A stretch of DNA of 64,000 nt from an uncultured Nitrososphaerales archaeon. Its GTDB lineage: Archaea > Thermoproteota > Nitrososphaeria > Nitrososphaerales > Nitrososphaeraceae. The stretch spans positions 59,921-123,920 of the forward strand of contig CAVQMO010000004.1 of NCBI GenBank assembly GCA_963713605.1, read 5' to 3'. The number at the start of each line of letters is the position of its first letter. The stretch's first letter is position 1. Of this stretch, positions 1 to 64,000 are shown piece by piece. Under the pieces are notes generated by a model. That model worked only from the letters and a program-made list of their open reading frames with translations, had not been told where the DNA came from and searched no databases. The position numbers and the translations under genes are program-made.

Positions 1-138
1 CTTATATTTATAATAAATTTATGAGATATACATTGCTATTATACTCGGTCATGCATTCAAGGTCAAAACAAACAAAATATTATCCATAACTATGTTTTTA
101 TGTCCTTTAATAGTTTCTATTGAAGGTAAAGGATTCGA

Positions 139-681
139 ATGGATTTCCCTCAAAATCTCGATGGTAATAAAGCAAGTAATAAGTATAGTAAACCCCACTC
201 CTTAGACCTGATTGATCTACGAATAATATCTATGCTTTGCAATGACTCAAATACGCCATTTGTTGAAATTGCTAGAAATATCGGCATTTCAGATGCAACT
301 GTGCATATGCGAGTAAAAAGGTTGATGGTTGAAGGGATAATACGAAAATTTACTATTGCTCTCAACTATGATGTGATAGGGTACGATCATCTCGCCTTCT
401 TGGGAATACATACAAAGCCAGGATTTACAGATATAGTTATATCAAAACTTTCATTGTTAGATCCTGTTCTAGAGATACATGAGATGTATGGAAGATTTGA
501 CCTAATGTTGAAGATACGTGCTAAGAACCTGGAAGACATGAGAAATATTATTGAATATAAAATAAGAAACTTGCCCCACATCGTAAAAGTAGAACTCTTA
601 ACCGTACTAAAGTCGGTTAAGGAAGAGCAAATCATTCCTCTAGATGCAGAGATTGATGCATTACAAAAAAATATTCTTTGA
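139..681 (+). CDS. Lrp/AsnC family transcriptional regulator
   Basis: N-terminal HTH LDLIDLRIISML...PFVEIARNIGISDATVHMRVKRL and C-terminal RAM domain (EMYGRFDLMLKI). Confidence 0.93.
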   Translation: MDFPQNLDGNKASNKYSKPHSLDLIDLRIISMLCNDSNTPFVEIARNIGISDATVHMRVKRLMVEGIIRKFTIALNYDVIGYDHLAFLGIHTKPGFTDIVISKLSLLDPVLEIHEMYGRFDLMLKIRAKNLEDMRNIIEYKIRNLPHIVKVELLTVLKSVKEEQIIPLDAEIDALQKNIL

Positions 682-1278
682 TATTCTGAATATATCGAAT
701 AATAAGATATCCAATCCTGAATGACAGCTTCTGCAAAATAATATGAACTGTCAAAATTGAAGAATATCTCCATAACTTCTTTACATCTATAACACATCTG
801 TCTCTATGTCTGTCTGTTGGAAAGCGGTGGCGATAAATCCTCTCTTTGATGTTAGTTCAAATTTCTCTGCTTTCAAGTAGATTGTTATCTCTCATGTTTT
901 GAAGCACAATCTGACACGGATATGTTTTCTCAAATCTTCATGATTTAACTTTTTTAATTAGAAGTTAATTAAGGAAGAAAAACAACTAGAGTTATTCGTG
1001 AGATGACTTATCTTCATGTTGCTTGTTATAGACGTGAAAAAAGCATTAACAATAATAAATATTTAAACTGGTTTATAATCACAATATTAACTTGAATGCA
1101 ACGTCAGATCTCACGAAAGACCGAACAAGAAACACTTTTCTTTTATTATTTCAGTCTAATATATAAAGAAAAAGGGCAGGTTACAAGCCTCAAATAACGT
1201 TTAGCAGAACAGCTAATCAAGATCCAATTGGTACGTACATTGTTTCAAAGCATAACATGTTACCCGCTATACTTTCTT

Positions 1279-1303
1279 TCCCTTACTAACTTATTAGGTG
1301 GAA
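1279..1303 (+). promoter_or_regulatory. Conserved promoter element upstream of VOC gene
   Basis: TCCCTTACTAACTTATTAGGTGGAA matches the element upstream of the paralog (35293-35317, minus strand) at 23/25 and contains TATA-like TTATTA about 25 nt before ATG. Confidence 0.7.
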
Positions 1304-1319
1304 AATTCATTGTGTAATT

Positions 1320-1709
1320 ATGCCTACTATAGTGCATTTTGAAATTCCTTCAGACGATGTTGAAAGATCAAAAAAATTCTACAATGGCTTGTTTGGTTGG
1401 AATATCGAAAAAGTGTCACCAGAAAAGTTGCCAGAAGGAGTCGAATATTGGGCGATAACCACTACAGATCACAATGGAAATAATGCTGTCGCAGGTGGGA
1501 TGATGAAGAGAATGATGCCAGAACAACAGGGAATAACAAATTATATTGATGTCAAATCAGTTGAGGAGTATTCTTCCAAGGTAGAGAAACTAGGGGGCAA
1601 AGTTAGAATGCCAAAAATGGCAGTGCCTGGTATGGGCTATTTGGCAGTATGTTCAGATACAGAAAATAATACATTTGGTTTATGGGAGAATGATACTACA
1701 GCCAAATGA
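1320..1709 (+). CDS. VOC (glyoxalase/bleomycin resistance) family protein
   Basis: MPTIVHFEIP..D.ERSKKFY..LFGW and GYLAVCSDTENNTFGLWE; close paralog at 34887-35276. Confidence 0.93.
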   Translation: MPTIVHFEIPSDDVERSKKFYNGLFGWNIEKVSPEKLPEGVEYWAITTTDHNGNNAVAGGMMKRMMPEQQGITNYIDVKSVEEYSSKVEKLGGKVRMPKMAVPGMGYLAVCSDTENNTFGLWENDTTAK

Positions 1710-2207
1710 GTACTCATAAGTTTTCCCGTTCCCCACCACTAGGATAGCTATCCTACTCTTCATATATCAATGGTTTTATTGGAACCATCATCTTTTGTAT
1801 CCTTAATCTGGTAAATATATCAGCTGAGTACTCCATTTTCATTTTCATTTTCAATAGCTATCCCTAATTCTTGTGATAATGCAGCTTTTCCCTCTCCTGC
1901 ACTAATTATATTATTTGTGTATTTTGGTAGTCTATAAATTTCAAGTTCCTTGATAATGGTACAAAATCCTTACTATCACTAAAATCTTTCACAATGGATT
2001 CTGGATACTTTGGAGCTTCTGGTTGTTAGCGAGTATTCTTCTCTTTTTTGTATCTTTAGATCATAATTGTAATAACGTAACGTAGATTGCATCCTTTTCT
2101 ATTTCTAACTCTTTTTGTGCTTCTCCTGATTCCTTTGGTAATCTCTATAGCCCTATGATAGTCCATCTACTACCATTCCCATACCTTTGAAGAGCCAGAA
2201 AAAATTC

Positions 2208-3050
2208 CTAGCTATATGGAAGTCCTGAAGAGAATTCTTGTAGATTTGTTGCTAAGGTGGGCAAATCCATACCAGCTGTTGTCCATACGATCAATGTTTG
2301 TTCATCACCTGTTCCACTTTGGCCTCCTCTAAGATCTTTGAAGTTATGCGTGCTGTCTATGGTGAAACCTCTGCTCTCAAGATCAGTAGTGTACGTCTGA
2401 ATATCTTGTGTAGGAACCATTAGTATTCCGACAGTATCGCCTGAACTTTGAGTATTATCTGACAATGATGATGATGGTGATGATGATGATTGAATCTGAT
2501 CTACTACTTGAATATCCCCGTTCATTACAAATCCTTCTTCATAATCTTCAGTGTCCGTATAATGATAGTTACCTGTACCATTAAGAGCTAAACTCCTTAC
2601 TTCAAATTGTGGAAATACACCAGTTTCATGCACAGTTCCACCGGTTGAATTATTGGTAACTACAAGATTATGGTCATGGCCTACATCGCTATTGAACCAA
2701 ACAATATTTGTTCCTTTATTTACAATTGCATTTTGAGGGATAAATGGTTGATCTAGGAATCTATCTTCATCTGCTTGAGGGCCATGATGTCCTTCATTTG
2801 GTATTAGAACGACAAGATTCTTAACATTATTCCCAAGTATCATTTGTTGAGTATTAAATATAGAGGATGCATTATTATTTGGAACTTGGTTTGTATTGGT
2901 AATAGTATTAGATTGAATTGTAGCAAATGACTGATCGATTATTTCGAGCGGCATCAGAAAAATTGAAAGCGTAGTTAACATAACCATAACTAAGGCTAAA
3001 TTTATACACGCTATTTTAGATATCATTATATTTTCACTTTTTAGAGGCAT
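2208..3050 (-). CDS. Secreted cupredoxin-like protein
   Basis: Hydrophobic N-terminus; FIPQNAIVNKGTNIVWFNSD..HDHNL and Y.Y...VMNGDIQV cupredoxin pattern; paralog at 33002-33823. Confidence 0.7.
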   Translation of the reverse strand: MPLKSENIMISKIACINLALVMVMLTTLSIFLMPLEIIDQSFATIQSNTITNTNQVPNNNASSIFNTQQMILGNNVKNLVVLIPNEGHHGPQADEDRFLDQPFIPQNAIVNKGTNIVWFNSDVGHDHNLVVTNNSTGGTVHETGVFPQFEVRSLALNGTGNYHYTDTEDYEEGFVMNGDIQVVDQIQSSSSPSSSLSDNTQSSGDTVGILMVPTQDIQTYTTDLESRGFTIDSTHNFKDLRGGQSGTGDEQTLIVWTTAGMDLPTLATNLQEFSSGLPYS

Positions 3051-3401
3051 AATCCTTTATATAAGCTGTGTAGTGTCGTCAATTAGTGTTAGTTCATTCC
3101 TTCCATTAGAATGGGACGTGAGGCTTGTGAAAGCTGGGGCCTATACTGTCGCTGTTCTCTTTAATAGCAATGGCGATTTAGTTACATCTCCTGTCGTGAG
3201 TTCCAAAATATCTTTGACCGTGAGTCCAAAACTCAATCTCAATCCAGGAAATGTTTATCTAATTACTTTTGGAGTTCCTGCAGTATTAGTGGCCGTACTA
3301 GGGTCTATTAATCACCTGCGTTCCAAGAAGATCGGTTTTTAGTTTTAGAATGTGGAAATACACTATTTTATTTCGTCCCATAGTAGCTATTTGATGCTTA
3401 C

Positions 3402-4113
3402 CTAGACGGATTTTTTTCTTATCCTGTAATATTTAAGAACGACCACCCCAACTGCGGCCAGTATTAACATGATGCCTACAATATCAAAAATATTAGAATA
3501 ATCATCATAGAATCTAATCCATGCTTTTCCTGTAAAAAATCCGATCAACGTCAATAATAGACTCCATATACACGAACCAACAAAAGTGCAAAAGGTAAAC
3601 TTAATGATATTCATTCTTGCAATGCCTGCGGGTATGGAGATTAGTTCGCGAATTCCAGGCGCCATTCTTCCTAATAATACTGCCAATTCGCCATGATTAT
3701 CAAACCATGACTTTGTTCTTACTATATCCGATTCAGAGAGTAAATGATACCGTTTACCAATTTTAAGTATAGTAGGCTCACCGATCGTTAAAGCAACATA
3801 ATAGATAATTAGGGCTCCAACGGTTGAACCTAGCGCTCCAACAATGGCCATCCCAACTGTCGCAAGTATCCCAAGATTATTTGTATAGGCTGCTAATCCT
3901 GCAAGTGGAAAGATTAATTCGCTGGGAATCGGAGGAATAAGGTTTTCTAGGAGAGCTGGCAGCAAATATGGCAGGATAGCCAAAATTAGCAATCCAATTA
4001 GCAATGGTTTCTATTATGTTGCCGAATAGACCGTTTCCGTCAGATTTTGATGCTATAATGAGAAAGGTTACTGGTAGCGAAGAAATGATAATGGGAATAT
4101 AAGAAAGTATCAA
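3402..4113 (-). CDS. DedA family membrane protein, frameshifted near 3958
   Basis: GYPAIFAA (ORF 3877-4113) continues as ALLENLIPPIPSE in ORF 3402-4004; GRMAPGIRELISIPAG DedA motif. Confidence 0.9.
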
Positions 4114-4480
4114 CTGTTTTGAATCTCCAACATAATTATAAGTAGTTACCTTGGCTTCAACATATACTTGAAGGTTTTAGATGGATTATTAACATTTGAT
4201 GTAGTGGCTGGAGATCAGCTAGAGACGTTGACAGAACTGGATCTGCTGCTGATGATGAAGATGAAAATGAGGGAGGTAGAAAGAAAGAACTGGGGAGGAT
4301 GTAGATGAAGCCGGTGACAGACAAAAATGATAAGGAAGACACACCATAATTATCTGTAGTGAAGGAGTAAATTATTCTGAGGTTACTCTTTGCAAAAATA
4401 ACAAGTGAATCTGCTACATCTATCTGTCCCGTGTCTGCTTGTTGAACAATTGCTACATTGGGAAGTCTAACCTGAGAATA

Positions 4481-4513
4481 CGACTTATTTCAACTTATTT
4501 CGACTTATTTCGA
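4481..4513. repeat. 10-bp tandem repeat x3.3
   Basis: CGACTTATTT CAACTTATTT CGACTTATTT CGA. Confidence 0.85.
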
Positions 4514-5192
4514 TTGCTGCTCAAAAGAAATATATTTTTAGGATTGACAATTAAATCTCATGCTGTTGCCTGGAAGAGTCATGCCTCCGAAGAATCACTG
4601 ATTACCGCAGTTGTATAGTGTGCTACTCTATACGATTAGATGCGCTGGTAATACTAGATTTGAAAGAGCAAATAAGCGGTACTATCCTCCGATTATGGAA
4701 AAAACTTAATCCGACTAGCAATAAGCCTTTGAAGTTCCCGATATCATATACTATTGATTCCATCCTTCGAATCTTGTATAGGAATTCCAATATTAAATGT
4801 TTATTCCAAAGTAACCGAACTCAGATAACCTCAGTTCCTTTCTGTATTATGGGAACAATGTTGTTCCATCTAATCAGAATTAAGAAGTTAATGAGAACAT
4901 ACTCTTATCACTCTGCATTTATTCCGATGTCCAACATTATACGATCCAACTACCAGGTACGGAGTAGAAACAACCTAGGAACTAGCTATGCAGAAGCTAA
5001 ATGCACTACTACCCGATCAAAGTTCCAGTTGACACGGTCATCTTTGAAGAGGATGCTCCAGTTCACCGAGTTCCTACATCTTAGATCGAGTTGGTAGATT
5101 TTTCAAGGCATCAAAATTACTATTGGAAGATTTGCCGCCCTGAGTTTCACAAAAACAGTTAGCGTTAAGAACGATAACAGATCAGGAACAAT

Positions 5193-6185
5193 ATGACAGG
5201 AGACAATGGCACATTACTTGAATGGTCCCCAGATAAGGACGCCCTTCGTGGACGCGTCGCTGTCGTTGCGGGTGCGACTCGTGGCGCAGGGAAAGGCATA
5301 GCTGCGGCTTTGGGCGAAGCTGGCGCTACAGTAATCTGCACAGGTCGCACTACAAGATCAAATCAGTCCGAGTACAACCGTCCCGAGACGATTGAAGAGA
5401 CTGTCGAACTTGTAACACAACTCGGCGGTATAGGAATTGCTGTCGCAGCAGATCACCTTGTACCAGGCAAAGTAAAAAGTCTGGCTGAGATGATACGGAA
5501 GGATCATGGGCATATCGATGTTCTTGTCAACGATATCTGGGGCGCAGAGTTACTTAAGGGGGGTCCCGTTGATTGGAACACCCCTATTTGGAAACACAAC
5601 CTAGATAGCGGTTTGCGTATACTACGGCTGGCCATTGATACCCATTTAATCACTTCTCATTATCTTTTGCCACTTCTCATTCAAAAGCCAGGAGGCTTAC
5701 TTGTCGAGGTGACTGATGGCACAAATGAATACAATGCATCGCATTATCGGATCTCTGTGTTCTATGATCTAGCCAAGGTAGCCGTGAATCGGCTGGCATT
5801 TTCCCAGGGACATGAGTTGGAACCGTATGGAGCAACGGCGATAGCAATCACCCCTGGATGGCTGCGTTCAGAGATGATGCTTGACAACTTTGGTGTCTCG
5901 GAGGAGAACTGGGAGGATGCCATAAAGACAACTGCTGATAAGAGCCGATCTAGTGCGCCACTAGATTTCGCCCTTTCTGAGTCGCCTAGATACGTCGGCC
6001 GAGCCGTTGTCGCGTTGGCAACTGATCCTGATAGGGCCAGATGGAACAAACAATCAATAAGTTCCGCTCAACTTGCCTCTGAATACAGCTTCACTGACGT
6101 CGACGGCTCACGCCCCGACATCTGGCGATTCATCAAGGAGATCCGTGAGCTAGGGCTCGAAGGAAACCCCTATGATTATCGATAA
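5193..6185 (+). CDS. Short-chain dehydrogenase/reductase (bacterial-like)
   Basis: AGATRGAG cofactor motif, YDLAK catalytic YxxxK, TPGWLRSEMM; visibly more GC-rich than flanks. Confidence 0.92.
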   Translation: MTGDNGTLLEWSPDKDALRGRVAVVAGATRGAGKGIAAALGEAGATVICTGRTTRSNQSEYNRPETIEETVELVTQLGGIGIAVAADHLVPGKVKSLAEMIRKDHGHIDVLVNDIWGAELLKGGPVDWNTPIWKHNLDSGLRILRLAIDTHLITSHYLLPLLIQKPGGLLVEVTDGTNEYNASHYRISVFYDLAKVAVNRLAFSQGHELEPYGATAIAITPGWLRSEMMLDNFGVSEENWEDAIKTTADKSRSSAPLDFALSESPRYVGRAVVALATDPDRARWNKQSISSAQLASEYSFTDVDGSRPDIWRFIKEIRELGLEGNPYDYR

Positions 6186-6325
6186 CTTGAACGCGAAATT
6201 TCTTGCTGCGGTTAGTCATAGGATTATGAATGGCATGATTACCATAGAGGATTTGAATCAAGCCTATTACTGTAGGCCGAAGCGATGAGATATGTAAGAA
6301 GATCTTCGATTCTGGCTAAACCTAA

Positions 6326-6526
6326 GCATACGTAGATCCATTTGATCCACCCATGCCTCCAAAAGTAGAAATGGAATTTGTTAGAAAAATGGCCGAATCA
6401 TTTGCGAAGGGACAACCATATGCTAAGAGAATCGGTTTGACTTTGTTTAGGAACCAGGTCCCCGAGAGATTAAGGGATTTTCATCACCATCAAATAGACC
6501 ATCATGACCACCAACGGCGAGAGTGA
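6326..6526 (+). pseudogene. Orphan C-terminus of a TPP-dependent pyruvate oxidase-like enzyme
   Basis: Reads AYVDPFDPPMPPKVEMEFVRKMAESFAKGQPYAKRIGLTLFRNQV...stop, with no start or upstream domains. Confidence 0.7.
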
Positions 6527-6707
6527 ACGGACACCCTTGTCAGCCATGGTAATTGAGCTATGATCAAGGTATGATTCTGTTGTCGTATTGGTGGGAATAG
6601 CCTCGGATATGCAAATGCAAGTTCTCCCTTCTGTATGAAAATCAATTTTCTCCTCAGGTGAAACCGAATAAAATACTTAATAAGTATTTTAACCATCTTG
6701 AGTTTGT

Positions 6708-7265
6708 GTGCCTATTATTAACTTTCTAAATTTATTTGGTGGAGAAACATTGAATGACTGGAAGATGACTGGAAAGGGAAGCTTTGCAGTACTTCAAAAA
6801 GAGAATGTACTCCAAACACAGGGAGGGATGGGCTTACTATGGTATTACAAAAGGAAATTCAAAGATTTTATTTTGGAACTAGAATGGAAGACGTCTAGTA
6901 AGGGAGATAATTCAGGAGTCTTTGTTAGGTTCCCAAATCCAGGAAATGATCCTTATGTTGCAGTTAGATATGGATATGAAATACAAATTGATGATCTTGC
7001 ACAACCAGATGGTAAGCCTATTCATGGTACGGGGGCAATTTATGAAACTGCTGCTCCGTCTATAATGAACTCAAAACCAACTGGACAATGGAATAGTCTT
7101 CAAATTACGGCAGAGAAGCAGAAGTATACCGTCATGATAAATAGTATTGTAGTGATATCTAATTTTACTGGAAACAGATCGCTTGAAGGCTACATAGGAT
7201 TGCAAAACCATGATAATAGATCTAATGTCTTCTATAGAAATATCAAGGTTGGAGAAATATTGTAA
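6708..7265 (+). CDS. DUF1080 (3-keto-disaccharide hydrolase-like) protein
   Basis: GMGLLWY..FKDFILELEWK, NSGVFVRF, YEIQIDD, GQWN, GYIGLQNH...VFYRNIKV. Confidence 0.92.
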   Translation: MPIINFLNLFGGETLNDWKMTGKGSFAVLQKENVLQTQGGMGLLWYYKRKFKDFILELEWKTSSKGDNSGVFVRFPNPGNDPYVAVRYGYEIQIDDLAQPDGKPIHGTGAIYETAAPSIMNSKPTGQWNSLQITAEKQKYTVMINSIVVISNFTGNRSLEGYIGLQNHDNRSNVFYRNIKVGEIL

Positions 7266-7380
7266 ATTATGTTGTATTGTAATATTGCTTTTATTCTAAT
7301 CAAATGTAAGATACAACTAATCTTACATTTCTTTCTGAGAAGTTTTTGGGCCATGCATACATATTATCTTATAGATTCAT

Positions 7381-7642
7381 ATGAGAACGATTGTAGTAGT
7401 CATGGCAACCGCAGCTATGACTCTACTGATGTCAATCGTTATAATACATGCAGTCAGTACAACCTTTGCCTTAACTGACAACAATACAGATGCAGTGACA
7501 AGAGGAGGAGGAAATGACAGGCAGCAGTATAGTTGAACTTGGATCCTCTGGTAATGATAAAAGTGCAAAATCTGGAATCAACACCACTGTATGTGGCCCA
7601 GATGCAGCACACGCTTGCCAAACGTCTTCTGGTGGACAATAG
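7381..7642 (+). CDS. Small secreted protein (about 86 aa), one-base frameshift near 7502; not in ORF track
   Basis: Signal peptide MRTIVVVMATAAMTLLMSIVIIHAVSTTFA; the shifted frame continues EEEEMTGSS...VCGPDAAHACQTSSGGQ*; span is 3n+1. Confidence 0.6.
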
Positions 7643-7785
7643 CACCATATAATGTGAAGAAAGAACAAACCTGTTCTGCGGATCCATAAGTCTATTTACT
7701 GCTCTCTTGAAATGTTCGGTTGATTCCCAAACTGCATAGACAACGAAGGTACCGCTTTTACTAATACCCTCTGGACTGACATTTA

Positions 7786-8130
7786 CAGTATGAACTAGAA
7801 CCTTTTGGCATTAGAATAATACTTATAGAACCTGGAGCAGTTGGATCAAACTTCTGGAAGAGTATTAAAATTGCTAACAAGGCGACCAGTCCTAATTCTC
7901 CCTATATTCAACTAGCAGCCAATATGTCGAAGACATTTAAGAGGATAGGAGAAAATGCAATGCATCCTTCTGAGGTTGCTAAGTCTATCCTTGATGCCAT
8001 AACGTCAGATGATCCTCAACTAAGATATGTGGTGGGAAATGATGCAATTAGAAGAATAGAAGCAAGGAAAAATATGTCTGATAGAGAATTTGGAAATTTG
8101 ATTAAGGACCAATTCAAAATTAGACCTTAA
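7786..8130 (+). pseudogene. Orphan C-terminal half of an SDR oxidoreductase
   Basis: QYELEPFGIRIILIEPGAVGSNF...HPSEVAKSILDAITSDDPQLRYVVGNDA; no N-terminal Rossmann motif. Confidence 0.85.
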
Positions 8131-8206
8131 TCCTATTTTTCCATCAGTACCATATAGCAGCTGAGGTGTAATTCAGGGACTAAAGTTCACATACAAGATG
8201 GATTTG

Positions 8207-8800
8207 TCACCTCTTCAGTACACCCAACATCATATTTCTTATGGCTAACCAAAATTTCTTATCCTTTAAATTTTCAGAGGGATTTATCAACATATGAAAT
8301 GCAATCCCATCCGACAGTGCAAGAAGAGCCTTTGCCATCTCATCTGACTTTTTTGCATCAAACTTTACCATGCTATTTTTCAATGCATCTTCCAATATCT
8401 TTCTAATAGCATCAACCACCTTAGATATACAGCTCTGAAGTTCTTTTCTTATCTTTTCGCTACGCCTACTAGCACACCACATTTCAAATAAAAATGCGTA
8501 AAAGTCTGGATTCTTTTCAAGGTTCTTTATATATACACTTAATATACTGTCTATCATTTCCTCTTGAGATTTTCCTTTTATTCCTGCCAACGCAGATTGC
8601 ACTAGCTTGCTTGAAGCATTTGCTAATACCTTACTCACCAAATCTTCCTTATCAGTAAAGTAATAGTGTAATATCCCTCTACTAACATTTGCAGCTTTTG
8701 ATATATCTGCTATGGTGGAATTTTCATAACCTTTGGTAGCAAGTACCATAAGTGCTGCTTGCAAAATATGATTTATTTTTCCTTCTCTGCTATTAGACAT
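8207..8800 (-). CDS. TetR/AcrR family transcriptional regulator
   Basis: ILQAALMVLATKGYENSTIADISKAANVSRGILHYYFTDKEDL. Confidence 0.95.
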   Translation of the reverse strand: MSNSREGKINHILQAALMVLATKGYENSTIADISKAANVSRGILHYYFTDKEDLVSKVLANASSKLVQSALAGIKGKSQEEMIDSILSVYIKNLEKNPDFYAFLFEMWCASRRSEKIRKELQSCISKVVDAIRKILEDALKNSMVKFDAKKSDEMAKALLALSDGIAFHMLINPSENLKDKKFWLAIRNMMLGVLKR

Positions 8801-8843
8801 GTTGTTTTCGCATATATTGAGAACCTATGATATATAAAATGTG

Positions 8844-8905
8844 TTGGACAGCCAGCCAAACAATTATATACTCTGCTATTCAAGCTAAGTTGGATGACCA
8901 ACCAA
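8844..8905. promoter_or_regulatory. Pair of TTGG-N8-CCAA palindromes, probable TetR operators
   Basis: TTGGACAGCCAGCCAA (8844-8859) and TTGGATGACCAACCAA (8890-8905) lie next to TATA-like boxes in the divergent intergenic region. Confidence 0.7.
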
Positions 8906-8917
8906 TATCAATTTGAG

Positions 8918-8998
8918 TTGAGTGGTGTAGAAATTAATAAAGGGAAAGTAGTTGTATTAGGAGGAGGATTAGCTGGGCTAACAGCCGCTACACTTTTT
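8918..8998 (+). pseudogene. 5' remnant of FAD-dependent oxidoreductase
   Basis: TTG start, MSGVEINKGKVVVLGGGLAGLTAATLF (GxGxxG), cut off at the stop of the convergent TMEM175 gene. Confidence 0.8.
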
Positions 8999-9003
8999 AC
9001 TAC

Positions 9004-9636
9004 TCAGTCAGTCAGGTAAAGATCTTTTTTTGTTCTGTATACGAATCTCATTACCAATGAGGCTGGAATAATGAGGGCCGGAATTCCCAAGGCAAGTTCA
9101 AGAGAATAGATTGAGGTTCCTAATGAAATGATAAAGACCGCCGGTGTTATAATAGTACGAAAATATGTTAACCTTATGATATCATTATCAATAGCCTTAT
9201 TAGGAGAAAATAGCTTACCTTTTAGCACGTGAGTCCATATACCAAATAGCATAAACCCAGCGAAAATTTGAACAACGCAGTAAAACCCGTAGGCATAGAT
9301 ATTGGTATCATATGCGTTTGTTAGTTTAAATGTAAAAGGTATCATAGTGATGAACATGAGGAGGAACATGTTTAGCCAAATGGTCAAATCTGTGGTTTTT
9401 GCTATCATACTAAATACTGACTGATATGTAATCCAGTACAATGCGATAATCACGAAACTGCTAATAAACAAGCTAATATTCAGTACCAAGTCATTAAGTT
9501 CATCTTCATTGAAGAAGCCGTCTTGTCCAACATGTGGAATTGCAAAATCTATGGCGAGTAACGTAATCGCTACTCCAAATACTGCATCAGTAAAGAATCT
9601 TACGTGAGACTTATTTATTCCGTATATATTTACCAA
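9004..9636 (-). CDS. TMEM175 (DUF1211) family K+ channel
   Basis: FFTDAVFGVAITLL, YW..Y, WLNMFLLMFITMIPFT; about six TM helices. Confidence 0.85.
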   Translation of the reverse strand: MVNIYGINKSHVRFFTDAVFGVAITLLAIDFAIPHVGQDGFFNEDELNDLVLNISLFISSFVIIALYWITYQSVFSMIAKTTDLTIWLNMFLLMFITMIPFTFKLTNAYDTNIYAYGFYCVVQIFAGFMLFGIWTHVLKGKLFSPNKAIDNDIIRLTYFRTIITPAVFIISLGTSIYSLELALGIPALIIPASLVMRFVYRTKKDLYLTD

Positions 9637-10149
9637 TTATAGTGTCACCCCTCCAAACTTGCAAGATCTGCTGTATTTATAGGATAGCTAATCTCTGAAC
9701 TATGTGGAGTCGCAAAAGTTGAACTATTGCTAACCATATTGAGTTAGCGGTTAGTTTTTTCTCTTCGTTCGTCGAAATGTCGCGACTGTATAACTCTGCA
9801 TATATTCCAGCTGCAATAATTTGAAAGTATTCTGATGTATTATTGTTATATCTAGACATTTGCTATCCCGTGGGTACGTATATCGACGTAACTATCATCA
9901 ATAAGAGAACTGCGAATACAGACACTAGTTGGCACTTCATGCTTTGAATAATGATTCAGTGTGATCTTCGCTTATGTGAATTCATAGTCATATCGCTACC
10001 AGTTTAATCACATATCTTTTCTAGATCATATTATGTGATGATACGTCGATAAGATTTATGGTAGTTTCATTTAATACTAAGTCGTTCAATGTAAAAGAGC
10101 TAAAAAGAGTGAGTAACGCTATATAAAAAAATTGGATATTAGCTTTTAG

Positions 10150-10822
10150 TTATCCAACCAGACCGATAGTTCCATTAGTTGCAAGCTTCAGTATTGGGCC
10201 AAATGTTTGTCCGTTATCATTACTAATTCTAGCTACTGGTTCGTTACTAGTATTATTACGTTCCCACCAGCTCACCACTACATTATTACCATCAGCGGCT
10301 ATCTCCGCATTAATAGAATCAGCAGCCGTTGTATTGCTTAGATTGATCTTATCTGTAAATGTAATACCGCCATCAGCGGATGATCTAAATAATACTTCAG
10401 AAGTGTTGTTCGGGGTGTTTTGGTCATTAAACCAGACAATGTAAACATTGTCACCAGAGATTGCAATTGGCGCCTTCTTATCAATTTCAATTTGTTCATC
10501 TAATTCTTCTTCATCATTAGCATTATCATCTTCTTGTAGTACGTCTCTAAATTGCTCATCTTTTTGTTCTATAGGCAGCATTAATTCCATCTTCTTGTTG
10601 TTCAGAGTTAAATTGCGATTGTCTTTCCGGCCGTGCAGCAGTGCCTTCTGATGCTTCCGATGGTTGTTGAGATTGTCTTTCCGGCTGTACGGTCGTCTTT
10701 TCTGGCGGAACCTGTTTAGATTGTTTTGTTGCGTATAAATCTGGTATCCCCATAATTGTTGTAGTTCCGATCATCCCTAATGCTGCAACTGCAATAATGA
10801 TAAAAACTAATAGCTTGATCAT
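10150..10822 (-). CDS. Secreted BNR/sialidase-like repeat protein, frameshifted near 10560-10600
   Basis: Signal-peptide ORF 10556-10822 joins ORF 10150-10590 with KAPIAISGDNVYIVW and Asp-box-like SADGGITF and SNDNGQTF. Confidence 0.75.
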
Positions 10823-11169
10823 GATGGGTTCGAATGATTCGCTGTATTTAAATATGCATCGCCTGGCAGTCGCAATATTCTACTCTTATTACTATTCGAA
10901 GTGAAAGAGCATCTTTTTTCGCTGTCAACTGTATCTCTAATAGTTCCAAGTCAGATGATGTATCACTGCTAGATGATATGATCGCCCCTACCTAATCATA
11001 GCTACGACTGTGAATATAATAATGTGTTTGTTCATGCTATGGTTATAACTATCAGACTAACAGAGTCTTTTATGTCTATTCATCAAATATGGAGGATATG
11101 TCAATCATAGTAAAAAAAGATAATAAAGAATATCTTCTTCTATGTTGGTCTAATAATATAAACAAAAAT

Positions 11170-11406
11170 CTATGTCGTATCTGTCAAACCTGTTGCTACC
11201 TCTGCGGTAGCAAATCTACTACCCACTGAATTAATCTTAATCTTTATGTTTGTGTCTCCTGCTTTAGCATTTTTTACAAAAATTACTAAACCTTCTATTC
11301 TTGCGATACCGTCTCCACCTCTACCTGTGTCAGTAACATCTACTGTATATTCTTTACCTGTTTCTACAGGTCTTGAGAAACTGCTCGTATTCTGTCCATA
11401 ACTCAT
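11170..11406 (-). CDS. Single TRAM-domain protein (archaeal RNA chaperone type)
   Basis: PVETGKEYTVDVTDTGRGGDGIARIEGLVIFV...FATAEV. Confidence 0.93.
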   Translation of the reverse strand: MSYGQNTSSFSRPVETGKEYTVDVTDTGRGGDGIARIEGLVIFVKNAKAGDTNIKIKINSVGSRFATAEVATGLTDTT

Positions 11407-11949
11407 TAAAAATCACATTAAATAGACATTACAGTAATATGAACTAATGTATTTACGTTAAAACCATCTCAATTCTAATACTTTGTCTGAACAGACATAC
11501 GGATATGTTAGAGTCAATGTTCTAACTATAATGACTATTAGATGAATTGTTCAGATGAAGCATGCATCTTACATCAGCAGAATTCAACCCGATAAAAGAT
11601 TATGCTATGTTTGACAGCACACGCGCGACTATGATGTCTTGACAGACGGCCAGTGATTTAAGATTAACTTAGTCTCAGGTATCGCTATTCACATTATAGC
11701 CTAATGGGAATGGGAACGATTGCGCCATCTAACTATCTGAGCGCTATTCTCGACGTAAACCTGCCTGCTTTTGGAGATATTCCAGTAATTCTTTATCATC
11801 GTCTTTATGTTCTATTCGCAAATAACGTTTCATTCCATTTAGTAAATCATTACTCTCAGAATAAATTGAATCATCATTTTTAGAATCATTTATCATAGTA
11901 ATAATTTACATCTATGATATAAAAGACTTTGAATGTTTACTTCAGCTCA

Positions 11950-12147
11950 GTTCCATCGAGGCATTGGTGTGGCAGTACTACATTTGTTAACTATGTTGTA
12001 TGGGAGTCTGCAGCACATTTTAAGCATCCATTTGATAGACCAGAATTTAGATCAAACATGGCTAAAGTTTTGCCCAATACTGTGATGTCTCCACATCTTT
12101 TCAAGAAAATAGCTGTCCCTGGTATCTGTGTAGACCGAGTTGAGTAG
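11950..12147 (+). pseudogene. C-terminal remnant of antibiotic biosynthesis monooxygenase-like protein
   Basis: GSTTFVNYVVWESAAHFK...PHLFKKIAVPGICV; N-terminus missing. Confidence 0.7.
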
Positions 12148-12260
12148 ACCGAGTCTTTATCAATTCAGACCATGAACTAAAATGAGACGATTTGGATTAG
12201 TTCGAATCAAATAATATGGTTTTATAGTTTGATAACTCTAGCATAGAGACAATAATAACT

Positions 12261-12809
12261 ATGCACGGTGAATGGTGGCTAGAAAATCCCACGCTATCGA
12301 TAATCCTGTTTTGTATCGCATTCTATCTGCTCTATAGAGCTTTACGTACAAAAAAACAATATAGGCATCATCAACACAGCGACCATAACGACATACAACG
12401 AGTAATTCTTGGACGCAAATTCATAGATACCAGCACCGGTTGGCTGCTGTTCACAGGCTTCCTCGTATTATCTGCATTTTCCGCGCATTTCCTAGCTGAA
12501 TATACATTTCATCTCTACGATATAACATCAATTGACAAATTTACTCATGGATTGTCTGGAATGGCTATCACTGCATTGATTTTGAATTTTTATTTGACGA
12601 GAAAGAGAAAGCTGTACTATTTTGTTTCGATAGGTGTGTCATGGATAGCATTTGTTTTATGGGAAGTCTATGAACTCGCGGCAGTGGCGACCGGTTTTGG
12701 GGGCGGATATATTCAAACTGAACCGATGGATCTTGCAATTGATTTGTGGGTAGATTCGCTTGGTGCATTAGCAGTTTGTTTTCTATATGATGAGTTTAGT
12801 CATAACTGA
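12261..12809 (+). CDS. Hypothetical membrane protein
   Basis: About five TM segments; DKFTHGLSG...WEVYE...DL..D pattern. Confidence 0.75.
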   Translation: MHGEWWLENPTLSIILFCIAFYLLYRALRTKKQYRHHQHSDHNDIQRVILGRKFIDTSTGWLLFTGFLVLSAFSAHFLAEYTFHLYDITSIDKFTHGLSGMAITALILNFYLTRKRKLYYFVSIGVSWIAFVLWEVYELAAVATGFGGGYIQTEPMDLAIDLWVDSLGALAVCFLYDEFSHN

Positions 12810-12899
12810 TAGGAACTCATTTTGATGTTATATATCAGCATACGCTGTGTTCATAAATGTTCGTATAAACAAAGTAGAAGAGTGTTGAATTATGGTACT

Positions 12900-12962
12900 T
12901 TACTTACTTGTTCCACTTATTTCCAAACCCAGATCACCGATTATTTCTTTTATCGTCTTCTC
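12900..12962 (-). pseudogene. 3'-end remnant paralogous to ORF 16383-16781
   Basis: KTIKEIIGDLGLEISGTSK* vs QTMKEIISDLGLETGQNK*, with matching DNA similarity. Confidence 0.6.
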
Positions 12963-13272
12963 CACTTGTAAAGCTACTGAGTTGCTCTGAACGTACTCTT
13001 TGGTGGTTCTGACGGCATTACGATAAGCCACACCACTTGGATTGGAGAAGTACTTTATGGACACAGCGTCAAAATATGGGTCCCCCTAGCAGAGGTTTGC
13101 ACTCAATGGCATATGACAGCGATAGAAAACTCGTGGTTCTTTTCGGAGGGGTTGATGAGTCGAGAGATTTTAATGATACATGGAACTTACAATAAAAAAT
13201 TCCACCTGAAATCTTTAGTTAATGAAGTAGAGAGAACTATTGAGTTATATATCATAATACAAAATAAAATTA

Positions 13273-13683
13273 ATGTCAGATTTCCAGAATCAAGAGGAAA
13301 ATGAGGTTTTAGCACACCGGTTTCATATGGATATGTTTCAAAAGAGAGAATTGTCCACTGCCGACGAGATTCTGGCGACTGATTTTGTTTGGAGAAATCC
13401 ACTAATTCCGTCAGAACTGACACATGGCCCAGAAAGTGCAAAGAAAATTGCTTCTGCTGTAATTGATACCATGCCAGATCTTAGAATTACACACGATGAA
13501 ACAATTTCTAAAAATGATAAAGTTATGATTCGTTGGACAATAACTGGTACAGCAAAAAAAGAGCTTTTCGGAATACCCGCAAGCGACAAACCAATAACTT
13601 TTGTGGGCATTGATCTCTTTCGAATTTATAATGGCAAAATTGTTGAAATGTGGCAGCAATTTAGTGTTGGTAGCTGGTCTTAG
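13273..13683 (+). CDS. SnoaL-like ester cyclase
   Basis: ADEILATDFV, MPDLRITHDETI..DKVMIRWT..GT, GIPASDKPITFVGIDLFRI.NGKIVEMW. Confidence 0.92.
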   Translation: MSDFQNQEENEVLAHRFHMDMFQKRELSTADEILATDFVWRNPLIPSELTHGPESAKKIASAVIDTMPDLRITHDETISKNDKVMIRWTITGTAKKELFGIPASDKPITFVGIDLFRIYNGKIVEMWQQFSVGSWS

Positions 13684-13843
13684 TAAGAATATGAGTACCG
13701 ACCGGGGTAACTAGTCTTCGTTCCGTTAGGAACGCCAGTAGGGGAGTAATGTTAACATTAGCACTGATCAACCCAATATGATTTATCATTATAACAAAAG
13801 AAGTTAAAGTAAAAATAAATTTATACCCCTCTTATTTTAGGGA

Positions 13844-14962
13844 ATGACATTGATCAATAATTCAAATGGCAACAATAGTTCTATCGATCAGAAAAATCTT
13901 CAACAATTTGCTGAAAAAGTTGTAGCCGATTTAGGAGGTGCTATCAGCGCTGTTCTAGTATACATAGGGGATAAACTGGGTTTGTATAGGGCGATGGCAG
14001 ATGCTGGAAAACCGATAACATCTCAGGAATTAGCAACCATAACGAAAACTTCTGAACGTGTCATAAGAGAATGGTTAGCTAGTCAAGCAGCAGGTGGTTA
14101 TGTTCTATACGACGCACAGACGCAGAGATATTCTTTACCCCCTGAAAATGCATTAGTATTGGTAGATGAGAACAGTCCTGTATATTTAATCGGTGCTTTT
14201 CAGAATATAACGTCTTTCTTTAAAGACTCTTCCAAGATCATGGAAGCATTTAAGACGGGCAGGGGCCTCTCATGGGGTGAACATGATCCAGATCTATTTT
14301 CGGGTACAGAAAAATTCTACAAGCCAGGTTATGTGTCTAACCTAGTTGCGTCTTGGATACCATCACTTGATAACGGAAAAGTACAAAAGAAACTGGAGGA
14401 GGGCGGAGCAGTCGTAGCAGACGTAGGCTGTGGACATGGTATTTCAACTATTCTTATGGCCAAAGCGTATCCTAAATCCAAGTTCATTGGATTTGATAAC
14501 CATCGGGCTTCTATAGAAAGAGCAAGAGAGTTAGCAAAAGAGGAGGGTCTGAGTGAAGAACAAGTTAGGTTTGAGGCTTATTCTGTGACTGATTATCCAT
14601 TATATCCTCAGACTAATGAACAGTATGATCTCATAGCATTTTTTGATTGTCTTCACGATTTGGGAGATCCTGCAGGTGCTGCTACTCACGCGCTAAAAAG
14701 TCTCAAATCAGATGGAACGGTAATGATCGTGGAACCATTCGCAAATGACAAAATAGAGGATAATCTAAACCCAATAGGTAGACTGCTTTACGGTGCTTCA
14801 ACAATGGTTTGTGTTCTAAGTTCAATGGCGTCCAACGGACCTGCTTTGGGAGCCCAAGCTGGAGAATCAAGAATAGGTAAAGTTGTTAGGGCCGGCGGCT
14901 TCAAAAAGTTCAGACGTACGACACAAACACCATACAACATTGTGTACGAGGCGAATTTATAA
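13844..14962 (+). CDS. Class I SAM-dependent methyltransferase with N-terminal wHTH
   Basis: IGDKLGLYRAM, ERVIREWL, VADVGCGHG, FDCLHDLGDP. Confidence 0.93.
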   Translation: MTLINNSNGNNSSIDQKNLQQFAEKVVADLGGAISAVLVYIGDKLGLYRAMADAGKPITSQELATITKTSERVIREWLASQAAGGYVLYDAQTQRYSLPPENALVLVDENSPVYLIGAFQNITSFFKDSSKIMEAFKTGRGLSWGEHDPDLFSGTEKFYKPGYVSNLVASWIPSLDNGKVQKKLEEGGAVVADVGCGHGISTILMAKAYPKSKFIGFDNHRASIERARELAKEEGLSEEQVRFEAYSVTDYPLYPQTNEQYDLIAFFDCLHDLGDPAGAATHALKSLKSDGTVMIVEPFANDKIEDNLNPIGRLLYGASTMVCVLSSMASNGPALGAQAGESRIGKVVRAGGFKKFRRTTQTPYNIVYEANL

Positions 14963-15140
14963 TTCAGACTAGAGCCATTTATATTAAGACGACTAAGTTT
15001 GGGGAGAAAGAAATGGCAAACTTAAAGAAAGATCTTGGCATGAAGCGGATTTTGAATGGAAATAGTATTCATCATTTTGTTACAAGCCCTAAAGTACAAA
15101 AATACAGCCAGACACTGCAAGATCTTGCTGTCAAAAAAAC

Positions 15141-15186
15141 TTAACTATAATAAGTAAATACAAGCTGAATTAACTATAATAAGTAA
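15141..15186. repeat. 17-bp perfect direct repeat, 29-bp period
   Basis: TTAACTATAATAAGTAA at 15141-15157 and 15170-15186. Confidence 0.85.
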
Positions 15187-15313
15187 CTTTTTCTATCGTA
15201 TATCATTAATCTATGGATTTCTGGTAGAAAATCAGTCAACCATTATTTACTTTGTTGTTTGAAAACTAAGCCGGTATTCGTAAATGACAAATTATCTAGT
15301 GGTGTTGGACTAA

Positions 15314-15538
15314 ATGCGTAGTATTGAGAGGAGCCAAACATTATTTTACGTACTCAGAAGTATTTCTGAGGGAAAAAATGAAGACCAGATTGCGAAAAGA
15401 TTTGATGGAGATAAAGTATTAGTAAAAACTTGGGTGGACGCTTTGAAGCGAACACGTCTAATAACTAAGAATTCTTTTAATGAGCTCGTCGTAACACCTG
15501 ATGGCAAAGATTATCTTGAAAAGTTTGATTCACTATAG
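15314..15538 (+). CDS. Small winged-helix protein
   Basis: EDQIAKRF...WVDALKRTRLI...VTPDGKDYL wHTH pattern. Confidence 0.65.
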   Translation: MRSIERSQTLFYVLRSISEGKNEDQIAKRFDGDKVLVKTWVDALKRTRLITKNSFNELVVTPDGKDYLEKFDSL

Positions 15539-15896
15539 CCACGATCAGAGGGTTTCAGGAATGTTATAAAATTGGTAAGACTTAACATAGTGTATGATTT
15601 ATTGCAGACAACTAAGCTCTCAGCTAATGCCATAGAAAATGATGAGATTTCTCAACCTATCGATATAATATATTTTTTGATCTGTAATTCGTGTTAAAGT
15701 TGTATTTTATGCTTCTAGCGACAATCAGGCTATTTGGATGAAACATATTTAGTATAGTCAGAATATTTGGTCAGAAGTTTACGTTGTCTTAAATGGTATT
15801 ACTTTACATCTTGTCATATCTTATCTTCACACCTACACTGACCACTGGACGGTCTGAACCATTGGAATTAAAGCAAGTATGATTAACACCAATCTA

Positions 15897-16106
15897 TTAG
15901 ATTGCATCTTTCACCACTTTGACACATGTATGCACAGTCTGGCCGACTTGTTTGATACATTCATCCACGAAGTCATTATAGTATGTATTACTATAATCAT
16001 TAAGTAAATAGAGCTTACATTCTCTGAATGTCTCTGCGTCAAACACCACTATCTTTCCATCCGATATACCAGATTGTATCTGCCGACTCATGGACGCATA
16101 TGTCAA
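15897..16106 (-). CDS. Small hypothetical protein
   Basis: 69-aa ORF with protein-like composition and no recognised motif. Confidence 0.4.
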   Translation of the reverse strand: MTYASMSRQIQSGISDGKIVVFDAETFRECKLYLLNDYSNTYYNDFVDECIKQVGQTVHTCVKVVKDAI

Positions 16107-16382
16107 TAAACTATTTAGATGCTTTTATCCTCAAATAACCAAGTTAGCTTGTACTCATTGCACTTAAACCTCCAATTAGATAAGAATATAGTTTCTTCGT
16201 AATACAAATTGGAACAGAATATTCCGCCAGGATATCACATGTCATAACTTATCGGTAAGTCATGTTGTTTGTTTGGTTATTTGGATCGTGGAAAGCAGTT
16301 ACTATTTCCTGAAATTGGTATCGACTTATTCTATCAAAGATCAAAGTTAGACGACAACAGATAGTTCAGTCAGCAGAAGTTC

Positions 16383-16781
16383 TTATTTATTCTGACCCGT
16401 TTCTAGACCCAGATCGCTTATTATTTCTTTCATTGTTTGCATGTCCGCACTTAAAGAAACAATCTTATTTTTAATTGATTCTGGCACTTCAATTTCCGAT
16501 ACAAACATCTCTAGAAAGTCTGCCACTTCGGACAACGGCATCTCGGCCATGTTTATGGTAAAAATTGTAGTGTCAATATTTTCTCTTGCTTTATTAATGA
16601 ACTCGTCTATCTCGGAAACTTCTCTGGAATTATCTGGTGTGGTCTTATAAATATCTCTGATGCATCTACAGTCGCACTCATTTTCGTTTGACCCGTACTG
16701 AATACAGATACATCCCGGGGCGCTACACCTGGCTTCACTATTGCCCAGTTTACATGAAAACACTTCAGTTGGCTGACTCAT
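16383..16781 (-). CDS. Hypothetical protein with Cys-rich N-terminus
   Basis: Seven Cys in the first 41 aa (CICIQ, CDCRC) and an acidic C-terminal domain; a remnant paralog at 12900 supports coding. Confidence 0.65.
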   Translation of the reverse strand: MSQPTEVFSCKLGNSEARCSAPGCICIQYGSNENECDCRCIRDIYKTTPDNSREVSEIDEFINKARENIDTTIFTINMAEMPLSEVADFLEMFVSEIEVPESIKNKIVSLSADMQTMKEIISDLGLETGQNK

Positions 16782-16849
16782 CTATAATACGTTGAGAAGT
16801 TTTGCGACAAAATATTTTAGTGTTATCTTTATTGCATCAATAGAATTTT

Positions 16850-17221
16850 TCATATGATGATGTGATGTTTAATAGCGCAGTCTTTATGATAATAATGTCT
16901 TGGTCGACCGCTGGTTACAACGGCATGATCAGAATGTGCATGTGACAACAAAACTGCGTCTACATCGAGTTCTAATATCTCCCGTTCAGCCATCCTCATC
17001 AAATCATCCCTATAAAGTCCTTTAATATCTGGTAAAAGTCTCATAGTGAGAAAATCTTCTATTCCATTTGCTACTCGTGGATTGATATATTCCTCAAAGA
17101 ACTTGGCCCTTCTACTAAAGCCCTTACCAAAATCCAGAAAGACCCTAGTATCTTTATCCTCTAAAAGAATCTTGTTTCCTCCTATTTCATTTACTCCGCC
17201 GTAAAAGGTGAGACTTGTCAA
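16850..17221 (-). pseudogene. Truncated MBL-fold (RNase J/beta-CASP-like) metallo-hydrolase fused to an unrelated tail
   Basis: LTFYGGVNEIGGNKILLED...LDFG...LLSHAHSDH, then an abrupt switch to VVTSGRPRHYYHKDCA near 16921. Confidence 0.85.
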
Positions 17222-17720
17222 GAAATAGTATGAATCAGCGTAAATCATAAATGTGTTGGCACATTTCTGTTCTGCTCTATCATATCTATATTATGAGTTC
17301 TTTTATCGTCTGAGACAGACAAAATTTATGGTTCAAGCATAACATCACTATTGACGTCATAGAATGCATTTCAAATGCTGTTGAGGCATTAACATTTGCT
17401 TGTTCTCTTTGTGCTATGCTTCCAGTTGTATTAGTTTAGTTCATAAGATTAAATTCGTTTAGTCGTAATAGCACGACAAAATGAGTGTGAGATGTGTCAT
17501 TTTTTGAAAATCTGTTTTGATTAGTGTTTAGGTTCTAAACTCAATAGCAGAAGAAGATGAAATTCTTAGATTTCAAAAAAATATTAAGCCAATTTATAAT
17601 CGTATTCAATTTCACTGCATTCTCTTAGTTCCTATTCAAGTTATTTCCTTGTGCTTTTCCTTCCTGAATAGTATTAAGATTGGATTTGGCAGTTAGCAGT
17701 TGTACAACATTAGCTAATCC

Positions 17721-17726
17721 TTATAA
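17721..17726 (+). promoter_or_regulatory. TATA box of the nurA-herA operon (probably leaderless)
   Basis: TTATAA 24-29 nt upstream of ATG 17750. Confidence 0.55.
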
Positions 17727-17749
17727 TCATATACTTCAAAATAGAGCTA

Positions 17750-19684
17750 ATGCCTCTACAGGATCCAGATAAGCTTATCAGAGTAGTTCAAGATTCTACA
17801 AGAAATCTTTTACATTCGTTTCGTGACAAGGCAAACGCTCTCCATGATCGTTCAGAAGATATTAGATTACTGATTAGAGAAGGATACAACAAGGAAATAG
17901 CGTATGGAACTGCACTAAATCTATTTGGCAAGGATACCACTTCGTTCCTGGCAATAGATGGAACCGAATCTCAAGACCAACAATTGGATATGATGATATT
18001 TTATGCAGGAGCCTTCGGCTATATAGGTAAGTTGCACTTTAATGATTCTACAAACGGCTGTAGATTTGATGAACCGCTTCCTATAGAAGGTAGTCTAGGT
18101 CTCTCTACAACAGTATCTATTCACGAACAAGACTCTGCAAGTGTAGCCGGTAAGCTAACTGAAGGAGGAGTTGAAGTTGAATCAGAACGATTACCCAGTA
18201 CACTTATGCAGTTATCAGAATACTATATGGCTGTTAAGACAATTCATGAGAATCCTAGTATACAAATAGTTATCCTCGACAGAACGCTTGCAGGAGATTT
18301 TGCTCATTTGATTTGGAGCGTCGCCAAAACTATGGAAGAGGATGGATCTTGTATACTCCAAGGAAAGGATACGAAGTATGGCAAGGTAACAGGCCTTGAT
18401 CTGGAGCTTACGAGAATGCTTCGTGCAAATGAAGACCTTAAAATACCATCTGCTAGGAGCCAATTGATCAAATATGCAGCGATAAATAAACTGCTGCAAA
18501 GCCAGGATCAAGAACTTGGAGAAGATAGTACGCTGGTATCAAGATCGCAAAGGGTTATGGATAAAAGAATATCGGATAAAGACCTACTAACGGCAATTGG
18601 GGCTGACAGAAATCGACTCGACAAACTACAGAAGGACATGGCAAAGCTCAATAAACGTTATTCTTTCCTTGATGGAGATCAGATGTATTCCCTGAAATCA
18701 CACATATCTGGATACTGGGAACGAGTCTTTTCGGCAGCAATGGAGGTTTGTGATCATATTTTCAATACTCCGGCTAACGAACATCCGCTAATACTCAGTG
18801 ATCCACAAAATATTGGGAATGCACGCTGGATCACTGTTAGTGATATTGATTATTTGATACTTGTTATGATTTATGCTTTGTTACACGCGGCATGGGAGAA
18901 AAATATTCTCGTAATAGGAATTATCAAAGATATATCAGCAGCAGAGATGACGAAGACAGTCATCCCTATACTTCAAAGCACTGGCATAATAGCTCTGAAA
19001 AGCAAATTTCCATCCCTAAATAGCGACAAATCTTTCTTGCAGACTGCTAGTATAGTCAATGCGAAAAGCATGGCTGCACCCTGGAGGACATTTGAATTTG
19101 ACGCTTGCTTTAGAACAGTTGTTCCTCCACATGTACATACTTTAGATAAGATATTTCCAGCTCAAGATATGCAGGACAATAAGATTGAGCATGAAGTAAA
19201 TGTCACTGGTGCTTTCAAAAATCTCATTTCAGAAGAGAGGATGTTTGTCAAATCATATATTCAACTCTGGTCTAGCAAAAATGATCCATCAGTACGAAGT
19301 CATGTATTCTCGTATGATAGACCATGCTATCCAAGATTTGACTTAAAGAAAGAATTAACTCTAATTCACAGAGACGGTAAGGTAATCGAGAGGATTGAAC
19401 CCATACTCCATTTCAAAGAAGACGCTGATCTATCCCACCTTGTAATGGACATCCTCTGTTCTATGTCTTCAGAGGTAATCCCAGAATGCTTAGGTCATAA
19501 TTACCCGTTATTCTTAGCAGACAAAAAGGCCAAGTCGGTACTAGAGGAAACTAGAAGAGCTTACTTATCTGCCGTATCTTTTGAAATGGCAAATAGTGAG
19601 TTCAACCAGCAAATACTATACGATACCCGGTTCAGAGAATATAGATCACAGGTGGAATCATTAAGGAGGAGCAAGAACATTTGA
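17750..19684 (+). CDS. nurA: Large NurA-family nuclease (644 aa)
   Basis: FLAIDGTE, VILDRTL, IGIIKD and C-terminal GHNYPLFLADKKAK match NurA RNase H-like motifs; overlaps herA. Confidence 0.8.
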   Translation: MPLQDPDKLIRVVQDSTRNLLHSFRDKANALHDRSEDIRLLIREGYNKEIAYGTALNLFGKDTTSFLAIDGTESQDQQLDMMIFYAGAFGYIGKLHFNDSTNGCRFDEPLPIEGSLGLSTTVSIHEQDSASVAGKLTEGGVEVESERLPSTLMQLSEYYMAVKTIHENPSIQIVILDRTLAGDFAHLIWSVAKTMEEDGSCILQGKDTKYGKVTGLDLELTRMLRANEDLKIPSARSQLIKYAAINKLLQSQDQELGEDSTLVSRSQRVMDKRISDKDLLTAIGADRNRLDKLQKDMAKLNKRYSFLDGDQMYSLKSHISGYWERVFSAAMEVCDHIFNTPANEHPLILSDPQNIGNARWITVSDIDYLILVMIYALLHAAWEKNILVIGIIKDISAAEMTKTVIPILQSTGIIALKSKFPSLNSDKSFLQTASIVNAKSMAAPWRTFEFDACFRTVVPPHVHTLDKIFPAQDMQDNKIEHEVNVTGAFKNLISEERMFVKSYIQLWSSKNDPSVRSHVFSYDRPCYPRFDLKKELTLIHRDGKVIERIEPILHFKEDADLSHLVMDILCSMSSEVIPECLGHNYPLFLADKKAKSVLEETRRAYLSAVSFEMANSEFNQQILYDTRFREYRSQVESLRRSKNI

Positions 19685-21544
19685 CTGAAACTGCAAGCGA
19701 AGGGAAAATGTCCAAAAAAATTGATGATCTATTTGATTCTCTTAATGGCAACTTTATTGCACGGTTAAGAGAAATATATTTGAACACTAGGATAACTGCA
19801 GATGGAAAAGCGACGATTACGTTTAGAACCGCAAGAATAGAGGCAGTATATTCACCAGATATCGTCAAGCAGATAGAGGCAGGTAGACTCATAGCAATTC
19901 CGAATGTTATGTCAGTTGGTACAAATAGCGTATATTCGATCTATGAGGTGGCCGATGTATATCCTATGCACTACAGTATGTTGACATTGGATAAGAGCCA
20001 ACCTGGAGCCATTCGTAATGAGTTTATGACATTAATCGAAAATGAGTGGCAAACTATCTCAAAAAGTACATGGATAGAGATTGTTGCAGCTCCCACCGGT
20101 TATATTGTCGCATTGGATAACGACATACCAAGTGAACCGAAATTCATCAGGAAGAGTAATGCCCCACTAATAGGATCTCGGGTATACATGCTAAACAAAG
20201 AAACTATTCAAAAATTTATTTGCTATACGCCTAAGGGAGAGGATCTATTAGAAAATTATGATATTGGTTATCTTCTGGGTGTCACAGAAGAACAAGTACC
20301 TTTTACAGTAAACATAGAAAAACTTCTGCATTATCACGTAGGCGTATTTGCATTTACAGGGTCTGGTAAGAGTAACCTTACATCACTTGTATTGAGAAAA
20401 TCAGTTAATTCACTTCCAAATATGAAATTTGTAATATTTGACATATCTTCAGAATACGGCATCAACATTCTCGATTTACTAAAATCTATTCCAAGTCGAG
20501 TCATATTTACAGATGAACTAAGAGGAAAGGATATTGCTGAAAAAGCTAAAGACTATCTTAGGAGGCATGTAATTCCGGAGACATTAGAGGATGTGAATGA
20601 TGCACTTCCTGCGTTAATTGAAGAAACGATCAGACAGAATAAGATAAAGAAAATTTTCATACAGTCAGAATCAGAACAGGGACTTCAGGGGATAACTAGT
20701 TACGGAGGTCTATTGGGAACCCTCGCTGATCTTGCAGGTGAGAAATATGGTGCAGCTGCTCAGAAAATCTTGATTCCAACCATTGCGGGAATGATAAGAA
20801 AGTTCATGGTTGACAATAAAATTGAGGATGAATCAACGGCGATTGGTAAGGAGATAATGCCTTTGATAGAGTCAGTAGAAAGTCTGTTGGCTGGCAGCTA
20901 AGCTACGACAGGATGCAGCATTAATTTCTATATTCAATAATCTAAAACTCGTGCTAGATAATCCTACTCAGAGGGATTTTGGTGACTATAATTCAACAAG
21001 ACTAGTAAGAGAAATCATGGATGATAGTAAAGACTCGCCAAGGATCTTTGTAATCAATCTTCCTGAAGCCGATACTGCGAGAACATTTTGCGCAGAGATC
21101 ATCAATAGAGTATTTAGATATAGAAAAAATAGCTTTACTCTTCAACCAAAGATTGCCTTTGTCTTTGATGAGGCACAAGAATTTATTCCATACGATAAGA
21201 AAAAAGAAGATGGAACAGAATATTCTAGCAGAGCTGTAGAAAAGTTACTCAGACATGGACGTAAGTACAACTTACATGGATGGATATCTACACAAAGAAT
21301 CGCTCATCTCAATACAAATGCACTTCAGCAGCTTCACAGTTATTTTGTAAGTACAATGCCAAGACCATATGACAGACAACTGATATCAGACACATTTGCA
21401 ATTGACGATGCATTCATGGATAGAACGTTGACATTTCAAAATGGAGACTGGCTTATGGCAAGCTTCAAAGCAACGAACACACAAAATGTTCCAGTCTTCT
21501 TTCATGCTATCAATAATGAAGGATATATAGTTGATAGGAAATGA
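19681..21544 (+). CDS. herA: HerA/FtsK-family ATPase, split by a single-base frameshift near 20893
   Basis: N-terminal HAS-barrel-like region; Walker [14 protein letters not shown]; Walker [16 protein letters not shown] arginine finger; STQR. Removing one G at about 20893 joins ESLLA to [24 protein letters not shown]. Confidence 0.9.
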
Positions 21545-21987
21545 GACTTACGAATGACGATCTCATAATGCCTGCTAGTACAAGGAAGATCTACATAACA
21601 CATTGTTCCGCCAAGAAAGATCCAGTTTTGATGGATAACAAGAATAGGGTTACCCCCGATAGGTTATACACAGCGACTCCTACTCAACGATTTATGAGTG
21701 AATGCAAGAACAAGGGAGTTAATTGGGCGATATTCTCTGACAAGTACGGTATATGGTTTTCAAATGATCTACATGAATGGTACGATAAGAATCCAAACAG
21801 GGTTACTACAGATGAATTTAACCAGCTAGTTCGTAAATTTGATAGGTCTCTCTCACGATTTGATGAAATTTATTTTTATCATAATCCAGGCAGGTTTCAC
21901 AAGCTATACAAGAGACTCTTAAAGAGCAGTGAATTGAGGGCTAAGATAAAGTTAGTTACTCATCTTAATGAAATCACCAATCAGTAA
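21541..21987 (+). CDS. DUF6884-like protein
   Basis: IYITHCSAKK...PDRLY...F...WAIFSDKYG...WYD pattern; ATGA overlap with herA stop. Confidence 0.65.
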   Translation: MRLTNDDLIMPASTRKIYITHCSAKKDPVLMDNKNRVTPDRLYTATPTQRFMSECKNKGVNWAIFSDKYGIWFSNDLHEWYDKNPNRVTTDEFNQLVRKFDRSLSRFDEIYFYHNPGRFHKLYKRLLKSSELRAKIKLVTHLNEITNQ

Positions 21988-22001
21988 GGGGTGCTTATGC
22001 T

Positions 22002-22664
22002 TTGTCCGAAACCTGTACATGGCTTCATGAACAACTAGAGCTTCTACCCATCTTCAAATATCCATTTGATTTAAAATTACTCCCAAATAATGGGATCTAT
22101 TTCTTTTGTGAGAAAGGTGAAAATTCAAACCACGGTAGTGGCATCCCCAAACCAAGGAAAAATACAGTTAGAACCGCAGGTGGGATAATGTTTGGAGTTG
22201 GATTTTTCGTTCTTGCCAGAACTGTCATTCATCCTAAACTGAAGAATTCTCTAAATATGACTGGAATCGGTTTAATACTTCTTTTGGGTGCAAATGCCTC
22301 ATCACTTATAATAATGACCCTCTACCCTCCATGGGGTATTATATCAACGACTTTTCTGATACCAGGTTCATACTTTCTAATAGTTGGTTTAGACTCTGCA
22401 ACGTTCTATCTGGCAACAGATTCCTCATTGAGAAGAGTAATAGCAAGGTCGCCTCAAAAGGAATATGATATCTTAAAGGCGATGGGTGCTTCCGCTTCGG
22501 AAGAAATTGTGATTAGCAAAGTAGCTAGCATCAGTAAGGAAGTATATTATGATATTCAATCAGAAAAAATCTTCGCTATCGCTTCTGAGCCTGCTGACGT
22601 CCAACAATATATTAATGAGGTATTTAGAGAAGTGTCGAATAGAGGCAGAGTGTCTGATGTTTAG
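22002..22664 (+). pseudogene. Chimeric ORF: GIY-YIG-like nuclease N-terminus fused to the C-terminus of a membrane protein
   Basis: LPNNGIYFFCEKGE...H...PKPR, then a junction near 22160 into TM helices (GGIMFGVGFFVLAR...PPWGII). Confidence 0.6.
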
Positions 22665-22831
22665 TGCATTAGACGACCCAAAGACTGGCCGAGTATTAAT
22701 TCTACTAAATCATCTGTGCAGCAAACTGAGATGAAGACTGTTTGGCCCTTAAGTAATTAGTAATTAGAGAAATAGCATCACTACTATGAGGAAATCATAA
22801 AATTTTTTATCCAAAGGGATGACAAAGTAGC

Positions 22832-22909
22832 ATTAGCACAATCACTACCAAGGACGGGACTGAAATCTACTATAAGGACTGGGGTAACGGTCCTGTCGTA
22901 ACCTTTTCC
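22832..22909 (+). pseudogene. 5' remnant of non-heme chloroperoxidase-like alpha/beta hydrolase
   Basis: (I)[25 protein letters not shown], then stop; start codon degenerated to ATT. Confidence 0.8.
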
Positions 22910-22977
22910 CCAGCTTAAGCAATATCATGACTTACTGAACCAATCCTGATCGATAAAAAAAATTGAAGTGGGATCGC

Positions 22978-23148
22978 TTATTTATTTTCTAGTTCTTTGA
23001 TTCTTTCAGTTATTCCCTGAGCTTCCTTCTCTAAGATCTTCTTTGTACTCTTTTAGCATTGAAATCTTTTCTTCTCTGGTTAGAAAGCTTCTTACCTTTC
23101 CAAAGCCTGTTCCCCAGCCGCCACCATAACCACAGTATCCATATGTCA
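22978..23148 (-). CDS. Small Gly-rich/coiled-coil protein (DUF5320-like), frameshift near 23033
   Basis: MTYGYCGYGGGWGTGFG..RSFLTREEKISMLKEYKEDL; removing one base gives EKEAQGITERIKELENK*. Confidence 0.7.
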
Positions 23149-23216
23149 TATTGGTTATACGATATATACATAGAGACGTATTTATATATATCGGACACCC
23201 TATATCGATATAAGGC

Positions 23217-23528
23217 GTGACCAGATACAGTGACGAAGAAAGCTGCGACATGAGAGGCATGCTAGGATTTCTGATTCTCTTCTTACTATATGAGAAGAGG
23301 TTGATGCATGGTCAGGAAATAGCTGATGAGCTTGCAAAACGGAGGGGAGTTAGACCAAGTCCAGGAACAATATATCCTGCTATTAAAGGCCTTACAGATG
23401 CAGGATATCTGCACGAAGAAGAGAAAATAGGTAAGACCATATCCTATAGTCTTACCCCCAGAGGCATGAAGGCTTTTCACGCAGCCAGAAGAAGGTTTAC
23501 CAACACCTTTTTTGGAGTACTTGGCTGA
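23217..23528 (+). CDS. PadR family transcriptional regulator
   Basis: MHGQEIADEL..RPSPGTIYPA..L...Y.LTPRG; perfect palindrome TATATCGATATA at 23201-23212 upstream. Confidence 0.93.
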   Translation: MTRYSDEESCDMRGMLGFLILFLLYEKRLMHGQEIADELAKRRGVRPSPGTIYPAIKGLTDAGYLHEEEKIGKTISYSLTPRGMKAFHAARRRFTNTFFGVLG

Positions 23529-23651
23529 TATATAATTAAGGCTCAGTTTATAATAACGATTTTAGGAAATCCACATTCATTAGCATATACTTGAGTTTAT
23601 CTGTTAGTTACATACTTCATTTTCAGATACATTAAACGCAGCATAATCATA

Positions 23652-23852
23652 TTACAGATTAGGGTTAAATTCAGTGAAGAACTTTATAGGAAATTCCTGA
23701 GTTCCATTATAATCTCTTTGGTGTATTCGAGTATATAGAACTCTAGCCTTTTGTTCTATTTCATCAAGAGTATAACCAGAAATCCAAAACTCATAGGATC
23801 TTCCTTTTCCTTCTTTTACAAATTCCATGGTCACTCTCATTTGAATACTCAT
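23652..23852 (-). CDS. Small hypothetical protein
   Basis: 66-aa ATG ORF with TTAA-rich element about 30 nt upstream. Confidence 0.5.
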   Translation of the reverse strand: MSIQMRVTMEFVKEGKGRSYEFWISGYTLDEIEQKARVLYTRIHQRDYNGTQEFPIKFFTEFNPNL

Positions 23853-24083
23853 ATTATGATGAATTGTGTAGTGAATCTGACACTTAAACTAGTTGATAAT
23901 ACAATTATAAAAAAAATTCATTGTATAAAATCTGCCTAAGCTTTTTATTTGAAATATCAATGTTTTTTTTGGTCATTCACCCAATTGAGAGCCCAGTCCT
24001 TCCTCTCAATCATACCCTTAAGAGAAATATCATATTGTATAAAGAAATCACGTGATGCATTGATTCAATAATGTTGAAATGAT

Positions 24084-24197
24084 GAAATTCGATCTGAAAA
24101 AATCTTTGCTATTACTTCTGAACCTACTGACGTCCAAGAGTATATCAATGAGGTATTTAGAGAAGTGTCGAACACAGGGAGAGCACATACTGTCTAA
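24084..24197 (+). repeat. Diverged direct duplicate of 22551-22664 (3' end of membrane gene)
   Basis: 114-bp colinear match, SEKIFAITSEPTDVQEYINEVFREVSN vs SEKIFAIASEPADVQQYINEVFREVSN. Confidence 0.9.
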
Positions 24198-24942
24198 TAC
24201 ATTGGAAAAGCCGAAAGAATGGCTGACAATATTGCTAGATTAATTATGTTAAATGTAAATGTACATTCAGCTTAGTCAAACGTATCTATTGGATCGTTAT
24301 TCCAAGTTAAAAACAATCTTTGCTTATGAAATTCATCGAGCTTGCATTTGATTTTACCTTCTTGAAAAAAATATTCTGATATCTATAACATAAGGTTAGA
24401 GGTGAGAAACCGATTCCAAAGTTAACAGAACGATATGATCATATATGTAAAATAGTAAGCAATAAGAGTCGCTAATTCAAAGATATACTCTTTTAGGTTT
24501 TCTTTGCAATGTAATAATAGTTTTGAAAATCATGTGCAAGTGTCTTGACTTCGGCATTGGTAAAGCCAGAGTTTTTTAGCACCTCAATAGCTTTCTCCTT
24601 TCCCCACATTGCTCCAAACGGGATTCAAGATTTTGGTTTAGTTTTTCTCATATGCCTGCGTAATCAATGTAAGAATATATTCTAAATCAGACTTGTCGTC
24701 TACAAAAACATTATATTCACAGGGAGTGTGCTGAAGACTAGACGACATACACTGCTCGATATAATGGACACAAATGAAAAGATTAGAGCACAGTTGGTGG
24801 TCCGTTATTACTATCTGCTGCTAGCTTAACATCTTGTGAATTTGCTTCGTTACTGTCATTGTATAATATAAAATATATGATAGGTAGATTAAATCAGTTA
24901 AGTGATCTTAACTGAGGTATAAAGATAAAAAGTTACTTTACA

Positions 24943-25373
24943 CTATTTGCCGCCAAATGTTTTACTGATAGCTTCTCCCGTCTGTTCTAATATGCTGCCA
25001 CCGGTTTCGTTACCACCAGTTTCATTTTGTGCTAGTCCAGAACCGCTTTGATTGCCCTGTTGTCTCGCTGTTGTCCTCCTCCCGCACTTTGGTTACTGGT
25101 TTGATTGCTAGTTTGATTACTCTGCTGTTGTCCTCCAGTCTCATTCTCCATTGCAGCCTGATTTAGTCCTGTCAAATTTTGAACATCTGTTACATTACCA
25201 AAACCCTCACTAGTCTCATTATTCATAGGCGGAATGACACTTGGTGATGGCAAAGAAGGGGACTGTTGCTGCTGAGACGACTGATTCGATTGTGCAAATG
25301 CAGAATCAGATGACAGCAAAGTTAAGGCGCCGATCATAGAAAATATGAGAATATATATTGAATATTTTGTCAA
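24943..25373 (-). CDS. Secreted Gln/Asn/Gly-rich protein, frameshift near 25066
   Basis: Signal peptide ending AFA; NQTS repeats; the shifted frame ends NETGGNETGGSILEQTGEAISKTFGGK*. Confidence 0.7.
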
Positions 25374-25948
25374 CTTGTTCTCGTCCTATCATGAACGGCA
25401 AAGTTATTAACTATTTCATCAAGGATAACGATTTTTTGTTCTAATACTATGCGGCATGGATATTAGTAATTAGTATGAGATAATTAAAAGTGATTCTTTG
25501 TAAGCTGTTGGTGGTACTTAATGAATAGCCTCAGACTTTTTATGGTCCGTTGTTCTAAACTGATGTCGAAACTCTTAAGGCCTATCTGTCTTGGCTAACC
25601 AGATGAATAGTTTCCGATAAAGTTATTGCAGATTGTTGAGGCTTTAGACGTGACTCTCAATCATAATGAAAGTAACATAGGCATAATACTTCTATATATA
25701 ATACTTATAGTCGTCACACAAACCATTTGTTGCACTCCTAGACGTATAATAAACTTCTAATCGACATTTGATATACAATATCCTAGGTAATATCATTCGT
25801 GAAATAGTGATACTTGCTAACTCAGTACCACTCTTAAATCATTCTTCTGGGGCTACCTTAAATCTCATTCTAAGCCTTACACAGTCTGTCATAATCTCGT
25901 CTCTACATTTCGTGACAAACTTAAAAGCAACAATCGCAAAACCACTGC

Positions 25949-26326
25949 ATGCTTAAAAAGATGACACCTGAAAAAGTGCTTAATTCAATAGTTGAAGGTA
26001 TCAACGCAGGGGATCTAGACTCCCTAATGACACTCTATGATGCTGATGCGTGTTTTGCATCGCAGCCAGGACAACTTGCAAAGAGTCCAGAATCTGTATG
26101 CCAAAGTCTGCGTAGTTTCATCGACTCGAAGGGCAAGTTGGATCTAAAAGTAAAGAGGGTACTTCAAGCAAGCGATCTTGCTCTTGTAACTACTGAATGG
26201 TCATTCAGTGGAACTGGACCTGATGGCAATCCTTTTAATATGGCTGCCAAATCTGCGGACGTTCTGCGTCATCAGGCCGATGGGACTTGGCAGTTTGTCA
26301 TAGATAATCCTTGGGGGACAGACTAA
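25949..26326 (+). CDS. NTF2/SnoaL-like (YybH) protein
   Basis: INAGDLDSLMTLYDADA...SADVLRHQADGTWQFVIDNPWG. Confidence 0.92.
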   Translation: MLKKMTPEKVLNSIVEGINAGDLDSLMTLYDADACFASQPGQLAKSPESVCQSLRSFIDSKGKLDLKVKRVLQASDLALVTTEWSFSGTGPDGNPFNMAAKSADVLRHQADGTWQFVIDNPWGTD

Positions 26327-26949
26327 GTGAGAAATCGATACATTCACTGAAGCGATAAACCTTGTTCACGAAGTGAACACGCTCAAAAAAGCACAATATT
26401 AAAATAGATATATAGAGGGTGAAAGATTTTTGCAGAAGAAAAGAGGAACGTTATATAAGTAATGTCTTCGGTACCTGTACTTTACCATAGTGGTGAGATG
26501 ATGAGAGATTATGTACCACCAACATCAACACCAACAGAAAGGGCCTAGATGGAAATGCATCTATTGTGGCAGCATAATGGATAGGACAAACTTTACAGAC
26601 TTCATAAAACAGTCAGACCATGACAAAAACAGCGTTAAAGAAGCAAGAGTGCAGTATCACACTTGGCGCAGATCTGGTTAATGCCAGAACAACATCGACA
26701 AACGGAATGAATCAAAGCAATAATCGAAAGACGTAGCATCTTATCAAGACTACCATCCCCTTTTTCTACAGCAGTCCTTAACGCAGTAATAAGTTTGTTA
26801 AACTTTGGATGAATAGCCATGTAACCACCTTTGCAATACCATAAATCTATGATATTCCTGTCCTTGCGTTTGAATACTACTAAATATCTTGGTGCTTGCT
26901 CATCTATCTTTGTCACTTAATGATATCATTATAGATATGATGTGTTCAG

Positions 26950-27456
26950 CTATAGCGCCACAACGTCAATATTACTATATATATCATATACCTTGCTAGT
27001 AGAAGGGTTAATGTAATCCCAATGATCCTTACTTATATTTATTTTCTTAAATTTACTCTTATTAAGAGAATCTAGGATCTCGTAAACAGACTGACCAATC
27101 ATGATTTGATTAGATGTTGTAAATCCTGTCATTTTTGCTGAAATACTTGTCGTATATCCCAAAATATCTAGATGTGGTTTTCTAATGACGCGATTAGTTT
27201 TGATGCTATCGCCACCATCTGTTGTTGTTATTGAACTTACAACTTCATTGTTATTAATATAGTATTGAGCATCTTCTCCGTTACGAATATCAGTATCATT
27301 AACATGATTCTCTTCAATAAGTGTATACGAGTTAGTACTCCAACCATATTGAACTACTACATTTTCTCCCGCGTCTATTCCAATACGAACTCCCATTTCA
27401 GGATAATCATTGTCATTTAAAATTGGATTGATACCATCTTGCATTACTCTGATCAT
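26950..27456 (-). pseudogene. C-terminal fragment of adenylate/guanylate cyclase-like protein
   Basis: VRIGIDAGE..V, DILGYTTSISAKM, QIMIGQSVY; the N-terminal metal-binding Asp region is missing. Confidence 0.8.
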
Positions 27457-27560
27457 GCTTCGAGCACAATTAGGAAATTATCAAAACTTGTAGACTAAAA
27501 CGTCAACGAACAATAATGAATAGTAAAACTATTATACAGTCGGTAGTTTTAATTGCAGCG

Positions 27561-27767
27561 ATGAAGTCGAATATAAACGGAAAAATGCTGGCAATATTAT
27601 TTGTAGCAGCAGCCGCGATAGCATCAGCAACAGGTACAACAATGATTACCCCAGCTTTTGCACAAGGCGGTAATATGACAGGCGGAGGAAATGCTACGGA
27701 AGGAAATATGACCGGCCCTGATATGGCAGGAAGCGGAATGGCAACGCCTCCAATGATGACACCATAA
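27561..27767 (+). CDS. Small secreted Gly/Met-rich protein
   Basis: Signal peptide ending PAFA; GGNMTGGGNATEGNMTG repeats. Confidence 0.65.
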   Translation: MKSNINGKMLAILFVAAAAIASATGTTMITPAFAQGGNMTGGGNATEGNMTGPDMAGSGMATPPMMTP

Positions 27768-29151
27768 ATCGCATGGATATTCATAAATAGTAAATGCGAC
27801 TAAACCTATTTTTTCTATTTCATCGTTTGGGCCCTTAAATGTTTATTCCAAGGAAATGTACCTAAAATTGTTATCTTATTTTCTTGATTTCAACTGCAAG
27901 ACATACTCTAAATAGGTATTGGTTTCCTTCTTTTTTCCTGATTCTGTAAGATATCACTTGTGATATAATTTACCACAGAACAAAAAATCAAGTCTCTAAT
28001 TCAATAGTGAAATGACATCTAATAGCTTATGGAAAAGAAGCTTTAGGATTAAACAGAATTGCTTTTCAGGAACTCTTGAAATTATCTCATAAAAAAAAGT
28101 AACACATTTTCAGATTTCGGTCGATTCAGAATAAAATAGATAATCAGTCTATAGCAGAATTTCCATGTGATAATCAAAATTATGTACCCCTATGTAGTGG
28201 AATTCTATAATAATATGCATTATAACGATTCAGGCTCAGTTATTATCATAACGTATGTATCACATCATTCCCCAATCCTAGAAATCTCAGATTGGAATGA
28301 TTACCTGTGGTATCTGGAATCCAAGGTTATTAGTCTGAAGTTAGAACCACTGCCTGAAACTTACTACTAGATCCATATTGAATTCGATTCTAGTACAATC
28401 TTTGTTCGATTTTATGTAAATTATTCGTGGAATACATCCAAGAGTTCTGTTAGGAGGTATATACAATGCTGTCTGCGTACATTTTATTCACAAGCGATAC
28501 TTCCTAACTAGTAGCGCTTTGTTAAACAGTGTCTGGACGCAAATCAGCCTCTATTTCTGCGAATACATGCAAAAACTGTTCCCCTTTGGGTGTTATTTCA
28601 TAGTATTGAGTTGGCCCTCTATCAGACGGGATCAGCAACTCACGGCTGATTAGAAAGTCCCTATAGTATGTGAACCGCGGCCAGTTTAGCTGACTCTCAT
28701 ACGCTAGTTCAAATTGTTTACAGGCTTCTACTTTCGAATTTGCAGTCTGAAGTAACTGTTGAATGATTTCGTACTGTTCTCAATGAGGTTGCTGTAAAAT
28801 CCTACTCGGCATAGGGTTAACCAATCAACCAAAGTCAATTTACTTCAGGTTTCTAGAAATTACTTTTTTATATACTCTCTTCTGGTTATAAATCGTCCTC
28901 AATCTTACACAATAACTATAAGTATCTTATGCCTTTTTCAGTGATTTCATAGTGTTAATTGGGCCCGCTATAAGACGAAATCAGCAGTAATCTTCGGTTT
29001 GGTAACACATCGCGGTAGTATAAAAATTGCGCCAAATCTAGTTTCGGAGTGGTCTCGATGAGGCCGCCTTAGAAACTTAGCTCCAATTATAATGCAATGT
29101 GTCATAATGCGCAAAAATAGCCTTTTATTCTAGAATTTTCCATAGGTTTAC

Positions 29152-30241
29152 ATGGTGAGCCGGAGAGAAGATAATTATGAATTAAGCTTCAATGAACCGA
29201 TAGACTGTTGTATAAGCGTTGTGGTCAACAGAGATCACTGCCAATATTAGAACTTCACATAAACTCGGAAGGTATTATTCTATATTCATCAATAACATGG
29301 CAGCTATAGGAAAGAAATTTGGAGCGATAATCGCTAAGACGGGCGGGGATAGCCTTGTTCTTTATTTCCCTCAGACTTCGAACAAAAATGATAAACGCGC
29401 TTTCAAGGACGTTATAGATTGTGGCATAACCATGTTGGCAGCATTTAATTTCATTAACTTCAAAATGTCTGGAGAAGACCTTCCTCCTGTAGGTTACAGA
29501 ATAAGCTCTGATTATGGTAGAAGCGAAATTGCTAGATCAAATAGAACTGATAATCTTGACTTGTTCGGATCGGCCATGAATATTTGCGCAGAGATAAATC
29601 GTATAGCTCCTCCAAATACCATGGTAATAGGTGGGAGTCTATATCAGATCATCGAATCTTTTCCTTCTCCTTTTCTTGAACAATATGTATGTAAGTTAGC
29701 AGATGATTCTTTCCTTGGTAATTTAAAAATAGCTTATCCTGTTTATTCTGTAGCTAGTAAATACACGCGATTAAGACAGAATCAACTATTGAATGACACT
29801 GAACCAATTAATAAATCGAAAGGAGTAGATGTAAGTCTAATTTCGAATTCTAGCCGTTCTGATAATATCCTTTTAGTAGATGATGATCCAGACATTCTTT
29901 TGACATACAAATCCTTCTTAGAAGTTGAGGGCTATACGGTAGATGCATTCAGTAACCCCGAGGATGCATTAAAACATTTTTCACAGTGCGAAGCTTCGCA
30001 TTATGATCTGGTATTGCTAGACATTAGAATGCCGCGTCTAAATGGACTTCAACTATTTTATCGAATGAAATCCATTGAAACGGACACAAAGATTATTTTT
30101 GTATCTGCACTTGAAGCAGCGGACGAATTACTAAGTCTATTACCTGGAATTAAATCAGACAAATATATAATTAAAAAACCAGTTGGCAAAGAACTTTTTC
30201 TTGAAAAAATTAAAGTAATGATATCAGAACCCCTAGCATGA
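29152..30241 (+). pseudogene. Adenylate/guanylate cyclase-like domain plus C-terminal REC domain; frameshifting deletion near 29223
   Basis: MVSRRED...CCISVV breaks before the expected Asp; the next frame has STEIT, KTGGDSL, YRISSDYG, DLFGSAMN and REC (VDDD, LLDIRMP, KP). Confidence 0.8.
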
Positions 30242-30660
30242 CATCAGGTTTAGCATCCCCTATATCTCCTGTTGCAATTGTTGTTGCTGTTCTAGTGGCT
30301 TTATAATAGAGTACTTCAGTGGTAATTCAGTTTTAATTTAGGTGCGATTTCACAATGCACTGCTGCAATACATAGTAAGAGGTAGAAGAACGCCGATATG
30401 AAAACTTGCCTTTGAAGAAAGGAACAGATTCGTCGTCATCCTCTACCCCAACCCTATTTAGGTTTTATTTAGACTTTGTGGTCAAAGTTAGCATTGCGTT
30501 TTAAAATAAAAGACATTCCGGAACCTGGTTATCCTATCATACAAGTGGAACATTTCGGCAGGTAGGTTGTCTTGCCTTCTTGCCTATCTTATAAAAAAAT
30601 ATTTATTTTTTGGATAACTCCGGTGTAGTAGAGTAACGTCATTTTTGATAAGAGTAAGAT

Positions 30661-30882
30661 ATGTCCAGACAAAGCCATGCTAAACTAGTTCCCCCGGAAA
30701 ACCAAGTTCTCGAACCGATAGAAGAATCCAGTATATCAGAGCAAAGAGAAGAGCCGGAGTTGTCTGAGCTAGAAATTGAAACTCAATGCCCAAGATGTAA
30801 TGATATTATGGAATTGTGCTCCAGCTTTGATAAGTTAGTGTACTCTTGTGAGAGCTGGAGCTTCTTGTTGAAATGTGTTTAA
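30661..30882 (+). CDS. Small Zn-ribbon protein
   Basis: CPRCNDIMEL...YSCESW (last Cys replaced by Trp, possibly degenerate). Confidence 0.6.
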   Translation: MSRQSHAKLVPPENQVLEPIEESSISEQREEPELSELEIETQCPRCNDIMELCSSFDKLVYSCESWSFLLKCV

Positions 30883-31309
30883 AGAGAAGACATACATCTT
30901 ATCTTAAGATTTTCGTCCAACTAAGATGTCAATCTTGAAGTTGATGTAGATATATACTAATTTTTGATATACTTGCTGGTAGTTATTGTTGGCTCTGCTA
31001 TCCCTATAGCGTGTGTTTTGCCACTACCAACTTTCAAATTGAACAGATGGCTTAAGACACATCCACTACTACCACTGATAGACAGCTAGTGTCAATACGA
31101 TAGACGACATCTACATCTCAAAAAGAAAGTTGGTATTTGTGGACCAAATATTCTAGGAGCAGAAAATGCTTCATTGACTTTGTTTATTATTGAGCCTACT
31201 AAGATCAAATAGTAGGTAGTCTACAGCGTGTTATCCATTCTTTTTAATTTTCTAAATCTATGAGACTAAAGTTTGGACATGATCGAGTAATGAGGGATAA
31301 CTTCACTAT

Positions 31310-31942
31310 TCAGTCGGTCAGGTATAGATCTTTCTTTTTTCGATATATGAATCTCATCACCAATGAGGCAGGAATGATGAGGGCGGGGACTCCCAAGGCA
31401 AAATCAAGAGAATAAACCGAAATCCCTAATGAAATCATGAAGACCACGGGTATCACAGTAGTACGGAAATATGTCAAATATATTATATTTTTATCAATAG
31501 TCTTATTAGGAGATATTAGCTTAGCTTTCAGCGCGTGAGTCCATATGCCAAAGAGCATAAAACCAGCAAAAATTTGAACTACGCAGTAAAATCCATAGGC
31601 ATAGATATTGGTATCGTATATATTTGTTAGTTTAAATGTAAATGGTATCATTGTTATGAACATGAGAAAAATGATGTTTAGCCAAATCGCCAGATCTGTG
31701 GTCTTTGCCAACATGGCAGATATTGATTGATAAGTAATCCAGTACAATCCTATAATTATGAAAGTAATAACAAACAAGATAATATCAGATACCAACTCCT
31801 CAAGATCATCTTCATTGAAGAGGCCGTCTTCTCCTACCTGTGGAATTGCAAAATCTACAGCGAGTAATGTGATCGCGACTCCAACAACCGCGTCGGTAAA
31901 GAACCTCGCATGAGATTTATTTATTCCATACATATTTACCAA
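31310..31942 (-). CDS. TMEM175 (DUF1211) family K+ channel, paralog 2
   Basis: Same length (210 aa) as and colinear with 9004-9636. Confidence 0.85.
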   Translation of the reverse strand: MVNMYGINKSHARFFTDAVVGVAITLLAVDFAIPQVGEDGLFNEDDLEELVSDIILFVITFIIIGLYWITYQSISAMLAKTTDLAIWLNIIFLMFITMIPFTFKLTNIYDTNIYAYGFYCVVQIFAGFMLFGIWTHALKAKLISPNKTIDKNIIYLTYFRTTVIPVVFMISLGISVYSLDFALGVPALIIPASLVMRFIYRKKKDLYLTD

Positions 31943-32101
31943 TCCTAGTTAACCCCTATCTTTCAATTAACCTGCTCTGCGTATAAATAAGAATCGTATT
32001 GTTTGTATCCAAAGTCGAGCTACCTTGATCGATAAAGATTACTCCAGCATCAACAACATACCCATCTTGATACGTATCAATATTGGCATCTTGTCCACCG
32101 G

Positions 32102-32284
32102 GGAGAAGGCAATCTTTGGATAACCGAATTAATTATCACCTATGATGGGCGTCCTGTCTATGTAGTAACCGTCATGGAGTACAAAGACGGTAAGGTCGCA
32201 CATGAAACGCATTACTATGCAGATCCTTTCGAACCGCCTGAGTGGCGATCTCAGTGGGTCGAGAGACAACTTATGGAAGTCTGA
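32102..32284 (+). pseudogene. C-terminal remnant of NTF2/SnoaL-like protein
   Basis: GEGNLWITELIITYDGRPVYVVTVMEYKDGKVAHETHYYADPFEPPEWRSQWVE. Confidence 0.8.
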
Positions 32285-32499
32285 ATCCGACTAGTTATTA
32301 GGTATCTTATCATTATTACATTATCATAGTCGTTAAGCTAGTAACGCTCATCCATATTTGCATTTAGACTTCCATTTGAACTAGAGTCATCAGATTCATC
32401 CGTATAGTAGTCTAGACCTTCATTTGAACTAGTAATATACTCAAAGTTGTCGCCGTCAGGTAATGTGAAAGCTAAGAGACCTCGTTAATCCTTAAGGTT

Positions 32500-32682
32500 A
32501 TGACTGCGATAATAGCTCAGAATACGTCTTCTGCTGATTGGAAAAGTTCTTTTGATCTGCAAAGCTGTAATTTTGAATCCACTGGAGTAAATCCATATTT
32601 CATCTTAGAGCCCGGGCACAAGCTTATCCTTGAAAATGATGTAGGGCAGGAATCTGAACAGCATAGAAGTATCTCTAATTAG
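32500..32682 (+). pseudogene. Fragment of a hypothetical secreted protein
   Basis: FDLQSCNFESTGVNPYFILEPGHKLILE followed by an abrupt stop. Confidence 0.5.
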
Positions 32683-33001
32683 GGACCAAGAATCTTTTTA
32701 AGCTAAGTTAAAACGGTCTGCATGGATGAAAGATCATATTTACTTATGGCCTAATTTATTGAATTCAAGAGTAACCTATATTGACGTCCACAACCTGTCA
32801 TTTAATTTCAATCATGAAACCAAACCTGTCATTAAACCATACGGTACCCCATTAATATGTCGATGTCTTGAATGCCTGGGAATTGGAAGAGTAGATGTTA
32901 ATGTAAAAATCAAACTTAATTATCGCCTCTATATATGAGGTTTAGAACATTTGGGTAGTCATCAGAAATCTATATTTAGGATATATAGTATCTAGCTCAT
33001 A

Positions 33002-33823
33002 ATGCTCCAGTCAAAAATTGCAATACTCATGTTATTCGTGATCTCCGCTTACTCTTTAACTCATATACATTATCTCCAATATCTTATGCAAACTCTACCT
33101 CAAATACAGCCGGTTCTATACCTTCAGCTGAAGTTGTTCATTCATCGGAATCGATGAAAGTTCCACCATCTGTGGGAACATTTGTCATTCTTATTCCTAA
33201 TGAAGCGCATGAGAATTGGTCCGACGAGCAACATAAGCTAATCACTGACAGGAATTCATATCATGTACCCACTAATCTGATTATACCAAATGGAACTGGT
33301 ATAGTTTTTCTACATGCTGATGCACCTTGGGATACGCCTAACCCTCATACTATTGAAGTACAGGATAGTACTGGGAATGTTGTGTACAGGTACTGGTCAG
33401 CTAGATTATACACTTAGCTCTGAACCAGTAGTACTTCCATCTCCAGGTACTTATAACATTGTTGACAAGGCGTATGACACAAAGGAATCCACGATAACGG
33501 TTTTGGATAACGAAACATCCATTGGTAATAGCATAGTAGGAGGATTTTACACACCAACCTACCAGGTAGAGAATCCTGAGGACAACGATGGTATATCGCA
33601 TCCTGGTTCACTTCAGTATTATAAAGAAGCTTTTAACAATGATGAATTTGATATACTAAGTGAATACAATTTTACTTATGCTACATGTGATTACTGCCCT
33701 GGAGAATATTGGCCCGACAATAAATCTGGAGAACATACATTGCTAATCTATAGTACACAGCAGCCACTTTCAGATGCATTGGTTAAACTAGGAAAGCTGG
33801 TTAAAGACAATGTGTATATATGA
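33002..33823 (+). CDS. Secreted cupredoxin-like protein, paralog of 2208-3050; frameshifts near 33072 and 33390
   Basis: Signal peptide from ATG 33002; VILIPNEAHE, PTNLIIPNGTGIVF, FDILSEYNF and GEHTLLIYST align with the paralog. Confidence 0.7.
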
Positions 33824-34182
33824 AACTAGGTGGGATCCTATGCTTATAGCCTGCCTTATGATGTGAATTATTTTAAATAATATTGTATTATCCATTCCAA
33901 TTGGTACAGAGTGATTTGGATAAACGGAGATATATCATAACATACAGTAACAAGTAGGAATCTGACATTCTTGATCAACTTTGCAGGAATAGTAATGGAA
34001 TATGATACCCTTTACCTTTAGTACCTAATCTAATAACCTTAGGATAATAACGCATTTACTACTGATTAAGCACGCATATCCTCTAATTAGATTTTCTTAG
34101 TATATTCAATCGTCTAGTAAAGGTCACTCACTTTGCTATTAGTTTAGTAGACTCTAGTCTTGCATTAATACGCACAAGACGA

Positions 34183-34333
34183 CATGGCCGGCAAGAAACA
34201 CAAAGAGCATAATCATCATAATGTGGTGCAGCAGCAGCGGCAGCCGCTGGTAACTCGCCAGCGGCAGCAGCAAGCGGACACGGTGCAGCTGCAGGCAGCG
34301 GGTGGCTCATCAGCAGGCTCTTTACGTTATTAG
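34183..34333 (+). other. Degenerate His/Ala/Gly-rich micro-gene (GCA/GCG-rich)
   Basis: MAGKKHKEHNHH then, after a frameshift, CGAAAAAAGNSPAAAASGHGAAAG. Confidence 0.45.
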
Positions 34334-34477
34334 CATAAATCTTATGCAACAAAATTAGAATCGGCAATAACTAAGTTTCTAAGTTTAGACTGCTACGATA
34401 TGTATGCCCTATCTTTTTCCTAAGACTTTAATAGTTATTTTACTATATTTTTTATTACAACCAACCCCAGATTGGCA

Positions 34478-34650
34478 TGGTAGTTGCGGCCAATCGAGGA
34501 CAAATTCTTGGTCGCAACTGCTGATATAATTTTATAATATGTTTTATAATGACTGATGGCAGTTTGGACCTTTAAATCACTCATAAAGTCCTACTGTCCA
34601 ATGCTTCAGGCGACCAAATGTGTTAGACTGTATTGCTTATTGGTCGTCTG
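34478..34650 (+). other. Paired stem-loop non-coding element
   Basis: GTAGTTGCGGCCAA/TTGGTCGCAACTGC (34480-34521) and CAGGCGACCAA/TTGGTCGTCTG (34607-34650), with G-U wobbles on the + strand. Confidence 0.55.
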
Positions 34651-34886
34651 CCTCTTACGCCCTCAAAGAACTGCCCTCTGTAAGTGTTATTTAATAATAA
34701 AAACCATATAATAATGTCCGTAACTGGACGTACTTTCACAAGGGGTAGGTGAGGCTTCACAATGCCTATCTATCCATTGGTATTAATTAGAACTCTTTCT
34801 TATTCTCTGGCCCAAAACCTTAACCAAAAGTGGCATTATAATACAAATCAGCTTAACTTGATTCATATTTATTATCTAATTTATTA

Positions 34887-35276
34887 TCATTCTGCTGAAG
34901 TATTATTCTCCCATAAACCAAAGGTGTTGTTTTCTGTATCAGAGCACACAGCAAGATAACCCATCTTTGGAACTGCCATTTTTGCCACCTTAACCTTACC
35001 CCCTAATTGTTCTACTTTGTTAGAATATTCATCAACAGATGAGACACCAATAGAATTCAGAATTCCTTGTTGTTCTGGGTTCATTCTCTTCATCAGCCCT
35101 CCATTAACAGCATTATTGCCTTCATGATCTTTTGTGGTTATTCCCCAGGCCTCCACACCTTCTGGTAGTTTTTCTGCTGGCACTTTCTCAATGTTCCATC
35201 CAAGCAAATCACTGTAGAACTTTTTTGACCTTTCTACATCATCTGTTGGTATTTCAAAATGTACTATTGTTGGCAT
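34887..35276 (-). CDS. VOC family protein, paralog 2
   Basis: 129 aa, colinear with 1320-1709. Confidence 0.93.
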   Translation of the reverse strand: MPTIVHFEIPTDDVERSKKFYSDLLGWNIEKVPAEKLPEGVEAWGITTKDHEGNNAVNGGLMKRMNPEQQGILNSIGVSSVDEYSNKVEQLGGKVKVAKMAVPKMGYLAVCSDTENNTFGLWENNTSAE

Positions 35277-35731
35277 ATCCCAAAGTAAATAGTTCTACCT
35301 AATAAGTTGGTAAGGGATCAAAATGATACTTGGTAGCACTTTAAGGGAAGGAACTAATGTTAACAACCATCCAGATCCATCCAGCCAGAAATATTAGTTC
35401 ATAAATTCAATTTTTAGAATCAATAGATCATTAGCAAGGATGAATTGAATCAGAAGACTTCATTTACAAGTAAAGCAATAATAGGCAGTTTAAATAACGA
35501 AATGCATGAGATTCAACTTACTACACCACCCATGGATCCATTATGAAATTGATGGTAAATTTTGTCAGAATCCAGGATTCGGGACTAACAGACACGATAA
35601 GAATTCGAAGCGATCTGAAAAATCTAGTCTCCATTATTTTCCCGTCAAGCTACCTTAACTTTTGGTTTGATCATAGCATAGAAAAAATATTCGGCAGGAC
35701 GAAGGAAGAAAAATGCACAACATCTCTGCTC

Positions 35732-37735
35732 ATGACGTCTGATCCACTTGAACGCTCAGTAATCTCCTACATACACGGACAATTCATTATTATAAATGAA
35801 AAATCAAATGTGGCAGATGCAGTAAAGACAATGAATAAAAAGAACGCTGAGACAATCATCGTTACTAACGATGAGGGAAAATTCAGTGGCATTATAACAG
35901 ACAGCGATATTTTGGATCAAGTTGTAATGAAAGGCGAAGATTCAGATCAGATTTTCGTAAAGGCTATTATGTCACACCCTATTATAACTATCTCCGCCAG
36001 AGCAACCGTAAAGGATGCACTGGAACTGATGAGGGTCAATACGATTAAACGAATCCCAGTGACAGACAATAAACGGATTCTTGGCATAATCACACAGGAA
36101 TCGTTGGCTAACGCTATAAGGACATCTGTACTTGAAAAGACATTCCGTCCTTATAGAACTCTGGTAAGAGAGCATTCGAAACCTATCATCGGCAATCTTG
36201 GATTTGTATTGCAATTTGCTGGGATACTCATAATAGTTCCAGCATTTGTAAGTACGTTTATGGGTGAAGTAACGTCGGCTACAGGGATATTCTTTTGCTG
36301 TACTTGTTTACTAGCAACAGGATTTGGACTTAACGCTTATGGAGAAAGAACACCCCTAAATCTGAGACAGGCATCAATTCTTGTAGTCCTTAGTTTCGTA
36401 GTTTTGAGTCTTTATGGCAGTATTCCATATATATATTTGAATCCCTTTTGGGATGGAATCGAACCTTCATCATTGTTTGTGAATAGCTTCTTTGAAAGTG
36501 TTTCTGGTTTTACTACTACTGGCTTATCCACTCTATCTGATCCTGAAGATCTACCAAGTAGTTTTGTATTTTATCGAGCATATACACTATGGGTAGGTGG
36601 TTTAAGCTTTGTTTATCTCTTCATGGCATTATTCTATCCGGATAAAAAGCTGGTTTCCATGAAAGACATTCTTGGCGGAGGAGGTGGAATACTCAGATTC
36701 AAGCAATTACTTAAGACTATAACGGTAATTTTCACAGTGTATACAGTTGCGTTGATCTTAACTATTTACTATTTTGATGTTGGGGAACTGGATATAATAG
36801 ATTCTATCTCACTTGTTTTATCTACCATTACAGGGGGAGGATTTGTACCTGTTTCCACATTTATTATAATAGATAATATTGAGCAGTTAATAATTTTGAT
36901 GATTGGAATGATTCTCTCTGCTCTCCCCTTCGCATTTCATTATGGTTTATTCAGTAGAGAGATCAAGGCACGACAGCTTATGTCGCCAATATTAGTATAT
37001 TTTGCTTTTATGGCTATATCTATCGTATTGTTTACGATCTTAACTGAATCACCTACTACGGCGAATCAGCAACAGCGGTGGATAACTTCTGGATTCCATG
37101 TAATCAGCGCATCCACAACCACTGGTTTCCAATTAGTAAACCTTGAATCAATTTCTGTTGAGGCAAAGATTATCTTAGTTATTGTCATGTTGATAGGAGG
37201 TATGGCATATTCGACTGCTGGTGGAATTAAATTTGATAGGTTGATACTTGTATTGAGATCTATTTCACGAGAGAACAATTTCTATGTCCGAAAAGGGAAG
37301 ATATTTTTCCTTCGGTTTATATCAAAGATATTACCTCCGCATAAATCTACATTTTCAAAAAGTTCTCAAATTTCAAATGACGAGATCTACAGGAATGATA
37401 TAAAAATAGGCTCTATATCAACAACTAGGACTTCTCTACTATCACCTATACCCAATAACAAAACAAAGAGAGATGCAGTATTCGTCATTATCTTGTTTCC
37501 AGCTGTTTCTTTCGGTACTGCTATTGCAATTAGTTATCTTGATGGAAGTAATTTCTTTGATACCTTCTTTGAATCAGTTTCCGCGGTAACGAATACTGGG
37601 CTAACGTCTGGGATTACCAGCCTGGACTTAGACATAGCCTCTAAGATTATATTATCAGTAGATATGATCATAGGTAGATTTGAAATAATTGCTATTCTTT
37701 ATATCTTTCTAGGCCGATTAAGAAGTAGGAAGTAG
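35732..37735 (+). CDS. trkH: TrkH-family K+ uptake protein with N-terminal CBS pair
   Basis: Two CBS domains (GIITDSDI, RIPVTD..ILGIIT); pore loops FESVSGFTTTGLS, SASTTTGF, FESVSAVTNTGLT; IGRFEI. The ORF extends to 35543 but the likely start is 35732. Confidence 0.93.
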   Translation: MTSDPLERSVISYIHGQFIIINEKSNVADAVKTMNKKNAETIIVTNDEGKFSGIITDSDILDQVVMKGEDSDQIFVKAIMSHPIITISARATVKDALELMRVNTIKRIPVTDNKRILGIITQESLANAIRTSVLEKTFRPYRTLVREHSKPIIGNLGFVLQFAGILIIVPAFVSTFMGEVTSATGIFFCCTCLLATGFGLNAYGERTPLNLRQASILVVLSFVVLSLYGSIPYIYLNPFWDGIEPSSLFVNSFFESVSGFTTTGLSTLSDPEDLPSSFVFYRAYTLWVGGLSFVYLFMALFYPDKKLVSMKDILGGGGGILRFKQLLKTITVIFTVYTVALILTIYYFDVGELDIIDSISLVLSTITGGGFVPVSTFIIIDNIEQLIILMIGMILSALPFAFHYGLFSREIKARQLMSPILVYFAFMAISIVLFTILTESPTTANQQQRWITSGFHVISASTTTGFQLVNLESISVEAKIILVIVMLIGGMAYSTAGGIKFDRLILVLRSISRENNFYVRKGKIFFLRFISKILPPHKSTFSKSSQISNDEIYRNDIKIGSISTTRTSLLSPIPNNKTKRDAVFVIILFPAVSFGTAIAISYLDGSNFFDTFFESVSAVTNTGLTSGITSLDLDIASKIILSVDMIIGRFEIIAILYIFLGRLRSRK

Positions 37736-38113
37736 ATGAAGTGAGAACATGTCTATTAGATCACCATAGAATTTTGTAACACTCAAGTTAATGGCAATAA
37801 AAGTAAAAGGAACCGAGTAGTCAGGAATCAAATACTGAGGAGGATTACAAATCTGTAGGCCTTACCCCAATACCAATTCCGTTCAAACTAGAATCCAATT
37901 ATCTTTATCCATATATCTCAATATCAAATCATCTTATAAGATCTAGTTAAAAATAGAGAAAACAATCAGTGTTCAATACGGTTGTATTCTGCTAGCTTTT
38001 CTGATGTTTAGAAGCTCATTTCACACTGTGTGTGTGTAGTAATATCACGAGTGAGGTAGGTTATTAGGTAGACTAACTATCAAGTAACTTATTGCATTCA
38101 TGGATCTTATTTT

Positions 38114-38308
38114 GACGGAAGCAATTTCTTCGATACCTTCTTTGAATCAGTTTCTGCAATCACAAATACTGGTCTAACATCTGGAATTACCAGCATGGAC
38201 TTGGATATATCCTCTAAGATCATATTATCAGTAAATATGATCATAGGTAGATTTGAAATAATTGCTATTCTCTATATCTTCCTAGGCCGATTCAGGAGTA
38301 GGCATTGA
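38114..38308 (+). repeat. Diverged duplicate of the last 65 codons of trkH (37541-37735)
   Basis: 195-bp gap-free match with mostly synonymous differences. Confidence 0.95.
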
Positions 38309-38649
38309 GAAGCTGAGATAGCATTATAGTTACCATTAGAGCAATCAAAGAGGAACTTGCAGCTAGGGATGTATGAACATGATTGTTGCTACTTGAATCC
38401 ATTAAATATGGATAATGATTGATAAATTATAAGCAGTCTACAGTTTCTCTAACAGCTACATTCTTTCGAATAACGCTATAGAGACTAGTATCTTTGATTC
38501 ATTGTTTATATGATGTATGAAATACTTATTTGGGCCATCCACATAATCTGATTCTGGTCCTATCATGTACATAAATTCGCTATCTAAAATTGAGGTAATC
38601 ATATTGGCTGTCAGATGACGATCAAAATATTTAATCCAATCTATTCGTA

Positions 38650-38899
38650 AGGTAGCGTATGTTCCTATCCATTTATGTAACGGATCTATTTTTTCTGACT
38701 TCCTGAATGAATCAAGATATGCTATAACATCATCCCTGTCCATTCTTGAAAATGGTTTGCTATCGTGAAACTTGGAAAAGCTTGTTAAAATTATTTTAGT
38801 ACTAACTTCGTAGCTCTTGCTTGAGTTGGTCTCCGTTTGCATTGCTTTCAGATATAACTCCACTATATCTGAATTATTTGTATTTCTTATAGATCCCAA
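38650..38899 (-). mobile_element. N-terminal remnant of a thaumarchaeal-type tyrosine integrase
   Basis: YLKAMQTETN.S.SY...L..FSKFH..KPF..M.RDDVIAYLDSFRKSEKIDPLHKWIGTY; catalytic domain absent. Confidence 0.7.
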
Positions 38900-38918
38900 C
38901 CAAAAAATATAAGTACAA

Positions 38919-39512
38919 ATGTCATATAAAGTGTTTCATGTGGCAACATCAGATCTCAAGAAGGATCATTTATTTGTAAGAAGATTTGGGGAGGTAATAC
39001 AGAAATGTTCGGATAAGATTTATGCTGGGGAAGATAGTGATATTTTACTTGAAGATCTTGAGATTGCTTCAGTAGTTATGGAAGAACTTATTGACACATT
39101 TCATCACGGTAAAGAAGAGAAGGCATATTTTCCAAGTACTCATAATAAGAATAGCTTTTCAGAAGATATTAGAAAGTTTTTGATAGAACATGAGCTTGGA
39201 AGAAGGATATCCAGAATGTTCAAGAGAGAATTGTTAATTTGGAGGAGATGCATCATTGAAGGGAAACAAGTTGGCTCAAAGGAACCTATGGCTAGGTTTC
39301 TTAAATCATATGCCGTTTTTATTACAGATCATCTAGGAAAGGAAGATAAATTTTTTGATATCATAGAGGATAAAGGTATTATATCCAATGATGAAGATAA
39401 AGTGATAAGGCATCACTATGAATTATGCAAAAATAAAAGTGGTGGGCAGGCAAGAATAGAAGAACTCTTAAAACTACTTGAGTATCTTGAACATAGAGAT
39501 TGGATGAAATAA
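38919..39512 (+). CDS. Hemerythrin (HHE) domain protein
   Basis: DH, HHGKEE..YFP, EHELGR, DHLGKEDKFF. Confidence 0.9.
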   Translation: MSYKVFHVATSDLKKDHLFVRRFGEVIQKCSDKIYAGEDSDILLEDLEIASVVMEELIDTFHHGKEEKAYFPSTHNKNSFSEDIRKFLIEHELGRRISRMFKRELLIWRRCIIEGKQVGSKEPMARFLKSYAVFITDHLGKEDKFFDIIEDKGIISNDEDKVIRHHYELCKNKSGGQARIEELLKLLEYLEHRDWMK

Positions 39513-40240
39513 GAGATAGACTATCATTCGTTATGTGAATGATAATATGTTGAGTAAATCCTAATACACTATACGTACGATACTAATGTTGGCGTTTAGC
39601 CTGATGTGATGTTGATCTATACGCGAAGAGAATATGTATTTGTAGCTAATCTACGATTCCGTCTATTCTTCTCCACAATAGTTACAGGAAGATATTTGAT
39701 AAGACAAGTTATCATCGATATGACATTTTGGAATGGTTGTAATATTATGATCTACATATGCAACGTTTATTGAATCTAGTAGCAGAAACACTGTGCTTAT
39801 TTTGCATGAGACTACTCATGTACCGCTGTACTAGATCTAACCTATTTCATTTTATTTAACATTTTATTGAATAGCGATCAATATCCGAGACTATTCTGTG
39901 GCCTACTCATGTCGTCTTCCCCATTAGGTGTATCATCATTTGCCAAATCATCCCCACCACCGTTATTACTACTATTATTTGACACTTCTACTTCATTCTC
40001 AATGTTTTATGACAGATGATCAAATACCCAAATCGTTCAGCTAGCCCACGAACAACAAAGTCATGATAGTGAAGACAGTTAGATATCACTAGCGATTTTG
40101 TTACCCTGCCCTAATTTAGCATGGATAGGGAAAACTAACACTACAATCAAAAAAAAAACATTTCGTGGGAGTGTGAGACGAAAGTCAGTAAAATGAAAAT
40201 AATCATAATCAAAGAGAAAAAATGACGAAGGGGTGTCTAG

Positions 40241-40387
40241 TTATGAGACCTCATCTACACTGACAAAATATCCGCTTGATGTACTATGCGTTGGTACTCT
40301 CTCGTGGTTATATGCGTGTATGATTGCTTCATCTTCTTCGGCAAATCGTTCTCGAATCCCACAAGGGAAACAAGTAACTTCATACAT
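40241..40387 (-). CDS. 48-aa C2H2-type zinc-finger microprotein; not in ORF track
   Basis: MYEVTCFPCGIRERFAEEDEAIIHAYNHERVPTHSTSSGYFVSVDEVS*. Confidence 0.6.
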   Translation of the reverse strand: MYEVTCFPCGIRERFAEEDEAIIHAYNHERVPTHSTSSGYFVSVDEVS

Positions 40388-41302
40388 ATATGCTTCTAAA
40401 ATTCACCTTTCAATGCATTATACGCGTTAGATGTATTTAAGTTCCACACAGTGTAGAGCTTGCATATATTTCTTATATGAGATTATTGTAATCATACTTT
40501 GTGGGTGGATTTATCACCTTATCTTAGAGAGATAATGCGACTAAATATCATTATCATAAGCAATATATCAAAATTTTGCAATATTTTTCTTGTTTGTACT
40601 CAATAATCGCTTTCATACGGGATACGTTTTTTGGTGTGAATGACAGAAAAGATGAGGTAGGTATAATCAAGATAAGTTAGTTTGATAAGACTAACTGCGA
40701 TACGCAAAATAGCAGAATTTAAGAAACTATATTAAGAACCAATAGAAATTAACTGTAAGATCATAGAAACGGTTATGATTTTGTATGATCATTGAATTAT
40801 CATTAAAATTTTTAACATGTCTATCTTGTCATTAGAATCGAATCTGTAATTTAGTTACTTTTTGAGATTGTGAGAACGTGCAATTTGGTAGCAGCTCAAA
40901 GCCAATAAGTATTGATAAATTATAATTCCTATAGTTGAATTTGTAAATTTAAACTTTATTCAGAAATGCAATTGGTATGTATAATACCCGCCAATAGCAT
41001 ATTCTTCATGTGGATGATAATATAGATATGTTCTACTTTTGAACTATTGTTTATGAAATAGGACCAGTAGAATCGGATCCTGGACCTGCTGATATCAAAT
41101 TTTACGGTTTAGAAAAATAAGAAATGTACTGGGAAAGAGAAATAAAAGTGGATTTTGAAGGGAAATAGCTTGCTCCCCCCAGAGCTTAATTATTCATCAG
41201 CCGTACTATGCAACCAACTAACGGACTTTGATTAAAATATAGCAAAAGCATGAACAAATATTAAAAAACTATTATAGTCACAACGACAGATACTAAGTCG
41301 AT

Positions 41303-41761
41303 ATGACTAGAGCCCTAAAGAAACGATCAACTACAAAACGATCAACTGCCAAGTTTGACATCATTATAAAAGCCAAAGCAACAACTACAAGAATTGTTGA
41401 TATTAATAATGAAATCGTGAGACTTGAGAGCGATGATAAGGGACAAGTCACTGGAAAACACTATTCAGGAGTTCACTGGGACACGGTGGAAGCAACAATG
41501 TTAGCAGATGGAAGCGCGACCCTGACGATCAGGTATTTGCATATGACTAATAAGGGGGAATCTATTACTGGAATTGGAACTGGAACTCAGATGGCTCCAA
41601 ACCGCAGGGGGATTGCGAAAGTTACAGGCGAGGGAACAATGTGGACTTCCTCTCCTGGGTTATCACATCTAAACGGAGGCAGATGGGCAGTTGAAGGGGA
41701 AGTGAATACTGTTAAAGAGACTGTTGAGGTTCGAGGTAACTTCACAATCTCGAATACATAA
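41303..41761 (+). CDS. Hypothetical beta-rich protein
   Basis: 152 aa; G.G.MWTSSPGLSHLN resembles the C-terminus of 46127-46547. Confidence 0.7.
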   Translation: MTRALKKRSTTKRSTAKFDIIIKAKATTTRIVDINNEIVRLESDDKGQVTGKHYSGVHWDTVEATMLADGSATLTIRYLHMTNKGESITGIGTGTQMAPNRRGIAKVTGEGTMWTSSPGLSHLNGGRWAVEGEVNTVKETVEVRGNFTISNT

Positions 41762-41806
41762 AAAAACGTTCTTACGATAGTTCAACAACTACTAAAAATG
41801 CCGCTA

Positions 41807-41975
41807 TCAGCCTAGTGTTCCATTGGGCGCTAGTCTTAGTAATGGCCCAAATGTTGCCCCGTTATCTACGCTTGCTCTAACTACTGGCTCTACACTGGTT
41901 GCATTACGTTCCCACCATGTGACAATTACATTATTGCCATCTGAAGCTATCTCTGCATTAATGGAATCTGATAAA
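41807..41975 (-). pseudogene. C-terminal remnant of BNR/sialidase-like protein
   Basis: DSINAEIASDGNNVIVTWWERN..EPVVRASVDNGATFGP, nearly the same as the C-terminus of 10150-10822. Confidence 0.85.
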
Positions 41976-42195
41976 TAAAGTTTATTTTTATTCGAAATAA
42001 ACATGGATATTCGTGGAAATATTATACAATTTTATACCCAAAGTAACTATTTTATAGATCTGGGCGAAAATTAATGATTAATACAGACTTGCTAGAATGT
42101 ATAAGGAGGATGGGATGTATCATTTACATAAGTGATAAAACCATCAATAATATCGTTTACATAAGAGAGAAAATATTAATTAATATCACTAATTA

Positions 42196-43353
42196 ATGCC
42201 ATTAGCAAGTGACGGTGTACATATTTTAATTGCTGGTGGTGGATATGCTGGTATTCAAACTGCTTTAGGATTGGAACAACTATTTAAAAAGAATTATTCA
42301 AAGATTCAGTTAATTGATAAAAATATATATCATACATTACTACCAAGTTTGCCAGAAATCTTATCGAAACGTGGATTCTCAATTATTTATTATAAAGATA
42401 TTATTCAGGGTAAGAAAATTGATTTTATTCAAACCAATATTGTTGATGTCGATCTAGATAAAAAACTGGTTTTTACTACTAATCCATCTTATCGGTTAGA
42501 ATACGATTTTTTAGTTTTATCTTTGGGTAGCAGACCATTCTTGCCTAATATTCCTGGACTTAGAGAATATTCCTTTCAGTTCAACAGTGTAGAAAATGCA
42601 AAAAAAATTGCTGAAAGACTATCGACAAAAGATATGATTGATCCAACAGAAAATATAAACATAATCATCGGAGGCGGGGGAGCAACTGGAGTTGAAGTTG
42701 CTGGTGAAATTGCATCGTTAATTAAAAAGAGGAATTGCCAATATAGTAACATTAAGGTTATGCTGATATCGCCAGATTTATTGGCCGGCTTTCCTAGTCG
42801 TACCAAGAACTGGGTACGAGCATATCTTCAGGCTTTAAATGTTGAATTACTACTAGGAGACGAGTTTTATATTACGGAAGTCAAATCAAATTTGGTATGC
42901 CTTAGGAATGGTAGAACTATTAGAACTACAATGTTTATTTGGACAGGAGGTGTTACTGCTTTACCCCTTCCTCAACAAATTGGCCTCAAAACAGGTTACA
43001 ATGGAAGAGTAGTAGTCAATAAATTTCTACAAGCAGAAGGACGAAAGAATGTCTTCGTATTAGGTGATGCTGCACTCATACTTAACAATAAGGGATATCC
43101 AGTACCAACAACTGCGTATTTTGCAGAACAACATGGAAAAATTGCTGCACAAAATATTTATTCCATGATAAAAGAACAAGGACGTACCCTAAAAGAGTAC
43201 AAAGTTGAAAGTCCTATGCTAGATAACTTCGCAATTTCTATAGGCTCGGATTTGGCAGTTTCAAGGATAAGAGGACTAGATCTATATGGGTACTCTGCAA
43301 GTAAAGTAAAGAAATTAATCAAAATGAAATACCTAAAAGATATTAAAAAGTAA
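42196..43353 (+). CDS. NDH-2-like NAD(P)/FAD-dependent oxidoreductase
   Basis: GGGYAG, GGGATGVEVAGE, VFVLGDAA, PTTAYFAEQHG. Confidence 0.92.
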   Translation: MPLASDGVHILIAGGGYAGIQTALGLEQLFKKNYSKIQLIDKNIYHTLLPSLPEILSKRGFSIIYYKDIIQGKKIDFIQTNIVDVDLDKKLVFTTNPSYRLEYDFLVLSLGSRPFLPNIPGLREYSFQFNSVENAKKIAERLSTKDMIDPTENINIIIGGGGATGVEVAGEIASLIKKRNCQYSNIKVMLISPDLLAGFPSRTKNWVRAYLQALNVELLLGDEFYITEVKSNLVCLRNGRTIRTTMFIWTGGVTALPLPQQIGLKTGYNGRVVVNKFLQAEGRKNVFVLGDAALILNNKGYPVPTTAYFAEQHGKIAAQNIYSMIKEQGRTLKEYKVESPMLDNFAISIGSDLAVSRIRGLDLYGYSASKVKKLIKMKYLKDIKK

Positions 43354-43746
43354 GGTTACTAGACTCTAGCTAGTTCGAATTAAGCTGAAAGCATAAGAGC
43401 CTCTTTTTCCACTTTATATTTTTGAATATATCGGCTATTTCTAACAATTTAACGGCAATAAGAAAATTACCACTCGTTTCGGATAGACGACGAATCTGTG
43501 CGATCTATAGCTTTCCAGGTATTCTTACAGTCTGTCTTCTTCAGCGAGATTTGCTATTAATTTCTGCATTACATTCACAAAATATATACTAGATGATAAT
43601 ATAATATTTCAATTGTTCTATAGAACTGGAAATCTAATTTACCAACGTAATATGAACTGTCCTCCCGCTTCAAAATTTATTCTGGAAATTACTTCTTGTA
43701 ACAAGATGGTAAAGATTATTACGGAAATTAGGTATGAAGTAGATAA

Positions 43747-44166
43747 ATGCAAGTAGTAACTAGAACTATTTTTTTAAGATCTAAAGGTGAGGGAGATATG
43801 ATTGATATTACTCCAGAAACTTCCAAAATAGTCACTCAGTCAAAACTTAAAGATGGTATCATTACTATTTTTGTTTCAGGTTCAACCGCGGCTGTAACAA
43901 CAATCGAATATGAACCAGGATTAAAACAAGATTTTCCTCATATATTGTCTATAATAGTGCCAAGAAACATGGAATATCAGCATGAAAATATGTGGCATGA
44001 CGGTAATGGACACTCTCATGTAAGAGCCTCTTTGATTGGTCCAAGTCTGACCATTCCATTCAAGGACAGTACTCTAATGTTAGGAACTTGGCAACAGATA
44101 GTATTTCTGGAGATGGATATTAGCAAAAGAGAACGAAATGTAATACTTCAGATAATGGGGGAATAA
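43747..44166 (+). CDS. yjbQ: YjbQ/UPF0047 family protein
   Basis: GSTAAVTTIEYEPGL, HDGNGHSHVRASLIG, LGTWQQI. Confidence 0.95.
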   Translation: MQVVTRTIFLRSKGEGDMIDITPETSKIVTQSKLKDGIITIFVSGSTAAVTTIEYEPGLKQDFPHILSIIVPRNMEYQHENMWHDGNGHSHVRASLIGPSLTIPFKDSTLMLGTWQQIVFLEMDISKRERNVILQIMGE

Positions 44167-44514
44167 TGTCATTCCAAATATTAGATTTATATTTAAAGTC
44201 GCAAGTGATGAATAATATCATCTATCTATGATGGACACTATTAGTGTAGTCCAAATCATCGTAATTGTGTCAAATAGATGTAATCCATCATACGGACTAC
44301 TCTGCTCAAGGAGCAATTTGTTAAGTTGTATTATGCTGTAAGACATATGCATTAAAAGGTATCTTTGTAATTAACTAAAATCGAGATCATTATACTCTTT
44401 GTATTTTTATATGTTTTTATAGAATCGATCATTAAACTCCAATAATAGCGTATTTGTGCGCTCGTCATTTTTTCTCATATAATAATAAAGTTCTTCAGTA
44501 GCTGCCGCGCCACA

Positions 44515-45184
44515 AATATCGTACTAGTCCATGGTGGATGGGCTGATGGATCTGGATGGTACAAACAAATCCCTATTCTGGAAAAAGCAGGACACAAGGT
44601 TATCGCTGTTCAACTTCCTCTTCATTCTCTTGCTGATGATGTTGAAACTGTGAAACGCGCTATATCGCATATTGGTGGACCAGTAACCCTTGTAGGCCAT
44701 TCGTATGGCGGAGCAGTAATCACGAATGCTGCCTCACAATAATCCTAACGTCACAGGGCTCGTCTATATTGCTGCCTTTGCTCCAGATGAAGGCCAATCG
44801 TTGTCGACTTTCGTCAATCCAGCGAACTTCCCGAAGGAACTCTTCATGCCTGACAGTGGTGGGTTTATCTACTTAAATCCTAAAATATTCAGAGATAATT
44901 TTGCTCAGGATGTAACTCCTGATGAGGCCAATATTATGGCAATTACACAGAAGCCTTTCCATCAATCAATCTTTGCTTCACCATCTGGTCCTCCCGCATG
45001 GAAAGAGATACCAACATGGTATCAGATTTCAGACGCCGATCATATGATCCCTCCAGGTGCCCAGCGAACCTTCGCTCAACAAATGAATGCCACTACACTT
45101 AATCTTAATGCTAGCCACGCATCCTATGTATCGAATCCAACTGATATTGCCGACTTCATCCTTAATGCAACAAAAGGAAAGTAA
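44515..45184 (+). pseudogene. Alpha/beta hydrolase, start missing and frameshift near 44733
   Basis: NIVLVHGGWADGSGW, GHSYGG nucleophile, then VTGLVYIAAFAPD...ASHASYVS in the next frame. Confidence 0.85.
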
Positions 45185-45260
45185 ATAGCGAAGACTCCAT
45201 AAGGTGAGAGTACTTTAGCATGCTCTCATCAACCATATTTTAGAGCATTTATTTTGACTA

Positions 45261-45350
45261 GCAGCTGACATCGTTCGCATCAAGGGCGGGGTTCTTGTCG
45301 AACACTGGGACGTAATTCCAGATGAGGTCGCCCAGGAACAGAATTATTAA
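45261..45350 (+). pseudogene. SnoaL-like C-terminal remnant
   Basis: AADIVRIKGGVLVEHWDVIPDE. Confidence 0.7.
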
Positions 45351-45372
45351 CTTTTCTATCTAAACTCTAACA

Positions 45373-45941
45373 ATGGGTGGAGAAAACCAAGATACTGAGC
45401 GTGCCTCAAAAGAAGTTACTGTAGTCGTTAATTTAAGAATAAAACCTGGTTGTGAAAAGGATTATGACGAATGGCTTGGACGCTTTTTGATATACAAAGG
45501 AAAGTACCTGGTTACCTAGGAACAACAACGATAACGGAAACGGACCCAGATTCAAGTGCGAGACATATAATTCACAGATTTAGAGACAAGGCCTCTCTTG
45601 AAGCATGGGAAAATTCAGAAGACTTGCACAAACAAACAGAAGAAGCAAACAAATACTCTACTCCCTACCTACAGAAAGCGACTGGTTTGGAGACATGGTT
45701 TACTCTACCTGACTTGAAAGCTATAGTACCTCCTCCTAAATGGAAAATGGCAATAGTCGCATTTATTGGAGCATATTGCATCAGCTTGCTAGTTTCGTTT
45801 ATTCTTAGATCTTTCTTAGGATTGCAGCCATTACTTTTTAATTTGTTTATGAATATAATACTGGTCATAGGTCTTACATATTTCGCAATGCCTCTGTTGA
45901 GTAGATTGCTGCGACGATGGCTGTACCCGAAAATCCATTGA
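45373..45941 (+). CDS. ABM-domain membrane protein, frameshift in T-run near 45485
   Basis: EVTVVVNLRIKPGCEKDYDEWL joins PGYLG...W..S...TGLETWF..PPPKWKMA plus two TM helices. Confidence 0.85.
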
Positions 45942-46126
45942 TCGCTTCTTGTAGACAAAATCTGAACAAATGCAATGGAGGAGATCAAATGTTATTGAAA
46001 TGAAATCCAGAGGTTAGAATCAGATAGAAATAGCACACGAATAGATAGACTCAAGAGCCTCCTAGCATCGTCACATGCTGAAGGAACTCCTTCAGAAAGA
46101 ATTTGGGATTGGTAGTAGGTACATTA

Positions 46127-46547
46127 TTACTTCAATTCTCTATCTTTGCTTGAGAAATTCCCCATTTCATCTACTTCTATAATAAAGAAAGATAGCATGT
46201 TATCAAGAAATGCTAGCTTGCCAGTAGACTCTGTACTCCAAACTGCGCTCCCAACTCCACGTAATACGGGCTTACCATCTTTAGTGATTGTCTTTCCTAC
46301 TTGTAGGAAAGTATAGCTTGCCTTTTCATTACCGTCCTTGGTAGTCACTACTCCTTGTCCTTGAGCTGAAGTTCCCTTGTTACCTTTAGACACACTTACA
46401 AAATCTCCTGTGTTTGTTACTTCTATATTGCCCTTAAATGTCCCATTAGCTGAAAATGTCATTTTGTGTTTTATCGCCGCCAATTTCTATCCGAGCTGTA
46501 ATCTTTCCTTTTTCTTCGGAAAATGGCTCTTCCAATTGGTACGTCAT
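46127..46547 (-). CDS. Hypothetical beta-rich protein, frameshift in A-run near 46464
   Basis: MTYQLEEPFSEEKGKITARIEIGGDKTQ joins MTFSANGTFKG...STGKLAFLDN. Confidence 0.75.
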
Positions 46548-46776
46548 ACTAATTGAGACAACGCCTGCATATATTTAAGAAATACGCTCTTTTTAAGCCA
46601 CTGCTCAGAAACATAAAGCGGTCTACGTGACGGCTATATCCTCTGTGTTATTGATATTAAAGATGCTTGTAACTTCTTCATCCATTCGTTTGATGGCTCT
46701 GCTTGCTATAAATCATATTAAGGTCAGAAGAAGATAGATGTATAAAACCATATTTAGATACAAAAACCATCAACAA

Positions 46777-47007
46777 ATGTCGCAACAGACAAGGCTGGAT
46801 ATCACCGATTTAAGGATTATGAAGTTACTATCTAGAGATTCTAGAACTCCGTATAGGAATATAGCTTTTGCTGTTGGAATAATGCCAAGCGCTGTAAAGG
46901 AAAGGATTAACAAAATGGTGTCCAATGAGGGATGTGTTTCGAGAATTGAAATGCCCGCAGATCATAGTAGTGTCTCACGAAACAGAATTGGAAGGGTTTG
47001 CCGATAA
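46777..47007 (+). pseudogene. Truncated Lrp/AsnC HTH
   Basis: LDITDLRIMKLLSRDSRTPYRNIA..VGI..SAVKERINKM; no effector domain. Confidence 0.8.
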
Positions 47008-47213
47008 TATAATCAATATACAGAATAGAAATGGCATATCTATTATTGATAACCGTTAAATCACTTCTCATGGCAAATTCTCATCTAGAGTAGAAATAAG
47101 AAAGAAGATGGAACTGAATGTTCTAGCAGAGTGGTAGAGAAGTTATATAATAATATATTCGTAGTAATATATTCGTAAGAATAATAATTAAACAAGAGAA
47201 AATAGAATGAATG

Positions 47214-48953
47214 CTACGTGAACAGGTTTGTCTTCGCCAGGTCTACAACTTCATCTCCTCTGCCATTCAGTACTGCTTTTATCATATAGAGTGTGAATCC
47301 CTTGATCTGTTCCAGAGTGATCGTTGGCGGTATAGCCAACTCTTGTCTGTTCACTACTACATCAACCAAGGCCGGACCTTCGTGCCCTAGAGCCTGACTT
47401 AGTGCTGGCTTTACCTGCTCTGGTTTTTCAGCTCGTAGCCCTAAGATTCCAACCGCCTCAGCCACCTTGGAGAAATCGGTTTCTGCCAAATCAGTTGCGT
47501 GGGAGAGAAATCCGGCTGCCTTCATTTCAAGTTCTACAAAACTGAGAGAGCTATTATTAAAGACCACTATTTTGATAGGCATACTTAGTTGCTTTAATGA
47601 GATAAAGTCCCCCATGAGCATAGAGAAGCCGCCGTCTCCAGAGAGACAAATCACCTGACGATCCGGAAAGGTTTGCTGTGCTCCAATTGCTTGTGGCAGA
47701 GCATTTGCCATCGAGCCATGTGAAAAAGATCCTAGCAGCCTTCGCTTACCGTTCATGTGCAAATAACGCGCAGCCCAGATGGTAGGTGTACCAACGTCAC
47801 AGGTAAATATCGCCTCAGGTGATGATAGCTCATCAATTAATTTTGTCACGTATTGAGGATGTATTGGCTTTTGCCCTGACTTGCCGATTGCATGCGCGTC
47901 CAACTCCTTTCGCGCCTCTTTATAATGATTAAGGGATTTTTCCAGATGACGACTACCTTTGTCTAGTTCTTTCTGCTTAAGCAATGGTATCAATGCTATT
48001 AGCGTTTCACGGACACTGCCGATTAATCCCAAATCCACTTTTGTGCGCCTACCGATCTGTTCGCCTCGAATATCTATCTGAGCAATGTAAGCATGAGGAG
48101 GATAGAATTGCTGATACGGAAAGTCAGTGCCAAGCATTAGCAGCAGGTCAGAATTCATAATGGCATAGTATCCTGAAGAAAAGCCGATTAATCCAGTCAT
48201 TCCCACATCGTATGGGTTTTCATATTCTATGAACTCCTTTCCCCTCATAGCATGAACTATTGGAGCCCGGAGGATGCCAGCAGCATTGATCAGTTCCGAA
48301 TGTGCCCCAGCACAACCCGCACCACCTAGGATAGTCACCTTTTCAGCAGAATTAAGAACTTCTGCAAGCCCTGCAATTTCTTGCGAACTCGGACGAACTA
48401 TTACCTCGGATTGTTTTACTTGTGTGATAGGTCTAGCAGATACAGCCTCTTGCAGTGCAATATCGCCAGGAAGGACAATGATAGAAACTCCGGAGAGTGA
48501 AAGGGCCGTCCTCATAGCAATATCAAGAATGCGCGGTATTTGGTCTGCATGTGAGGCAAGCTCGCAATAGTGACTACACTCTTTGAACAAAAGTTCCGGA
48601 TGTGTTTCTTGAAAGTATGAGCTTCCAATTTCTCTGCTTGGTATATGAGCAGCAATTGCCAGGACAGGAACTCTGCTTCGATAACAGTCGTAAAGTCCAT
48701 TTATCAAATGAGTATTCCCTGGTCCGCAGCTGCCCGCACATACAGCCAGCTCTCGAGTGAGATGAGCCTCGGCTCCAGCTGCAAAAGCCGCTGTTTCCTC
48801 ATGGCGAACATGAATCCATGAGATTTTTTCATTGCCTCGATTTCTGACAGCATCTGTAATCCCATTTAAAGAATCTCCAGATACTCCGTATATCCTCCTA
48901 ACTCCAGACGCTATTAGTGAGTCGACTATTATATCCGCTACTCTTTTCGTCAA
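47214..48953 (-). CDS. poxB: Pyruvate:quinone oxidoreductase (pyruvate dehydrogenase, ubiquinone)
   Basis: GDSLNG, RHEETAAFAAGAEA, GSCGPGN.HLINGL, GSFSHGSMANALPQAIG, TPP motif GDGG...NN. Confidence 0.93.
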   Translation of the reverse strand: MTKRVADIIVDSLIASGVRRIYGVSGDSLNGITDAVRNRGNEKISWIHVRHEETAAFAAGAEAHLTRELAVCAGSCGPGNTHLINGLYDCYRSRVPVLAIAAHIPSREIGSSYFQETHPELLFKECSHYCELASHADQIPRILDIAMRTALSLSGVSIIVLPGDIALQEAVSARPITQVKQSEVIVRPSSQEIAGLAEVLNSAEKVTILGGAGCAGAHSELINAAGILRAPIVHAMRGKEFIEYENPYDVGMTGLIGFSSGYYAIMNSDLLLMLGTDFPYQQFYPPHAYIAQIDIRGEQIGRRTKVDLGLIGSVRETLIALIPLLKQKELDKGSRHLEKSLNHYKEARKELDAHAIGKSGQKPIHPQYVTKLIDELSSPEAIFTCDVGTPTIWAARYLHMNGKRRLLGSFSHGSMANALPQAIGAQQTFPDRQVICLSGDGGFSMLMGDFISLKQLSMPIKIVVFNNSSLSFVELEMKAAGFLSHATDLAETDFSKVAEAVGILGLRAEKPEQVKPALSQALGHEGPALVDVVVNRQELAIPPTITLEQIKGFTLYMIKAVLNGRGDEVVDLAKTNLFT

Positions 48954-49567
48954 TGTTATTGATTCACTTTCTTATGCCATGATCGCCCCAAGATATAGAT
49001 AAAGATCTCCCCTCTTTTTTGCTCCATCGTATTGTATGGTTCGCCATTTAGTTTCGTAATGATCGTCAAAATTGCCGCAGCAATCAAATCAAGTTTGGTT
49101 GTGCTTCAACGACTATGTTTCTCTCATCTGGCCTTCGATGCCCAGTGATCTATTCAAGCGCAGCCCTCTCATTTCTATACCAAACTCTGATGTTTGTGCA
49201 TAAGGACCATCTTGTGCAGCAAGACGTCTGCGGATGAAGGATTCATGCGATTTGTGAGTTCAATGACTGATCGGGTTGGTTCGATACTCTTCTGCTCTGC
49301 CTTAACATCAGGTTGCAATTTTGGATAGATTAGTTGTGATTTGACTGATATGAATGCACAAGGTTACCACCTGCAGCTTTTCATTAGGGGAATTTGGTGT
49401 AATTCCCATATAGCCACAAGGTGAGAACATAACCAAATGAGAACTCGGTCAATCATAAATTCATAGAAAAAAATAGACAGCCTGTCTACTGAAAAAAATG
49501 GAGGAATGGATAAAATACGTTAGATAGATCGAACTTGAGCATAATTTTGTCTGGTTTAGCTATTGTA

Positions 49568-50785
49568 CTATTTTAGTAGAATACTCCCGATAGCTTCTTT
49601 TAAGGTCTGTGTAACCACTGGAAGAATTCGTGGATCATTTACTTTGGGAATTATATAATCCTCTTTTAATTGAATCTTTTCAACTAGGGAGGCAATCGCA
49701 TATGATGCTGCGACAAGCATTTTTTCATCTAACTCTTTTACTCTAGTGTCTAATAGAGCTCTAAGAACTGATGGGAATACTACAGCATTATTTATTTGAT
49801 TTGGATAGTCAGAGCGCCCAGTCCCTATTATTCTTGCACCTCCTTTAACAGCATCTGATGGAATGATTTCGGGATCTGGGTTGCTAAGGGGAAACACTAT
49901 CGCATTATGGCTCATTGACTGAACCATAGCCTCAGTTACTAGTCCAGCTTTGCTAGAGACCCCTATGAAAACATCGGCTTTTCTAATTACTTCTTCTAGA
50001 CTTCCTTGCAATTTATTGAAATTGCTATTTCTTGCTATTTCTAACTTGTCCAAGTTTTGAGAATCAGCAGCAGTTACTAGGAGATCTTCCCTTCCCTCAT
50101 ATATTGCTCCTTTGCGATCCGTTACTATAATATCTCTGCAGCCTGCCTCTTTCAAAATCTTGAAAATTCCATAGCCGGCAGAGCCCGCCCCAGCAATTAT
50201 TACTTTTATATTGTCTATTTTTTTATCTACTATTTTTAGAGAATTTATAAGTGCTGCCAATGTGATTACAGCTGTTCCATGCTGATCATCGTGAAATACC
50301 GGTATTGAGAGCTCCTCTCTGAGCCTTTTCATTATACCAAAAACCTTGGGTGATTCTATATCTTCAATATTTATTGCTCCAAAACATGGTTCAATTGCCT
50401 TGACAAACTTGACTATTTCCTCCTTTTCCTGTGCAGCAATACATAATGGAATTGCATTAATATTACCTAGGACCTTGAACAGAACGGATTTTCCTTCCAT
50501 GACAGGGAGTGCTCCTTCTGGACCAATGTTTCCAAGGCCAAGAACTCTTGTTCCGTCGCATACTATGGCTACGTTGTTCCACTTTGAGGTATAATCGTAA
50601 ATTAACTCTTTGTTTTTGCTTATCTCTTGAGATACAAATGCAACTCCCGGAGTATAAATTAGTCCAAGTGTCCCTTTTTCTTCGTTATCACCGAAACCAG
50701 TATCGATAGAAACTCGATTGTGTATTTCAATCTTTCCTCTGAGCGCTCTATGAAGGTCGATTGCATTCTCTTTTAATGTATTCAA
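49568..50785 (-). CDS. NAD(P)-dependent malic enzyme
   Basis: YTPGVA, LGLGNIGP..ALPVMEGK, INIEDI, FHDDQHGTA, GAGSAG, TGRSDYPNQINN. Confidence 0.95.
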   Translation of the reverse strand: MNTLKENAIDLHRALRGKIEIHNRVSIDTGFGDNEEKGTLGLIYTPGVAFVSQEISKNKELIYDYTSKWNNVAIVCDGTRVLGLGNIGPEGALPVMEGKSVLFKVLGNINAIPLCIAAQEKEEIVKFVKAIEPCFGAINIEDIESPKVFGIMKRLREELSIPVFHDDQHGTAVITLAALINSLKIVDKKIDNIKVIIAGAGSAGYGIFKILKEAGCRDIIVTDRKGAIYEGREDLLVTAADSQNLDKLEIARNSNFNKLQGSLEEVIRKADVFIGVSSKAGLVTEAMVQSMSHNAIVFPLSNPDPEIIPSDAVKGGARIIGTGRSDYPNQINNAVVFPSVLRALLDTRVKELDEKMLVAASYAIASLVEKIQLKEDYIIPKVNDPRILPVVTQTLKEAIGSILLK

Positions 50786-51385
50786 CCTATATGCACCATT
50801 TCTTGGCTAAGAGTAGTGTAATTTGCCATTAATAACAATTTCAGATCCAACTTATTTAATGAAAAATTGAGTTGTATTTTAACTCATCCACCAAAGAGTC
50901 CAGAATGAGCCAAATATTATTATTAATTATTATTATTCGAATGTACGATGATGTGTTGCTTTGGCATGTGATTTAAGAAACTCTGCAAGAGGTCTTTTGA
51001 TTTCTTTAATACCCTGTTTAATTCAATAACATTTCCTCTGCTGCAGCCGCAGATGCCCCATTTACTTTCTTTCTGCAATAGATGTTTAGTTTCCATCTTT
51101 CATCATCGAGCTTTGGAATGTTAGATCCATAGGGAGCTCCATACTTTCTTGTCTCATCAATCCCACTAGTTGCGAATTCAGTCATGAGTTTGTTTCATTT
51201 TCCTCGCTTTAGGTGTCCAAGGTGGTGACCCATGCGAAATTCAAAGTCGCCTCCATTACTTCTAACTTAACATAGATTTCAGAACTTGGCTAGTATCCGA
51301 AAATATAAATGATAAACGGGAAGAAATCAAGATTTCAAATTATAGAAATTCAAGCAGAAACAGCCACCACCGTTATGGCGGGGTT

Positions 51386-51688
51386 AATACTATTCTATGC
51401 ATCGAAAAACTACTTCAGACACCAATAGTCGATTGTAGAAAATATGCAATCTGGCGTATTCTTATGCCATATCTCTTCAACGTTAAGAAGCTATCAGAGA
51501 GCGAAGTTATCGACTTAACGCAGACCTGGCTGAACAAATGCGATCACATGAGATCATTAGATTTTAATGTAAAAAATTTAATTAGACAGAATATCAGAAA
51601 TAGTAAAAAGAATCAATATCTACCAGTAAGCTTTGATAAATTAGCCGCTGAAAACAAGGAATTGCATGACATCATTTCTCGGTGGTGA
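51386..51688 (+). pseudogene. C-terminal PriX-like domain of a primase-related protein
   Basis: IEKLLQTPIVDCRKYAIWRIL.PYL.NVK.LS..E...W..KC...YLP. Confidence 0.7.
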
Positions 51689-51850
51689 TGATTAGATAAT
51701 GAAAATAGTGAGAACAAAAAATGTTCAGATTGTCTTACATCGTATGATCACAGATAGTATTAAAATTTAGTCAATGATGTGAATCCGCTGTCCATTATTC
51801 GGAGTACTAGTATCGCTAATGATAAATGATGCAAGAACGATGTAAAACAA

Positions 51851-52594
51851 ATGACAGATCAAAAAGTCGCTATCATAACAGGTGGCAGTTCTGGTATTGG
51901 AAGGGCAGCCGCAGTTGCACTTGCAAAACAAGGAGTTAAGATTGCGATAGCCGCACGTCGCGCCAAAGAAGGAGAGGAAACTGTGCGCCTAGTCAAGGAA
52001 GCCGGAAGTGAAGGAATTTTTGTGAAGACCGATGTGGCAAACGAAAATGATGTCAGGTCATTGGTAGAGAAGACAGTCAAGCAGTACAATAGACTGGATT
52101 ATGCATTTAATAATGCTGGGATAGAAGAAATGACGACATCGTTAGTAGATCAGACATCAGAAGTTTTTGATCAGATCATGAACGTAAATGTCAAAGGCGT
52201 ATGGTTGTCTATGAAATATGAGATTCCGGAGATGATTAGAACTGGAGGTGGAGCAATAGTAAACACGTCTTCCGGAGCTGGCGTGGTAGGATATCCACAA
52301 CAGCCAATATATATCGCAAGCAAACATGCTGTGCTTGGACTGACCAAATCAGCTGCACTTGAATATGCTAAATCTGGAATCAGAATAAATGCTATTGCTC
52401 CAGGTGTAACTGAAACTGAAATGGTCAAACGAGTCGACAAGCAGCTTATAGAACGCCTTAAATCCATAACGCCGATAGGACGCATTGGAGACCCACAAGA
52501 GATTGCTAATGCAGTAGTCTGGTTATTATCTGACAAAGCATCTTTTGTCTTAGGTCACACGTTGTTAGTTGATGGAGGAGTAGTCAGTCGATGA
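51851..52594 (+). CDS. Classical SDR oxidoreductase
   Basis: TGGSSGIG, NNAG, YIASK, VDGG. Confidence 0.95.
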   Translation: MTDQKVAIITGGSSGIGRAAAVALAKQGVKIAIAARRAKEGEETVRLVKEAGSEGIFVKTDVANENDVRSLVEKTVKQYNRLDYAFNNAGIEEMTTSLVDQTSEVFDQIMNVNVKGVWLSMKYEIPEMIRTGGGAIVNTSSGAGVVGYPQQPIYIASKHAVLGLTKSAALEYAKSGIRINAIAPGVTETEMVKRVDKQLIERLKSITPIGRIGDPQEIANAVVWLLSDKASFVLGHTLLVDGGVVSR

Positions 52595-52839
52595 GACAGA
52601 ACAAAATTTGTTCGTGCAAATATTCGGTAAGATAATGATTTGGCGCAAACTAGTTAACGAAAGGAGTCTTCTAGAGGGAAATCCACTTTAGATGAGCTAA
52701 GATACGTACATACTAAAAATTAGCTCGTACTTTAATTATTAGTTATGGAGTATCATCACAAGAATCTACGCTACTTTATCTTGAATTTGTTCGCTGCAAT
52801 CTACCCTATAGATAACGTTCCTGAAAATTTTAGTCGTAT

Positions 52840-53307
52840 TTACTTTAAGTCTTTATGATATTTACGATTGTACATGTTTCCGTATTTTTCAAATTTATCT
52901 CGGTCCTTACGTGCTAGTAATTGGTCTTGTTGGTCTCTTATTTGACTCCTAATATTCTTAAACTTCTTAACTTCATTTTCGAAGTTGGGGTCCTGTTTGA
53001 ATTGTTGAATCATTTCATAATCCAGTATGTAATCCATTAGATAAATTTCGAACATACTTCTACGGCCGAATTCTTTACGATATTTTTTAGATTCTTTGTC
53101 TTTATCTAATATCTTTTCTTGATTTCTAAGTCTTGTATGTTTGTTCATTAACAAACAAACGTCTTTGTATTCTTGAACTTCCGTAACTATTCTTTCTATT
53201 AGGTCTTGGTCTGATTCATTCTTGTTAATCTTGAGTTTGTCTAATCTTCGTCTGGTGTCCAAATGTATTTTATTATGAATTAAACCTTCTTGTTGTCGGT
53301 TAGTCAT
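52840..53307 (-). CDS. Hypothetical charged protein
   Basis: N-terminus TRRRLDKLK..NESDQDLIERIV resembles RHH/antitoxin-like segments. Confidence 0.55.
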   Translation of the reverse strand: MTNRQQEGLIHNKIHLDTRRRLDKLKINKNESDQDLIERIVTEVQEYKDVCLLMNKHTRLRNQEKILDKDKESKKYRKEFGRRSMFEIYLMDYILDYEMIQQFKQDPNFENEVKKFKNIRSQIRDQQDQLLARKDRDKFEKYGNMYNRKYHKDLK

Positions 53308-53334
53308 TTCCTACTCTTGCTTTCTGCTTCTATC

Positions 53335-54111
53335 ATTTCGGGCCGAATACTTCATGACCTGCATCTGCTATAGTTTCGTATCTTGCATTCGACAGCTCCT
53401 GTCTAAACCGATAATAATAATCAACTGGTATGAGGTTGTCTCTTTCCCACATATGATGAAACAAGGTATATCCCCAATTTGCTTGAATCCTTCCGGTTCA
53501 ATCTGTGTTGTTGTACTATTTTCGAAGGCAAATTCAAAGGCATGCCTTGCTCCTGGCTTTTCAATTGTGTAATCAAATAATTCAACTGCTATAGGAAGGA
53601 GCCTGGATGGACTAGCATAAAGATCACCTAATACTCTTGTGACTTTTTCATACCTGATTATAGGATTAGTCTCGGTAGCTGCAGCATGATAATCTTTTAG
53701 CAGCGGCGTTGGTCCTTCAAGCAGACCGGAAGAATCTATCAGTACAAGCTTTTCAACCATTTCTTTATTTTCAATAGCAAATTGCGTGGCTATGTATCCA
53801 CCCAATGAGTGGCCTACAATACTTATCTTCTTATGTTCTTTCTCCTTTATTCTAATTCTTTCTATCAGAAAATCTAAAATGAATTTGCTGAATCCTTTGA
53901 TTGTATAATCTGCATTCTCTGGTTTTTCACTCGCACCAAAACCTATTAGATCAAGTGTTATTGTATGAAAGTATTCCGATAGTGCGTCTGGAATATCTCT
54001 TCATGCAAGAGACGAGGCTCCAAGCCCATGTATAAATAACACATGTTTATTCTTGGAATTTCCATATTCTTTGTAAAACGTACCGACTCCTTTGACAGTT
54101 AGTAGGGGCAT
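53335..54111 (-). pseudogene. Alpha/beta hydrolase pseudogene
   Basis: FIHGLGASSLA-TGA (54001-54003, Trp expected), GHSLGG, second frameshift near 53445 before DAGH. Confidence 0.88.
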
Positions 54112-54413
54112 TTAAATTAAATTATAGAATTATATTCTGTATTTAATGTCTTTCGCCAATATGATACAAGCTCCAAATTTTTGTTCGTCTGCCTTTAAAT
54201 CTACGCTAGTTTCTCGGCCGCCCATATGTTTGTATCATCCATATCAGTACCTGATCCAGCATTATTTAATAGATGTATTATTTTGGGTATCCATCCACTA
54301 GTGGATTGAATTCTTGAACTCTAATATCGACAAAACCATGTAAAAAAGTCTGAATACTGGTAGCACTCCCTCATATATCAACTGCATTTATACAAGGCCA
54401 AAACTATTTTATC

Positions 54414-55433
54414 ATGATTATATTGACTATTCATGCATTTGCTGCCCATCAGATAGGAGGAAATCTAGACCCGTTTGAGTTCGATCTAGACCCCTTGAAA
54501 CCTGACGAGGTGGAGATAGAAGTGAATTACTGTGGTATTTGTTTTAGCGATATACACATGCTCAGGAATGATTGGGGTGTCTCACGCTATCCGTTGGTTC
54601 CCGGACATGAGGTAATTGGCATAGTGGTTGAGAAAGGAAGCATCGTTGAGCATTTAGAAGTCGGGCAACAAGTAGGGCTGGGATGGCGAGCTCGATCCTG
54701 TTTGGCATGCGACCAGTGCTTAGCCGGTTATCACAACCGGTGCCCAAAAGGGGAAGATGTTATTGTTGGTAGGCATGGAGGCTACGCTACTAGAGTAAGA
54801 TGCCAAGGTATCTGGGCTTTTCCGCTGCCTGAAAGTATTAACCCTAAAACTGCTGGCCCGTTGTTCTGTGGTGGAATTACGGTCTTTAATCCACTCATTC
54901 AAAACAACATCAGACCTACAGATCATGTTGCAGTAGTGGGAGTTGGAGGATTAGGACACATTGCTATTAAAATACTAAGGGCATGGGGTTGTGAAGTAAC
55001 AGCCATCTCAAGTAATGCTGAAAAAGAAAATGATGCCCGAGAGTTTGGAGCATCGCATTTCCTGTATTCGAGAAAATCAGATAGTTTAAGGGAATACCAA
55101 AATAATTTTGATTTTATTCTCGTTACTGCAAACGTCGAGTTGGACTGGGATACATATATTAGCACACTTCGTCCTGGAGGCAGATTGCATATCGTTGGAG
55201 CAGCTCCTCGAATAAATGTTAATGTATCGCCCCTAAATGCTGGAGAGAAGTCAATTGGTGCCTCACCGATTGGAGGACCTGCAGAAATTTTGATGATGCT
55301 TGACTTTTGCAGTCGTCATAAGATTGAGCCAATGATAGAAGAATTCCCACTCTCCCGCGTCAATGAAGCATTAAAACATCTTGAATCTGGAAAGGCGCGT
55401 TATAGGATAGTTCTGCGAAATGATTTGGAATAG
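54414..55433 (+). CDS. Zn-dependent NAD(P)H aldehyde reductase/ADH (Ahr/YjgB-like)
   Basis: CGIC.SD, GHE, C..C..C.......C, GVGGLGH, GKARYRIVL. Confidence 0.93.
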   Translation: MIILTIHAFAAHQIGGNLDPFEFDLDPLKPDEVEIEVNYCGICFSDIHMLRNDWGVSRYPLVPGHEVIGIVVEKGSIVEHLEVGQQVGLGWRARSCLACDQCLAGYHNRCPKGEDVIVGRHGGYATRVRCQGIWAFPLPESINPKTAGPLFCGGITVFNPLIQNNIRPTDHVAVVGVGGLGHIAIKILRAWGCEVTAISSNAEKENDAREFGASHFLYSRKSDSLREYQNNFDFILVTANVELDWDTYISTLRPGGRLHIVGAAPRINVNVSPLNAGEKSIGASPIGGPAEILMMLDFCSRHKIEPMIEEFPLSRVNEALKHLESGKARYRIVLRNDLE

Positions 55434-55754
55434 CCCAAATTCTTTTCTGCCTAAACTCCCCACCATCTTATATATCGCCGTTTGCACTTGCAGAATAACC
55501 TGATTTGAATGACTTTTCATTATTTCTGTTAGCCGGTTACAATTTGTTATGAGGCAGTGCTGTCTACCTCTTGTGTGTATTCAAACCTTCATGCAAGCCA
55601 GTCAAACAATTTACGTATTGAAAACTCCTATAGCGAAATCAGAGATGCGTAAGGTATCATTGAGAGAGGGCCAAGTTGATTCGATCAAAGCTGATACTTT
55701 TTCTCTTAACATAATCATCTAGATTTCATTTGTGATTCTACCGATGCGAGAAAT

Positions 55755-56276
55755 CTATTCTAATTCTGCCTTGATTCGTTGTACGAGTGCATCTGTAGTA
55801 ATGGGCTTCTTAATGAAACACCCTATACTCTTGAGTGGATGCACTTCCCTCATTGCATTCATATTTATCTCTCCCGCAGTCATGAAACATACTCTAACAT
55901 TGATATCCTTTTGTAACAGTTTCTGGCACAATTCAAACCCATTCATCACAGGCATGTTAATGTCAATAAGTAATAGGTCATAGAAATCAGGCCTAAATTC
56001 CATTAAGGCAGTTACCGGATTGTCATAACAGTCTACCCGCAAGGTTTTATCATTAATTTCTAAACCCATTCTTAAAGTAAGTGCAATATCAGAGTTATCA
56101 TCTATTACCATAATTCTTCTTTTTAGACCGGATTCTGATGAAATGGCTGATCCTTCTATAACATCCGATTTCGACTGCTTTTGGCCACTATCAATAGTCC
56201 CATAATGTGGTCCTTTATTACTACTATGCCTTGCATAGTCAAATGAAGTTCCTTGTTCGATACGTAAGACACACAT
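55755..56276 (-). CDS. Response regulator receiver protein
   Basis: IMVIDD, LLIDINMP.MNG, FMTA, IKKP. Confidence 0.92.
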   Translation of the reverse strand: MCVLRIEQGTSFDYARHSSNKGPHYGTIDSGQKQSKSDVIEGSAISSESGLKRRIMVIDDNSDIALTLRMGLEINDKTLRVDCYDNPVTALMEFRPDFYDLLLIDINMPVMNGFELCQKLLQKDINVRVCFMTAGEINMNAMREVHPLKSIGCFIKKPITTDALVQRIKAELE

Positions 56277-56675
56277 AGTCTCAATAAAAACTTTATGTTG
56301 TTTTATAATAGAAAATAAAGAAATCTTATGACACGACTCAAATTTTGCAAATCTTTTTTAATTTAATATCACTAATGCAAATTACTTCAATACGAATTGA
56401 AATTCATATCAACCCCCGAAGTAGCCGTGAGACAATAAGGCAGACGGTATCACCAACGCACAGTCTGTGATTATGTGGCTAAGGTTAAACGTCAGTGTTA
56501 CTAATTTAACCTAGCGATGGTTGAATCCCTGTAGAAACGTTTGATTCAGAAAGTCTTGTTGACCGTTACCACTTCAATGTTACTTTTTGAAGGTAACCTA
56601 TCTAATTCTTTTTTCAGTTTCATTTCTTTCACTCCGTTGATCGATTCAATGATTTCACAACGAGAATCTCCTGAG

Positions 56676-57093
56676 TTACTGAATTTTCGGTTGGACTCCA
56701 AACCTAATCGCATCATCAACTACTGTTGCGTTAGTCAGAAGTTCTAGTTTCATTGAATAGCAATCCTTTGCGAGGTTTAACGCCTTTACCTTGTCCATAT
56801 TTCCGGTGTTGCTTGCTCGCCGATATGTTCCACGCTTCTCGTAAAATGCTATTAAGGCCACAAAGTGTTTTCTCGTACTCTTCTGGAAGTTTTTCATCAA
56901 TGTACCTCATAATATTCTTTTTAGCCTCCTGCCATAGGTATTGAAGGTCTCTGTTGATGGTTGGTTGACTTGTATGCAAAATCCTTGCTATCTCAGGTTG
57001 GCTACGTCCCTGACTGGACAATTCGAGTACCTTGCTTCTTCGCCATTCTAGACTATTCACAGATGGATACAAACTATTCATAATGCCATTCAT
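56676..57093 (-). pseudogene. Multicopy HTH/helical protein, frameshift near 56815
   Basis: WRRSKVLELSSQGRSQPEIARIL...LP.EYE..L.GLN.IL.EAW joins KVKALNLAKDCYSMKLELLTNATVVDDAIRF. Confidence 0.75.
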
Positions 57094-57156
57094 GAAATAT
57101 AAGGCCTATTCATTTTCACGCTGGGGTTTTGCGTTAGTCGAGAATTTCTTAAGTTT

Positions 57157-57399
57157 GTGAGCCAAACCAGACGTAAGGCTCGTATTATCGCAGCAAGCAA
57201 ACGTGTGAGAAGGTGTGAAGCAAATCGTAACATCTGGCTTGTTGGCTCAGGCAATCCAAAGACTCCTAGCAAGTTTTACTGTGTGATGTGGTATCAAGAA
57301 CTAGACGAGTTTATCTGCGACTGTCTCACATTTACTTTTGAAATGACAGTACCATGTTGTCACATCTATCCGTGTGCGATACAAGAAGGGAGAACTTAG
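57157..57399 (+). CDS. SWIM zinc-finger protein
   Basis: W.V.S....FY.V...CDC..F.....CCHI. Confidence 0.7.
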   Translation: MSQTRRKARIIAASKRVRRCEANRNIWLVGSGNPKTPSKFYCVMWYQELDEFICDCLTFTFEMTVPCCHIYPCAIQEGRT

Positions 57400-57401
57400 A
57401 A

Positions 57402-57680
57402 ATGGCTTCGCGTAAAACCTACACATGCTTTGTATGCCAGAAAGCAGGACATGAAGTCCAAGTATTTTTAGATGGAAAGGATGAGCAAGGCCGTACCAAG
57501 AATTTGAACGTGGAGGGAACTAAACACACCTACCTAGAAAGTAGCCAACAACAACAAGCACAATCACAAAAATCTACGACGGTGATCACGGAACCCATTG
57601 CAAAAATTCTGAATGCCAAATTAGGTCGCATCATTGCACTACTGGAAACAGAACTAAAGAAAGAGGATTGCTATTTATGA
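57402..57680 (+). CDS. Small CxxC-containing protein
   Basis: ATG 3 nt after the SWIM stop; YTCFVCQKAGH and a coiled C-terminus. Confidence 0.6.
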   Translation: MASRKTYTCFVCQKAGHEVQVFLDGKDEQGRTKNLNVEGTKHTYLESSQQQQAQSQKSTTVITEPIAKILNAKLGRIIALLETELKKEDCYL

Positions 57681-58090
57681 TAACTCACCGCCTCTATACC
57701 ACCCTGCAGGCAAACATGATTCTTGTTGTTCCAACTATTCTTGTCATATTGATTATAATTTTTGGAGGTATTGGTGTGTATCTAGCAGAGCATGAACATC
57801 AAGGTGCCAATATAACTAAGTTGGGTGACGCCTTTTGGTGGGCTGTGGAAACAATCACCACTGTGGGATATGGCGATTACACTCCGATTACAACAATTGG
57901 ACGGATAATTGCAGTATTCGTGATGTTCTCCGGGATTGGTATCGTTGTATCTGTTTTAAGTATCATTGCACAGAGAAGATTGCAGCGAGTAGAATCAAGG
58001 TTTAAGTTGAAGACTGGAGTTCAATCCAGATTACTAGTTGATGAGACGAAGACGTCTATAAAAGGCAAACTGTGGTCTTGCTTTGCTTAG
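57677..58090 (+). CDS. Two-TM K+ channel pore protein, probably C-terminally truncated
   Basis: DAFWWAVETITTVGYGD.TP.T..GR. Confidence 0.9.
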   Translation: MITHRLYTTLQANMILVVPTILVILIIIFGGIGVYLAEHEHQGANITKLGDAFWWAVETITTVGYGDYTPITTIGRIIAVFVMFSGIGIVVSVLSIIAQRRLQRVESRFKLKTGVQSRLLVDETKTSIKGKLWSCFA

Positions 58091-58378
58091 CCCATCTGGA
58101 TGACACTTAGTACTATTACTATTAACGTTAACTAAACTCTTTTTTTCCACTGGCAGGCGCATGTTTGTCCTAGCCCATGCTATATCTTCTGCAATACTGC
58201 AGAATTGGCAGCATTCGCTCGTATTCCTATTGGGATGTTCTAAATCGATAGACCAATAATTTGGATCGACTATGATGATAGTATTCGGTACCCTGTCCTT
58301 AGCCGAAGAATAATTCTTGACAAAATCTGCTACATGGCGTTTGTGATTCGGATTCTTGCAATGTTGCTTATCTTTCAA
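58034..58378 (-). CDS. Hypothetical Cys/His-containing protein
   Basis: 114-aa ORF with HC...H and CCQFC. Confidence 0.35.
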   Translation of the reverse strand: MKDKQHCKNPNHKRHVADFVKNYSSAKDRVPNTIIIVDPNYWSIDLEHPNRNTSECCQFCSIAEDIAWARTNMRLPVEKKSLVNVNSNSTKCHPDGLSKARPQFAFYRRLRLIN

Positions 58379-58712
58379 ACGGCGATCTCGAAATAATGAA
58401 TGCGACTTGGTTCAAAAATACTATAACACTAAGGAGAGGGAGATGATGCATTCAGACTATCCTTGCAGTTCTAGCATTAGCCTCTATTATTACACAATCT
58501 CCCTTGATAGCAAGGTCTAGCAGGTTCATTTTCTTTTCGATTCATTGGCAGAGGATCGACGACCAAAAGTGCTATTCTCCAGATCTCTAAATCGCCTATC
58601 CTCTTTGGTTAACTTTAGTGTATGGATAGAGCATTTGATAAAAAGGGTGTGATATATTCTATAATAAAATGGTGTAACCATTTCTTTTGACCAATGAATG
58701 ATCATAATTGTT

Positions 58713-58931
58713 ATGTCAATGAGTCCGGGACTGAGAAATGTTCTAGATATTCTTGCGGAACTAGCGCACAATAACACTGAAACAGACGTATTCGAAAGTA
58801 ATATAATATCACAAAGCGGGCTTCCAAAATCTGAGGTTCAAATCTACTTAAACGAATTAGAGTCTCGGCGCTTCGCAGAGGAAGTACGACCTAGACCTAC
58901 ATTATTAACTAGCAATTATATTGGTTACTAG
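58713..58931 (+). CDS. Small wHTH protein
   Basis: IISQSGLPKSEVQIYLNELES. Confidence 0.55.
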   Translation: MSMSPGLRNVLDILAELAHNNTETDVFESNIISQSGLPKSEVQIYLNELESRRFAEEVRPRPTLLTSNYIGY

Positions 58932-59041
58932 TGAATATTAGTACCACTGTTTCGTTCAGAAATAACAATAACGGATGGTCAAGGTAGGAACAAGAAATTA
59001 GTTAGAAGGCAAGATGATAATAATTATCATAAGTGGAACAT

Positions 59042-59438
59042 TTGAGCGGTAAAGTGGTACAAAGATTACAATGGCGCAGGGATAAGGTAAGAGAACTATC
59101 TGTTAAGGGGCATAACCAAAGACAGATAGCGGCTCTTCTGAAGGTAGGTCTAGCATCAGTTAATGAAGATCTGCAGTTTCTTAGGAATGCAGACTAAGGC
59201 TAGCATCTCCAAGTATATCGAAGAGTATCTTCCAGCGGAGTATGAGAACTGTCTCGATGGACTAAATGACATCTTACAAGAAGGCTGGGCCATATCAACA
59301 AGTGCAGATTCAGACAATAAGGAAAGAATGCAAGCCTTGTCACTGGCAAAGGAATGCTATACTATGAAGCTCGGACTGTTGTCTTCTGCTCCTGTAGTAC
59401 TATCCTTGTGCAATTATGAACCTCTAAATAATCTCTGA
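59042..59438 (+). pseudogene. Second copy of the HTH/helical family, frameshift near 59185
   Basis: WRRDKVRELSVKGHNQRQIAALL...NEDLQFL joins YLPAEYENCLDGLN.IL.E.W...ALSLAKECY.MKL. Confidence 0.75.
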
Positions 59439-59676
59439 CCATTAACCATCATGATCGTAATACCTTGTCTTATCTGTTGCACGTTAGAAAGCACCAAGTA
59501 CTGGAGTAAGATTGATTGAACCATGCAAATAACACTGTTTTTTTAACCCGAAAATCTCTTATGCATTGTTCTGTATCCAAGCAGATGAGAAGACCCAATA
59601 AAAGCAATCAGGCTTATACTGATTGTCCAATCATCATTCTGCTAGTCGTTCAAAGTCAAATCAACTCTAGAGCTCG

Positions 59677-60141
59677 TCATGACGACTGTAATGCCGTATC
59701 TAAATCAACTTCAAAGTTCTTCAACAATCTATCTAAGCTCTTTTTTAGGTCTGTTATTCTTTTTTCTACCTCTGTCTTGAAACTTTCCTTATCCATTGAA
59801 GCATACACATGGTAGTATCCTCTTTCCTTCAAAGTTTTAGTTTCCTTACTCACAATGCGTTGATTTGCTAGTTTCTGTAGAGATCTAAAAACTGTAGTTT
59901 TATCCCTATCTGCTTTTTCAGACAACTCTTCTAGAGTGCTAGACTTTGGATTGATCTTGATCAAGAATAGCAATACTTCCAAATCCAAAGGGGATAGATC
60001 AAAAATAAAGGCAAGAAGATCTCTTATTGCTGAGTTAACTCTGGTAATCGAAAGAACCGATGATGAATGAATTGACATACTAGTAGTGATTATCCCCTCC
60101 TTCCTATGTCTACCTCTTTCTACCAAAGCGTATTTATACAT
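59677..60141 (-). CDS. TrmB-like HTH transcriptional regulator
   Basis: FIFDLSPLDLEVL..L, TLEELS....DKTTVFRSLQKL, GYYHVY. Confidence 0.85.
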   Translation of the reverse strand: MYKYALVERGRHRKEGIITTSMSIHSSSVLSITRVNSAIRDLLAFIFDLSPLDLEVLLFLIKINPKSSTLEELSEKADRDKTTVFRSLQKLANQRIVSKETKTLKERGYYHVYASMDKESFKTEVEKRITDLKKSLDRLLKNFEVDLDTALQSS

Positions 60142-60301
60142 ATTGTGTGGTATTTGTTAGTTTTGCCCAAGTTAAGCAAGCCTTAAATATCCTACTGCTA
60201 TCTAATAACATTAAGAAGCAATGTCCCTAAATCAGCGCGTACTTAGCTCATTATCTAGAAAAAGTAATAAAAATAAATATCAACAAACTGACTCAGATAG
60301 C

Positions 60302-60768
60302 ATGTACACTTTCACCAGTGCTCTCTGCTATATCCGACAACAAATCCCTCACATTGTTCACTGCCATTGCAAACGGGTCAAATCCCGCATCAGCAGCTGA
60401 TGAGCAGCAGCAGACCCATCGCCGAGATGCTTATATCACGTATGAATATGACTCGTAAGCAATATTATACGCGTATTAACCTCTTCCGTGAAGCAGGTTT
60501 GATTCGTAGGCAGGGAGTTAGATTTATTCTTACTTCACTTGGAAAAGTAGTCTATGAAACCCACAAGACAATAGGATTTGCAATCCACAACCGATGGAAA
60601 CTACAAGCGATAGATTCACTGGATACTTCTCTATCTACAACAGCAATGCCTATTGAAGAAAGACACAAACTTATCAAGGCGTTAATTGGAGATCACGAGG
60701 TTATACAAGATATTCTACTCTGCCAGAATGATGTCAATGTTAAAAATGATTATTTGTTAGCAGCCTAA
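60302..60768 (+). CDS. wHTH protein, frameshift near 60415
   Basis: ALSAISDNKSLTLFTAIA joins MTRKQYYTRI..F..AGLIRR.G..F.LTSLGKVVY. Confidence 0.7.
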
Positions 60769-61460
60769 ATCCATAGTTATCTACACAGCTTCATCATGAG
60801 GTTGCCTGTTAGTAGCATCTAAGATACACAATGTCTCTGCAATTCGGGCATTAGTCTAGTCTGCCAGACAAGGGAGATGGAAACTTGATATATTTAGATT
60901 GGGGCACCCTTCCTTCCTCCTTCACTAGCAATCGACTGTGACCGGGGTTTCGAAGAAGAAAGTGAAACCGGTGGTGGATCTGGTGAAGGTGAGGCAGTAG
61001 AAGAGTGATACTGAAAGATGCGTGTTTATCATTTATGCCTGCAGAAATATGGTTCTGCCGGACAAACTCGAAAAAAACATTTTATAGTTCAGTTGAAAAC
61101 GTCATTTGCTATACCAGAAGTTCCGCCAATAGGCTGGGATTGTTGTAATGGTTGTTCTGCAGTAGCTCCTTGTTAGAGATATTACCCAAATTCGCTACAC
61201 ACGGAGGCTTCTCCTCTCCTCTCGACGACTGGAAGTAAAGGCCTTGACGATTATACAGAAGCTGGCTATACTAAATGAAAATTGTGCTAGGCATCCGTAA
61301 TGTTTTTTAAGTAATAATAATGGAAATACAAGGGGACATTACCCCCATCAGTACAATATTATCTACTGTTGATCAATTAATTGATCAGCTACAGACTGAG
61401 AGTTCTTAATCTTGGGGCCGTCGGGGGCGAAAGTTTCTGCTTCCCTGCGCCAATATCTCT

Positions 61461-62456
61461 TCATGTGCTCTTGCCTAGTTGCAATCCGAATGCAGTTATG
61501 AGGTTAGGATGTATTTTTGTATGGACAATCATCATTATGTCCATTGGAGAAGCTTTGTCATTAATGCTCGAGCTTAATTCCTGGAATGCCGCTGTTATGT
61601 CATTAGTTACCGTTGCTGGAGTTCCAGATATGGAAGCATTCACTAGTCGATTATTAAATAGCTCTTGTACCTTCTGGGCTAGGATTTTTGCTGTATGATA
61701 GTCTGTCATGTTGACTATCTTGTATTGCTGCGATGAGGACATATCGCCCATTGACATGGACATACCGCCCATTGAAGGTTCAGATTGCTTCTGAATTCCG
61801 GTGGGTGCACCTTCTGTTGTGGGCGCCCCTACTTGCATTCCTATCTTATTTCCACCACTGGACATGTTACCGCCAACACCGACATTGCCCATATCCATAG
61901 AGGACATTGAACTCATTCCGACACCACCCATATCCATAGAGGACATCCCTCCGCCACCATCTCCCATCATCATGGACATGTTGGTCATATCAAATCCAAC
62001 CGCATAAGCATCCCCATAGTTTCTAAGGACACCGTCTAGTATCTCTACTAAGCTTAATGCTTGAATTGTAGAGTTACTCAATTCTTCTGGATCTATTCTT
62101 GCGGTGACTATCTCGTCAAGGATACCATTCAAGTCGCTTACTGTAAAGTTAATGTCATTAGCCGTACTGGGATTGGAAGTCGGTTCTGAAGAAGTCTTCA
62201 ATGTAATCAAGGTAGTCTTAAGATCATCAGACAATCTTGGATTTCTTTCTGCAATTTCCTTTGTTACGTTATCTGTCACAAGTGCCAATGCTCTGTTTGC
62301 ATGTTGGTTAGCCAAAGACACATTCTTACTTGCCAAATCATCCTGAACTGACTGAGCCTCGCCCTTAATAATGTCAACTAATCCAAGAAATTTCGCACTT
62401 TCATCAGGCGAAAAGTTGTGTCCTAATACAAGAGGACTATTGAATCCAATTAACAA
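61461..62456 (-). CDS. Secreted helical protein with Met/Gly-rich insert
   Basis: Hydrophobic leader then HNFSPDES; MSMMMGDGGGGMSSMDMGG...; C-terminal VHTKIHPNL; true start uncertain. Confidence 0.75.
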   Translation of the reverse strand: MLIGFNSPLVLGHNFSPDESAKFLGLVDIIKGEAQSVQDDLASKNVSLANQHANRALALVTDNVTKEIAERNPRLSDDLKTTLITLKTSSEPTSNPSTANDINFTVSDLNGILDEIVTARIDPEELSNSTIQALSLVEILDGVLRNYGDAYAVGFDMTNMSMMMGDGGGGMSSMDMGGVGMSSMSSMDMGNVGVGGNMSSGGNKIGMQVGAPTTEGAPTGIQKQSEPSMGGMSMSMGDMSSSQQYKIVNMTDYHTAKILAQKVQELFNNRLVNASISGTPATVTNDITAAFQELSSSINDKASPMDIMMIVHTKIHPNLITAFGLQLGKST

Positions 62457-63416
62457 AATCAGAGCAGACGCAAAAAATCCTGAGGTTAATTTTTGTCCAA
62501 TTCGTAAATTTAGTAGCGCAGTAATTAATTTTCGCGTACTGTGGCCACGAACGGCATTGGTAATATTGATCCCTCAGGTACGATCTAGATTTGTCAAGAG
62601 TGATGATTACAAAGGTTCATGATTTGCAATGATAGTTTTTGGAGTATGACAAAGAGTAGAATAAGCATAGTCAAGTCATTAGGATGTCTCGAAGACAACC
62701 ACCTGTATTGCGAAAGCAGGGATTGTCAATGCGAATGCCATTACCCATTCAGAGCCAGATAGTTCTTTGTCAAGTTAATGCTAAAACATCGAAGACAATC
62801 TGAAACTATCGAATAATCGTCATGTGAAGTTGCTTCCTTGTCCAACGATCCCTCTCCGTTCTCGACTGCCTACGCAATACAGTAACTAACTTGTTGTAGA
62901 TTCGCCAGACCAAATTGATGAAAAATAGGCAGGGGGGTTAGTGCTGTACATAAGCTATCAACAAGTTATGATTAGATTTTCTGCAAGGTATTAGGCTTAA
63001 AGCCTATAACATATGTTCTGGATTCCAGCATATAATAGAGGAGAACAGCATAGTAATCATACGAATAATAAGAGGAAATTCGGTTTTTACCTCAAGTCAT
63101 GAAGGAAGAGCAATAACTAAGACTTTCTATTGTCACAAGCCTGCATGAACATGATGATTTATTTGATGCAAAGGTTGTCAAGTACAGCTAATCTATTGGT
63201 TTGTAGCGTAGCGTAATTTTTGTATACAAGCAAAGGATAGTAATTCTGAACAATGTGCACGTCCAGTAAATTCTCCATGTGTGCCATCAATAATTCTAAA
63301 GTTCTAACTCTGATTGCCTCTCCACTGAACTTGACATCATCATGAAACTCCAGTAACCATATTTAGGCCACCGGCAAAACTATGAGTCACAATACTCGCC
63401 TTCTGCTGCTAAACAA

Positions 63417-63827
63417 TCAAAGTTTATTATATATATTATTATGTATCTTAGGCTCATGTGATGCTCCAAGAGCTGTTAAAGTACCAGTGTAGTCACCTGT
63501 AACCTCTGTCACAAAGTCAAAGTTATCCAATGTTTTGAGAATTTCAAGTGTTAATCTCATATTCGTAACATAGTGAGTACCATTGTCATATATTGCTGGA
63601 ACAAAGCCGGTAGTTTTCCATATATGATCTTTACACCATTCTGAATCGGTACCAGGCTTGGTAAATACTTCTACCATGTAAAAAGGTGCACGTTCAGATT
63701 TTTCTTCCTCACGTACCAGGAGGCCATGAAGAAGTACAGGATCTACTTTTGGAAAATATGTCTGATATAGAGTCTCAAGTCCATGCCAGACATATCTTAT
63801 TTCATTCATTTGTATGTCAGGCATCAT
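63417..63827 (-). CDS. Conserved hypothetical protein
   Basis: 136-aa ORF with well-formed globular sequence (FYMVEVFTKPG, PAIYDNGTHYVT). Confidence 0.7.
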   Translation of the reverse strand: MMPDIQMNEIRYVWHGLETLYQTYFPKVDPVLLHGLLVREEEKSERAPFYMVEVFTKPGTDSEWCKDHIWKTTGFVPAIYDNGTHYVTNMRLTLEILKTLDNFDFVTEVTGDYTGTLTALGASHEPKIHNNIYNKL

Positions 63828-64000
63828 TATTAGCGGACACGACCTGCTCCATAGCTAACATTCGTCTTCATGGCATATAATGATGTTTCATAGATGCTGC
63901 TTATTCCTTACTACCGTTTATTCCTTCAATGCACCAATTACTACGCCATATTCCACTACAGTAACTATCCCATCAGCAGGAAAGGACTAATTTCATAAAA

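Follow-up and report, generated by a model that had tools for sequence, protein, structure and literature searches.

A long NurA-HerA pair, most likely an Mre11-independent DNA-end degrader, lies next to a broken PDC-M57-like gene pair in a Nitrososphaerales archaeon

Results

We analysed four open reading frames in a window of 64,000 nucleotides (the whole stretch of DNA studied) from an uncultured soil archaeon of the Nitrososphaerales, and we favour, with moderate confidence, reading the locus as two independent modules that have recently come to lie side by side: a long NurA-HerA pair that would degrade DNA ends, and a dead PDC-M57-like pair behind it. The layout described in an earlier note is as stated: the four frames share one strand, with a TTGA overlap (19681-19684), an ATGA overlap (21541-21544) and a 14-nt gap (21988-22001). 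A TATA-like TTATAA (17721-17726, + strand), called from the letters alone, stands 24 nt upstream of the nurA ATG; a sigma-70 promoter scan, with a model unsuited to archaea, did not exceed chance (14 found, 19.4 expected). Divergent from nurA lies a metallo-beta-lactamase/RNase J-like remnant (16850..17248, - strand; Pfam Lactamase_B) with ~103 homologous codons of a 474-aa gene, 85% identical to residues 4-106 of the L030 copy; such a gene also occurs near the long pair in L016, L040, L171 and L172.

The long NurA and its HerA partner

The first gene (17750..19684, + strand) encodes a NurA-like nuclease of 644 aa, as the earlier note had recognised: it matches Pfam NurA (E 1.9e-4; 21.5 bits, cut-off 21), and all 10 Foldseek matches of its AF2 model (pLDDT 90.4) at E<=0.001 are NurA chains (E 1e-9 to 3e-7). 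Foldseek, AF2 and alignment place an RNase H-type core at D70/E157/D177/D591; the acidic catalytic residues D70, E157 and D177 are kept in 131/131 aligned proteins, and D591 is Asp in 130/131. The D70 and D177 motifs line up with 3tai, while Asp591 aligns with its C-terminal His, a residue that belongs to the canonical NurA active site and is absent here. NCBIfam gave no match for the window NurA, the PADLOC NurA models matched neither it nor any of 80 long NurAs, and its ESM Atlas matches were solely unnamed NurA-like archaeal clusters. One long-NurA member is named 'DNA double-strand break repair nuclease NurA' at NCBI.

A predicted winged-helix insertion (residues ~236-320, inside the 226-345 segment; 18425..18784, + strand) interrupts this nuclease. 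Modelled separately it reached pLDDT 84, and its VIA-align rows at Z 6.4-7.6 were mostly winged-helix proteins by title (none at Z>=8); Foldseek gave no match at E<=0.001, and Pfam HTH matches were weak and scattered (HTH_24 in 4/96). From these models the insertion seems to be a winged-helix domain. Among open-licence papers and bioRxiv we found none describing a ~600-aa winged-helix NurA family.

The second gene (19681..21544, + strand) encodes a HerA ATPase with a DUF87 match (E 3e-15), Walker A AFTGSGKS and Walker B AFVFDEAQ; both motifs were matched in 47/49 long HerAs. In a tree built by a quick method that gave long-branch warnings, these 49 proteins group together (SH-aLRT 93), and canonical-type, short and Mre11-linked HerAs all fall outside their clade.

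Structural references are the archaeal HerA-NurA complex and its parts (T. kodakarensis 9x1m/9x1l; P. furiosus NurA 3tai/3taz; Sulfolobus 2ygk), with which the long pair shares the NurA fold, the acidic catalytic residues, an adjacent HerA with Walker A/B and nurA-herA translational coupling. It differs in length (solved NurA chains have 319-432 residues, long NurA ~600-645 aa), in the predicted insertion and the Asp replacing the C-terminal His of 3tai, in its separate HerA clade, in being unlinked to mre11-rad50 and in coexisting with other nurA-herA pairs. By analogy with the solved complexes, a HerA hexamer would load at the free end of double-stranded DNA and, powered by ATP, drive the DNA into a NurA dimer, leading to its degradation at the D-E-D-D site of RNase H type; the inserted winged helix would probably add a DNA-binding or docking surface. 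According to PMC12977600, T. kodakarensis HerA-NurA degrades both strands, an antiviral role has been proposed, and resection vs. antiviral degradation by archaeal HerA-NurA is openly debated.

Distribution and linkage to Mre11-Rad50

Long nurA and herA are adjacent in 79/88 loci, and the pair is present in 123/401 Nitrososphaerales genomes and 51/251 genomes of the phylum. In family f10 it is near-universal and syntenic (80/97 genomes); in the source genus full-length long nurA occurs in 2/14 genomes with fragments in 5 more, so the pair is dispensable there. A short nurA-herA pair is found in 224/401 genomes, and the source genome carries a second pair on another contig. The earlier note's view of a non-canonical NurA-HerA is thus borne out: the pair is not the genome's only one, its HerA does not branch with the canonical type, and it lacks Mre11/Rad50 linkage. 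That note had also reported no mre11 or rad50, which is true of the window but not of the contig, where both lie 27.5 kb before nurA with no adjoining HerA-NurA. Queried with the source genome's Mre11 and Rad50, none of 201 long-NurA loci (duplicates and short loci counted in) gave a match; L048/L050 carry a split SMC-like ATPase and no Mre11. Against the canonical herA-nurA-mre11-rad50 operon, then, the long pair differs in both its linkage and its HerA, which falls outside the canonical-type orthologues.

We propose that the long pair is an old archaeal paralogue not tied to mre11-rad50, and most likely an Mre11-independent DNA-end degrader. The pair could instead be a housekeeping repair or replication-fork paralogue that resects for Mre11-Rad50, with restriction neighbours marking shared insertion hotspots. 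This would fit its near-universal syntenic presence in f10, the NCBI name of the member mentioned above, and the finding that canonical-type HerA and Mre11-linked HerA were each detected in 0/14 genus genomes (in searches run without an internal positive control); moreover, the source genome's Mre11, 27.5 kb away, shares 55% identity with the Mre11 of G054, whose gene lies after NurA-HerA. We nevertheless regard it as unlikely, given the dispensability of the pair in the genus, the near-universal short pair and the lack of any Mre11/Rad50 match at the long-NurA loci.

The long pair represents a widespread family, mostly missed by Pfam, NCBIfam and PADLOC, in which the active site is altered and a further domain is predicted; it occurs alongside other HerA-NurA pairs without Mre11-Rad50. 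Annotation-based statements on the presence of HerA/NurA in ammonia-oxidising archaea can accordingly overlook whole paralogue types. A dispensable, naturally Mre11-independent paralogue would also make the question of resection vs. antiviral degradation testable without touching an essential gene.

Neighbourhood and a possible defence role

Restriction/Dnd/BREX-type neighbours occur at 9/20 loci from the ammonia-oxidiser side vs. 3/29 from other lineages (Fisher p 0.008; rough genome baseline 3%) in a hand-labelled tally whose members include non-independent kin and whose baseline queries were drawn from the same loci; counting PDC matches lifts the comparison group from 3/29 to 7/29. The tally omits L019, L031, L032, L033/034/045, L053, L104, L109, L276 and others with less than ~2 kb of flank, the truncated nurA loci L021 and L022 (the latter adjoining a methylase), the near-duplicates L240, L241, L247 and L258, and the basal metagenome loci L055-L108, which carry no labels and among which L060 and L103 also have methylases. 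These neighbours suggest a defence role, which we consider plausible. In f10 and most other lineages, the basal ones included, the pair sits amid housekeeping genes (thermosome, EF-2, gatD/E, ribosomal proteins), which counts against such a role, as defence genes behave otherwise. PADLOC scans of 115, 110 and 95 neighbour proteins (from partly overlapping loci) found no csm6 and no type I/III cas; the sole matches were one Cas12f/TnpB-like and one DinG-like protein.

Several nurA-herA pairs per genome are already known, from paralogous and CRISPR-linked pairs in Pyrobaculum (PMC3396285) and from the type III 'Cas HerA/NurA' (PMC3973734). Both window HerA halves best match the PADLOC 'Type III coevolved' model (E 1.4e-14 and 3.5e-20); the long pair differs from the type III set in the csm6- and cas-free neighbourhood just described and in its NurA, which PADLOC does not match. 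With Sir2-HerA and DUF4297-HerA it shares a two-gene plan of HerA motor plus enzymatic effector, the effector here being NurA rather than Sir2 or DUF4297, and the HerA_antiphage model gave the N-terminal fragment of the window HerA 39 bits against a cut-off of 800 bits.

In Nitrososphaeraceae the long pair is accessory, often decayed and often next to restriction-type genes, and its likeliest role there would be to destroy or trim linear DNA ends, restriction-cut or incoming, without Mre11-Rad50 licensing. A bolder version, which we hold only tentatively and think rather unlikely, would make the winged-helix NurA-HerA an ancient complex dedicated to archaeal innate immunity that, much like RecBCD, destroys DNA ends which are foreign or left by restriction. 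Its winged helix would recognise a sequence, a modification or the shape of the DNA and so leave self DNA untouched; its divergent subfamilies would displace each other at one shared place in the chromosome, as in an arms race; and in ammonia oxidisers it would travel with restriction-modification, Dnd and PDC cassettes, acting as their downstream degrader.

The split herA frame

The ATPase identity assigned by the earlier note stands, and one extra base at ~20893 splits herA into 19681-20901 and 20951-21544 (406 + 197 aa; intact relatives of long HerA have 601-635 aa). This base is missing from public contigs in 3/4 runs (the fourth has no cover at the site). One of these contigs, of 293 nt, agrees with the window at every other position, so the extra base probably arose in assembly. 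Together with the truncated metallo-hydrolase and the truncated nuclease, all within 5.8 kb, the split frame could mark the whole locus as a decaying pseudo-operon, functionless in the source strain, and the many fragmentary copies in the genus would agree with this, as would run X6, where the base is left out in only 14.4 of 19.6 depth. With nurA intact, all its catalytic residues kept, and the base absent not only from the identical contig but also from contigs of two more studies, we judge this very unlikely.

Genes 3 and 4 as a separate module

The third gene (21541..21987, + strand) encodes a small DUF6884/YaaA-like protein (CSAKK, SDKYG), a putative PDC-M57A-like partner, in line with the earlier note although its DUF6884 match (E 4.7e-4) is under the cut-off. 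Its likely start is ATG 21568, since the closest relatives shown (P0122 and P0125, 137 aa) begin at about window residue 12. The PDC-M57A model left it unmatched and hit 2/13 of its relatives weakly (E 0.011 and 7e-4). The fourth gene begins a PDC-M57B (GIY-YIG-like) nuclease of ~50 codons (22002..22157, + strand; intact relatives 238-247 aa), again as the note had proposed, matching PADLOC PDC-M57B at E 7.8e-9 over model positions 1-44 of 211. The GIY-YIG-like label comes from the sequence motif together with PF26468, the label that P0138 carries. NCBIfam matched neither gene.

The two genes are adjacent without nurA-herA in G205, G213, G288 (two copies) and G373, and in the first three of these genomes long nurA lies on other contigs. 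The same arrangement recurs in L159 and L165 and is fused in L158; window gene 3 is 24% identical (E 1e-5) to the DUF6884-type gene preceding PDC-M57B in L159. By sequence, genes 3-4 are a broken copy of a PDC-M57-like anti-virus candidate, separate from nurA-herA. PDC-M57 itself is a PADLOC candidate from the guilt-by-embedding PDC set (bioRxiv 10.1101/2024.01.29.577857); the likeness lies in a DUF6884-type gene directly before a PDC-M57B nuclease-like gene (an intact relative matches at E 1e-54), the difference in a divergent A-like gene and a B gene cut after ~50 codons.

The earlier note had joined all four genes into one candidate module, to be refuted if genes 3-4 were unlinked to the pair in other genomes; the module is not supported, because genes 3-4 follow long herA in 0/94 other assessable loci (those with enough room for both) and form their own pair elsewhere. 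DNA similarity to the closest relatives (L030, L105, L104, L043, L044, L017, L018, L012) ends at the herA stop, 21530-21561, and on this break and the 94 loci we rejected four-gene conservation. Public contigs carry different sequence downstream of herA (X8) and upstream of gene 3 (X5), and none among the matches listed bridges the herA-gene 3 junction. The ATGA coupling seen by the note is present, but the overlap is probably fortuitous, as the same ATGA closes herA in relatives without gene 3. A lineage-specific system in which DUF6884, a predicted base flipper according to PMC11701544, reads modified or damaged bases and passes the DNA on to both the NurA-HerA pair and the GIY-YIG nuclease would suit the common strand, the tight spacing and four predicted nucleic-acid-acting products, but with 0/94 loci, relatives of 85-94% DNA identity parting from the window at the herA stop, the divergent public contigs and a truncated nuclease, it is already largely refuted, has in our view hardly any chance of being right and is not worth pursuing as such.

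Under the two-module reading, the DUF6884 and GIY-YIG-like pair would have been inserted behind herA in the source lineage and would now be dead, having lost the greater part of its nuclease. Nuclease likeness ends after ~48-52 codons, and the frame runs on into the C-terminal part of an unrelated membrane protein (22158..22664, + strand) whose family is present in many copies, yielding an in-frame fusion. No relative turned up when the PDB was searched by sequence with an intact relative of gene 4. The membrane-protein family has tblastn matches at ~17 other places in the genome, and public contigs of two studies bridge its junction with gene 4 without differences.

The locus: a dead cassette beside a long NurA-HerA pair

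The earlier note had read a long nurA (17750-19684), herA (19681-21544), a DUF6884-like gene 3 (21541-21987) and a GIY-YIG-like gene 4 (from 22002) as one four-gene system. The window comes from a soil archaeon of the ammonia-oxidiser type. We recovered all four ORFs as described, together with the two 4-nt overlaps and the gap of 14 nt. The system itself is not supported: we looked for genes 3 and 4 at 182 other nurA-herA loci, a number that includes duplicates and of which 94 leave 600 bp or more behind herA, and found neither gene at any of them; elsewhere they have a pairing of their own. DNA similarity between the window and relatives at 85-94% identity stops at the herA stop codon, and the ATGA at the herA/gene 3 boundary is herA's own Lys-stop end, which exists in relatives lacking gene 3.

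Homologues of gene 3 (486 at E<=0.001) include WOR-3 and Thermoplasmata proteins; DUF6884 is described as YaaA-related and predicted to flip bases (available sections of PMC11701544). Gene 3 lies upstream of the gene for PDC-M57B, the nuclease-like member of a PADLOC candidate defence system, in G205, G213, G288 (two copies) and G373. DUF6884-type genes also stand before a PDC-M57B gene at L159 and L165, and at L158 the two are naturally fused in a single 379-aa ORF (L158:1081-2220). PDC systems are computational candidates (10.1101/2024.01.29.577857, main text, where M57 is unnamed; its two-gene make-up is taken from PADLOC model names). The match of gene 4 to PDC-M57B is limited to the first 44 model positions, and 48 residues align with an intact 241-aa relative before the sequence passes into a membrane-protein family that is many-copy in the genome; since contigs from two studies span this junction without differences, the truncation is real. 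The locus is a dead PDC-M57-like cassette beside a member of a long NurA-HerA family.

The long proteins

Gene 1 was rightly called NurA-like: all 10 Foldseek matches of its AlphaFold2 model (pLDDT 90.4) at E<=0.001 are NurA chains. The predicted site of the family is D-E-D-D, because D70, E157 and D177 are invariant among 131 full-length aligned members and a profile alignment sets D591 (130/131) against the C-terminal active-site His of P. furiosus NurA (3tai). Segment 226-345, part of the extra length, was modelled alone (pLDDT 84), and the proteins structurally closest to it bear mostly winged-helix titles (ScpB, Z-beta, BirA, Fur, MarR; Z 6.4-7.6); as none reaches Z 8 and Foldseek gave no match at E<=0.001, we only infer a winged-helix insertion.

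In the window herA is broken into 406 + 197 aa, with one extra base at 20891-20895 relative to each of six relatives (6/6). This base is missing from public contigs of runs X1, X5 and X6 (X8 has no cover there), and is likely an assembly error because the X1 contig is otherwise identical to the window over 293 nt, with the caveats that X1 is possibly the source sample and that the X6 deletion is supported by only 14.4 of 19.6 depth.

Distribution and history of the pair

The order nurA then herA holds in 79 of 88 loci, window counted, the misses being mostly contig ends or truncated nurA. The nurA profile matched 123/401 genomes of the order, fragments included (80/97 in family f10, 17/111 in the window's family, 2/112 in f13), and 51/251 across the phylum; named carriers include Culexarchaeum, a Thermoplasmataceae and a Heimdallarchaeota MAG. 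Within the window's genus, 7/14 genomes match, with a full-length gene only in the window's genome (G000) and G009. The unpublished genomes G011, G121 and G281 enter the tallies only. A quick IQ-TREE of 64 HerAs, which gave long-branch warnings, placed 49 long-type HerAs in one clade (SH-aLRT 93), separate from the short, canonical-looking and Mre11-linked types and divided into three subclades of mixed taxonomy, which suggests that the pair has been transferred or replaced. Multiple and CRISPR-linked nurA-herA pairs are known (available sections of PMC3396285 and PMC3973734); the widespread long family is apparently undescribed so far in the literature searched, the available sections of PMC9905601, PMC5797428, PMC7554672, PMC12988326 and PMC11705971 holding no description of it.

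Genus g23 has two deeply divergent long subfamilies (L173/L174 in G022 and G172 vs. L176/L177 in G166 and G069) that share one chromosomal setting (thermosome, MFS/EamA, CoA-binding protein, protease), which looks like whole-pair allele replacement; among listed f10 genomes both occur clearly together only in G283 (8% contamination). In G000, a 69-nt relic on contig C12 (~232500; L005:6506-6574), 93% identical to window herA 21164-21232, is a trace of a lost second copy.

Other HerA, NurA and Mre11-Rad50 genes

In keeping with the earlier view of the pair as non-canonical, it is not the only herA-nurA of G000 (87% complete): contig C1 carries a short pair, nurA of 350 aa and herA of 498 aa, amid housekeeping genes (116391-118936; L004:9392-11937). 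Short HerA is present in 224/401 genomes of the order (2/112 in f13, 0/12 in genus g4), and mre11 adjoined the short pair in none of the 8 loci viewed. The short pair is near-universal in Nitrososphaerales and often adjoins a P-II gene; its HerA has the Walker B motif FAEEAH.

The absence of mre11 and rad50 from the window held, yet both (438 and 856 aa) lie on the same contig, C4:46226-50116, 27.5 kb before nurA. They have no adjoining herA-nurA, and this Mre11 shares 55% identity with the G054 Mre11 encoded behind NurA-HerA. Canonical-type and Mre11-linked HerAs were not found in G000 or 13 congeners (incomplete MAGs, searched with the present set of queries and no internal positive control). 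NurA-HerA-Mre11 is reported in NS-alpha MAGs, with no HerA/NurA annotation in NS-delta MAGs (available sections of PMC13707971).

Repair or defence

The long pair is most likely an Mre11-independent DNA-end degrader. HerA-NurA of T. kodakarensis degrades both strands, and an antiviral role has been proposed (available sections of PMC12977600). Housekeeping repair is a serious rival. In f10 and most of the remaining lineages, the neighbours of the pair are thermosome, EF-2, gatD/E and ribosomal genes. Loci on the ammonia-oxidiser side vary in context, and type I/II restriction-modification, McrB-like, Dnd, DrmD-like, ShosTA or HEC-05 genes lie no farther than 4-5 kb away at 9/20 of them vs. 3/29 loci elsewhere (Fisher p 0.008; a hand tally with L275 labelled by eye, some metagenome loci lacking a taxon and kin non-independent), the comparison group rising to 7/29 once PDC hits are counted; the G000 baseline is roughly 3%, from 11 sites and with queries drawn from the same loci. 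This excess is a hint of defence, not proof, and a defence role in ammonia oxidisers is plausible.

At L270 (G155) ShosTA, cytosine methylase and type II restriction-modification genes form a defence island around a very divergent long pair. Nitrososphaeraceae repeatedly carry, no more than 5 kb from the long pair, a metallo-beta-lactamase/RNase J-like gene of 474 aa that is often broken (window 16850-17248, L030, L016, L040, L171, L172); it also occurs near a gene-3 fragment at L150 and is a possible loose partner. The truncated metallo-hydrolase ORF ends in a short repeated element (16857-16931; copies on C10, C12, C2 and C3), a possible cause of its break. Upstream of nurA, a ~90-nt element (17576-17664) repeats on C10 and C12 and beside a gene-3 fragment at L149. 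The window also holds two duplicated gene pairs, 9004-9636/31310-31942 and 1320-1709/34887-35276, ~22 and 33 kb apart, of which one encodes membrane proteins and the other, presumably, glyoxalase-like proteins.
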